Positions 1 through 64,000 of a stretch of DNA of 64,000 nt are shown here, in pieces. The position numbers and the translations under genes were made by a program. Each line of letters starts with the position of its first letter. Positions within the stretch are counted from its first letter, which is position 1. The notes beneath the pieces are model-generated. The model saw only the letters and a program-made list of their open reading frames with translations, made no database searches and had not been told where the DNA came from. The stretch comes from Mobula birostris (Eukaryota), in the NCBI RefSeq assembly GCF_030028105.1, contig NC_092376.1:42084935-42148934 (forward strand). The letters are read 5' to 3'.

Positions 1-394
1 GAAGCTGCTTGAGCTATTGAGTGTTTCCAGCATTTTATTTTTGCTTTAAGTATCATGTTGCTGATTGTGTAAATGATTTTTAGGCTTTCTAGACTCCAGT
101 AAATACGTAAGGATGCCCCAAGGCTGACAAACTTATTTTGTATCACTAGGTGTACACACAAAGCATAATAACTTTAGAGGGCCAGCAGGAATATACTATT
201 GAGATAGAGGATCAGCTATCAATGTAACAACGAGGAAGGCCTGAAGGGTCAAATATCATACTCCTGATCTACCTTTTCATCCTAAGGTAGTAAAAGGCAG
301 CATATGAACACAATAGTCTACACACGATTAAACTGGTTTACTATAAAATTTTGTTCAATAACTTTCTGCAGAGGCTTTTGGGTTGATTCACTGA

Positions 395-790
395 GTTAAG
401 GGAGCTAGGGCTTTACTCTTTGGAGAGGACGAGGGTGAGAGGAGACATGATAGAGGTATACAAGTTATTAAGAGGAATAGATAGAATGGACAGCCAGCGC
501 CTCTTCCCCAGGGCACCACTGCTCAATACAAGAGGATATGGCTTTAAGGTAAGGGGTGGGAAGTTCAAGGAGTATATTAGAAGAAGGTTTTTTACTCAGA
601 GGGTGGTTGGTGCCTGGAATACACTTCCTGAGTCAGTGGTGGAGGCAGATACACGAGTTAAACTTAAGCGACTACAAGACAGGTATATGGAGGAATTTAA
701 GGTGGGGGGTTATATGGGAGGCAGGGTTTAAGGGTCGGCACAACATTGTGGGCCAAAGGGCCTGTACTGTGCTGTACTATTCTATGTTCT
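395..790 (+). mobile_element. CR1 (HER1-like) LINE, 5'-truncated 3' end
   Basis: ORF 420-731 (RGDMIEVYK...FFTQRVVGAWN.LP) is the CR1 ORF2 C-terminus; ends in a TTCTATGTTCT-type tail; closely similar to the reverse-strand copy at about 50905-51300. Confidence 0.9.
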
Positions 791-1482
791 GAAGAACTGC
801 AATTGACTTACCTTATTCTAGCAAAACCAACTCCCAACTCATTGTGCTAACATAAATTAACTACCCCAGTTTCTTTTGCCAAGAAATCTCTTGGTTTGCC
901 TACAAAGTTGCCATCTCCGTGGACCCAGGTACAGACCTTCAGGAGGAGGGTGACTAGTTTCAATGACAGAGTGGTTTCAATGAGGGAACAGTTCTGGGCA
1001 ACGCACCGCCAGGTCAAACGGTGCCATTGCCCAGAACTGATCAACCTCTCGCCATGGCACAAAGGAAGATACCACACGTCCACTTTGGCTGGACTTTATT
1101 CCAAGTTTCAGGGTGAAAAGGCTGTGGTTTCTCAATCCCATAATGGGAATTTAAAATAATCTAAAATTAACACAAACCACACAAGGTGTTTAACGTTAAA
1201 TAGAAATACAAATAGGATAAGGAATGCAGATTTTTTATCCCTGGGTTACTAAGCACGAAAACACAAATCGTTTTAGTAGTAAAACAAGTTATCCAGGAGC
1301 AAAAAATTAATTGCCTTTCCATCCATCCGCTGAGATTGAGCAGCTGAGTTAATTCAGCCAATGCAAATTCCTAGGTGATAACTGATATAAGCAAAATACG
1401 TTTCTTTCTTTCGACAAAATGTTAATCGACAATTACAAATCTATCTCTCGATCAGTGTCGTCCCCGTAGAAACGTGCCTTAC

Positions 1483-1603
1483 CTGTTTTCCCAACAGTGC
1501 TCGATCCCAAAACCGCGATCTTGGTGTCCCTGTGCGTTACATTGTCGCCTGATTCCGGTATTGGGACCAATAATAAGTTAGTCGACATATTATGGAAACG
1601 CAT
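1483..1603 (-). CDS. rasl11a: RAS-like family 11 member A, coding exon 1 (remaining exons not found; presumably left of the window)
   Basis: Manual translation MRFHNMSTNLLLVPIPESGDNVTHRDTKIAVLGSSTVGKT: RASL11-type LLxPIPES N-terminus plus GxxxxGKT P-loop; 121 nt ending at a phase-1 GTAAG donor (1482-1478); position next to rpl21 favours rasl11a over rasl11b. Confidence 0.9.
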
Positions 1604-2085
1604 CAGTCCTCTCCAGTGGGAAATCGACTCGATGAAAGTTCACGCAGCCAACACGACTAAACAAAGAAGTAATGTCTTCTTGGAAAAAATCTGCAGAACA
1701 GATCTGCTGCTACCTCATATATTGAGACTTGTGGCTGAGCGTCCTCCCACAGCTTCCATAAACCAATAGAGTTCCTCTGACGAACACAAGAACGTAAATA
1801 CACTGAATACGTCCACGCGCACAAAATGCCCATTGTGCGCGCACTGAGGTAAAAGGAACAAGAAACGGAACACGCCGACAATAGCACTGTATGACAGTCC
1901 TGCACTTTCCCACCCTGGTTTATTTTCAACAACATTCCCCTCGCTCACCGAATATCCGAGATGAGCAAAAACCGATCAAGGCCAAGACTTACTGACCAGG
2001 TCAGGATAGGGCAGTTCTGATCCGGATCCAGAGAAACGCGGCACAGTCCAAGTATCCAGTCCAGATACATCTATATATAGAATAA
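1604..2085 (-). promoter_or_regulatory. rasl11a 5'UTR / proximal promoter
   Basis: CpG-retaining unique sequence upstream of the ATG; palindromic TATA-like CTATATATAG at 2071-2080; TSS not determinable from sequence. Confidence 0.5.
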
Positions 2086-2194
2086 CAACTGAAAGTTTTG
2101 CAAATATTGAGCAGATCACACAGCATCATGCTTTTTCATAAGTGAACCTGAAAGATTAATTTTAAAATCTCCATTGGTAAAGTTTTATTTGTTT

Positions 2195-2805
2195 GATGGC
2201 ATGTCCGACACGTCAGTCCATGGTCTCTTTACTGCCGGGATGAGACCACACACAAGTTGGAGGAGTAACACCTTATATTCTGTTTGGGTAGCCTCCAACT
2301 TGATGGCATGAACATCGATTTACCGAATTGCCACCCCACCCTCACCATTCCCATTTCCTCCCTCACCTTATTCCCTTTACCTGCCCATCGCCTCCTTCTG
2401 GTGCTCTCCCCTTTCCTGCTCCTGCCCTTCCCTTTCTTCCTTGGCCTTCTGGCCTCGCCTATCAGATTCCCCCTTCTCCAGTCCTTTAGCTCTTTCACCA
2501 ATCAACTTCCCAGCCCTTTCCTTCACCCCTCCCCCTCCCCCGATTTCACCTTTCACCTACCGTCTGTACTTCTTCCTCCCCTCCTCCCACCTTCTTACTC
2601 TGACCTCTCATCTTTTTTTCTTCCTCCCCTCCTCCCACCTCCTTACTCTGACCTCTCATCTTTTTCCAGACCCGATGAAGGGTCTCGCCCCGAAACATCA
2701 GCAATTTACTCTTTTCCATTGATGCTGCCTGGCCTGCTGAGTTCCTCCAGCATTTTGTGTGTGTTAATTTGATTTCCAACATCTGCAAGATTTTCTCTTG
2801 TTTCT
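2195..2805 (+). mobile_element. Penelope-like element 3' fragment (GIY-YIG C-terminus + pseudo-LTR with degenerate hammerhead)
   Basis: LGSLQLDGMNID remnant; pyrimidine-rich linker with an approx. 49-bp tandem duplication (about 2569-2666); CCGATGAAGGGTCTCGCCCCGAAACATC at about 2672-2699; shared pLTR tail GATGCTGCCTGGCCTGCTGAGTTCCTCCAGCA. Confidence 0.85.
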
Positions 2806-2954
2806 GCTTTATTTGTTGAGTGTGTCATTTTTATATTAGATTTCCAGCACCTTTAGTCTTTTTAAATACCCCGTAAAGGATGGATCATGGTTCAAATCCA
2901 CTCAGGTCAGACTCGCACAGTCGGATCCAGGTAACTGAGGCCTCTGATTTAGGT

Positions 2955-3274
2955 GGAGTGATTGATAAGTTCGTGGCCTAAGATAGAAGGGGTCAATTTT
3001 AGAAAACCTAGCACATTTATTTTTCAACATAGTCCCCTCCTAAATTTACATACTTAGTCCAGCGGTCGTGGAACATACGGACCTTGGACCTCCAGAAAGT
3101 GCCCACAGCAGAGGTGATTGATAAGATTGTGGCCTAAGGTAGAAGCAGATAAGTTATACAGCTCTCGTTACATGCACATGCAGGTCAACCCTTTGAGTGA
3201 TCATGCAGAAAGTTTGAAGTTAATAACTCATCTCCTTCTACCTTAGGCCACGAACATATCGATCACCCCTTGTA
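2955..3274. mobile_element. Mariner-type MITE
   Basis: Inverted ends GTGATTGATAAGTTCGTGGCCTAAGATAGAAGG / CCTTCTACCTTAGGCCACGAACATATCGATCAC, ending in TA; internal copy of the TIR motif at about 3113-3145; non-coding. Confidence 0.75.
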
Positions 3275-3489
3275 GTGTTCCCCACTCTTGATGTGGTCAA
3301 AAATAGAATTATTACTTCATGTCTTAGAACTGCAGCATTTTCCTCTTCCAAAGATGCTGACTGACTTGTTGTGTTTTCAGCACAACATTTTTATTTCATG
3401 GTTACAGCATCTGGAGTTTTTTTTTATTTTCATGACACATTCTCAACTAGAGGATAGATCAGTGTTGTGTCTAGGTGGAGCACCCAATC

Positions 3490-3680
3490 CAGTTAAGGAG
3501 TGGCAGGGCAGTCTGATCCAGAGCAGCCCTGTCTAGGTGAGGAGGGGGCAAGGGAGGGCAGTCTGATCCAGGGAAGATTTTTGCAGATGGAAAGTAGGAC
3601 AGAACAGTGCCATCCAGGTAAAGGAAGGCAGGTGAGGGGAGTCTGATGCAGGTGAGGATGGGGTAGGACAGGGCTTTAGT
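3490..3680 (+). repeat. Degenerate purine-rich minisatellite
   Basis: Recurring GGGCAGTCTGATCCAG and AGGTGAGG units. Confidence 0.5.
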
Positions 3681-4496
3681 ACAATCAGCTTGTATTATAA
3701 AATAAATACAAAACTAGGATTTAAATGGGAAGTAAGGGTTCAGTGACATTATTTGGATAAGACCAACTATAGAATATAGAATTGGGTACAAAAATTACTT
3801 CTGAGTGGGCAGATATAAAAAATCACTAAATATTGTGTAGTTATTAAACTATGGTGATTCACTGACTGTGGATCTACAAAACCAAGTTTCACAAACATAA
3901 AATCACAAAATAACAAGAATCCAATCGGAGCATTTATACTGTGTGCTGCATTGTTCAAATTGACAGTTAACACCCACCAGTTTAATTTCACTGATAACAT
4001 TTGGGTTACATTGTCTATTAAACTGTCAATGGCTTCTGCATCAGCATTGTGCACAGTATGTATGGATGAGCACAATGTTTATTTCATTTTTATTTCTGTT
4101 TCGTCATGATGCAAAAATCACTGGGTCTACATTCACTTTTATTCTTTAAGGATTGTTTTATGGTTAGCTGGAGAAAAGATTAGCAGAAACTACAGTGCTT
4201 AGGTAACTAATTCAGATGCTTATGAGACTGGAACGGAGCACAACCAGCCAACCATTAAAAGCTTTACATAACAACCTGATCCTTGTTTTACTTCCCCTAA
4301 CCTAAAGCACTGGTTATTAATCAGGAGTGTGAGCTGTAACCCTGGTTATAATCACCTAATACCCTGGAGACTTTGATAGGAAGGTGATGCAGAGTCCATG
4401 TTCGGATGGAGCAGCTATGATCTGATTGAATGGCAGAGCAGGCTCAATGGGTTAGATGGACGACTCCTGATCCCGACTTCTTATACTTCTTATTGC

Positions 4497-6250
4497 TGAA
4501 TTGAATTGAACTGAATCGACTTCATTTCTTACATCCTTTACGTACATGAGAAGTAAAAATCCTTACATTGCATCTCCGTCTAAATGAGCCATGTGCAATC
4601 TTAGGAATTTACAATAATTTATAATGAATAGAACAGTCAATGTAACATAGAAATACACTCAAATCGAGTGTGAGTTAATCAGTCTGATGGCCTAGTGGAA
4701 GAAGCTGTCCTGGACCCTATTGGTCCTGGCTTTTACGCTACGGTACTGTTTCCCGGATGGTAGCAGCTGGAGCAGTTTGTGGTTGGGATGACTTAGGTCC
4801 CCAGTGATCCTTTGGGCCCTTTTCACACACCTGTCTTTGTAAATGTCCTGAATAGTAGGAAGTTCACAATTACAGATACGCTGGGCTGTCTGCACCACTC
4901 TCTGCAGAGTCCTGCGATTAAGGGAGGTACAGTTCCCATATCAGGCAGTGATGCAGCCAGTCAGGATGCTCTCAGTTGTGCCCCTGTAGAAAGTTCTTAG
5001 GATTTGGGGGCCCATACCAAACTTCCTCAACCATCTGAGGTGTAAGAGGCAGTGTTGTGTGCACAGACCACGTGAGATCCTCGATGATGTGGATGCCGAA
5101 GAACATGAAGCTGTTTACCCTCTCAACCCCAGATCCATTGATATCAATCTCCATTCCTCCTGTAATCCACAACCAGCTCCTTTGACACTGAGGGAGGGGT
5201 TGTTTTTTTGACACCACTGTGTCAGAGAGAAGAATTCTTCCCTGTAGGCCACCTCGTTATTGTTTGAGATAAGGCCAATCAATGTAGTGTCATCAGCAAA
5301 TTTAATTAGCAGATTGGAGCTCTGGGTGGCAACACAGTCATGGGTATACAGGGAGTAAAGGAGGGGACTTAGTACACAGTCCTGTGTGGCTCCTGTGTTG
5401 AGAGTCAGAGGGGTGGAGGTGAGGGAGCCCTCTCTTACCACCTGCCAGTGATGTGACAGGAAGTCCAGGATCCAGCTACTCAAGGCAGAGTCAAGGCCAA
5501 GGTCTCTGAGCTTCCAGTTGAGCCTGGATGGAATTATGGTGTTGAATGCTGAACTGTAGTCCAAGAACAGCATTCTCACATAAGCATCCTTCTCCAGATG
5601 TGTAAGGACAGTATGTAGAGCTGTGGCTATTGTGTCTGCCGATCAGTTGTGTCGGTGGGTGAATTGTAGGGGGTCCAGTGTGGGTGGTAGTAAGCTGCAG
5701 ATGTACTCCTTGACCAGCCTCTCGAAGCAGTTGCTTATTATTGAGGTATGACAGGACGCCAGTCATTCAGGCATGTTACACCTTGGTCTTTTTTGGTACA
5801 GGGACAATGGTGGATAATTCGAAGCAGGAGGGCAGGTTGTAGCAGTGGCTTTCCTCGGAGGCTCAGAGTTAGCAACATTGAACCAAGTGTAAAAGCGATT
5901 GAGCTCATCTAGGAGAGAGGCCACGATGTTGGCGGCACCACTATGTTTGGCTTTGAAGTCGCAATGGTGTGCAACCCTTGCCACATGTCACGTGTGCTAT
6001 TCGTTGTGAATCTTGACTCAATCTTGTCTCTGTATTGCATTTTGCAGCCTTGAGAGCTTTGCGCAGATCATAGCTGCTTTTCTTGAGCTCCAGCTGCTTG
6101 CTGTCAATGTAAGCTCTATGTCGTGCGGTAAGTGCTGCTCACACAGAACTATTGATCCAGGGTTTCTGGTTCGGGAAGACCCTGGCCAATTTCTGGGGGA
6201 AAACATCATCGATGCACTTCTAGATGAAGCACGTGACTCCATCCATCTAA
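4497..6250 (-). mobile_element. Rex1/Babar LINE, degraded RT and 3' end
   Basis: ORFs 5115-5579 ([43 protein letters not shown]) and 4692-4898; (ATTCA)n tail near 4500. Confidence 0.9.
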
Positions 6251-6504
6251 CTCCCCCTGGTTAGCCTCTTGCCCCTGATATATGTATACAATGTCTTGGG
6301 ATTTGCTTTAATCCTTCTTGCCAAGGACATTCATTGCTTTCCTAATTCCCTTCTTGAGTTCTTTTCTGGTTTGTTTATTTTCCTCAAGGGCTCTGTTTAA
6401 TTCTAGCTTCCAAAACTTACCATATTTAACTAAATTCATCACCTCTCTCAATATCCAAAGTTCTCTTGTTTTGTCATCCTTGCCCTTGCTTCTGACTGGA
6501 ACAG

Positions 6505-8820
6505 TTACTGACTTATGCTGCTGGTGATTAGGGCAGCAATGAAAGTAATCCTTCTCTGTCTATCCTTGGTCACCTTCTCTATTGTGCAACAGGTGTGGTT
6601 CAGGGTCCTTATTTCTGCCTCCACTGTACGGCGCCAAGTTGGCTTTGGTGTTCCTCATTTCTTGCGCCCTTCAGGGGTCCAATGACGTGCTGCCTTGATG
6701 ACAGAGTTGGCCTCTTCTCATCACATGTCCAGTCCACCTCTGTTTCCTCCTGATGATTGTGGCCATATCCTCTTGGTGACACTGAAGGAGTAGGGTGTGA
6801 TTGGAGATCTTTCTTGGCCAGAAAATACGGAGGATCTTCTGAAGGCTCATGGTGTGGAATGACGACAGCTTGGCAAGTTCATTCTCTGTCACATGCCAGC
6901 ATTCTGACACACACAAGAGTGTCGACAGAACACAGCTCTGGTACAGCTTCATCTTGGTATGGACGGTGTACTTGGTTGATTCCTATATGTTGCACATTGA
7001 TCTGAAGAATTTTTAGCTTTGCTGAGCCTACACTGGATGTCATCCTTGGTCTCACTATCCTGCCGAATGATGCACCCAAGTAGATGAATTTGCTGGTGCT
7101 GGGTAAGTTGATGCTATGTTCCTTGATGGCAGGAGACTCAGCACTGAGGGTCATGGTCTCAGTCTTTCCCTGGCTGACTTTGAACCCACCCTGTCCACCA
7201 AAGGTACACAGGCACTGAGTTTTCTCTTGCATGTGCTGATATGTATGTAATAGTAGTGTAAGGTCGTCCGCAAAGTCACGGTCTACTAAAGTAGTGAATA
7301 GAGTCCACCTAATATCTCTCGGTTTACCTTTTGTTAACCCAGTCAATCACCAGGTTAAATAATATCACTGACATCACACTGCCTTGCCTGACTCCAGTCT
7401 TGACTTCAAAGCTCAGACTGCAGTCCCCAACTGTGCAGGTGAAGTTAGCGTAGAAACTTTGGATAAGCTGGACAATTTTGGAAGGGATTCTGTATGACCC
7501 GAGAAGTCGCCAGAGGGTCTCCCTGTGGATGCTATCAAAAGCCTTTTCAAAGTCCATGAAATTCACATGCAGCATCTCTGCCATTCTTGCACTGTTCTAT
7601 AATGTTACGCCACATGAAGATCTGGTCAACACAGGCTCTGTTTCTCCTGAAGCCAACTTGCTGCTTCCTCAAATACACATCGACAGCATCTGTAATCCAT
7701 TGGACAATGCCTTTGGTGAGAATCTTGCTGGGCACTGACAAAAGTGTGATGTCACCCCAGATGTTGCAATCACTTGGCACTTCCTTCTTCAGAATCCAAA
7801 CAGCAACTCCCTTTGTCCAGATCTTGGGTACTTGTCCCTGTTCCCAGATTAAAGTAAACAGTGGTTGCAGAATGGCTGCTGCAACTTTTGGTATAGCTTT
7901 GAAGAGTTTGGCATTCAAATTGTCACGTCTTGGAGCTCTGCTGTTCTTCAATGATTTAACCGCAGCAAAAATCTCCTTTTTCTTGGGTGGATCTGTGTTT
8001 ATGTCAAGATCCTCTGCTGCCTCTTGTTTGTCAGTTTCTTCATTTGGTGGTGATCTATTTAGTAATTTTCTGAAATACTCCATCCATCATGCTTCTTGCT
8101 CTTACTCAGTTGGCAAAAGCAAACTGTTCTTACCTCTCATGGGACCACTGGATCTGGTCGGGAACTTTCTACATACCAATTTTGAAATCTTGTATATACA
8201 GTATTTCCCTGATCTCCTCGATTGGCTGCTTTGGCCTCCTCTACAATGTCTTCCATGTAGACTCCCTTATCCTTTCTTACAAGTTTCTTCATTTTCTTAT
8301 TAGCTTCAGTTTATGCTTTTGGAGTTCCTCCTTAATTTGTGTTGACTTTGCATCTAACACTTCCTTCTTTTTTTTATCTTTCTTCTAAGGCTGTCCATGT
8401 TTCTTGCTGTATTCATTCTTTGGTCTTCTTTCCAGCTCTGTATCTTAGGCAAGCCTTGCTGCTCTCCTTGAAGACTGAGGCAATCCGTTTCCACATTGTG
8501 TCAATCCTGTCTACTGACATGTTCACGTCAAGGTCTTGCAAGGCCTGGAATCTGTTCTTAAGCAGAATGGTGTAGGCAGATCTCACACTAGTCTCCTTGA
8601 GCTTTACAACTTCAAAATGTCTTTGTACATGTGTTCTGGTCCCAGTGCTCCTCAGCTCAAGTTTCATCACAGCTCTAACAAGATGGTGATCACTTCCTAT
8701 ATCTGCTTCTCTCTTCATCTTTATATCCTGCAAGGATCAACTCCAAATACCATTGATCATTAAATGGTCAATCTGGTTCTTGTCATGTCCATTGGGTAGC
8801 ACCATATCAGCTTCTGGATT
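6505..8820 (-). mobile_element. RTE-clade LINE, 3' part (RT and part of endonuclease), frameshifted
   Basis: ORFs 7547-8083, 7324-7584 (DFEKAFDSIHRETLW, GVRQG), 6879-7346 (DFADD), 8413-8733 (ADIGSDHHLV). Confidence 0.9.
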
Positions 8821-10074
8821 TCATGCTGTGGAAAGGACTGCTAACATTGCATTTAGCTTCCTCGCCACAGACTCAACCTGAAAATTAACCATTAAGGAAT
8901 CCTGCACTAGGACTCCCAAGTTCCTTAGCACCTCAGATTTTTTAAATTTCTCTCCATTTACAAAAGAGTCTACCCCTTTATTTCTTCCACCAAAGTGCAT
9001 TACCATACACTTCCCAACACTGTATTACATCTGCACCTTCTTTGCCTATTGTCCTAATCTGTCTAAGTCCTTCTGTAGTCTCTCTACTTCCTCAAAACTA
9101 CCTGCCCTTCCACCTATCTTTATATTATCTGCAAACTTTGCAACAAAGCCATCAATTCCGTCATCCAAGTCATTGACATGTAGCGTAAAAGAAGTGGTCC
9201 CAACACAGACCCCTGTAGAACACCATTAATCACTGGAAGCCAAACAGAAAAGGCTCCTTTTATTCCCAATCTTTGCTTCCTGCCAACCAGTCACTACTTT
9301 ATAGTATCTTTCCTATAACACCATGGGCTCTTAACTTGTGAGGCAGCCTCATGCGTGGCACCTTGTCAAAGACCTTCTGAAAATCCAAGTACACAACATC
9401 AACCAATTCTTCTTTATCTATTCTGCTTGTTATTTCTTCAAAGAATTCCAACAGATTTGTCAGGCAAGATTTTCCCTTGAGGAGATCATGTGCCTCCCAA
9501 GTACCCCAAAACCATATCCTTCACAATCCACTCTCAACATCTTCCCAACCACTGAGGTCAGAATAACTGGCCTATAATTTGCTTTCTTCTGCCTCTCTCC
9601 CTTCTTGAAGACTGGAGTGACATTTGCAATTTTCCAGTCTTCTGGAACCATTCCAGAATCCGGTGAATCTTGAAAGATCATTAAAAATGCCTCCACAATT
9701 TCCTCAGCCACCTCTTTCAGAACCCTGGGGTATACACCATCTGTTCCAAGTGACTTACCTGCCTTCAGACCTTTCAGTTTCCCAAGAACCTTCTCCCGAG
9801 TAATTTCAATTTCACACACTTCTGACCTCTGACACTCTTGAACTTCCACCACACCAGCAGTATGCAGGATACTTACTTTTGTTCACCATTTCCTTGTCCC
9901 CACATTATTACCTCCCCAGTATAGTTTGCCAGCGGTCTGATATCCACTCTCGCCTCTTTTACACTTAATGTATCTTAAACAACAGGAATTCTGCAGATGC
10001 TGGAAATTCAAGCAACACACATAAAAGTTGCTGGTGAACGCAGCAGGCCAGGCAGCATCTCTAGGAAAAGATGC

Positions 10075-10110
10075 AGTCGACGTTTCAGGCCGAGACCCTT
10101 CGTCAGGACT
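10075..10110 (-). ncRNA. Minimal type I hammerhead ribozyme (PLE pLTR)
   Basis: AGTC-CTGACGA-A-GGGTC-TC-GGCCT-GAAA-CGTC-GACT: stem I AGTC/GACT, intact core, palindromic ACGT stem III, GUC cleavage triplet. Confidence 0.85.
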
Positions 10111-10120
10111 TTTTTTTTAG

Positions 10121-11744
10121 AAGTGTCACGAACATAGGTCGGAAGGGATTGAACAAGGGTGGATAAAACAGTGTCGAGGTATGCAGAAATGAGTTCGGTG
10201 GGGCAGGAGCAAGGTGAGACAATAGGTCTGCCAGGACAGGCAGGTTTGTGGATCTTGGATAGGAGGTAGAAACGGGAAGTGCGGGGTGTGGGAACTATAA
10301 GGTTGGTAGCAGTGGATGGGAGATCCCCTGAGCGGATAAAGTTGGTGATGGTGTGGGAGACAATGGCCTGGTGCTCCTTAGTGGGGTCACGATCGAGGGG
10401 TAAATAAGAGGAGGTATCCGCGAGTCGTCGCTGTGCCTGGGCAAGGTAGAGGTCAGTACGCCAGACTACAACAGCACCCCCTTTATCGGCGGGTTTAATA
10501 ATGTTAGGATTAGTGCGGAGGGAGTGGAGAGCAGAGCGTTCCGAAGGAGTGATGTTGGAATGGGGACAAGGTGCGGTGAAGTCGAGACGGTTGATGTCCC
10601 GTCGGCAATTAGCGATAAAGAGATCCAGAGCAGGCAGAAGACCAGAGCGGGGTGTCCATGAAGAAGAGGAGGGTTGAAGACGGGAGAAGGGGTCATCGGT
10701 GGGGGTGGAAAAGTCCTTGCCGAAGAAGTAGGCTCGGAGACGGAGACGGCGGAAGAAGAGTTCCTCATCATGGCGAACACGGAACTCGCTGAGGTGTGGG
10801 CGATGGGGGACAAAGGTGAGGCCCTTACTGAGGACAGAGCGTTCTGCCTCCGACAGTTGAAGGTCGGAGGGGATGGTAAAGACCCGGCACGGATGAGAGC
10901 TGGGATCAGAGGGAGGAGGGGGGAGGCTGGGGGTGTCAGTGGAGAGGGGATGGTTGGGGTGAGAGGAAGTTGGAGCCTCTGAGGGCCCAGGAGCTGACGG
11001 TGGGATCTGAGGGAGACGGGGTTGCAGAGTATTGGTGGGGGAAGGGGAGACGGGAGTCACAATAGCAGCACATAAAGACCCGGCCTGGAGTTCAAGGCTG
11101 GAGTCGCAGTTGGTGGTTGCGCAATCACTTTGAATGTCTCCATGGTCGTTGCTGGAGTCCGGGTTTTGAATATGCCCTGAGGTGTTGGAGCCGGCGAGAT
11201 CAATGGCAAGTACCGCAATCTGAAGTTCATGCCTGCTAGTTTCATGGCCAGCAGGCTCTGGAGTCCGTAGATGTAGGATCTTGCGATCTTTGCCTAACAT
11301 GACAAAGTCAAAAAAACGGCGATTGCAGGCGTGAATCCGACGGAGGATGAAATAACGGGTAGGACCATTACAGACGGCGAAGAAAGTGTCCCGAAGGTGT
11401 GGAAGGGTCTGGGATAGGGACACCAAGTACCTCCTCATGGCGGAGAGAGTCGCCTTCAGAACTTGACGGGGGAAGCGGCGAGAGGCAGAGTCAATAAAAT
11501 GTGAGTACCTGGGATCCTCAGAAGGTCCAAATTGAGAGGCTTGGAAACGAATCCTAAAGCCAACTGGAGTAAGTTGGCGACGGATGCACGCTCCAAGAAA
11601 GGATATATGGCTGTGATAGCGAGTCTGAGTCAAAATGTGGTCGAAAAGTTGAAGAGCCGAAGAAATTACAGATGGGGAGCAGTGAGAGATGGTTTCACTG
11701 AACTCCCGTCGAAGAGAGGATCTAAACTTCTTCGGTGTAGGCAT
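10121..11744 (-). CDS. PLE ORF: N-terminal domain, Pro/Ser linker and first part of reverse transcriptase (truncated before the catalytic DD)
   Basis: Uninterrupted frame from ATG 11744 (MPTPKKFRSS) to ...LPTYVRDTS, then an A-run junction into the pLTR. Confidence 0.8.
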
Positions 11745-11816
11745 CACCGGAAGAGGCTTCGCAATAGTGAATTTAAACGCAAACAACAGGAATTCTGCAG
11801 ATGCTGGAAATTCAGG

Positions 11817-11995
11817 CAACACACATAAAAGTTGCTGGTGAACGCAGCAGGCCAGGCAGCATCTCTAGGAAGAGGTGTAGTCGACGTTTCAGGCCGACTA
11901 CACCCTTGGTGGTCTCGGCCTGAAACGTCGACTACACCTCTTCCTAGAGATGCTGCCTGGCCTGCTGCGTTCACCAGCAACTTTTATGTGTGTTG
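11817..11995. repeat. Perfect 81-bp inverted repeat with 17-nt spacer (fold-back pLTR)
   Basis: 11817-11897 is the reverse complement of 11915-11995. Confidence 0.9.
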
Positions 11996-12419
11996 TCATG
12001 TATCTTAAGAAACTTTTGGTATCCTCTTTAATATTATTAATTAGTTTACTTTTGTATTCTATTTTTACCTTCTTAATGGCTTCTTTAGTTGTCTTCATTT
12101 AATTTTTAAAAGCTTCCCTATCTCCTAATTTCCCAATATTTTTGCTCTATTATATACCCTCTTTGGCTTTTACTTCTCATTAGTCAGTTGTCATCTTGCC
12201 TTTCGAATACTTCTTCCTCCTTGAGATCTATACATCCTGTGGCTTCCAAATTGCTTTCAGAAATTCCAGCCATTGCTTATCTGCCATCATTCCTGTCAGC
12301 GTTTTTTCCCCCCCAATTTTGGCATTGGATGGAGCATAGCACTGGATCATTCATTTTCACTTACTTCCCTTTCAGCCTCTCATCTGCCTACTGTTGATTG
12401 TTTTCTACGCCAATAAGCA

Positions 12420-12930
12420 CTTTTCAGTCCTTTTCCTCTAAATGACAGCTACACCATGATGCTATTTCCCTTCTGAAGTATAAAAATGTTTCACCATTTG
12501 CTGCCTTTGATTTGCCAGGCTCTGTCCATCTGCTTTCACTGAAGTCTAGTATACGTAGGCTGTAATGACACATTTCTGCAGTTATTGTGCCAGCTTGCCA
12601 CTGTTGTACATGGTTAGTCCATTCCAGAAGACAATTTTGAACTTGATCTTGGCAGTGTTCAGGGCTTCCTTTGGTTTTACTATTGTCAGTCATGCAATTT
12701 CTGGGTGGGGACTCTGAAATACCATCACACACAGATATAGGACCATTCATTGTTGTTTCCTTAACAATTTATTTTGACCAGTCCTGAGCTAACCCCCAAA
12801 CCCAGAGGACCATTCAGTCTGGCCTCTACCCTTTGACCTGTTTGGCATAGGTGAACCTACCAAGACTTAAAGCTCAAGGCCCTGACTCCAGCCAACATAG
12901 CTCTCCAGGTCATGGGGGTCCCTGTTCCCA
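12420..12930 (-). mobile_element. RTE LINE 5' part (endonuclease start and 5'UTR), likely continuation of 6505-8820
   Basis: ORF 12424-12750 (ILDFSESRWT..GETFLY); the UTR segment recurs at about 28470-28690. Confidence 0.7.
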
Positions 12931-13370
12931 ATGAACTCTCCTTAGTTTCTGCCTAATGCTCTCATAATTTGCCCTGATTCAGTTTAATACTTTCTGACAA
13001 GGTCCATCCTCATCCCTATCTATAGCTGCCTTAGAACTTAAGTTGTGGTCACTGTTCCCAAACTGCTCACCCACTGGAAGATCAGTCACCTGGCCAGGCT
13101 CATTACCCAACACCAGATCCAGTACAGCCCCATATTTACACATTGATTTAAGAAACCCACTAGGATGCACAAATTCTGTTCAGTCCACTTGCATGAAGAT
13201 CCCAGTTTATACGAGGCAAGTCCCCCATGACAACAATCCTAATGTTTTTATGCCTTTCTGCATATCTTTTATGTCAATGTCCCAGTGGCTTTTATTTTCT
13301 GGGGGGGGGGGGGGGTGGTGGTGCTGTAATACAATCCCGGAGTAATTGCACCTTTCCCATTTTGAGTTCT
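12930..13370 (-). mobile_element. CR1 endonuclease-region fragment
   Basis: ORF 12979-13170 GAVLDLVLGNEPGQV...GNSDHN. Confidence 0.75.
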
Positions 13371-14311
13371 AGTTCAGTTCAACCATACATATGTATACTG
13401 CCAAATGAAAATGTTCCTCTGGATGAGGTGCACAACACAGTATTAACTCACACATAATACCTGAAGTACTATTACCACATGAAGTAAGAGAATAAGGTGC
13501 ATTTATAACAAGTTAAGAAGTAGGCAGTATATAACACCGCTAGGGCTTCAAACACAATGAGACCTTGGTGGCAGTGAGTTTACTTACGGAAGAGACTATT
13601 TCCCATCCTAACAGTTCTTGTCATAATGCTACAGTACCTCCTGCCTGATAGTGACGAGAGGAAAATCAGGGATGTAAAGAGATGTTGCCTGGATGGGAGG
13701 GATCATTGACCCCTTTAACTTGAAACCATCACCAAATGTCAGTGATAAGGTAACCAGCTGAATCTATTGCTTTGCTTTCTTTGCCGTATTTTCCATTTAA
13801 TTAAACCCAGTACAATATAGTTCCATTTATAAAATTTGAAAATTATTTAATTACTTCATTTAAATTCCTGTTATCAAATATGCCTACAGTTGCCACAAGA
13901 GGCCTTGGACAGCAACATCAACGGGCCTGGTCTCCAGCTAGTGTGCTCACGTGGTACTTGTACATCCATAAACTACAGGAACCCCCAGGTCATGTCGTTT
14001 GGAGTAGGTAGTTTCAGCATCGACTATGGACCAAAGGGCCCATTTCTGTACAGTACTTTTAACAACTAAGTTGCAGATCATCAGGAAATGGGCTTTTATT
14101 CTCCCACAATTACATAAATGTAGGTGTTCTAGCCCTTTGTTCCTGCACCCAATAATGACTGATTAAAATTTTTCATCTTAATTCATAAGAAGCCAGTTGG
14201 AAAATATACTAGAAAGCCGCCAGCAGTAACAGAGCCCCACTTGTAACCGGCCCAGCAAGGTGGAAAGGTGCTAATGAACACACAAAATTAATACAAAATG
14301 AGAGATAGACA

Positions 14312-14317
14312 TTTATT
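14312..14317 (-). terminator. rpl21: rpl21 polyadenylation signal AATAAA
   Basis: AATAAA 14 nt after the stop codon; short 3'UTR typical of ribosomal protein mRNAs. Confidence 0.85.
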
Positions 14318-14331
14318 CAAGTTTATAGCAA

Positions 14332-14421
14332 TTATGCCATGAACTCATATGGAATAGGCTCCAGCAGCTGTGGCATGTTGGCCTTCGTTCGCACAAAGTG
14401 TGCCTTCCTGGGCTCAGCAGG
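14332..14421 (-). CDS. rpl21: 60S ribosomal protein L21 (eL21), exon 6
   Basis: [29 protein letters not shown]; TTTTCAG acceptor; 90 nt; spliced CDS totals 483 nt = 160 aa + stop. Confidence 0.97.
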
Positions 14422-14934
14422 CTGAAAAGTAGAAAAACAACATTGGTTTCCTGGAATTAATTTTATATTGAGAGTTTAGAATCTAATCCAAACTGAAATC
14501 ATCACATTACCCATAACAAAATTAATATTCCAGGTCACACTGGATTGCTTCAGAAACATTTTCTACATAAGGTTATTATACACACGCAGCTCAAAAAAGT
14601 TATCCAACTCTGTTCCTTACCACCAAAAAATCATGGTATACAAGGTTTGAACATATGCAGGTGTTTCAGTATCAACTTAAACATAAAGCTGTGTGTCACT
14701 GGGCGTGGAGAATGCACTTGCATTTTGACAAAGTAAAATAAATGATGACCAAAACAAAATCTAATGTCCATTGTCGAAGGCCTAATGAAAATAAATTCCT
14801 AACCATCACCCCTTTCAAAGTAAAACCTTTTACTTAGTTTTACACTTTAGTTTAACCTTGCTGGATTGACCGCACAATTCAAAATATCTGTTACAGTGAC
14901 AATTTATGCCTTGAAATAGCAGCGTTATCAATAA

Positions 14935-15295
14935 AATGAAGTGGCCACTTTATTAAGTACCTCCTGTATGTTCCTATATTCTCTGACCTCTCTCATTAAC
15001 AAAGTATTTTTGCCCACAGAACTGCTGTTCAGTGGATTTTTTTTTTTGTTTTCTGCACCACTCTCTGCAAACTCAAGAAACTGCCATTCAAAACCACCCC
15101 TCTAGGCACCAAATTCGTTCCACGGTCAGTCACTTAGATCACATTTCTTTCCCATTCTGATGTTTGATCTGAACAACTGAATCTCTTGACCTTGTCTGCA
15201 TTTAAGCTGCTGCCACACGATTGGCTTTTTTAAGTGCACTTGTGCATTAACAAGCAGATGCACAAGTGCACTTAATAAAGTGGCCACTGAGTGTA
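14935..15295. mobile_element. Tc1-like MITE in rpl21 intron 5
   Basis: TIRs GTGGCCACTTTATTAAGT / ACTTAATAAAGTGGCCACTGAGTG followed by TA. Confidence 0.75.
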
Positions 15296-15383
15296 AATAA
15301 AACTAATTCCAACCATTCAAATATTGATATCCCACTTGTGCTTTGAATGGTCACCTAAAATTTAATTTGCACGGGCATCTTAC

Positions 15384-15534
15384 CTTCCGCTTCAGATCAA
15401 CCCAAGTCCCCTTTTCCTTTGCCTCTTTCTTTGCCAGTTCATTTGCTTTCACACGAAGCAGAAAACTGTCTCTGCTTTTTGAATGTTTAATATGCTCCAC
15501 ACGCACATTAATTCTTTTGGCAAGGATCTTGCCC
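15384..15534 (-). CDS. rpl21: rpl21 exon 5
   Basis: [50 protein letters not shown]; CCTAG acceptor, GTAAG donor; 151 nt. Confidence 0.97.
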
Positions 15535-15919
15535 CTAGGATACAAATCAAAGCAAATGAAACAGAGTGCCACTACAACCAAAACAATTTTAAGATGTGTA
15601 CAATGTTATATGATTGAGCATATTATATACAAGAAACTCTTTAAAGATAAAAGCAACTGCTGGAAGAACAGAACAGTGCATTATAGCGGGGAAGTAAATG
15701 TAAACATTTCAGGTTGAGACATCAACTGAAAACATTGATAATTCTTTCCACCTCTGTAAATGCCGCTCTGATGAATTCTTTCATCAGTTTGCTTTTTTGC
15801 TCCACATTCCATCATCTGCACTCTTATATCTCATTTGTTTAACAGAAAGCTACTCCAAATTTTAACTAGTAGAATGCACTTCAATTATGCAAGTTGCTTC
15901 AACTCTTTAATGCTTTAAG

Positions 15920-16255
15920 CAATGGCTGTAGACTCAAGCCAGTTCTATCATAGGCACAACCCTGCTTGCCAGAGTACACCTTCAGGAGGTGGTGCACACA
16001 TCATTAAAGACCCTCACCACCCGGGACATAACCTCGAGGTGGTACAGGAGCCACAAGACCCACACTCAATTTATTTATTTTTAAAAGAACAGCTTCTACC
16101 CCTCCACAAGTTTCTGAACAGTCAATGAACCCACAAACACTACTTCATTAGGTCTTCATACTACTTGCTTTTGTAAATTTTAACAATTTTGCCTTGCACC
16201 GTACTGCCGCCACAAAACAAATTTCATGACACATGATAGTGATAAGACTGATTCT
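15920..16255 (+). mobile_element. Rex1/Babar 3'-end fragment
   Basis: IIKDPHHPGH remnant and shared tail (ACAAATTTCATGAC...GATTCTG). Confidence 0.65.
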
Positions 16256-16461
16256 GCAGAAACAATGAATAATAACCGATATTTTAGAACTCAATTTACA
16301 GCTACACAAAACAAGTACAATAGTACTAACTGGGCTTATGGCACAGAATTCTTTGCATGTTTTGGACACAACTTAAAATATATTGGGGAAAGCCGAATTT
16401 TGTTTATGTTTTCCCAAGGACAGACCAAAAAGTATCACACGATTCTTCCTGTCAACTTCAT

Positions 16462-16587
16462 AAATGTCCCCTGTGGTAGAAACCAAGTAAAATACAGTAT
16501 ACTTGGGTTTTATAAAAGGATACTTTACTCTACCCCACTTGAATGACCAATGAAGACACATGTCTTATTGGCAAAGTGAAAGGGGCA
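16462..16587 (-). ncRNA. SNORA27: H/ACA snoRNA SNORA27 (ACA27) in rpl21 intron 4
   Basis: TGCCCCTTTCACTTTGCCAAT...ATTGGTCATTCAAGTGGGGT, H box AGAGTA, second hairpin, ACA+3 end; 5' pocket TTCACTTT/CATTCA is complementary to 28S TGAATGTCAAAGTGAA; human SNORA27 is hosted by RPL21. Confidence 0.9.
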
Positions 16588-17851
16588 ACATGAAAGTTTA
16601 CATTTATGCCACAAAATTTAAAATTTATATCTGCGGCAGTTCATCTGTTGAATTCTTCCAGATGCACCACTCACTCCCTTGCTGTCTACATCTTGTTTCT
16701 CACACTTCTCTCCACACACCCCACCTTCTCTCAAGGCTTCCTTTCCTGGGTTCACAATATGGATGACAACAGAGACCATACAACCCTCTCCACCAATCTG
16801 TCAAAGAACTTCACTGGGCACCCAACTGTTCAGATTCTGATGGAACAGCATTTGTCCCATTAGTTCAGAATGAGATCCTGGGGTGCAGGGTGCAAGCTGT
16901 TATGCAGCTAAAGCCCAGATGTGTGCTAAGTATGCAGCCAGAACTAGGGTAGGGATTCAGAGCACCAGTGCCAGGAACATGGGTAGATCTGTAGTTAGAG
17001 CCAGAGAATTTCTATTCCCAAAGCTGAACCGGGAAATTAAAAAAGTAAAAGCACATTTGGGTATTAACAGGAATAATACCCAATCCCAAAAACAATCCAG
17101 CAGTAAAACAAAGGATGCTGAACTACCACAAGTTTTGTTTATTTCCCACAGAACAGTCCACTATTTCTCCAGTCTTTCAGCAGTTTAAAAGAAAGACAGC
17201 ACCAACTTTTACACTTAGCTGCATCTCAGCCAATCCCAATGCCATAATGGATTCGAACCAGTTGCATTATTTTTAAACACTAGGAAAGCCAATCTACTGC
17301 CTAGAAAATTTCAGTGTGACGTCAATATAACTATCACACTACCTCTTACTGAAAAAAAATTGTTTTCTATCTTGTATTCTACTTATTAATCCCAAACATC
17401 AAATCAAAATAATTTCCATCTTTATCAGAAAGACTAAAGTACACATTTACCTGGTTCTGCACCCATTAAAACCCACTTATAGCAGGCAGGAACCCTCAAC
17501 AGATTTCCGTGTCCAGACTTGCATCATTCACTCATCCTTCACTAATCACTTCATCACTAGCCTTATTTTCCTCCCTGCTTTTACATCTCTTCATGGTCCC
17601 AATCTACTCTAACTCCAACACTTCCATCTATATCAAACCACATGCCTGAAAGGGATATACGAACACATGAGATCACAGCCAACTGGTTTCTCCACCCAAC
17701 ATGGTCCTTTAAGGAATGGCCACCCAATTCAGCAAACTTTCACATAGACTGCCAAGTAACTCATGACTTAATGTCAAATCTCTGATCAAACTTCTGTAAT
17801 GTTGAAATGTCTTCCAACGTTGAAATAAAAACACTGAATTTTTAATACTCA

Positions 17852-17965
<114 letters not shown>

Positions 17966-18877
17966 CTAAACAGCAAGGTAGTTTTTTGTTATTTCTGAAG
18001 ATCTATGAAGCAAAATTCAATTAAGGTCCATACAGAAGACAGCTTATACAAATAAAATACATTGCTCAAATCTTTTCATCTGCTTTTCTACATTTAATGG
18101 GGGGGGGGGGCAAAAGATGCTTCTCCATTGTACAGATGAACTAATGTATAACTGTGCTGTAGAATTGGCTTGTAAACAGAATGAAGAGGAAGCAGGGAAT
18201 AAGGAAAGAATTCCGGTTTGCGAGGTTTGTTTACGGGGTGGGGGGGGGGGGAAGAGAGGAGGGAGGGACAGGGGACGATCATCACTAACAGCAAGATTCA
18301 AGAATGCAGCAGCGCCCAGTATTGGTGGAACCCCAGAGCTTTCAGCTGCAGAACTCACAGGATTGGTGGTAAGGAGAATCAAACTTGCAATAAGCAAACA
18401 GCAGCTGCAAATTGAGCAATCCCGCTTAGTAACCCTCAAGGTTTATTTTGTGCAATTAGCCACATGGCCAATATATACATCACAAACCAAGTAAGAATTA
18501 TTCATCTCAGAACCACGTCTCTGGAGACTGGGCTTATCACTGCCATTTGCAATATCTATTAATTTTTAGGAATTGTGACAATTAAAAAGTTGAAATGTGA
18601 ACATTTAGAAAAAAAGGCACAATCTAAATGGAATTTTCAGCACAAAATCATTTAAAGATCATTAACAAGTAAACTCAAACCTCAGAGCAGCATCTGATAC
18701 TTATTAAACTCAGACCTCAAAAACAATTAAGTACATTAATATTTCTTCAAAAATATTTTAAATGCCCTTTTTTCAGGTATAACTCCCAATTAAAAATGTA
18801 GAATTTCTGCACTGAACTAGCTTATTTTACCAGACCCTACCAAGATTCCACTTAACAGCAATAAAGACAATAAATAC

Positions 18878-18939
18878 CTTGATGTCAACAATATCTCCCT
18901 TCTTGTATATACTGAAATAGGTAGACAGGGGGACAGGTC
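18878..18939 (-). CDS. rpl21: rpl21 exon 3
   Basis: (G)PVPLSTYFSIYKKGDIVDIK; TTTTAG acceptor, GTATTT donor; 62 nt. Confidence 0.96.
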
Positions 18940-19029
18940 CTAAAAGACAGAATTTACAACAAATTAAATACACATAGAGGTTACTATAATAAACAATCCA
19001 ATACAACGAAATAACAGTTTCATTTCACC

Positions 19030-19280
19030 ATAGTTAAACGGAATTTCCTAGGTGTCCCCAAACAGCAGATGTAGGATATACTGGCCTGTGGCCATCAAAC
19101 TTTACAACTCCTCCCTTGGAGGGTCAGACATCCTGAGCCAATAGGCTGCTCCTGGACTTATTTAATAATTTACTGGCATAATTTAACTATTTATGGTTCT
19201 ATTACTATTTATTATTTATGGAGCAACTGTAACGAAAACCAATTTCCCCCAGGATTAATAAAGTATGACTATGACTATAT
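19030..19280 (+). mobile_element. Rex1/Babar-type LINE 3' end
   Basis: GCCATCAAACTTTACAACTCC...AATAAAG(TATGAC)n tail. Confidence 0.6.
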
Positions 19281-19334
19281 TTCTGTAGGCATTTCAATGC
19301 CAGTCTTGCAGCACCAGGCGCTAAAACCCAATCT

Positions 19335-19570
19335 CATCTTCATGAAATTGCACGTTTGCTCTGCGTCCCTGGGTTTCTTGCAGGTGTCTAGTCTCCTCCC
19401 AGACCCCAAAAGGCATGCAGGTTGATGGGTTAATTGGCCCCCATGAATCACCCCTAGGGTATACAAGTGGTAAAATACAAGGACAGTTGATGGAAAACAG
19501 AAAATAGCATTAATGGTTGATTGTCAGTCTGGATTCTTGTGGGGCAAACAGCTTATTTTTGTCCTGTAAT
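19335..19570 (+). mobile_element. Degraded HE1/V-SINE
   Basis: V-domain-like CTGGGTTTCTTGCAGGTGTCTAGTCTCCTCCCAGACCCCAAA...GGTTAATTGGCC followed by a CR1-like tail. Confidence 0.6.
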
Positions 19571-20124
19571 TCGCTCCAAGGCAAAATGATTACCGCAGCT
19601 TCCAATTATCAGAACATGTTTGAGAACTGTACACACGGTGTTGCTCAATCGTACTCCAACACAAGTCAGATATGCATAATCAGAATGAGCAAAGAGAGAT
19701 ACACTTCAAGCAAGAACTGAGAGAAAATAAATTTAATGTAGGTAGGTCATGTTTCACTTGAGGGCTAATGGGGAAGTGAAATTCCTACAAAGCATTTTGT
19801 ATTTCAATTTTCTGGACAGCCAGTTGAAAAGAAACTTTTTTTTAAACCTTTAAATCACACCAATTCCACGACAGCAAATTTCATTCTGCATCTTAATATG
19901 TGCATAGCAATTTGTGAATTCTGTAACATTCAATTCCCATTACTAAATGATTAATACAGGACATCAGTGCAACTGCACCTGGAGTACTCCGAACAGTATT
20001 GGACTATGATTGCACTGGAAGCAGTTCAAAAGTGGTTTACTAGACTAGTACGTGGAATGAGCACTTTGACTCACGCGGAAAAGCTGAACACGGTAGGTTC
20101 ACATTTGTTAGTGAGTTCATATAC

Positions 20125-20738
20125 ATGCCTCTCCGAAATGATATTGTATTTGTAAGTAGGATGCCGTGCACAATCCTGATTTGATGGAGACAGACATGAG
20201 AAGCACGGAGGAACATCTGGAGAAACTTCTGAGATGCCCGCTTTGCTGCTGCTGCTGCTACTGTGCGATCCAGAATCTCCAGAGGGGAAGGCCCCAAATC
20301 CTCGGCTTTGCCTATTGCCAGGGTTGAAGGGCTCAGCAGAGATGATGCTCGGTGTCGGAGGCTCGAAGTTTTTCGTCGGACTTAAGAGTCGACTGTGGTT
20401 GGGCGCTTCCAGGGTGCTGCATCGGCAAGTTTGCCGTGCTGGAAGCTCATGGCAGGGAGTTTTTCTTCTTCCTACCGTCTGCGGAGATAATGGGACTTTC
20501 GAGAGACTTTGAGACTTTTTTTTACCATGCCCATGGTCTATTCTTTATCAAATTACGGTATTGATTTGCATTGTTGTAACTATATGTTATAATTATGTGT
20601 TTTTTTGGTCAGTTTTTCAGTCTTGGTTTGTCTTGTGTTTCTGTGATATCATTCTGGAGGAACATTGTATCATTTCTTAATGCATGCATTACTAAATGAC
20701 AATAAAAGAGGACTGTGTGTCCTCATAATCTAATCTAA
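20125..20738 (+). mobile_element. Approx. 600-bp non-coding non-autonomous retroelement (copy 1)
   Basis: Collinear with the reverse-strand copy at 47083-47690; AATAAA and (TAATC)n tail. Confidence 0.8.
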
Positions 20739-21215
20739 GTGAGCTGGTATTTTATTGAAAAAAAAAGACCCCAAGAGTGGACATCGAGAGAATGCTTCCT
20801 ATAGTGCAAGAATCTACAAATAGAATCACTATTTAAGAATAATTGACTGCCTATTTAAAAAACAATGCTAGGCCAACATTTTTTTTTGTAACAGCTGTGT
20901 CTCGGGAACACTTCTTCACACACCTGTGGATACAAAGTTTTTGAAAAGTAAGCCACAGGTAAACAGATACTTCATTAAAGGGGTGAAAGGCTAGTCCAAG
21001 TAGAATCAAACTAAAAATCTTCACAAATGGTGCAGCAGACACAAGGGCCTACTCCTAAATTCTGTGCACACGAATCATCTAATTTTCTATGAAATATTGA
21101 AGGGAATAAGATTTTATTAGTCAATTTCCAGAATATTCATTACCTTTAAACATTCCACTAGGTCGATTTTAAATCAAAATTAACCAAAAACTCTAAAATG
21201 CCAAATGTTCTAGTT

Positions 21216-21289
21216 GCTCTCAGTACCGGTGAAATAATTAGTTCAACTTGCCCCACAGGGCAATCAAAAGAGGTTAATCATCATCGAGC
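21216..21289 (-). ncRNA. SNORD102: C/D box snoRNA SNORD102 (U102) in rpl21 intron 2
   Basis: GCTC-G-ATGATGA...TTTTGATTGCCCTGTGGGGCAA...TATTTCACCGGTA-CTGA-GAGC: terminal stem GCTC/GAGC, C box 21284-21278, D box 21223-21220, guide complementary to 28S GCCGGTGAAATA; human U102 is hosted by RPL21. Confidence 0.9.
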
Positions 21290-21576
21290 ACTAGTTTTTT
21301 TTTGGAATCTACATAATGATATTGTCTACCAAATATAAAATAAAAAAGGGTAATGAATCAGGAATTATTTCATTGGTCTTGAATAAAAAAAATCTTCAAA
21401 TGAGTGAAGGAACACCATGTGGTGTACTTTCGATTTATCTTCCTCTGTTCCCCAACAGTTGATTTCAACTTACAATTGATGTCAGTTTCTGTTTGTCATT
21501 GCATAGCACAAAATAAGAACCTCTGCAACTCAGGTTTTCTCACAAAGCGCTTGATAGAACGATCAGTGGTTGTTTA

Positions 21577-21672
<96 letters not shown>

Positions 21673-22121
21673 TCACTGAAAAATGAATGAACGAGATTTA
21701 ATTCATTGAAACCCCTCGAGAGGTACTGACAAAAAAATACATTTTATACTGAATGGTTTCAACGAGCGAATAAATTAAACGAATCGAGGGAACGTAGTTA
21801 ACCCTAATCAAGGCTAATCTCAGTACTCCATCCTTACCAGCCCGGGTCCCGATGTTTGGCCCGGACGACAGATACCCCCATCGTTACCTCTCCCAAGTTA
21901 ACCCAGGATCGACCATCCCCCCCACCACCCGCCGCCACATGTCTGGGCCTCTGACCCAGTTCTCCAGCGCAGATACCAGCAATCAGGCCGAACCCCGATC
22001 ACCATCAATAGTCCGTCAAATTATAATATTATAAAACTTCATCGAAGCCAAAACCCCCACTTCTTTGCTATTTTTCGACTACTTTATCCTCTTTCAAAGC
22101 CCAGCTCCTGCCGGCCACTAC

Positions 22122-22151
22122 CTGCGAGATGGCGCCGCTCCGCGGAAAGGG
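22122..22151 (-). promoter_or_regulatory. rpl21: rpl21 non-coding exon 1 with 5'TOP initiator and YY1-like motif
   Basis: CCCTTTCCGCGGAGCGGCGCCATCTCGCAG|GTAGTG; oligopyrimidine start, CGCCATCT motif, CpG-rich surroundings. Confidence 0.88.
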
Positions 22152-23149
22152 CAGATGGGGACCTCATACTCCTTACATGGCAACTGGTGGCTGGCCATTC
22201 TCCGCCTGATCAGGAAACCCTATTCATTGGAGACCCTTTTGGTTTGAAATTTAATATTATGTGTGCAAATGCACATAAACCTTTGCTCGTATTTCAACAC
22301 CACATGATTTTTTTAAAAAAACGTCGCAGGATGTGTTTTCAGAATCCAGCTAGTCGGGAGTCACATGACTCGTGGTTGGGGTGGGGTTTGCTTTACTTGT
22401 GCTGAGATGGCTCACTTGGAGATGGGAATACTCAAAGGATTGTGTTCAATATAAAATGCGACTTTTGTGGCCGTGAATAATCTCAGAGTCAGTCTAGGTG
22501 TTTCCTTAACAAGAAATATCTATGAATATTCTCGTTATAGAAGATTTATTTAGTATGAGTGGGCTTGGACTTTACAAAAAAAAACAAAAATCTGAGGTAA
22601 TATTTAATTAATCTACGTGAAATGTACGAAATCAAACTAAATATGAATATAGAACATCCTGTTTCAAGTTCATATTGCAATAGTGAGAGTGCAATCGTGT
22701 GAGTTTTAATGTAACTGAATGATTTCATTGGTTCTTTAGAATCAAAATTCAACTCTGGGTGAGAGAAAGCCCAACTGAGTTCAATATGCTCTTGCAGCTG
22801 CTCACAATGACATACTGTATAACAAAAACAACTTAACTTACACAGACCCTCTGACGTTGAAAAATATCCCAAGGCACTCTGATGAAAGCTAATCAAGCTG
22901 AAATTTTAATTGTTGTTTCTCTCTCCAGAGCTGCTTCCTGGCCTGCTTTGTATTTTCAGCATTTTCTGTTTCATCCCAAGACTCTTAACAGGAATATTAT
23001 CAAAAGTTCACAACCAGCCATATATTAGATCACATGCTAAAAATCTGTCAAAGAGATCGTTTCTTAGGGTATTCTTAAAGGAGGAAAGACAGGTAGATAG
23101 TGTTTGGAAGGAAATTACAGAGCTTGGTCAATTAGGACTTGACTTCTTA

Positions 23150-23675
23150 ACATGAGAACAGTACAACACAGGAAAAGGGCCTTCAACCCACACTGTGTGA
23201 TACAGAATTAATTTAACTAGTAATTAAATGCCCAGCTAAACTACTCCCTTATGCCTGTGCTTTGATCATCTCCTTACATTCTTTGCACATTTGTGTGCCT
23301 ATCCAAGAATCTCTCAAATGCTTCTAACATATTTGTTTCCACTACCAACCCTGGCAGTACATTGCAGACAACGACCTCTCTGTTAAAAACTTGCCCTGCA
23401 CATCTCCTTTGGACCTACCCCTCTCACTTTAAGTGCATGCGCTCTAGTAGACATCTTGATCCAGTGAAAAAGATACCATTTGTCCATTTTATCTATGCCT
23501 CTGATAATCTTATAAACTTCTGTCAGGTCATCACTCGGCCTCCTTCACTACAGAGAAAACAGCCCAAGTTTGTCCAATCTCTCCTTATAACATGTGCCCT
23601 CTGATCCAGGCAGCATCCAAGTAAACTTCTTCTGCACCCTCTCCAATACCTCCACATTCTTTCTATAATGGGAGT
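23150..23675 (-). mobile_element. CR1 LINE 3'-end fragment (old)
   Basis: Reverse complement of CR1 ORF2 end (CCAGGCAGCATCC...CTCTTCTGCACCCTCTCCA-like) and tail. Confidence 0.7.
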
Positions 23676-25460
23676 ACCTCCTTTACCTAATGACACTTAG
23701 GGGACCTAAATCCTTCTGTTCGAGGCCTAGCCTGCAGATTTTGATAGAGCTCGTTTTATTTATAATGCCAGAGTCTCCAAATAGACATAATAAACTTACT
23801 GTCATACAAATAGTTTAAGTTCCTAGCTCTATTTTCCACCTAATGCTTTCAGTGAATCCATAAAAGATAGCAAACATATCAAGGATGTGTTCTGCTTTGT
23901 TATCAAGTACCCATAGAGTCAGAAAAAATGACAGCTACATTTATGCATACAGGAAAATGGTAAATACACCACTTTTCACAGACCTATGGCAGAATCTAAT
24001 GCTGGATTTGGACAACTGTTTTTCAACTAAAGTAACAGCTTTCTCAAGAAGACAGTGTGATATATCTTTATTTCTTGCTGCAGGAAGCCTTGAAGATTTT
24101 CTGCTGCAAATGCCAGCCTCCAGAACGAGAAAGTTCCTCAGTTCAGTCTGGACCATGTCTGTTATTTGTAAATGATCCCAATGCCAGAAATACATTTGAG
24201 GTTATTTTAAATTTAGCCCCCATGGATTAAATTTAAAATAACTATTACTTCCAAACTCAAATTAACTGAGAGGGGTACATCTGCCCTACTCTATCAAAAG
24301 ATTAGTCCATTCTCAAAGGAACTCCATTCTCAAAGGAAGCTGTGCCTGTTCTTTCTGAAAGCACCGAATCATGATATACCTGAAGCTACATAAAGGAAAC
24401 CAGTATTTTGCAATTGCTCAGAAATTGTAGGATTGCATCAACCAGACCTATGAGGTATGATGCATTTCATTTGATTATGGCAAAACACCTTTACAGTACG
24501 CAATGCGTTCTTTTCTAATTTGAAGATAAAGTCTGGTTGACAGCTTTTCGGAACACCATTACTCAGCCCCTCAAGCCTGCACCAGCTTTTCAATATGATC
24601 ATAGCTGATCTACCAGACGCCTCAAGTCTCCTTCACTTCTCCAAAGCCCTCAGTTCTCTGATCTTTCAAAAATTGATCTATCTTCTTAAATACTTCCAAT
24701 AATCTAGTCTCTACAACCTTACGGGTGTAGAATTCCAAAGATTTACCACCCTCTGTAGCTATGGTTCCAAAAAGTGGGTGGTATCATTTCTAAGGTGGGA
24801 ATAAAGATAAAGGGGGTGGTGGCGCTTGGTAGCAAGGTGGGCAGCTGAGGGATTGCAGGCTTAATTTAAGAAATTAATCACTTATTATAAGTGTTCGATC
24901 CTCCATGCCTCATAATTGATTACAATGATCACATAATCACCTCATATCTTTCTAACCCACCATTCACTTGGACTTTCCTCGAAGCATTAAAAGCAATGTG
25001 ACACTTCTGACTTGGTATATCATGAGTAATCTGGATTGAAGAAATTGTGTTATTTCTGGGCCTAGCCCGCGCATTATTGCTGTTTACTACTGTAATATAG
25101 TGTTAACTAGTATGATTCACATTCTCTAACAACACAGTGATGTAATTCCTGTGAACTGGGGTATGGCATTGGATGGCTAATGTTCAGAATCTGCCCTTTT
25201 GAATGGCCTTGACCACATTTCTCTAGCCCATAGCCCAACTGAGATATTGCTACGCTTCTTTAGGTACCTTCCATCAGAGAGTCAGGCTTTGCCTGATATT
25301 TGATGACATTACAGACATCCCAGAAGTTCTGGGAGTTTCCCACATATCGATAGTGGCTCCCTGATGCTTGGAAATTATATACAATATTCTGGAAATCGAT
25401 TTTTTGAGAAAGAAAGGGAGAGGGAGAGCAAGCATCCTGATTGGTCTCTCTTCGTGCTAA

Positions 25461-26249
25461 GAGTGGTCCCCAACCACCAGGCCGCAAGGAAACAATATGA
25501 TTTGGCGATATGAAACAATATGAGTCAGCTGCACCTTTCCTCGTTCCCTGCCACGCCCACTGTTGAACGAGCGCACGCGAGGTCATTACCCACGCATCAT
25601 CCATGTCAGCGTGGGAGGATCAACTCCTCGAGCTTGCAAATGACAGCAGGCTGAAAAGTATGTTTGACATAACGTCTCTGCCGGCATTCCAGATCAAAGT
25701 CAAGGCTGAATATCCTGAGGTAGCCACGAAAGCACTGAAAACGTTGCTTCCATTTCCAACATAGCTCTGCAATGAATGCAACGAAAACTAAATTGTGGAG
25801 TAGACTGGACATAAGGAACCCACTTCGAGTATCGCTGTCTCCCATCACCCCTCGATGGCACCGTCTTGTTGCAGGGAAACAAGCCCAGGCCTCCCACTGA
25901 TTCAGCGATATTGGTGTGTTGCAATGATTTTATATGTTCAGACGGGGAAAATATGCGCTGTGTGTTTAATATCCAAACATAACTTAAAATGTGATGATGC
26001 TATTGACTTATAATTGACTTATCACTATATTCATGCGAGGAAAATATGCGCTGTGTGTTTAATATTAAATTCGTTAGATAAACCCTTTTAGAAACAAAAT
26101 TGAGTGTATTAGCCACTTATAAATGACTCATAGTTGACTTATCACCTATATTCCGGTTGTGATTAACAACCCCCCCCCGGGTCAGCCGGTCTGCAAGAAT
26201 ATTGTCAATATTAAATCAGTACGCAGTGCAAAAAAGGTTGGGGACCCCT
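25461..26249 (+). mobile_element. hAT (Charlie/Buster-type) non-autonomous element
   Basis: TIRs AGTGGTCCCCAACC / GGTTGGGGACCCCTG; transposase C-terminal remnant IKVKAEYPEVATKALKTLLPFPT; internal repeats AAAATATGCGCTGTGTGTTTAATAT. Confidence 0.8.
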
Positions 26250-26559
26250 GTCCTACGTGATGAGGCCAAACTCCCTGTAGACTTGCTTAAAGTTGTAATA
26301 GAATAAACATGATAAAGTACATATTTTAATGTCACATTTTCTGCATATACCCAACTTGGTTTACAGATTAGACAAAATCACTAAACAAAGTATTACATAC
26401 ACCCTTGGAGGTAGACCGGGTGGGGGGGGAGAGTATGGAGTTCCAGGGGGCGGAGGTGCTACCTCCCTGAAATGAGTTTTTGCAGGGAGGGATTTCTGAC
26501 ATTATAACCTTCCCTTTATTGATTACAGTGCTTGAGGTTGGACTTAAACAACAGGCAAT

Positions 26560-28210
26560 AGCCAATGTGTCTGTTGTGTGAAAAAGTTTTTTCAAATGAA
26601 GCAATGAAACTGTCCAAACCTTTCTCCTCAAACCTTTGAAGAGAATACACTCTGACAAAGAAAGCAAGAAACTTGCTTATTTTCAGTTACTTCGTGAACA
26701 TTTCCAGAAATGGAAAACACTTCAAAACATGTTTGCCTGCACTTCACAACAAAACAGTGAATATTTGTGTGCTTCATATAACATTTCATTGCTCATTGCT
26801 AAATCTGGAAAGCCCCATACTATCGGAGAAGAACTGGTTCTGCCAGCAGTAAGGGAGGTTCTGAGTGCAATTTTGCATAAATCACCAGACCAAATGATTA
26901 AAGCGATTCCACTCTGCAATAACTCAGTTCAAAGAAGAATTGATGAAATGTCTGAGAATGTTGAAGACCCATTTTGCAACATACTTAGGACAACAGAATT
27001 TTCTCTGCAGTTGGGTGAGTCAACTTTGCCAGGCAACAAAGCTTTGCTTCTCGGTTATGTTCACTTCATAAAATATGAAAGCATGGTTCAAGAGCTGTTA
27101 TTTGCAAGGGAACTAGAAACAGGTATGAACAGGGAGTCAATATTTCAGGTTGCTGAGCAATTTTTCAAAGAGGACATCCCACTCACCAACATTCCTGCTT
27201 GTGCAACAGATGGTCACTGTCAATGATAGGATGCCACCGTGGGTTTATTACTTACTGGAAAAAAAGCTGTCCTAATATATTTACAATTCAATGTGTAATT
27301 CATAGACAATATCTTGTCACAGAAAACCTAAGCAATTGGCTGCACAAATCATTAAATACTGTTAACACAGTGGTAAGTAAAATCAAGTCCCATGCTGTCA
27401 ATTCTTGACTACTTCAAGAGTTTTGTACTGAGAATGATGAACAGTTTAAACACTTTCTGTTCAGATGGCTTTCAAAAGGAAACTGCCTGAGATGCTTTTA
27501 CGCACTTTTTGAAACTGTGATAAAATTCTCTGAAGATTCAAAATCTTCATTCAGTAATCAACTCAAGAATATTAGGCACAACAATGCTTATTTGTCAGAA
27601 TTATTTGCGGTGTTTAATGAAATCAACTTTCATTTGCAAGGAAATGATGTGAACCTCAAGTCAGTCATCTTCACATTTCTGTCCAAGTTAATCCTGTTTA
27701 AGTGCAACATTTTCCAATTTCCCCGCATCTGAGTAGGAACAGAGAGAAAGAATATCAGATGCTGTATACTGTGCCCACCTTGGTGAGCTGCAGAAAGACC
27801 TGAACCAGATTTCAGGATCTTCTCTTGATCCATATTCTAGACTGGGTAATAAATCCATTCCTGAAGACTTACAATGAGGAATTAACAGGAAGAATGAAGG
27901 AAAAACGTGTCTTGCTACAAAATGACTTTGAACTAAAACCGAGGTTAAAAAATTATGTCATCTTTTGGTTGCAGAAAGAAATCTCTGAATGCCATCCTGC
28001 ACTGTGTCAAAATGTTCTTTATTGCCTTTCCAACATCATACTTAGCAAAGTATTGTTTCAGTGCAGTTGCCTAACTTCTTTCAAAGCAACAAAACAAACT
28101 GCAAATTATGGAACATGGGGGTCTGAGACTTCTTCTCGATCAGAGGCTCATTCAGCTTGATACTGAGAAGCTGATATCACTGCACAAAGCCCATGCATCT
28201 CATTGAAAGG
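26560..28210 (+). pseudogene. Decayed hAT transposase (Buster / SCAND3-ZBED-like)
   Basis: ORFs 26636-27226 (ASYNISLLIAKSGKPHTIGEELVLPA, VQRRIDEMS, FSLQLGEST, ATDG), 27199-27408 (CVIHRQ), RWLSKG near 27463; multiple frameshifts and first catalytic D replaced by G. Confidence 0.88.
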
Positions 28211-28719
28211 TAAAAAAGCAATGAAGTAGTGAATAGTTGGACTGCTAATGTACGCTCTAAAAATTGTTAATGAAGATTGATTTACCGTGATGAAATAATG
28301 AAATAATTTTATTTGTAGCTTTAAAAACCACTCCACCTGGAAGTTGCATCCAAGCTACACTATGCTCTGTTATGCTCTAATATATCACTGTTTTGCTGAG
28401 TCAAAATCCTGGAAATTGCTCCATTACGGGCAATCCACCTCAAGGACTAATATCTCTCTGTTTTGTTTGACCAGTCAGGGTTGTTAGCCCTAAGCTGAAC
28501 ATCCAAACCTGGAGAACAGGTGGACCACTCTTAGTCTGGCCTCTACCCTTTGACCTGTTTGGCATGGATGACCCTACCAAAAACCAGAGCCTAAAGCCCT
28601 GAATCCAGCCAACATAGCCCTCTGGGTCATTGAGGCACACAAGCCTCCAAACCCTATGACAAGGTTGTGATCCTCTTGGAGGCCAAGGATTAATGTTGTC
28701 CACCAAATATAGAAATATG

Positions 28720-30610
28720 AAAGAGTCTTTGGGGTGACGTACTAAATCCTCTCAAACACCTTACAAACTAGAGCCACTAGTATGCATTCTTCATGATCGC
28801 ATCAATGTGTTGGAGCCCAGGATAGATCCTCTGAGATGCCTGACACCCAGAAACTTAAAGCTTCTCACACTTTCCATAGCCTCAATAAGGTTCGGTGTGG
28901 GTTCTCCCGACTTTAACTTCCTGAAAGCCCCATTCATTTTCTCTGTCTTGCTGACACTGAGTGTGAGGCTGTTGTGACATCACTCAACCAGCAGATATAT
29001 TTCATTGTATGCCTGCTCATAGGCATCTGAGATTTTACCAACAACAGTGGTGTCATCTCTGAAGTTATAGATGGTATTTGAATTAGCCACAAAATCAATA
29101 GTGTAGAGAGAGTAGAGCAGTGTGCTAAGCACACATCACTGAGGTGTGCCTGTGTTTATCACCATTGAGGAGGAGATATTATCACTGGTATCGCTGACTC
29201 TGATTCCCCAGTAGGAAAGTCAAGGATCCATGGCAAACTGAGGTTCAAATGCCCAGGTTTAGAAGCTTGGAGATTAATACTGAGGGGATGATAGTATTGA
29301 AGCTGAGCTGTAATCTATAAACAGCGGGCTGAGCTATATTTTACTGTTGTCCAAGTATTCCAAAGCAGAGTGGAGAGCCAGTGAGATTGTGTCCACTGTA
29401 GGCCTGTTGTGTCAGTAAACAAATTGCAGTGAGTCCAGGTTCTTGCTTAGGCAGGCGTTAATTATAAAATATCCACCTTCTCTAAGTACTTTATTGTGGG
29501 AGATATGAATACCACTGATCAATAGTTGTTGAAGCCGTACACCCTGCTCTTCTTGGGCATTGGTATGATTGCTGTCCTGGGAATCTTGGACTGCAGCACT
29601 GAGAGGTTGAGGATGTCCTTGAACACTCCAGTCAGTTGTTTGGCACAGGGTTACAATACCCAACCAGGTCACAATTGGGGTTGATGCCTTGTGAGAATTC
29701 ATTCTCTTACAGGGTGCTCTAATTCAGTCTCTGAGACAGAGATCATAGGGTTGCCAGATGCTGTGTGGATTTACAAAGGCATCATGTCATTATCCCTTTC
29801 ACAGCATGCATAAAAGGTGTTGAGCTCACCAGGGAATGAAGCAGCACTGTCATTTAAATTGTTAGATTTTGCCTTGTAGGAAGTAATGGCATGCAAAACC
29901 TATCTCAGCTATTGTCCATTTGAATTTGTCTCTAACTTCACATGGAATTGCCTTTTCACTCTCATAATGGTCTTTAGTAGATCGTAACTGGATTTCTTAT
30001 AGTTTCCAGACTGCTGGTGTTAAATACCAGAAATCTAGCCCTCGGCCGACTGTGAATTTCCCGGTTCATCCAGCACTTCTGGTTTGGGAAAAGACGATAT
30101 GTTCTCAGAGGCACACATTCATACAGTCAGGTCTTAATGAACTTGGTGATGGCCATGGCATTTAAGACCACTGATCCAGGATCCTACAAGAATTCCAGGT
30201 TTGTCCCTTGGAAGGTCACCAGGAGAGCGAAAAGGCAATTCTGTGTGAAATTAACACAAAGTCTACAGAAAGTAGTGGACACAGCCAAGTCCATTACAGG
30301 CAAAGCCCTCTACACCATTGAGCACATTTACATTGAGTGCTGGCACAAGAAAATAGCATCTATCATCATGGGCCCCACCATCTGTAGCTCTCTTCTCTCT
30401 ACTACCATTGGGCAGGAGGTACAGGAGCCTTAGGTCCCACACTACCAGGTTCAGGAACAGTTATTACCCTACAACTATCAGGCTCCTGAACCAGTGTAAA
30501 TCACTTGACTCACCACAACTCTCAACTGATTCCACATCCTACAGACTCACTTCCAAGGACTCTACAACTCATGTCTTCAGTAATTTTTTTATTTGCACTA
30601 TTTGTCACCG
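28720..30610. mobile_element. Degraded Rex1/Babar LINE pieces (minus about 28720-30130, plus about 30140-30610)
   Basis: Reverse-strand VLSTLLYSLYT and NLDSLQFVY remnants; plus-strand LQKVVDTAKSITG and GRRYRSLRSHTTRFRNSYYP. Confidence 0.75.
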
Positions 30611-31093
30611 GAGATCACAGAGAACGCTCTTTTTTCTCCTCTCATATATGGAAAATACTACATATATCAATATACTGCATATAGATTAAAATTTACTGTC
30701 AAACTTAATTTTCATGAGAATGTACGAGTAGGACACAGCGAATCCCTTGAAGTAAAACTGATCCATCAGTGTTAAAAAAACTTCCTTTTAACACATTTAT
30801 TTTACAATTTGAGGTGATGGAATTCTGAAATGAGCTGGATGTTTGTAAATCAGTGGGTGGACCACATGACTCTTCAATCCACAGATCTGGACCATACATG
30901 ACATTCAGACTGAATAGCAAGAGCTAATACTGTTGACTTTTTGATATCCTTACCTTTGCTTACAAACATATCTTGGAATGCTTTGGATAGCGCAATAGAA
31001 CCCAGATCCAGTGAGGGATCTGTTAATGTTTAGGTAATAATGCATACTGAACGACAATATCTGTAAAGGTCAAATGCCAAGTAAAAAATACAG

Positions 31094-32152
31094 AATCAGA
31101 ATCAGGTTATTATCACAGGCATATATTGTGAAATTTGTTAACTTTTTATATTGTGAATTTTTTAAAAAAGTAGTGAGATAGTGTTCATGTGTTCAATGTC
31201 CATTTAGAAATCGGATGGCAGAGGGGAAGAAGCTGTTCCTGAATCGCTGAGTGTGTTTCTGTACCTCCTTCCTGATGGTAACAATGAGAAGAGGGCATAT
31301 CCTGGGTGGTGAGGATCCTTGATGATGGAAGCATTTTTCTGAGACACCACTCCTTCAAGATGTCTTGGACACGATGGAGGCTAGTGCCACATGATGGAGC
31401 TGACTAATTTTACAAGTTTCTGCAGTTTACTTTGTTCCTGTGCAGTAGCCCCCCCTTCCCCCCCATACCAGATGGTGATGCAGCCAGTCAGAATGTTCTC
31501 CACGATACATCTGTAGAAGTGTTTGAGCATTTTAGGTGACAAATCAAACCTCCTCCAAACTCCTATAGCCACTGTCTTCCCTTCTTTATAGCTGCATCAA
31601 TATGTTGGGACCAGGTTAAGAACATAATAACATAAGAATGTCTTCAGAGCTTAGGAGGACAATGGCACCTAACAACAACTCCTTTGCTTGCATCTTCAGA
31701 AATAGCTCTATTTCTATCTTTGATATCTCTTTTTTTCCTTTTCAAGGTCCCTTTGAAGGCCCTGACCTGGAGTTACACGCTGACTTTGGCTCTTTGCAGA
31801 AATGGACCCGCTCTCGGGGCCTCACGACTGGCTGTTTCTTGATATGCCAAGGATGCGGCCTGGAAGACTAGGGCGCCTTCAAGGTGCTGGATTTTCGTGG
31901 TTCTAGAGACGGGTGGATTCAGGGCCGTGCCACCGCCTGATGTGTCGTGGGAGACGGAAGATCGTAAGCAGTGAGCTGGCTGCTGGCCGTGATCCCAGAG
32001 ACCTGAGTTCTTTGGGCACAGAGCTCGGAAAAAGCGACGTAACAGATTTTTAACACCATAAATCAGTGAGTTGATTTGCTCTGTCTCCCCTGTCGCTGTG
32101 AAACGGGGACACCTCTTTTTCCCTTATTAGAGAGAGAGGGAGGGGGAGGGGG

Positions 32153-32187
<35 letters not shown>

Positions 32188-33285
32188 CGCGCGCCTTTGG
32201 TATTTCGAATACCAGGTGAACGAGTAGTCTTTGGGGTACCACAAGTCTGTGGCTTTATTGATGTTTTGCTGCACGCTTAAGTGCCTGATGGGGGGGGGCG
32301 CCAATGTTGGGGAGGGGGTGTTGTTGCTTTGCTGCTGCTTATGCATGGGAGGGGCGAGCTGGGGGGGCCTTTGGGGTTCTACCATTCAACTATCATTAAT
32401 TCTTTGGGGCACTCCTCTGTTTTCATGGGTGTTTGCAAAGAAGAAGAATTTCAGGATGTGTATTGTGTACATTTCTCTGACATTAAATGCACCTATTGAA
32501 ATAGGAGCAGGAGTGGTCCATCTGGCCTGTCGAGCCTGCTCTGCCATTCAATGAGATCATGGCTGATCTGACCATGGACTCATCTCCATCTACCTGCCTT
32601 TTTCCCATAACCCTTAATTCCCCTACAATTTCCCTAAGAGATATTGACAACCAGGAACTTGAAATTGCTTATTCTCTCCAATTCTGATCCCTCTATGAGG
32701 ATTGGTTCGTGTCCCCTCATCTTACCCTTCCTGAAGTTTACAATCAGCTCTTTGGTCTTACTAATATTGAGTACAAGGTTGTTGCTGTGACACCTCTCAA
32801 CTAGATGGTATATCTTACTCCTGTACACCCTCTCATCACCATCTGAGATTCTACCAACAATGGCTGTAAATGCCAAATTTATAGATGGTATATGAGCTAT
32901 GCCTAGTCACACAGTCATGGGTATAGGGAGAGTAGAGCAGTGGGCTAAGCACACATCCCTGAGGTGTGCCAGTGCTGATTGTCAGCAAGGTGGAGGTGTT
33001 ATTACCAATGTGCAGAGATTGTGCTCTTCTGGTTAGGAAATTGAGGAACCAGTTGCAGAGGGAGGTACAGAGGCTCAGATTCTGTAGCTTTTCAATCAGG
33101 ACTATAAGAATGATGGTGGTAATCGCTGAGCTGCATCCTGAGATAGGTATTTGTACTGTCTGGGTGATCCAAGGGCCTGTGGAGAGCCATTGAGATCACA
33201 TGCGCTGTAGACCTATTGTGTCGATAGGCAAATTGCTGTGGGTCCAGGTCCTTGCTGAGGCAGGAGTTGACTCTAGCCATGACCA
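31094..33285 (-). mobile_element. Rex1/Babar LINE interrupted by a CR1 tail and a non-coding retroelement (host parts about 31094-31617 and 32635-33285)
   Basis: ORFs 31381-31572, 32634-32876, 33092-33280 (DLDPQQFAYRHNRST); (ATTCTG)n tail at about 31095. Confidence 0.85.
31640..32498 (+). mobile_element. Approx. 860-bp non-coding non-autonomous retroelement with internal (GA)n
   Basis: Splits a CR1 tail (AACATAAGAA | ATAGGAGCAGGAG); 3' end GAAGAATTTCAGGATGTGTATTG...ATTAAA resembles the Rex1 tail at about 55090-55155. Confidence 0.65.
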
Positions 33286-33309
33286 GGCCTCAGAATGTTC
33301 AAAAAATTT

Positions 33310-33655
33310 GCAGTGAGAAATTCCATCCACAAATCCGCATGTTTATCTTGATATCAATGAAGAACAGGATTGAGTGAGGATCTGAGAGACATCATAACCA
33401 TAACCATCCTTGAGAAAGGTGACAAATCTCACTGTAGCAACTGCAGAGGGAGCTCCTTGCTGTATGCCACAGGGGAAGCCATGGACAACCAAGGTCATCT
33501 TCAGCTGTCACCTCCTAATGGCCGAAGAAATGCTCTTCAAATGACAGTGTGAATTCCATCTAACTTTAGGCATCGTGGAGATGATGTTCATATTGTGATG
33601 TTTCCAAGAGAATTGCAGACATCACCAACAACCAATTGGGCTTTACTTTGCCACA
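33310..33655 (+). mobile_element. Old RTE fragment
   Basis: ITILEKGDKSHCSNCRGSSLL resembles the RTE motif KKGDxSDCxNYRGISLL. Confidence 0.65.
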
Positions 33656-34359
33656 TTAGATTAAATTCAATTCATTTATTGTCACATACACAGGGTGCAA
33701 TGAAATGCCTTGTTCGCACGAAGCTCAGAGTAAACATTATACATGGTGATAATAAATACTAAAAATAAATCTGATAGCGAGTGCAAAACAGCAGAATGTA
33801 GACACTGCCCAGTCTAGCATAGGTTCATCACATCCTTCCTTCCATTCAGTACATACTCATCTGCAAAGTTGACAGCAGCTCTGAGGATGTCACCCACCCT
33901 TTTTCTCACCATTTATTTTTCTTTCTGTAACTTTCTAGGGGAAGATACAAGAGCTTGAAAGCTTGGATAAACAGACGCAACAGCAGCTTCTTCCCCACTG
34001 TTATTACCTTTTTGACCCAATCAGCTCTTTCACACCACCTTTCTGGTGTGGCTGCCGCTCCTCAAACCCTGAACATTGTCACTTTGCACTACTTCAGCTT
34101 TCACTGCTATATGTGTGTAGTGCACCATGCCATAGTTTTACACCCGTCCCTGTATTTATAGTTGTAGTTATTATTACCATGTATACCATTTACTCTCTGA
34201 GCTTTACGCATGCAAGGAATTTCGTTGCATTCTGGTGTATATGGCAGTAAACTAATCTGAATGGTGCAAAGTTCGTAATGAACTCTGAAGTGGTAAAAAA
34301 AGAAATGCTAAATTTAGAACAATAGAATGCTTGACAATAAATACTCACTGGAGCATTTC

Positions 34360-35600
34360 AACCATGAGAAAATCTGCTGGAGATCCAAAGCAGCACACAC
34401 AAAATGCTGGAGGAACTCAGCAGGCCAGGTACCATCTATGGAAAAGAGTAAACAGTCAACGTTTCGAGCCGAGACCCTTCATCAGGACTGGAAAGGAAGT
34501 GAAGAAGTCGGAGCAAGAAGGTGGTGGGGAGGGGAGGAAGAAATATAGGGTGGCAAGTGACAGGCGAAACTGGGAGGGGGAGGGGTGAAGTAATTGGATG
34601 GGAAGTTGATTGGTGAAAGAGATAAAGGGCTGGAAAAGGGGAATCTGATAGGAGAGGAAAGAAGGCTATGAAAGAAAAGGAATGAGGAGCTGCACGAGAG
34701 GGAGATGATGGGTAGGTAAGGAGATAATGTGAGAGAGGGAAACTGGAATGGGGCATGGTGAAGGAAAAAGAGGTGCAATTATGGGAAGTTTGAGAAATCG
34801 ATATTCATGCCATCAGGTTGGAGGCTACCCAGTTGGAATATAAGGTGCTACTCCTCCAACTTGAGTGTGGCCTCATCATGGCAGGAGAGGAAGCCATAGA
34901 CTGACATGTCAGGATGGAATGGGAAGTAGAATTGAAATGGGTGGCCACAGGGTTGTCGCACTTTTTGAGGCGGGCAGAGTGAAGGTGCTGGATGAAGCAG
35001 TCTCCCAATCTATGTCAGGTCTCACCAATACACCCCACCGGATGCAGTAGATGACCAGATGATCCCAACAGACTCACAGATGAAGTTTCACCTCACTTGG
35101 AAAGACTGTTTGGGGCCCTGAATGTTAGTGAGGGAGAAGATGTAGGGGCAGGTATGGCATTTCTTCTGTTTGCAAGGATAATTACCATGAGGAAGATCAG
35201 TAGGGAGGGACAAGTGGATAACGGAGTTGCATAGGGAGCAATCCCAGCGGAAAGCAGAAAGTCGGGGGGGGGGGGTGGAATAGAAGGATGTGCTTGGTGG
35301 TGGGATCCTATTGGAGATGGCAGAAGTTACAGAGAATTATGTACTGGATGCAGAGGCTAGTAGGGTGGTAGGTGAGAAACCCTATCTCTGGTGTGGTGAT
35401 GGAAGGGATGGAAAAGGCAGATGTGTGTGAAATGGAAGAGACACTGGTGAGGGCAGCATTGATGGTGGAGGAAGGGAAGCCCCTTTCTTTGAAGAAGGAG
35501 GACATCTCAGTTGGTCTGGAATGAAAAGCCTCACCCTGAGAGCAGATGCAGTGGAAACAGAAGAACTAAGAGAAGGGGGATGGCATTTTTACAAGTGGCA
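34360..35600 (-). mobile_element. Penelope-like element 3' part (degraded GIY-YIG + pLTR)
   Basis: MSSFFKERGFPSSTINAAL and GDCFIQHL...PVATHFNSTSHS remnants; pLTR with hammerhead. Confidence 0.88.
34453..34490 (-). ncRNA. Minimal hammerhead ribozyme (PLE pLTR)
   Basis: CAGTC-CTGATGA-A-GGGTC-TC-GGCTC-GAAA-CGTT-GACTG; intact core, GUU triplet. Confidence 0.8.
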
Positions 35601-36224
35601 TATGATGCCATTGACCAGGCGGGTCTGTGTAGCATCTTCTTCAAATCTACTACTCACAAGAATTCATCTTCAAGCCATGATCGTAACTAACTGATGCACA
35701 GTGGCACCAATCTCAGTACAGGCCAGTGTGATACAAAACTGCCATTGTCCTAAACTTCATTCCAATCTTTGATGTTGCACTGTTGCACTTTACTTCCCAC
35801 TAGCTCATGCTGACGTGAAACTAATCTACAGAACCAAGAGGAAGCTTTCAGACTTTACTCCTTAAAGACACACACCTCAACTTCAGTAACTGAGCTGATG
35901 TACACTTGGAACATTTGAATTTACTCAGATTTGGAGGCTGAGCTCCAAATGATAAATGACTGAAGCAGAGACAGGTTGGCACCAACACTAATATCCACAA
36001 AGCAAAGATCCTCTACCAACCACTGTACAGCAATACTCTCTGTCATTAACGTCCTTTATCTTCAGAGCCAGTTCTCAGCGAGGAACATCTGTAATTAACT
36101 TTTACTTTCAGTATACAATCTTAGCCTTTTACTGTCTGAGAAAAAGGGTGTTTGAAGATCAAAACCTCTGACCTAGCACAAAACTCATATTTTTCTGGGC
36201 GTCTGTGATCTCTGCCAACCAAAA

Positions 36225-37170
36225 CCAGAATCAGAACTAGGTTTAATATCACTGACATATGTCATGAAACTTTATTTTTTGCAGCAGCAGTACATTACAT
36301 TACATAATAAAAAAGCTGTGAATTACAATAAATATATAAAAATTAAACGAGTAATGCTAAAAAAAAGCAAGAAAAAAGAAAAGAATGGGGTAGTGTACAC
36401 ATGTTCGTTGTCCATTCAGAAATCTGATGGCGACAGGGATGAAGCTGTTCCTAAAATGTTCAGTGTGTGTCTTCAGGCTCCCATGATGATAGCAATGGGA
36501 GGAGGGCATGTCCTGGGTGATAGGGGTCCTTAATGATGGATGCTGTTTTTACGAGGCATTGCCTTTTGAGGGTGTCCTCGATACTGGGGAGGCTAGTGCC
36601 ATGATAGAGCTGGGCTTGACTTTGCATCTTTCTGCAGCTTTTTCCAATCTTTTTCAATGGCGCCTCCATTACAGATGGTGATGCAACCAATTAGAATGCT
36701 CTTAATGGTACATCTGTAGAAATTTGCGAGGGTTTTTGGTGACATGGCAAGCTAGATCCATCATGGGCACTAGCCTCCCCGATTCGAGAACACCTTCAAA
36801 AGGTGATGATTCAAAAAGCCAGCAGACAGCATCCATCATTAAGGATCCTCATCAGTCACAATAATGCCCTCTTTTCATTGCTACCATCAAGGAGAAGGTA
36901 CAGAATCCTGAAGACATACATTCAACATTTTAGGAACAGCTTCTTCCCCTCCACTGTCAGATTTCTGAATTTCTGAATGGACAATAAACCCATGTACCCT
37001 ACTTCACCACTTTATTCTTTTATTGCTCTCTTTTTGCACTATTTATTTAATTTAATTTTTACATATTTTTGTACTTTATAGCTTTTTTATTATCAAGTAT
37101 TGCAATATACTTGCTGTAGCAAAACACCAAACTTCACCACATATGACAGTGATATTAAACCTGATTCTGA
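36225..37170. mobile_element. Two Rex1/Babar 3' ends back to back (minus about 36225-36745, plus about 36750-37170)
   Basis: GTSLPSIEDT...ASIIKDPYHPGHAL on minus and its counterpart on plus; tails point outward. Confidence 0.7.
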
Positions 37171-38359
37171 ACCATTTGCCAGGCCTGGTTTAGCCACTAA
37201 AGTGTGTTATCCCTTGGGAAGCCAGCAAAGTGGAGCCACTTCAAACACAGGGTATATTCCCAGGAGAATTGCTAGAACAGAATCCAGTGCCAGAACTCCC
37301 CTGTTTATTATTGACTTCAATTTTTTTTGCAGGCTCTTTTAATTACATATTTGAACATATTTTGCCATGATATCAAAGGCAGTCACTTCAATTACTTCTT
37401 TGGAATTCACATCTATTTTTTGATAACAGCTGTAATGGAGTATGTTGTGAATTGAAGTTGAAGTTCTAGGTTGGCATGAATGAGAGAGTTATTTGTTAAT
37501 AAGTGGTACTTAGTATCACTGTCAACAACTGCTCGTATCATTTTTCTGATAACCAAGAGTAGGCTGATGGGCATTCATTATTTATTTTGGATTTCTCTCT
37601 GCATTTCTTTGTTGTGAATTTCTATGAAGAACTTTTTCAAACATTATAAATCATTTTGAGTGATGTTATTTGAGAGATATGCATAGGTCAAGCGCTAGCG
37701 TATACTAACTCGTAATATCACTGAATCTTTTACGTCTGAGAGAAAAGAAGAGTGGTGATTTGATGTTTCATCTACCACCTTCGTTTTAGTTTAGATATCT
37801 GATTTCAAGTCTCCGAAATGGGGCATGGAACACATAATTTTCTGCCCCTGGCTATAGGCCACAGTCGACATTTTGGATTGAAACCCCTCATCTCAATAGT
37901 GAGTCTATATTTATTTAAAGGGCCTCAACCCAAAATGAAGACCAACCATTTCTCTCCATAGATGCTGCCTGACCTGCTGGGTTTCCCCCAGCATTTTGTG
38001 TATACCTCCAGCTTCCAGCACCCTCAGTCTCCTGTGTCCCTACTAACAAATGATGTGTGCCAATATAACACCATTGTGGCTAATTAGAGTCTGCTTTGAT
38101 TTAGATAAACTAATTCCCCTGCTTTATTTACAACTGATTATTTTTTTCTTCATATCATGGCATGTGTCAGTGTGATAGTAAACTTGATTCTGATTCCAAC
38201 ATTTACCAAAATTCTTTCTTAGCTATTTGAAAGATACGTACTGCTCCTATATTTTGGAAACTAATGACCGGGGGGGGGGGGGGGGTGGTGGTGGAGGGGA
38301 ACAAGTTGAATGTTTTTAAAACCTCCCTGGAGGACACATTATGTATCGTCCCCACTGAC

Positions 38360-39380
38360 TACTGGGAGTCCCGTCTTTTGACCGCTCAAAGTAGAGAAGG
38401 AGCACTGGAAACGGCAGTAGGAACATCGAAGTCCACAGTAAATGACAGAAGGAGCGCACCGCCTCACGAAATACCCTCTCGTCTATCTCGATGGACACTT
38501 TCTGCCCCATCCATGGCAAAGTCTGTAGGTCCCACATCGGTTTCATCCGTGTGAACTTAACACCGATTTGGAAGGAGGTATCACGGCTCCCGAGGGACGA
38601 CCTGAAGAAGAGCATGTGTATTGTCAGCCAATGAATCACAAGCCCGCATTTAATACTTACAGATGTCACTGAAATTGCTTACACTTGCTCTCTGTTGTTT
38701 ATCTCTTTTATGAATGCATGTGCTTGAGGAATGCGTTTGCAGTGCATGGGGCGGGTGTTCAGCAGCACCACGGCCTCAGCGTCGTCCACACTGTCCCCGC
38801 CCATAATTGGAGCCGAGTGAGCGGATGAAACATGGCGCTGGACGGATGGAAATACTAATGACAGTCGGAAAACTCGCTTCCATTTGTACCATGGTAGGTG
38901 TCCTGCGGGGTTCACTCGCTTCTGGTTCTACAACAGCGGCGGCTTTGTCAGCGGTTTCCCGGTGTCGAGCAGGCCCCGGGGCCCAGCCGGCTGCTTGGCT
39001 GCCAGGTCACTGCTTCACTCCCAGTCCAGGGCTCCACTCCGGCCTGATGGCTGCTGACGGGCCAGGGAAGCAAACGAGATAGGCATAGTCATTAAGATAC
39101 ATGGAGGAAGGAGGCCTAGCCCCTTGCAGCCGGGGTCCTCAGTCCCGCAGTCTCTCCCCGTGTTCGATCTGGCCTTCCCGGAGCCAGGCGCTGCAGGAGT
39201 TTCAACCAAGGCCGGGAGGCAGGTGCAATGAACGGGCAGCCTAGCGCATCGTGTGTGGACCTTACCCGCCAATAGTCTGGCTGCAACCCTCGTGTTGGAA
39301 ACTTGGCTGTTCTGTATTCAGTTTTATAAAGCTTGGGGACGCTTAGAAAGTACAAAACGTATTTCCCCGGGTCTGCCAAA
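38360..39380 (+). promoter_or_regulatory. usp12: usp12 CpG-island promoter
   Basis: High CpG density; GC boxes at 38748 and 38795; CArG-consensus CCATAATTGG at 38801-38810; YY1-like AACATGGCG at 38829-38837. Confidence 0.75.
38846..38893 (+). CDS. usp12: Ubiquitin carboxyl-terminal hydrolase 12, coding exon 1 (exon 2 not found in window)
   Basis: MEILMTVGKLASICTM|GTAGGT matches the USP12 N-terminus (human MEILMTVSKFASICTM); 48-nt phase-0 exon; divergent from rpl21 as in human. Confidence 0.93.
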
Positions 39381-40414
39381 GTGCAGGGTTGAATCTACAA
39401 CAAGACTGGCACTTTCCTAATGGAACCACCCTGTCAAGCTCCTCCTGATAACCTTATTTTGGATTGTTCATGAAAGTTCTCAAATTCAATTGGAAACCAT
39501 CTGTAATTGATTTAGTTTGCATTTTCGCAATAGAAAAAGCATATACCAGCAGTTTTATTTGTGTCTTGGGGTTTATAAATTAAACTCAATTTTACTGTTA
39601 TAAGTTGCAGTATAATTTGTGGTTTTAGTCAAACAGGACCTTTTTAAAATTTTCCAACATCAGTGCTATCACTTTCAATTTTTGTAATAAAAATTGTCTA
39701 AATTTACTTCGTAAATAGAATATCACGTGGTTTGGTACCTTAAATTTTACTCCCCAAAGTAGTTGGTTGGTGTGAAAGGTTCAGCAAGTTCACTGCGCTA
39801 TGTACACGTGACAAAGTACATTTGAAGATAATCTGATAAGCGATTTTACTAATGTACTGTGTCATTGATAGGACAAGTAATTGGCTGTTCAGGATTTAGG
39901 ACACATCCTGAGGATTTCACACATGACATAGTAGTTCCTAATCAGTTTCTTTGTTCACTTCCACTTTAAATATCAGCATATATTTTGAGATGTGATTCTG
40001 TTCTCTCTTAAATGGAAACAATTTATAGTTGGTTATCATAGGGGACTGGCACATGCCACTAAGAACAGCACCACATTCAAATGTGGAACTTAAACTGTAA
40101 ACTAGATACTCATGGAATGCATTGAAAATCAGGCATTTTAGCACAAACGTTGTCTTTTAAAGCACCAGAATAATATGCTTTGTAGTCATAGACTTTCAAA
40201 CCATTTTTAAAAAAACAGTCACTTTCTCCATGGTGAGCTCAAATTGTTTCAAATTGATTGGAAGAATGGGCATTGTTGTGGGATAAATACTAAACTTACT
40301 TCGGTTACTGCATGATCCTACAAAATAACTCATTGGTTAGTTTAGTCCTTTAATATACTTGAAATAAATTTTTTTCTTTTTAATTATTTTTGAAAAAATA
40401 TTTAAAAAAAATCC

Positions 40415-40955
40415 CCCCCCCCTTCCCTCGTTAGTTCCACACTCTGGCTCCCCTCTTATCTCTTCTCACCTGCCTATCACTTCCCCCGGTGCCCCTCCTT
40501 TCCTTTCACTTGTGGTCCACTCTCCTCTGCTATCAGATTACATCTTCTCCACCAATCATCTTACAGCTTGTTACTTATCTCCCTTCCCCCACCCACCTGG
40601 CTTCACCTATCATAAAAAGTGCTGGTGAACGCAGCAGGCCAGGCAGCATCTATAGGAAGAGGTACAGTCGACGTTTCGGGCCGAGACATGGCGTTCACCA
40701 GCATTTTTTATGTGTTTTGCTTGAATTTCCAGCATCTGCAGATTTCCTCGTGTTTGTGGCTTCACCTATCACCTTCTAGCTTGTACTCCTCCACCTTCTT
40801 ATTCTGGCTTCTTTCCCCTTTTCCAGAACTGTTGAAGTGTTTCGGCCTGAAACGTTGACAATTTTTCATTTCAATAGCTGCTGCCTGATCTGAGTTCCTC
40901 CAGCATTTTGGTGTGTTGCTGTGGATTTCTAGCATTTGCAGAATCTTTAGTGTTT
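40415..40955 (+). mobile_element. Old PLE pLTR containing a 144-bp fold-back mini-PLE insertion (40613-40756)
   Basis: TSD TGGCTTCACCTATCA at 40598-40612 and 40757-40771; insert consists of two inverted pLTR pieces. Confidence 0.85.
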
Positions 40956-41500
40956 AAAAATATAACCTGTTCAAATACAGCAGTTCCATAGTAGCACTGT
41001 ACCAAGCATGTTTGAATTCACAATATTTTGTCTTCGGTACAGGACTTGTTGAAAATGTTTATAGTTAATATATAGGATCTCTCCAAATTCCTGATATTTC
41101 TGTCATACTTTAAATTTTTACTGTCAAAATTAATTTCATCTCTGTCATTTTTTTCTCTGATTGTTGGTTGACAGTTTTACTTGCCCTCAAGGTACTTTCA
41201 GATGTGATGGAGGCCTGGTGCTGATGGATTCCCAATTTTTATTGCCATTTAGTATCTATTTTCTCCCCAATTTGTGGGTTAAATATATATCCACTTTGCA
41301 TCTGTGTTTCTCTGAGCTGTATCCTAGTTGGTGTAACCAACTGGTGGTTTGAGGTTTCCTGAACTAAATATTCTAATTAAAAATGTGTTGTAAAAACCTG
41401 TCATAAATTTAAATGGTTTTATTTGCCTATGTTTCTGAAGATTTATAGATAATTGAAGGGTACAGTAGTGCCAGTGAATATTTTTTAGTTTTCAGCAGTA

Positions 41501-42988
41501 CAGGTATCCCCCGCTTTTTGAACGTTCGCTTTACGAAACCTTACTGTTATGAAAGACCTACATTTGTACCCTATTTTCGCTTTCAGAAGGTGTTTTCACT
41601 TTTACGGAAAAAAAATTCAGCGCGCGATAAAAGGCAGTGCGCCCCGAGCAGCGCCTCTCCCCCAGATTCTCGCCGGCATTGCTTAAACACGAGTCTGTGA
41701 GCAGCCGTTTGCAAGATGAGTTCTATGGTATTGGAAAAGCTTGAAAGAGCTTGTAAGGGTACACTTACGGTAAAACTAGACATAATTAAGCATTTTGATC
41801 GTGGTGAACGAAGTAAGGACAACGTGAGTTTGGCTTGTGGAAGCTGACGAAGATGATGTTGAAGAGATTTTGGCATCCCATCACCAAGAACTGACAGATG
41901 AAGAGCTGATGCAATTGGAAGAGGAAAGGATAACAATCGAAACTGAATGAGTGATGATAAAGTACGACTTTAATTTTGAAAGGGTACGTTGGTTTAGGGG
42001 ATATTTGCAGAATGTTTGAGTCCTTATTAAAGAACTGTGTGATAGAAAAATACGCGAGGCTCAGCAGTCAAGCAAGCCTTCCACATCAGCCACAGCAGAC
42101 GACGAACCTCGACCTTCGACATCGAGGCGGGCAGTCATAGGAGAAGATGAGCTGCCTGCTCTAATGGAAACAGATGACACCCCAGTGTCCCACCACCCCA
42201 ACCCCCAGGCCACAGACAGATACCGATTCGCGAAGAATGCAAAGGTAGCCGGGAGGCACACAGTACATCTTTAAGAAAAAAGCCGAAATAAACATGCTAA
42301 TTAATTACGTGCTGCCGACAATTACGGGCGGCACCTAATTAATTAGCATGTTTGTTTCGGCTTTTTTCTTAAAGATGGGCTGTGTACTTCCTGGCTACCG
42401 CTGGACCCCTGCATTCTTCGCGGCAATGTATCGCTCAGCGGCCTGGAAGGTGGGGGGGCCGCTGCACCACCCAAACTGCAACGACTCAGTCTAACGCACC
42501 AACATCAGTGTGCTCGGTGCTGTCCTGATTCCCATAAGTGATACTACACTGTACATACATTATTTCTACTTTATATCGGAGGTGTATTTTTACGTGTTAT
42601 TTGGTAGATTTGGCAGCTTCATAGTTTAAAGGTCACTGGAGAGCGCTTGCGCGTGTTTTTGCCAACAGCGCTTGCGTGAGATTTTCTGCCGACGGCGCTT
42701 GCGTGAGATGTTTGCTCCGGAGACCAGTTCAGTAATGATTGTGGGAAAGTATTTCTACTTTATATAGGCTGTGTATTTATCATATCATTCCTGCTTTTAC
42801 TATATGTTACTGCTATTTTAGCTTTTATGTGTTATTTGACATGATTTAGTAGGTTATTTTTGGGTCTGTGAACGGCTCACAAAATTTTCCCATATAAATA
42901 AATGGTAATTGCTTTTTCGCTTTATGACATTTTGGCTTACGAACCATTTCATAGGAATGCTCTACCTTCGGATGGTGGGGGAAACCTG
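41501..42988 (+). mobile_element. Tigger/pogo-like non-autonomous DNA transposon
   Basis: TA + CAGGTATCCCCC ... GGGGGAAACCTG TIRs; transposase remnants TLTVKLDIIKHFDRGE and EDDVEEILASHHQELTDEELMQLEEE; long internal palindrome. Confidence 0.85.
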
Positions 42989-43869
42989 TGTTAATCTGGA
43001 GAAACTGGTGTTATATTTAACATAAATTTCTTAACTAAGTTTGAGTTATTTCATGTATCACCACGTAATTTCTGCAATAACACGAGAAAACTAGCCAGTT
43101 CTTAGTGCTCATAGTCTTGGTCACCTCCCACCTTCCCTTACTGGCCACCAAAACTTTACCCAGCTGTTGTCACAAACAAGAGAAAATCTGCAGATGCTGG
43201 AGAGTGCTGCCGAGCTGTTGTCATATGCTTTTCTTAGTAATGTCATAGTGTCTTTCATGTATACTCAAGTGTGGAAGTTCTCCCATTCCAATGTTTCTGG
43301 ACACCATATTATCAAAATGCTCTAATTGCAGCTAAGCCCCCTCTCCCAGTATTCTGGGCTTTCCTCCCTTCTGCTAAATCCTTGCACGGTTTTTCCATTT
43401 ACTAAACAGATGACAATTCTTATCATTTTTTGTGTATATTACAAGATTTTATAGCCTCAACTCATACATCTCGTAGACCTTCATGCTCCAAAACCTCATG
43501 GCACCTTTCCTAGTGTTGCAAGCCCTCGGGTACCTGCAAAATAAAAAGAGCTAATGTAACAAACAATGTTTTTGAAGGAACTCAGCAAACTAAGCAGCAT
43601 CTGTTGTAAGGAATGCAATTGTTGACACTTTGGTTTGAAGCCCTGCATCAGGACTAATAACCATTATAAAGAGGAGAGGGGGAGTGTGCAAGAGGAACAG
43701 GTGATAGGCGAACTGAAGGGAGTTGAAGGATGGTGGGCAATTTGAACCAGGTGGAGATTGTGTTGAGAGATGTGAATTTGTCTCTCTGTATCTCTTCCAT
43801 TGATATGGTATTTTGGAAGGTTTTTTGTCATTAAGGTAGTAGAGCACCTATGTGGGATTTTCATTTATT

Positions 43870-45650
43870 TATTCAGTTTTTTGGGATTGTGCATTTTGCT
43901 GGTAAGGCCATTGTTCTTACTATCCTTAATTGCCTTTGTGCTGATGACAATAAGCTACCTTTAAATGCTGCTGTTGTATTGAGGTTTTCCCAGAATGCTA
44001 TTGGTGGGGTGTTGATGAGCTTGCATCTAGTACCAATGAAGACATTATTATTTATTTCTAGGTTTGAATGGATTGCATTTTGCAGGTAGTGATCGCAAAT
44101 GCCTTTTGCAGAGGTTGCAGGTTTGGGCCGTAGCCTGGATGAGTAACAGCAGTACATTTGTAGATGGTACAGATCTCAACCATGCTGCAACAACGATGGA
44201 GAGAATAAATGTTTAGGATGGTGTATGGTATATCGCTCAATCTGGCTGCTTTATTCTGGGTGGTGTTGAACTTCCTGAGTGTTAGAGTTGCACTCTTCCA
44301 TGCAAGTGAAGAGTGTTCTATCACAGTCTTTCTTGCGTCTTTTAGATGGCAGAAGGGCTTTGGAGTGTCAGGAAGGGAGTCGTGCAAACCTTTGAGCTAT
44401 CTCTAGTGTAATTTTGTGGCAGGTCCAGTTGTAGTTCTGGTCAATAGTCTCCCCTTGGTGGTACACTGTGTGTTGGAGATGATTTATCTGGCACTCCTGT
44501 GGCATGCGTACGATTTTTCTGTAATCACCCATACCTGTATGTTGTCTAGATATAGCTGCATGAAGGTACAGGCGGCTTCATTTACTGAGGAGTTGTGAAA
44601 GTAAACCATTGTGCAAACATCCCCATTTAAGACCTTTTCAAGGAAGGAATGTCATCGATTAAGGGACTGAAGATGTTGGGACTTTCGATTCTGTCAGTGA
44701 CTTCTGCAATGATGTTCTAGGGTTGGGATAACTGACCTCTGACAGCCATGACCATCTTTGTCCATGGCGTCATTACAACCATTAAAATGATTACTTACAC
44801 TTTTGCCAAGGTTCCCAGATGCCTCTTTCTATTAGGTACAGCCTGATGTCGAGGGCAGTGGCTCTCATCTCACATCTAGAATTCATTTCTTATTTGGACC
44901 AAAGGTGAGATAATGTCTGGAAATGGTGATCCTGACTGAACAAAAACTGGACATTGGTGGGCAGGTAATTGTGGAGCAGCTAGTGTCAATAACATCTTCC
45001 ATTATTTTGATAATTGTGGAACAGTCTGATTAGGTGATCTTTAGCAGGATTTGATTGTCCTGTCTTTTTGCAAACAGGGCATAACATAGGCAGTTTTCCA
45101 CTTGTTGGGTAGATGTCAGCTTGGTAAATGTACAGGAGCAGCTTGGTTTGAGGCACAGCTGCTTCTGCAGCATGCCTTCAGTATTTTAGCCAATTTATTT
45201 TGTGGTTCTATATTTTAGTTTATTTTTGTTATATCCGGGTCTCTCAGTTATGCGTGATGTCACATTGAATCACCTTGTTTGAGGATGAGCTTATGTGTTA
45301 GTGGGGAGCTCCAGCGAGGCTGAGTGAAAAAATCCTCTTGATACTTCTGAACATAGTTATGAATGATTTAGTTTCACCTTCACAGTCACGTACTGCACCC
45401 CATCATCGCTGAGGTTGCAATGTGCTTGGAGCTGCTTCCTCCTGTTAGTTCGGTGGTTGTCCACCACCTCTCTTGACTCGGCGTAACAACACTACAAGCT
45501 TTGGTTGTGAGATTGCAATTGCTGATTTGCATACTGTTTAGCCTGCACATAGTCTTGTGCCTGCAGCTTCATCAGAGGGACACATTACAGTATCTTGCTG
45601 TTACTGCTGATGTGCCATTCCATACATGTTGAACCAGCACTGATCCTCTT
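43870..45650 (-). mobile_element. Ancient degraded non-LTR retrotransposon (CR1/L2 group)
   Basis: ORF 44058-44387 VIEHSSLAWKSA...TQNKAARL resembles the post-RT EY.S.AW...IQ.KAAR motif; heavily decayed. Confidence 0.55.
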
Positions 45651-47082
45651 GCACCATAAAACATGGGAGTAGGATTTGGCCATTTGGCCGATCAAGTCTG
45701 CTGATTGTAATGGTGGGATAACAGATACACTAGGATGTAGTATGTTGTGATGTATTTATTTTTAATCATTGGATTCCTAAATTTGGACTGCCTGTTCTGT
45801 TCTGCCACAGAACAGAACTGCTCTTGGTATGAAGACAGCATTTTATCTCCATAAAGGTGGCACAATGATCACTTTTATCAGTGCTGATATGGATTCACAG
45901 TTGGGTTTAGGAGGAAGTCCAGTTGATGGAATCATAGAGAAGTACATTACAGACACTGGTCCTTGCTCACCTTATCATGCCAACTCTGATCTCTTTCTAC
46001 ACTAATTCTGACTTCCCGCATTGATCTTGTAATCCTAAACTCCTTTTCCATTTAAGTACCCGTCCAAAATACCTTTTAAATATTGTAATCATCCCTGTCT
46101 CCACTTCCTCCTCCAGCAGCTTAGTCCAAATATTCATCACCTCTACATTGAAAAGATCTCTAAACCTCTCTGTCCTCACTATAAACCTGTGGAAGCTGGA
46201 TGGTGCAGATCATACCGCTGCCTGCATGAGAGGCATTGGAGGGGGTGAGAGATGGAGGTATGCAGTTGAACAGTGAGTGATCGTCTCAGTCATTTGTAAT
46301 CGCAAGACATGTTAATGTGGAATGCTGCAAGTGTGATTCACCGGTTTATTGGCGTGGTGGTGGGGGGAGTGCTGCGTAGCCTCAGACATAGTGAGGACTA
46401 GGCCTCAGGCCTGGGTGTTGCCTGTTTGCAGCTGCCCGAGAGAGACACCAGAGTCGGTGCACTCCACCAGAGTGACGGAGGCAGTGTGGCACAGCATACA
46501 TGCTGGAATTGGTGCTGTCTTCCAGTGTTCACTTGGCAGAAGACAAGATGTATTATGTTCGACTACAGACTGCTGCAACATTCATGGACTCAGGGACAAG
46601 GACTATATATATTTTTTGCGATTGTATCTGCTAACTGTGCCTTGTGTAGTGTATGACATTTGGAAATGTGTTTTGCACCCTGGACCTGGAGTAAAGCTGT
46701 TTCATTTGGTGGTATTCATGCATGAATGATAATTAAATTTGAACTAGGGCTCAGTAAGCTCTGTCATTGGTGATACTACCAATCCATTTTAGGTGATGTT
46801 GTTTGATTATGGTTTTTCCAGGAGCACTAGTGTTTCAGCTGAAGAAGAATAATGGGTGGCCTCATGCTATAAAACCTCATGCAGTTTGAAGTAAATACTG
46901 AGAATTCTCAAGGCAAGTCTATCCCACCTATGGAGTGTTGTCTTCTCTTCTGGCAGTGGGATAGGACATGTATAAAGTTTAAGCTAGAGCAGGAAAAGAC
47001 AGCAGATGCTGGAAATCCTGAAACAAAACAGAAAATGTTGGAGGTAGCATCTGTAGACAGAGAAACAGAGTTAGTACTGAGA

Positions 47083-47690
47083 TTAGATTAGATTATGAGG
47101 ACACGCAGTCCTCCCTTATTGTCATTTAGTAATGCATGCATTAAGAAATGATAATGTTTTTCCAGAATGATATCACAGAAACACATGACAAACCGATTTA
47201 AAACTGACAAAAACCACATAATTATAACATATAGTTACAACAGTGTTAAGGAATACTGTAATTTGATAAGAACAGACCATGGGCACGGTAAAGGTCTCAA
47301 AGTCTCTCGAAAGTCCCATCATCTTACGCAGACGGTGAACCTCCAGCGCCGCAAACTTGCATCCTGGAAGCATCCGACCATAGTCTGACTCCGAGTCCAT
47401 CCGAAAACTCCCAGCCTCCGACCAGCTCTCCGACGCCGAGCACTTCGACCCCGGCCCCGGCAACAGGCAATAGGCAAAGCTGAGGATTTGGGGCCTTCCC
47501 CTCCGGAGATTCTCAATCGCACAGCAGCAGCAAAGCGGGCATTGCAGAAGTTTCTCCAGGTGTTCCTTCGTGCTTTTCACGGCTGTCTCCATCAAATCAG
47601 GATTGTGCACAGCCCCCTAGTTAACACATATCGATATCAATTTGGAACGGCCGCGCGCGCTGTGTTGCGCCGCCATCTTCTCCTCCCTCT
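47083..47690 (-). mobile_element. Approx. 600-bp non-coding non-autonomous retroelement (copy 2, with 5' end)
   Basis: Homologous to 20125-20738; 5' end GGAGAAGATGGCGGCGC; (TAATC)n tail. Confidence 0.8.
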
Positions 47691-48854
47691 TCATGAGATC
47701 AGTGAAGTCATGAAAGCTCAAATTGCTTCTGTCTGACTTGCTGATTGTCAACAGTATTTTCTATTCCTTGACTAATCCATTGGGCAAATCTAGACATGAC
47801 ATTCAAATGTTTATGATAGTAACTTTTGCTGAGCTGGAAGTGACTGTGTCTGAATTTGATAATTTAAACTGATGTTGGCGATCATTACAGATTTATTCTT
47901 CCAATTCGGCTTTCGTACTTTTACTGCATTTGAGTAATTTGCATTTCAGTCAATCACGTAACTTATAGATCTGAAGTCGCATATAGGCCAAGTAAGGATG
48001 ACAGATTTTCTTTCTGAAAGAACTTCAGTCAACCAGATATTTTTTTATGACAGTCTAATTTAGTGATCATCATTGCTTTTTTTTAAGTTCGAGTTTTAAC
48101 TGAGTTTAAATTCCATAGTCAGAATAAAAGATAAATCCCTTGTTAATTGTTCATCTAGGTCTCTGAGATACTAGTCTGGTATTTTAGAGCATGTCACCAC
48201 TTTTCCACTAATGAAAGGGAAATATTGATAGCATTCCAACTGTTCCAGTACTATTATTTGCTGGCTACTTGAGACTTTGCAAAAATTCAGAATATTTTTG
48301 TTCATTTCAGTTCAGTCTTAATAAAGTAGATTAAATCAGTGAAGTCTGAACCGGTGAAACAAAATTCTTTATAAACGGGGTTTAAATAAGAGTTTTAAAA
48401 ACATTTCAGTTATCTTAATATCTTATTAATATGATTACAATATTTAATAGAAATAAGGAATTTGTATTTCTTTTGAACAAGGGTGGAAATATTTTCCTGC
48501 TAAGGCAATCCTATGAAGGATGAGATCCATGGAAACTTGGATGTGTGGAATTGGAATTGGTTTGCCCACAGAAGGCAGAGGGAGGTAATAGATGGAGCAT
48601 ATTCTGCCTAGAGGTGTTCCACAAGGATCTGATCTGTGACCCTTGCTCCTTGTGATTTTTATAATGGCTTGGATGAGTAAGTGGAGGGGTTGGTTAATAA
48701 GTTTGCAGAAAACAAGAAAGTTGGAAGTGTTGTGGACAGTGCAGAAAGTTGTTGTAAGTTACATGCAGATATTGGCTGGATGCAGAGTTAGGTGGGGAAG
48801 AGACAGCTGGAGTTTTAATCCAGAAGATCAAACTTGAAGGCAGGATTTTTAGTA

Positions 48855-50012
48855 TCAGAATCAGGTTTATTACCACCAGCATGTGACGTGAAATTTGTTA
48901 ACTTAGCGGCAGCAGTTCAATGCAATAAATAATCTAGCAGAGAGAGAGAGAGAAAAAAAATAATAATAAATAAATAAATCAATTATGGTATACATGTATT
49001 GAAGAGATTTTTAAAAAGTGCTAAAACTGAAATGCTGTATATTTTAAAAAGAAAGTGAGGTAGTGTTGGAAGATTCAATGTCCATTTAGGAATCGGATGG
49101 CAGAGGGGAAGAAGCTGTTCCTGAAATGCTGAGTGTGTGCCTTCAGGCTTCTGTACCTCCTATCTGATGGTAACAGTGAGAAAAGGGCATGCCCTGGTTG
49201 CTGGAGGTCCGTAATAATGGATGCTGCCTTTCTGAGACACCACTCCCTGAAGATGACCTGGGTACTTTGTAGGCTAGTACCCAAGATGGAACTGACTAGA
49301 TTTACAGCCTTCTGCAGCTTCTTTCTGTCCTGTGCAGTAGCCCCTCCATTCCGGACAGTGATGCAGCCTGTCAGAATGCTCTCCATGGTACAACTATAGA
49401 AGTTCTTGAGTGTATTTGTTGACATGCCAAATCTCTTCAAAATCCAAATGAAGTATAACAGCTGTCTTGCCTTCTTTATAACCACATCGATATGTTGGGA
49501 CCAGGTTAGATCCTCAGAGACCTTGACACCCAGGACCTTGAAATTGCTCACTCTCTCTATTTCTGATTCCTCTATGAGGATTGGTATTTGTTTCTTTGTC
49601 TTACCCTCGCTGAAGTCCACAATTAGCTCTTTCGTCTTACTGACGTTGAGTGCCAGGTTGTTGTTGCGACACCACACCACTAGTTGACATATCTCACTCC
49701 TGTATGCCCTCTCATAATCACCTGAGATTCTACCAACAATGGTTGTATCATCAGCAAATTTATAGATGGTATTTGAGCTATGCCTAGCCACACAGTCATG
49801 TGTATATAGAGAGTAGAGCAGTGGGCTAAGCACACACCCCTGAGGTACGCCAGTGTTAATCATCAGCGAAGAGGATATTTTATCACTAATCCTCGCAGAT
49901 TGTGGTCTTCCGGTTAGGAAGTCGAGGATCCATCTGCAGAGGGAGGTACAGAGGCTCAAGCTCTGCAACTTCTCAATCAGTATTGTGGGAATGATGGTAT
50001 TAAATGCTGACC
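48855..50012 (-). mobile_element. Young 5'-truncated Rex1/Babar LINE with open RT frame, inserted in a CR1 fragment (about 48515-48850 and 50015-50190, plus)
   Basis: ORF 49075-50199 from SAFNTIIP through [20 protein letters not shown] and KFADDTT to [13 protein letters not shown]. Confidence 0.92.
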
Positions 50013-50329
50013 TACAGTAGTGTGGAGGAATGGGGATTTTCGGGTCCAAGTCCATAAATCCCTGAAAGTTGCTGTGCAGGTTGATAGGATGCTTAAGGTG
50101 TATGGTGTGCTGCCTTTCATTAGACCGGGGATTGAGTTCAAGAGCCTCAAGGTAATATTTCAGTCTACAAGACTCTGGTTGGACCACAGTTATGATCAAA
50201 ATGGTGCCAGTGAACTACGGGGATGTTCTGAGGGTTATGTACGATACTTTTAAATATATCTCTTTTGAATTGCTCTCACTGAAATCTGCAGCATGTAATT
50301 TTCCTCCAAGCAATGTATTTTAAAATCAA

Positions 50330-53300
50330 CTTAATGATCGACTGATTTCATGGTCATCTGAAGGACTTGGCAGACCAAGCAAGTACAGTACCTTTAAGCA
50401 CACAAAAGCTCATTGTCATGGCCAGAAGCAAGGCAGGAAGGGTGGGGTGGGGGGGAGCTCCAGGCCAGGCTGAAACGTAGAGGGAAGAGGCCCCCTCTAC
50501 CCAGCATCTTGTTAGAAATGTGCAGTCACTGGAGAATAAAATTGAGGACCTGAAGGCAAAGTTGCTGTATTGGAGGGAAATGAAGGATTGTTGAGCGAGT
50601 GTAGCTATGGTCTGAGTGAAAGCTATGCCTGAGTGAGATGTGGCTTTCTCCCAGCATGCCAGATACAGGAATCAAACTGGAAGGCTTCTCAGAACGGATT
50701 GAACTGTTGATTCGGAAAAAGCGAGGTTTGTGTTTTGTGATAAACTCTTGGTGGTGCTCCGATGTGCAGATTGTCGAACTCGTGCTTCCCCAACTTTGAT
50801 CACCTCATGGTCAAATGCCCGTCCTTTCTACTTACCCTGAGTTCTCCTCCATAATCCTGTGCACAATTTACATACCACCAGTAGCCAACTATAATCAATC
50901 ACTTGAGATAGAACATAGAATAGTACAGCACAGTACAGGCCCTTCGGCCCACAATGTTGTGCCGACCCTCAAATCCTGCCTCCCATATAAGCCCCCCACC
51001 TTAAATTCCTCCATATACCTGTCTAGTAGTCTCTTAAATTTCACTAGTGTATCTGCCTCCACCACTGACTCAGGCAGTGCATTCCACGCACCAACCACTC
51101 TCTGAGTAAAAAACCTTCCTCTCATATCCCCCTTGAACTTCCCACCCCTTACCTTAAAGCCATGTCCTCTTGTATTGAGCAGTGGTGCCCTGGGGAAGAG
51201 GTGCTGGCTATCCACTCTATCTATTCCTCTTATTATCTTGTACACCTCTATCATGTCTCCTCTCATCCTCCTTCTCTCCAAAGGGTAAAGCCCTAGCTCC
51301 CTTAATCTCTGATCATAATGTATACTCTCTAAACCAGGCAGCATCCTGGTAAATCTCCTCTGTACCCTTTCAAATGCTTCCATATCCTTCCTATAGTGAG
51401 GCGACCAGAACTGGACACACGTACTCCACAAGTGTGGCCTAACCAGAGTTTTATAGAGCTGCATCATTACATCGCCACTGTTAAACTCTATCCCTCGACT
51501 TATGAAAGCTAACACCCCATAAGCTTTCTTAACTACCCTATCCACCTGTGAGGCAACTTTCAGGGATCTGTGGACATGTACCCCCAGATCCCTCTGCTCC
51601 TCCACACTTCCAAGTATCCTGCCATTTACTTTGTACTCTGCCTTGGAGTTTGTCCTTCCAAAAAGTACCACTTCACACTTCTCCGGGTTGAACTCCATCT
51701 GCCACTTCTCAGCCCACTTCTGCATCCTATCAATGTCTCTCTGCAATCTTTGACAATCCTCTACATTATCTACAACACAACCAACTTATGTGTCATCTGC
51801 AAACTTGCCAACCCACCCTTCTACCCTCACATCCAGGTCGTTAATAAAAATCACGAAAAGTAGAGGTCCCAGAACAGATCCTTGTGGGACACCGCTAGTC
51901 ACAATCCTCCAATCTGAATGTACTCCCTCCACCATGACCCTCTGCCTTCTGCAGCCAAGCCAATTCTGAATCCACCTGGCCAAACTTCCCTGGATCCCAT
52001 GCCTTCTGACTTTCTGAATAAGCCTACCTTGTGGAACCTTGTCAAATGCCTTACTAAAATCCATATAGATCACATCCACTGCACTACCCTCATCTATATG
52101 CCTGGTCATCTCCTCAAAGAACTCTATCAGGCTTGTTAGACACGATCTGCCCTTCACAAAGCCATGCTGACTGTCCCTGATCAGACCATGATTCTCTAAA
52201 TGCCCAGAGATCCTATCTCTACGAATCTTTTCCAACAACTTTCCCACCACAGACGTAAGGCTCACTGGTCTATAATTACCCGAACTATCCCTACTACCTT
52301 TTTTGAACAAGGGGACAACATTTGCCTCCCTCCAATCCTCTGGTACCATTCCCGTAGACAACGAGGACATAAAGATCCTAGCCAGAGGCTCAGCAATCTC
52401 TTCCCTCGCCTCGTGGAGCAGCCTGGGGAATATTTCGTCAGGCCCCGGGGACTTATCCATCCTAATGTATTTTAACAACTCCAACACCTCCTCTCCATTA
52501 ATATCAACATGCTCCAGAACATCAACCTCACTCATATTGTCCTCATCATTATCAAGTTCCCTCTCATTGGTGAATACTGTAGAGAAGTATTCATTGAGGA
52601 CCTCGCTCACTTCCACAGCCTCCAGGTACATCTTCCCACCTTTATCTCTAATCTGTCCTACCTTCACTCCTGTCATCCTTTTGTTCTTCACATAATTGAA
52701 GAATGCCTTGGGGTTTTCCTTTACCCTACTCACCAAGGCCTTCTCATGCCCCCTTCTTGCTCTTCTCAGCCCCTTCTTAAGCTCCTTTCTTGCTTCCCTA
52801 TATTCCTCAATAGACCTATCTGATCCTTGCTTCCTAAACCTCATGTATGCTGCCTTCTTCCACCTGACTAGATTTTCTACCTCACTTGTCACCCATGGTG
52901 CCTTCACCCTACCATTCTTTATCTTCCTCACCGGGACAAATTTATCCTTAACATCCTGCAAGAGATCTCTAAACATCGACCACATGTCCATAGTACATTT
53001 CCCTGCAAAAACATCATCCCAATTAACACCCTCAATTTCTAGCCTTAATAACCTCATAAATTGCCCTTCCCCAATTAAAAATTTTCCTGTCATAGAGATG
53101 CTGCATGATATCTCCAAACAAGAAACAGTCCATCACAATGCATTTCAAATTGTATTCGGGGACTTCAACCTGGCTTGTTTGAAGAAAGCCCTTCCCAATT
53201 ACCATCAGCCTGTAATCAGTAGCACAGGAGGTCCCAACTCACTAGACCACTGTTATATCTATCATTCCATGCCCAGACAGTAGTTCAGTAAATCAGATCA

Positions 53301-55155
53301 CTTGGCTGTCCGTCTCCTAGGTGCGTTCAGGCAGAGACTAAAGAGCAAAGCTCCAGAGATTAGGACAAGGAGGTGGTCGCAGGAGACAGGAGCAGCTATG
53401 AAATTGCTTCAAGTCGGTGGGCTGAGCCGTGTTCAAAGACTCATCTGTGGATCTGAAAGAGTACACCATGTTTGTCACAGACTTTATTAAAACAGTTGTG
53501 GACGAGTGTCCCCCCACAAAGTCATTCATTCTTCCCCAACTGAAAGCCCTGGATGAACCATGAGATCCACAATCTGCTGAGGGCCAGATCAGAGGCATTC
53601 AAGTCTGGTGTGGCTAAGAAAGGTCCAGGTACGACCTCCGGAAAGCCATCTCATGGGCGAAGTGGCAATTCTAGACTAAACTTGAATCAATAAAGGATGC
53701 TCGACAATCGTGGCAGTGCTTGAATACTATTACCTTATAAGGTTAAAACAAGCTGTATACAACAACAGAGCTTTGCTTCCAGATGAGCTCAGTGTCTCCT
53801 TTGCTCACATTGATTGTAAAATCATGGAGGAACCATCACAAACTCCTACACCTTGGGACCAGAGGGCATAGCCTCAGAATAGAGGGATGCCCATTTCGAG
53901 CAGAGTTGAGCAATTTGTTTAGCCAGAAAATGGTGAATATGTGGAATTTGTTGCCATAGGTGGCTGTGGAGGCTCTGTCATTGGGTATATTTAAGGCAGA
54001 AGTTAATAAATTCTTGATTAGTCAGGGCATGAAGGGTTACGGGAAAAGGTTGGAGATTGGGGTGAGAGGAAAATAGATCAGCCAGGATGAAATGGCGGAG
54101 CAGGCTCAATGGGCCAAATGGCTGCATTCTGCTCCATATTTATTAGTCTTATGGTCTCAGAGATGCAAATATCAGGATGCTCTTCATTGATGATAGCTCA
54201 TCATCCCCTCAAAACCAATCAATAAACTTCAAAACCTTGGACTCAGTACCTCCTTGTGTAATTGGATCCTTGATTTCCATGCTTGCAGACTCCAGTCAGT
54301 TTGAATTGACAACATCTCCATGTTCTCCCTCAGCACAGGTGTGCTTTGTCCCCTGCTCTACTCAATTTATACTTGTGGCTGTGTGGCTAAGCACAGCTCC
54401 AATGCCATATTCAAGTTTACTGATGACACCACTGTCATAGGATGAATCAGCATATAGGAGGGAGATTGAGAATCTGGTGCCTCTACTTCCGTAAGAGTTT
54501 ATGTATATTTGAGATGACATCTAAAACTTTGACACTTCTATCGGTGTGTGCTGGAGAGTATTTTGATTGGCTGCATCATGGCCTGGTATGGAAGCACCAA
54601 TGCCCTGAACGGAAAATCCTACAAAAAGTAGCAGATACGGCCCAGTCCATCTCACTGGTGAAGCCCTCCCCACCATTGAGCCCATCCACATGAAATGTTG
54701 TCACAGGAAAGCAGCATCCATCGTCAGGGACCCTCACTACCCAGGACATGCTCTGTTCTTGTTGCTGCCATCAGGAAGAAGCTCCAGGAGCCTCAGGACT
54801 CTTACTACCAGGTTCAGGAACAGTTAATACTCCTCAGCCATCAGGCTGTTGAACTAAAGGGGATAACTTCACTCAACTTCACTTCATCATTGAAATATTT
54901 CCATAACCTATGGACTGACTTCAAGGACTCTTCATCTTACGTTCTCGAAATTTCTTGCTTATTTATTATTATATCTATCTTACTGTATTTGTATAGTTTG
55001 TCTTTTGCACACTGGTTGAATGCCCACGTTTGTGCAGCCTTTCATTGATTCTGTTGTGGTTATTATGGATTTATCAAGTCTGTCCACAAGGAAATGAATC
55101 TCAGCATTGTATATGATGACATAAATGTACTTTGATAATAAATTTACTTTGAACT
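50330..55155 (+). mobile_element. Degraded, near-full-length Rex1/Babar LINE interrupted by two CR1 insertions (50909-53094 and about 53855-54158)
   Basis: Endonuclease remnants (IYIPP; GDFNLACLKKALPNYHQ; LDHCY), RT remnants at 54177-54440, 3' end and tail at about 55090-55155. Confidence 0.8.
50909..53094 (-). mobile_element. Young CR1 LINE (about 2.2 kb, 5'-truncated) with nearly intact RT
   Basis: ORFs 51786-53117 ([43 protein letters not shown]) and 50895-51746; one frame break near 51786; possible short TSD GAGAT. Confidence 0.95.
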
Positions 55156-55714
55156 AAGAGGATTGTGTTCGGCCCTAGTCGTTACATTATAGAAAAGATA
55201 TGGAAGTTTAAAGAGGGGTGCAGAAGAGATTTACCAGAATATTGCCTGGATTAGAGAAAGTTTTTAAAAGAAATGTTGGGTGAGGTAGGATTTTTCTTTT
55301 TGGAGCAACAGTGGATGGAAGGTTATTTGATAGAGGTTTATAAGAGAGTGGACAGCCAGTACCTTTTTTCCAGTGCAGCAATGGTCATACCAGAGGGCAT
55401 CTATTTAAAGTGAATGGAGGAAAGTTTAGGTGAGATGTAGAAGGTAAAATGCAAAAGTGTGGTGTGTTCCTGGAACGCACAGCCCAGGATGGTGGTAGAG
55501 GCTGATACAATAGGGACATTTAAAAGATTCTTAGATAGGCACATGGATATTTAAGGAAAATAGAGGGTCATATGCTGCGTCGGAGGAAAGAGACTGATTG
55601 TGAAGTAGGTTAACGCAAACAACAGGAATTCTGCAGATGCTGGAAATTCAAGCAACACACATCAAAGTTGCTGGTGAACGCAGCAGGCCAGGCAGCATCT
55701 CTAGGAAGAGGTAC

Positions 55715-55750
55715 AGTCGACGTTTCAGGCCGAGACCCTTCGTCAGGACT
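55715..55750 (-). ncRNA. Minimal hammerhead ribozyme (PLE pLTR)
   Basis: AGTCCTGACGAAGGGTCTCGGCCTGAAACGTCGACT, identical to the copy at 10075-10110. Confidence 0.85.
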
Positions 55751-57339
55751 AACTGAAGGAAGAGTTAGTAAGAGATTTGAAAGTGGGAGGGGGAGGGGGA
55801 GATCCAAAATGATAGGAGAAGACAGGAGGGGGAGCGATGGAGCCAAGAGCTGGACAGGTGATTGGCAAAGGGGATACGAGAGGATCATGGGACAGGGGGT
55901 CCGGGGAGAAAGACGGGGGGGGGGGGACCAGAGGATGGGCAAGGGGTATAGTCAGAGGGACAGAGGGAGAAAAAGGAGAGTGAGAGAAAGAATGTGTGTA
56001 TAAAAATAAATAACAGATGGGGTACGAGGGGGAGGTGGGGCGTTAGCGGAAGTTAGAGAAGTCGATGTTCATGCCATCAGGTTGGAGGCTACCCAGACGG
56101 AATATAAGGTGTTGTTCCTCCAACCTGAGTGTGGCTTCATCTTTACAGTAGAGGAGGCCGTGGATAGACATGTCAGAATGGGAATGGGACGTGGAATTAA
56201 AATGCGTGGCCACTGGGAGATCCTGCCCCCTCTGGCGGACAGAGCGTAGGTGTTCAGCAAAGCAGTCTCCCAGGATGAGGCTTTTCATTCCAGGACGAGG
56301 GAGATGTCCTCCTTTTTTAAAGAAAGGGGCTTCCCTTCCTCCACTATCAACTCTGCTCTCAAACGCATCTCCCCCATTTCATGCACATCTGCTCTCACTC
56401 CATCCTCCCGCCACCCCACTAGGAATAGGGTTCCCCTTGTCCTCACCTACCACCCCACCAGCCTCCGGGTCCAACATATTATTCTCCGTAACTTCCACCA
56501 CCTCCAACGGGATCCCACCACTAAGCACATCTTTCCCTCCCCGCCCCTCTGCTTTCCGCAGGGATCGCTCCCTACGCGACTCTCTTGTCCATTCGTCCCT
56601 CCCATCCCTCCCCACTGATCTCTCTCCTGGCACTTATCCATGTAAGCGGAACAAGTGCTACACATGTCCTTACACTTCCTCTCTTACCACCATTCAGGGC
56701 CCCAAACAGTCCTTCCAGGTGAGGCGACACTTCACCTGTGAGTCGGCTGGGGTGGTATACTGCATCCGGTGCTCCCAATGGGGCCTTCTATGTGTTGGTG
56801 AGACCCGATGCAGACTGGGAGACTGCTTTGCTGAACACCTACGCTCTGTCCGCCAGAGAGGGCAGGATCTCCCAGTGGCCACGCATTTTAATTCCACGTC
56901 CCAGTCCCATTCTGACATGTCTATCCACTGCCTCCTCTACTGTAAAGATGAAGCCACACTCAGGTTGGAGGAACAACACCTTATATTCCGTCTGGTTAGC
57001 CTCCAACCTGATGGCATGAACATCGACTTCTCTAACTTCCACTAATGCCCCACCTCTCCCTCGTACCCCATCTGTTACTTATTTTTATGCACACATTCTT
57101 TCTCTCACTCTCCTTTTTCTCCCTCTGTCCCTCTGACTATACCCCTTGCCCATCCTCTGGTTCCACCTCCCCCTTGTCTTTCTCCCCGGACCGCCTGTCC
57201 CATGATCCTCTCGTATCCCCTTTGCCAATCACCTGTCCAGCTCTTGGCTCCATCCCTTCCCCTCCTGTCTTCTCCTATCATTTTGGATCTCCCCCTCCCC
57301 CTCCCACTTTCAAATCTCTTACTAACTCTTCCTTCAGTT

Positions 57340-57375
57340 AGTCCTGACGAAGGGTCTTGGCCTGAAACGTTGACT
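57340..57375 (+). ncRNA. Minimal hammerhead ribozyme (PLE pLTR), sense to the usp12 pre-mRNA
   Basis: AGTC-CTGACGA-A-GGGTC-TT-GGCCT-GAAA-CGTT-GACT; intact core, GUU triplet. Confidence 0.8.
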
Positions 57376-59497
57376 GTACCTCTTCCTAGAGATGCTGCCT
57401 GGCCTGCTGTGTTCACCAGCAACTTTGATGTGTGTTGCATGAAGTAGGTTAATGTTGGTTAGCACGACATGGTGGGCCGAAGGGCCCATACTGTACTGTT
57501 CTGTGTTCTAAACTGATGGTGTCATACGCCAGTAAGCTAAGTTAACGGGTGCCTTCTGATGTACTTGCAGCTGTATAATCTATCAGTGTTGCTCAAGCAT
57601 TATATTTATTGTACTATTGTCTTTCAGCTTCAAGTTAAATACATAATCAAATTGCTTTTCTCTCTTCCTCATGGCTGCACCGGGGTAAATTAACATTTGT
57701 ACTGATCTTTCATGCAAGGAAATTCTTATTTTAAGTAACTTTTTTGCCGAAAATATTTTATCCCATGGAATTCTGAAAGACTTTTACCAGAGAATATTTG
57801 TGAAATGCTCTTCAGAGATCAGCAAACAGAACATTTTGATTGAAATATTATTGTATTGCTGTAAGTTAAAACCTGATCATCAGCTTTGCTGCTGTAAATT
57901 GTCCTTTCTTTTAAAATTTAATAATGCTGCATCTTAAGGCACAACTTGTCCATCTATGTAAATTCAAGCTTTCAGACTTAACAGTTTCAAGTAACCGCAT
58001 TTCTGTTGGTCCACAGAAGAGACTGTGCCTTTTTCTGTTTCAGTTTGTATCTTTTGTTCTTTTGTCACCATCTCGTTTGTAAAGTAGTTGTTGATTTTCA
58101 CCCTAGCACAGACATTCCAATTGTTCTGTTCCTTTCAGGCCGTGCTTATTTTCTCAATTTTCCAGTTCTGACTCTTCTGGCCTTGACTCTTCCCGGTTTT
58201 TAAAGTAATTGTTGCCCTGGCAACTTTGCTCTGCAAATTATTGCAAGCATTCCCTTTGATTTCTCTCTTTTTCTCTTTTATTGTTCTCTACTTCTTCACC
58301 TACTCTGCTGAGTGCTTCCAATATTTTATATTGTCTTCTGGGATCTCTTTGCCTATTCATATGATGTGCCCATGCCCTTTTGTTTCACTTTGACTGAGAA
58401 CGTGTTTCAGACTTTTCAAAATGAAACCTGATATGGGTTTGGTGGTTCATCTTTTCATGGCTTAGTTCTGATTCTTGCTAAATTCCTTTGATTTATCAAC
58501 ATAAATGTTGATATAAAATTGACCATTCCATTGTTTGACTTTTGAGAATATGTAGGCATATGTCCAGATGATGTGATTTTTCCCCATCTGTGTGTCAGTC
58601 CAGTAGGCAGGTAACAATCTTCTTTTGTTGATGCCTACACTATGTGTAAGAGAGAGCAAGCATAATTCTTTTCCTTAAAAATGCGGAAAACAGCCTGATT
58701 TCTGTTCAATAATTCCCCCTAGAGTAGTGACCTGATTGGCAAGATTTTGAATTTTAATCTAAGTTTCATAAGGTGTTTATTTCCAATAAAAGAAGCTAGG
58801 TTATTTACCATTTGAATAGAACAAAGAAAGACTAAGATAGAATCATTGCAGTGCAGACAAGAGGTCTGTATGATTAAGTAGAACACCATTTTCCTGCATC
58901 TTACAAGCAAGGCCAAACCGTTTTTGTACTTGGTTTTCTTTGAGATAGAGATAACTATAATTCAAAAAGGGCTGGTGCCTGTAAAAGTGACCATTAAACT
59001 GTTTTGTAGTAAAGCTCCAGCAGGTAATGTACCCTTTAGAAATTGCTGCCTGTTGATCTTGTCCGATGCAGTTCCAAGGTGACTTAATTTCCTCATCTTA
59101 GTTGGTTTAACTGTCCACACGAAATATCAAAAGATCTGATCTAGATAATTGAAGTAGACAGTCAAATGGAAAGGATTAACAGGGTTTAATTCAACATGTG
59201 GTGACCTGGCTTTTGTGTGGATGGGAGAAACGTAATCACATCCTCTGAGTGGCTTGGAAGTCACATTTAAAAAAAAGGTTGAAAATAGGATATTATTTGG
59301 GAAGTGAGGCAATATCCCTTATAGAGAACAGAACAAAGGAAAACCAAGTGGGAAAGAACAGAGAAACAATAGGAAAACAAAATTTAAAAATCATTACTAA
59401 TGAACAAGGCTTTCAATGTATCTGAAACTTTATTAGTGTGTACTAATAGAAGAATTAGTCATACTAATAGAAGAAAGAAAATGGAAACATACCTACA

Positions 59498-60623
59498 TCA
59501 CAAACATGAGAATATTTGCAGATGCTCGATTCCAAAGCAACACACAAAAATGCTGGAGGAACTCAGCAGGCCAGGTAGTATCTATGGGGAAAAACGTACA
59601 GGTGACGTTTCGGGCCGAAACCCTTCAGCAGGACTGGAGGAAAATAATGTTGAGGAGTAGTTTTGAAAGGTGGGGGGAGGGGAGAGAGAAACGCCAGGTG
59701 ATAAGTGAAGGCCATGGAAGAAAGGAGGAGGAGCACCAGACGGAGGTGATGGGTGGGCAGTTACTTAACAAGGGGATGGGAAATGGTGAAGGAAGGGGAG
59801 GGGTGAGGGGCATTACTGGAAGTTTGAGAAATCAAAAGTTCATGCCATCAAGTTGGAGGCTACTCAAATGGAATACAAGGTGTTGTTCTCCAACCTAAGT
59901 GTGGCCTCATCACAACAGTGGCGGAGGCCATGGATGGACATATAGGAATGGGAAGTGGAATTAAAATGAGTAGCCTCTGGGAGATTCCGCTTGTTCTGGC
60001 AGATGGAGTGTAGATGCTCGGCGAAGCAGTCTCCCAGTCTATGCCGGGTATCACTGATATACAAGAGGCTACACCGGGAACGCAGTATATGACCCCATCA
60101 GACTCACAGGTGAAGTGTTGTCTCACTTGGAAGGACTGTTTGGGACCCCGAGTGGTAGTGAGGGAGGAGGGGTAGGGGCAGGTGAAGTACTTGTTCGGTT
60201 TGCAAGGGTTAGTGCCAGGGGGGAGATCAGTGAGGAGGGACGAATGGTCAAGGGAGATGCATAAGGAACGATCCCTGTGGAAAGTGGGGGAGGGGCAAGG
60301 AAAGATGTGTTTGGTGGTGGGATCCCCTGTCCCCCTCTGATGTTATTTCCTTGTCTGCCCATCGCCTTCCTCTGGTGTTCCTCCCTCCCCACCTTCTTTC
60401 TTCCATGGCCTTCACCTATTGCCCGCCGTTTCTCTCTCTTGCCCCCCCCCCCACCTTTCGAATCTACTCCTCAGCTTTTTTTTTAACTAGTCCTGCTGAA
60501 GGGGTTTCGGCCTGAAATTTCGACTGTACTCTTATCCATAGATGCTAGCTGGCCTGCTGAGTTCCTCCAGCATTTTGTGTGTGTGGTTCGGATTTCCAGC
60601 ATCTGCAGATTTTCTCTTGTTTG
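59498..60623. mobile_element. Penelope-like element of a second subfamily with inverted pLTR ends
   Basis: Minus-strand GIY-YIG remnant (RQHFTCESDGVIYC; RLGDCFAEHL); pLTRs at both ends in opposite orientation; hammerhead variants with CTGCTGA at 59600-59635 (-) and 60489-60525 (+). Confidence 0.85.
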
Positions 60624-60847
60624 AGGAGCCTACCTATGTGGCCAGCAAATTTCTGAACTAATAAAGGAGGATGAACTGGATATTGAAGTCCAGTTTTAAA
60701 GGTTTGGTTACTGAGAAATTACCCTAAGCTGGTTTCTCCTTTAAGTCAGAGACATATCACCCATATAGCTACCCATATCACATTGTTCTATGTACACTAT
60801 GATTTTTATTAATTGAATATTCACACTAATGCTATCCAAAATCACAT

Positions 60848-61415
60848 TGGAACATAGACAAGCCTTTTGGCCCGTGTTGTTGTGCCAACCTTTTAACTTT
60901 GTTTAATCTAATTCTTCCCTTCCATGTAGCCCTCTATTTTTTTCACCCCTGTGCTGATTTAAGTCTCTTAAATGTCCCTAATGTATCTGCGTCCACCACC
61001 ACCATCAGGAGTGCATTCATTCCATGCACTTACCACTGCCTTCTTATCAAAACAAACTTACCTCTCCCTCCCCCATAAACTTTCCGAAATCACCTTAAAA
61101 TTATTCCCTCTCGTATCAGCCATTGCTACATTGGGGGGGGGGGAGAGGGGGAGAAGCGGGTGAAAGGCATTGGCTGTCTACTCTATCAATGCCTCTTACC
61201 TTGTACACCTCTATCAAGTTACCTCCCATCCTCTCACCCAGAAGAGAAAAGCCCTAGCTCACTCAATCTTTCCGCTCAAGACACTACCTCTAATCCAGGC
61301 AGCATCCTGGTAAATCTCCTCTGCACCCCCTTTAAAGCATCCACTGTTTTCCAATAATGAGGCAACCAGAACTAATTGCCGCCCCACCTCCTTGTGGTAT
61401 ACCAAAGTTCTATAT
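60848..61415 (-). mobile_element. Old CR1 3' end
   Basis: CTCTAATCCAGGCAGCATCCTGGTAAATCTCCTCTGCACC and tail at about 60850. Confidence 0.75.
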
Positions 61416-61436
61416 TACCTTGTGGCTCAATTAATA

Positions 61437-61882
61437 GGTTTAGACCGACGTGAGACAGTCTAGTTTTACCATACTGATAATGTGTTGTTGCAACAGTAAT
61501 CCTGCTCAGTACGAGAGGAATCGCAGGTTCGGACATTTGCTGAGGAGCCAATGGTGCGAAGCTACCATCCGCAGGATTATGACTGAATGCTTCTAAGTCA
61601 GAATCCTACCTAAATGCAGTGATATCCTAGCGCCAGGGATCACTGGTTGGCCTCAGGTAACTGGCCCCCTCGTGCGGCCGGCGAGAAGTGCCATTGCTAC
61701 TGGCCTGGAGCGCTGACAGATGGGCGCCACCTCTAAGCCTGTTTAGCACACCCAATGTTCATGGGGAACCCGGTGCTAAAATACTAGCAGACAACCTAAT
61801 TCGGGCTCAGGGTTTCGTAAGTAGCAGAGCAGCTACCTTACTACGATCTATTTGAAAGTCATCCCTCGAACCAGACTTTTGT
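61437..61882 (+). pseudogene. 28S rRNA 3'-terminal fragment (degenerate)
   Basis: GGTTTAGACCG.CGTGAGACAG..TAGTTTTACC; sarcin-ricin loop CTCAGTACGAGAGGAA (about 61505-61520); GGATTATGACTGAA..C.TCTAAGTCAGAATCC; ends GAAAGTCATCCCTCG...TTTTGT, matching the mature 28S end; substitutions and a small deletion show it is not functional rDNA. Confidence 0.93.
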
Positions 61883-61887
61883 TTTTT

Positions 61888-62083
61888 GTGCGTGGAATGG
61901 ACTCCTGGCAGCGGTGGTGGAAGAGGAAACAATAGGGTCTTTTAAGAGACTCCTGGATAGGTACATGGAGCTTTGAAAAATTGTGGGCTATGGGTAAGCC
62001 TAGGTAGTTTTAAGGTAAGGACATGTTCAGCACAGCTTTGTGGGCCAAAGGGCCTGTATTGTGCTGTAGATTTTCTGTTTCTA
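61888..62083 (+). mobile_element. CR1 3'-terminal approx. 195 bp directly following the 28S fragment
   Basis: Collinear with the CR1 end at about 63046-63245 (GTGCCTGGAATGG...GGCCTGTATTGTGCTGTAG...TGTTTCTA). Confidence 0.88.
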
Positions 62084-62149
62084 ATACATACAGTAAATTA
62101 ATAGAATATATACAGTATCTAATGAATATTGTGATTGTACATAGTTCAT

Positions 62150-62605
62150 ATTGCAGGCATAACTCTCCCCACACTTCACCTACGAGACTTGCGTAATCTG
62201 CTATATATTGATGAGACTGCTCCACCGAGCACTTCTGCTCTGTACGCCAGAAAAAGTGGGATTTTCCGATGCCCTTCCGTTTCAGTTCTACTTCCCATTA
62301 CCATTCCGACATCTCAGTCTACGGCCTGCTCTACTGCTACAATGAGGCAACAGTCAGATTGGAGGAGCTATACCTTGCATCCTGTCTGGGTAGCCTCCAA
62401 CCTGATAGTATGAACATCGGTTTCTCAAACTTGCAGTAATTGCCTCCCCACCCCTTTCACTATTCCCCATTCCTATTTCCCTCTTTCACTTTACCACCTT
62501 ACATGCTTATCATCTCCTTCTGGTGCTCATCCCCTCTCCTTTCTTCCATTGTCTTGTATCCTCTCCAGCCCTTTATCTCTTTCATCAATCAACATCCCAG
62601 CTCTT
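62150..62605 (+). mobile_element. Old PLE GIY-YIG/linker fragment
   Basis: GATTGGAGGAGC...TCTGGGTAGCCTCCAACCTGATAGTATGAACATCG. Confidence 0.7.
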
Positions 62606-62607
62606 TA

Positions 62608-63730
62608 CGGGGATGTTGTATATTTGGACTTTCAGAAGGCCTTTGACAAGGTGCCACACATGAGGCTGCTTAATAAATTAGAGCCCATGGTATTACAGGA
62701 AAGTTACTGGCACCTGGTCAGACCCCACTTGGAGTACCGTGCTCAGTTCTGGTCACTTCACTACAGGAAGGGTGCAGAGGAGATTTATAAGGATGTTGCC
62801 TGGATTGGGGAGTATGCAGTATGAGAATAGGTTGAGAGAACTTGGCCTTTTCTCCTTGGAGCGATGGAGGATGAGAGGTGACCTGATAGAGGTGTATAAG
62901 ATGATGAGAGGCATCGATTGTGTGGATAGTCAGAGGCTTTTTCCCAGGGCTGAAATGGCTGCCACAAAAGGACACAGGTTTAAGGTGCTGAGGAGTAGGT
63001 ACAGAGGAGATGTCAGGGGTAAGTTTTTTACTCAGAGAGTGGTGAGTGCCTGGAATGGGCTGCCGGCAACTGTGGTGGAGGCGGATACAATAGGGTCTTT
63101 TAAGAGTCTTTTGGATAGGTACATGGAGCTTAGAAAAATAGAGGGCTGTAGGTTAAGCCTAGTAATTTCTAAGGTGGGGACATGTTCGGCACAACTTTGT
63201 GGGCCGAATGGCCTGTATTGTGCTGTAGGTTTTCGCTGTTTCTATGGTTAGTGCATTGGCTAATTGGTAAGAGACAGCGAGTGGAATATAAGTATCCTTG
63301 TCTGGTTGGCTGCCAGTGACTAGTGGTGTTCCGCAGGGGTCAGTGTTGGGACAGCTTTTTATGCTGTATATCAGTGACTTAGATGATGGAATAGATGGCT
63401 TTGTTGCCAAGTTTGTAGACAATATAAAGATTGGTGGAGGGGCAGGTAGTGTTGAGGAAACAGGAAGGCTGCAGAATTAGGAGAATGAGCTCGAAAGTGG
63501 CAAATGAAATACAATGCTGGAAAATGCGTGGTCATGCACTTTGGTAGTAGGAATAAATGTGTAGACTATTTTCTAACCAGGGAGAAAGTCCAAAAGTCTG
63601 AGATGCACAAGGACTTGGGAGTCCTTGTGCAGAACACCCTGAAGGCTAACTTGCAGGATTGCAGGCTGAGTCAGTGGAGAGGACGGCAAATGCAATGTTA
63701 GCATTCATTTCAGGAGGTCTAGAACACAAG
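62608..63730 (+). mobile_element. Nested CR1 fragments (younger 3' end about 62712-63246 inside an older RT fragment)
   Basis: DVVYLDFQKAFDKVPH; ORF 62739-63251; [10 protein letters not shown]...KFVDNIKIGG. Confidence 0.85.
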
Positions 63731-63742
63731 GCCTCCTTGTGT

Positions 63743-64000
63743 TGGCGTGTGGCCAAGTGGTTAAGGTGTCGGTCTAGTGATTTGAAAGTCATTAGTTTGA
63801 GCCTCAGCTGAGGCAGCGTGTTGTGTCCTTGAGCAAGGCACTTAGCCACATATTGCTCTGCAACGACACCAGTGCCAAGCTGTATCACGCCCTGATGCCC
63901 TTCCCTTGGACAACATCGATGGCGTGGAGAGGGGAGACTTGCAGCATGGGTAACAGCTGGTCTTCCATACAACCTTGCCCAGGCCTGTGCCCTGGAAACC
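63743..64000 (+). mobile_element. tRNA-derived SINE with CORE-like domain (runs off the window edge)
   Basis: A box TGGCCAAGTGG, degenerate B box AGTTTGAGCC, then GTGTCCTTGAGCAAGGCACTTAGCC. Confidence 0.75.

Follow-up and report, generated by a model that had tools for sequence, protein, structure and literature searches.

In this work we have analysed a 64 kb stretch of the Mobula birostris genome (G000:C8:42084935-42148934, called the window below, in whose numbering positions are given), inside which exon 1 of usp12 lies. This exon probably carries the cartilaginous-fish copy of a conserved TISU-type upstream open reading frame (uORF), likely to be a translational damper. The core element is already known, since it has been published for USP12 and USPL in mammals, and for this reason the copy in this genome mainly extends the element's age. 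Beyond the published element we describe a uORF in usp46 of two fishes and a possible ladder of N-terminal starts.

Start codons in usp12 exon 1

Spliced contigs cover exon 1 over 38663..38893 on the plus strand, the strand of all features in this paragraph, and the loose contig end matches exon 2. The earlier note on this DNA had listed four ATGs, at 38825, 38832, 38846 and 38858, with their frames and a TAATG stop/start, and we confirmed all of these in the sequence. The first is in frame with USP12 in a weak context (cggATGa) and adds MKHGAGR (38825..38845). The second, in the strong context aacATGg, lies in the TISU/YY1-like element AAACATGGCGCT (38828..38839; 9/12 bases agree with the TISU consensus) and opens the overlapping uORF MALDGWKY* (38832..38858) in the +1 frame, which stops at TAA 38856-38858. 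The annotated USP12 start (cggATGg, C at -3) and the exon-1 coding part MEILMTVGKLASICTM occupy 38846..38893. The fourth is the Met5 ATG (38858..38861; ctaATGa, weak context), whose first A is the last A of the TAA. The census of four ATGs and the TAA thus stood, but two features had been overlooked. One is TGA 38859-38861, a further stop of the uORF frame, which directly follows the TAA and is formed with the Met5 ATG; the other is an in-frame ATG in strong context, Met16 (38891..38893; accATG, with G from exon 2), which is the final codon of exon 1. Intron 1, about 32 kb long, opens with the GT donor at 38894..38895. An ATTGG at 38806..38810, which we take to be a reversed CCAAT box, does not occur in the other four exon-1 sequences described below. 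The clustering of ATGs was rejected as evidence: four ATGs within 36 nt are found in 26 cases on the plus strand and 32 on the minus strand of the whole window, and so such a cluster alone carries no meaning. TAATG is found 86 times on the plus strand of the window, and ATGGCG 12 times in the window against 9.5 expected.

Identity and neighbourhood of the gene

The assignment of the gene to usp12 is borne out by its place in a tree and by its RPL21 neighbour. Exon 2 lies ~32 kb downstream of exon 1, beyond the window end (G000:C8:42155831), and the whale shark protein matches the exons of the gene in 252 of the 257 aligned residues. An exon structure of usp12 type was found at three genome loci, on C8 (the gene studied here), C12 and C4. 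In a 25-row tree, the C8 gene forms one clade with tetrapod USP12 and teleost usp12a, with moderate support (85/89), the C12 gene clusters with proteins of USPL/usp12b type (93/94), and the C4 gene clusters with USP46 (100/99), while hagfish falls outside. Some 21 kb upstream of usp12, an exon of RPL21 occupies roughly 17846-17983 of the minus strand; in human, RPL21 is presumably likewise the divergent upstream neighbour of USP12. A second copy of RPL21, intronless and with an open frame of 159 codons, lies at G000:C20:32673989-32674291 and is possibly an intact retrocopy. Two amphibian protein models, P0042 and P0046, have IF3 domains fused to USP12 exon 2, which suggests read-through from MTIF3 or a close neighbourhood of the two genes. 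Intron 1 (38,894 onwards; seen over 40000-64000) is full of degraded retroelement fragments, recognised in translations, which we take to be LINE-like and GIY-YIG-like and presumably typical of elasmobranchs.

Transcription of the exon

The upstream ATG (uATG) at 38832 is transcribed, as the earlier note had supposed: spliced contigs include it in 4/4 runs, and in each of these a contig spans 38825-38893 and runs on into exon 2. The runs come from two studies and two organisms (A and B); their RNA status was guessed by the tool, and their RNA nature rests on the spliced contigs. The left ends of the contigs (38663, 38768, 38797 and 38804) lie 28-169 nt upstream of the uATG, and such ends do not mark the start site. 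Organism B shows zero differences from the window over 38804-38894. Exon 1 of usp46 had zero contig cover in 4/4 runs, which is no evidence on its expression either way; for usp46 the runs yielded just USPL contigs that cross-match and a single piece of intron. In two of the four runs we also observed a spliced antisense contig on the minus strand (38460-38759), which diverges from the usp12 promoter and has an intron of 81 nt (38602-38682) with GT-AG ends on that strand.

Conservation of the uORF in the USP12/USPL/USP46 family

We compared five exon-1 DNAs, namely usp12, USPL and usp46 of this genome and USPL and usp46 of a second fish (fish-like metagenome contigs). A TISU-like uATG stands in the same frame, 26-29 nt ahead of the MTV ATG, in 5/5 of them, so the conservation of the uATG frame, on which the earlier note depended, holds across three paralogs. 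This is more than chance would give, the rough expectation for an RnnATGG so framed in a 40-nt stretch being 0.03-0.05 per gene. In USPL of this genome (C12, L002:1490-1566) the uATG is at -26 from Met5, and the uORF, MAADGWKY, ends in TGATG. The 30 nt around this uATG are identical in spliced contigs of 4/4 organisms, and the fish-like metagenome contig L031 has the same uORF as USPL of this genome. From the uATG to Met5, ~30 nt of this USPL agree fully with those of a distant fish (L031), even at the third codon positions of MEIL. In usp46 (L009:2495-2526; G000:C4:61162495-61162526) the TISU-like uATG lies at -29 in the same frame, and its uORF has nine codons; the gene of this genome has no MEIL ATG, and the uORF ends in TAATG at the gene's own start. 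In the second fish-like usp46 contig (L032) the uATG is kept at -29, and the uORF stops at -8 with no overlap. Scored by the TISU consensus as given by Hezroni 2017 (PMC5577775), usp12 of this genome is the weakest of the five (9/12) and the paralogs reach 10-11/12.

Protein records point the same way, indirectly, as their codons are unseen. All 21 listed proteins with N-terminal read-through ahead of MEIL have, at the place of the uATG, the residue pair expected from uATG-G (D-G, Y-G or H-G), from primates to teleosts, and the one of them with an extra codon preserves the frame. The in-frame ATG 38825, by which usp12 here differs from the uORF region described in PMC5577775, is shared with the whale shark only (MKHGGGR); bony vertebrates have no Met there and read W-V-E-D-G-A-G-R or similar. 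A conserved uORF peptide was ruled out, the usp46 peptides being different, and GWKY is kept because the overlap with the main frame forces it. A scan for the exon-1 pattern gave 2 loci among the metagenome contigs, 0 in viral sequences and 0 in prokaryote genomes.

Judged from these sequences, the uORF is real and old and common to the USP12/USPL/USP46 family; as it is found in usp46 of two fishes, it should predate the paralog split. Its occurrence in all three genes predicts translational damping of all three enzymes. Hezroni 2017 compared USP46, but the available text of that paper (PMC5577775) names just USPL and USP12 as carriers of the uORF, whereas we find it in usp46 of two fishes.

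The uORF as a probable translational damper

What could such a uORF do? According to Hezroni 2017 (PMC5577775), the uORF of USP12 and USPL is highly conserved, associated with a TISU and overlaps the main AUG, and in human USP12 it is translated more than the main ORF. Its descendant in JPX is repressive, since mutation of the AUG raises luciferase; this mutation was made in JPX and not in USP12 (PMC5577775). The element in our window is the same orthologous, TISU-like, out-of-frame AUG overlapping the main AUG. The section of that paper on the uORF, in the text available, makes no mention of the overlap of the stop with Met5 or of Met16. In mouse, the log2 TE of Usp12 is -2.66, the lowest of 43 table rows with a median of -0.14, these rows forming a section of a table ranked by fold change, and that of Usp46 is -1.29 (PMC6547434). 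The suggestion of the earlier note that the uORF represses USP12 is therefore likely to be right, given the published translation and repression in human, mouse and JPX, and by analogy USP12 would be repressed in Mobula birostris too. We propose that ATG 38832, being strong, captures most scanning ribosomes, which would then translate eight codons, pass over the main ATG and terminate. Because of this, full-length USP12 would be made solely by ribosomes leaking past ATG 38832, and Met5 and Met16 would yield minor leak-through products.

Overlapping uORFs are common: in NIH3T3 cells 926 plus 1365 of 4755 uORF genes have one (PMC6547434). As a class, they work through leaky scanning and not through reinitiation, according to the review PMC10275272. 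The usp12 arrangement resembles this class in having a strong out-of-frame uAUG closely preceding a weaker main AUG, and the class and mouse Usp12 are both DENR-insensitive (PMC10275272, PMC6547434). It differs in that its overlap is just 13 nt and in that conserved in-frame starts stand at the stop and 33 nt after it. Further sources added nothing to this picture: there were no USP12 uORF matches in the available text of the Hezroni 2017 supplement, no match in the supplement of a zebrafish 5'UTR preprint, and none in 12/17 supplementary files of a paper on mitotic uORFs; a catalogue of human sORFs has just a USP46-DT row and is uninformative for an ORF of eight codons, and in the available part of the Trips-Viz paper USP12 appears just as a GC plot.

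Could ribosomes reach Met16?

A rather different consequence of the same arrangement would be that the uORF and the weak contexts of the MEIL and MTV starts send some ribosomes to Met16, whether these leak through or reinitiate 33 nt beyond the uORF stop, giving a myristoylated, membrane-anchored MG(A/T/I)NAS isoform such as is predicted for invertebrate homologues. We consider this unlikely as an account of the region, although several features of the protein are consistent with it. The myristoylation consensus is Met-Gly-x-x-x-Ser/Thr after the start. Met16 is present in 74/74 listed exon-1 proteins, and Met-Gly-x-x-x-Ser (Met16-Gly17, Ser21) in all 67 listed vertebrate proteins that are spliced to exon 2. 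Immediately ahead of Met16, 65 of the 74 listed proteins have Thr, 8 have Asn and 1 has Ile, all with A-initial codons, and in 5/5 DNAs the Met16 context has A at -3 and G at +4. Among the matches listed, an MG start, mostly MGANASQLEKEIG, is found in 61/87 mostly invertebrate homologues, and 60/67 homologues with the catalytic Cys at 29-37 begin with MG; the distance from Met16 to Cys48 is 33. Of the distant representatives (50% library) with Cys at 29-36, again among the matches listed, 20/22 begin with MG and 19 fit MGxxx[ST]. The MG start of these non-vertebrate homologues corresponds to Met16, and named species that have it are a green alga, an ichthyosporean, a euglenid, a jakobid and, separately, C. 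elegans. These counts come from the best 120 of 1611, the best 120 of 848 and the best 150 of 31,943 matches, with repeat ids and the 18 long Trichinella models P0282-P0299 left out.

Against this, the Met16 region may be conserved as protein, and 83 further motif-bearing library proteins, fungal-looking, include just 4 that begin with MG (among the matches listed). In this genome the Met16 product would read MGINAS..., and Ile at position 3 probably makes a poorer NMT substrate. A human myristoylome (PMC4200515) lists neither USP12 nor USP46 in six supplementary files, an absence that low abundance could explain. Denr knockdown was without effect on the bulk TE of mouse Usp12 (PMC6547434), and YFP fusions of the plant proteins UBP3/4, with the tag end unspecified in the text available, were cytosolic and nuclear. 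A literature search, mostly outside subscription journals, found no paper on initiation at Met5 or Met16 or on myristoylation of USP12 or USP46, and the accessible parts of PMC11624278, PMC7503480, PMC8262740, PMC10690280 and PMC9653390 hold nothing on USP12 isoforms.

The N-termini of the family form steps: hagfish and USP46 begin with MTV, USP12 and USPL add MEIL, and this genome and the whale shark add MKHG; the claim that USP46 starts at the equivalent of Met5 is upheld by the USP46 sequences. Amphioxus has a short extension, MHCVVN, ahead of the same MG. The simplest history that we infer from these sequences is that ATGs further upstream in exon 1 were recruited one after another. Met16 would be the ancestral start; MTV would have been added in early vertebrates, when the uORF ended at or just before the MTV start; and the MEIL ATG would have arisen later, inside the uORF, which would make the uORF older than MEIL. 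As MTV and MEIL would be later extensions in weak contexts, ribosomes may still reach Met16. That the uORF and deliberately weak MEIL/MTV contexts share ribosomes out among these starts, and that USP12, USPL and USP46 all use Met16 as the bottom rung of the ladder and so make a hidden N-myristoylated MG-x-NAS isoform in the same register as the invertebrate and protist enzymes, is a speculative idea, to which we give a small chance. In several invertebrate proteins (P0324, P0334, P0335, P0308 and P0353) short Cys-containing extensions precede the MG start or take its place; they echo the Cys of the vertebrate ASIC and might be an alternative palmitoyl anchor.

The localisation of USP12 is of interest here. 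The earlier note had named MEIL as a motif on which WDR20-dependent localisation of USP12 relies, and we likewise take MEIL to be the motif needed for WDR20-dependent shuttling. The more general part of the claim stands, as this shuttling, according to a review, requires a motif at the N-terminus of USP12, and USP12 localisation is termed controversial in a review. N-terminally tagged constructs would miss a Met16 isoform, which could explain the dispute. If such a lipid-anchored isoform is made, it would matter to studies of receptor recycling and of Wnt and androgen-receptor signalling.

Possible conservation of a DNA element

Is it the DNA rather than its translation that is conserved? On this reading the element is YY1/TISU promoter DNA, and translation of the uORF is a by-product, tolerated since it is quickly closed. 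Conservation is maximal on AAnATGGCG while the uORF peptide varies between paralogs, the usp12 promoter is rich in CpG and has a spliced transcript diverging from it, and in JPX mutation of the AUG lowered RNA levels (PMC5577775). However, the same mutation raised protein despite the lower RNA (PMC5577775), and the uORF frame was kept through two independent length changes of 3 nt (in usp46 and in P0080), which would happen by chance about 1 in 9 times. It is thus improbable that the conserved thing is promoter DNA with translation as a mere by-product; moreover, roles as a DNA element and in translation are not mutually exclusive.

The overlap of the uORF stop with Met5

It is very unlikely that ribosomes terminating on the uORF reinitiate at the overlapping Met5 and so replace MEIL-USP12 by an isoform that resembles USP46 and localises differently, as had been proposed. 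A TAATG or TGATG overlap does occur in 4/5 sequences, and USP46 and hagfish start at the Met5 equivalent. But Leu directly precedes Met5 in 62/62 listed proteins that have an upstream residue, 4/6 Leu codons before ATG create the overlapping stop automatically, and Met-Thr (ATG-ACN) always yields TGA, the second stop in the uORF frame. Coding for Leu-Met-Thr thus supplies stops in the uORF frame, and this is the main reason for the overlap with Met5. The sole case in which coding does not force the overlap is usp46: in this genome the codon ahead of the start does not code for protein, the uORF is one codon longer and the overlap is present, but in the second fish, with the uORF stop at -8, it is absent, giving one of two. 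The context of Met5 is also weak, with a pyrimidine at -3 and A at +4 in 5/5 DNAs. RNA structure as an aid to reinitiation was ruled out, the 5' exon folding no better than shuffles (z 0.19).

The 18S-complementary motif of TURBS has a UGGGA core and sits in a structured element; TGGGA is absent within 110 nt upstream in 4/5 sequences, usp12 of this genome included. Reinitiation at UAAUG is known in viruses, where this coupling requires TURBS, but after short uORFs the reinitiation start sits downstream of the stop (PMC10275272), and longer spacing from stop to start helps reinitiation (PMC6547434). Denr knockdown gave a TE change of 0.16 for mouse Usp12 (adjusted p 0.77) and of -0.13 for Usp46 (p 0.87; PMC6547434). 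The usp12 pentamer shares its geometry with the viral UAAUG/AUGA cases (influenza B BM2 and caliciviruses), but in these viruses a long ORF comes first and TURBS tethers the 40S subunit, whereas the usp12 uORF has eight codons and no TURBS-like motif, and coding explains its overlap. The notion of a purpose-built switch is thus not supported, in view of the sufficiency of Leu-Met-Thr coding, the fish usp46 with no overlap, the missing TURBS-like motif and the insensitivity to Denr. The overlap of stop and start is probably incidental to protein coding, and a Met5 isoform produced through plain leaky scanning, as the damper model predicts, is plausible.
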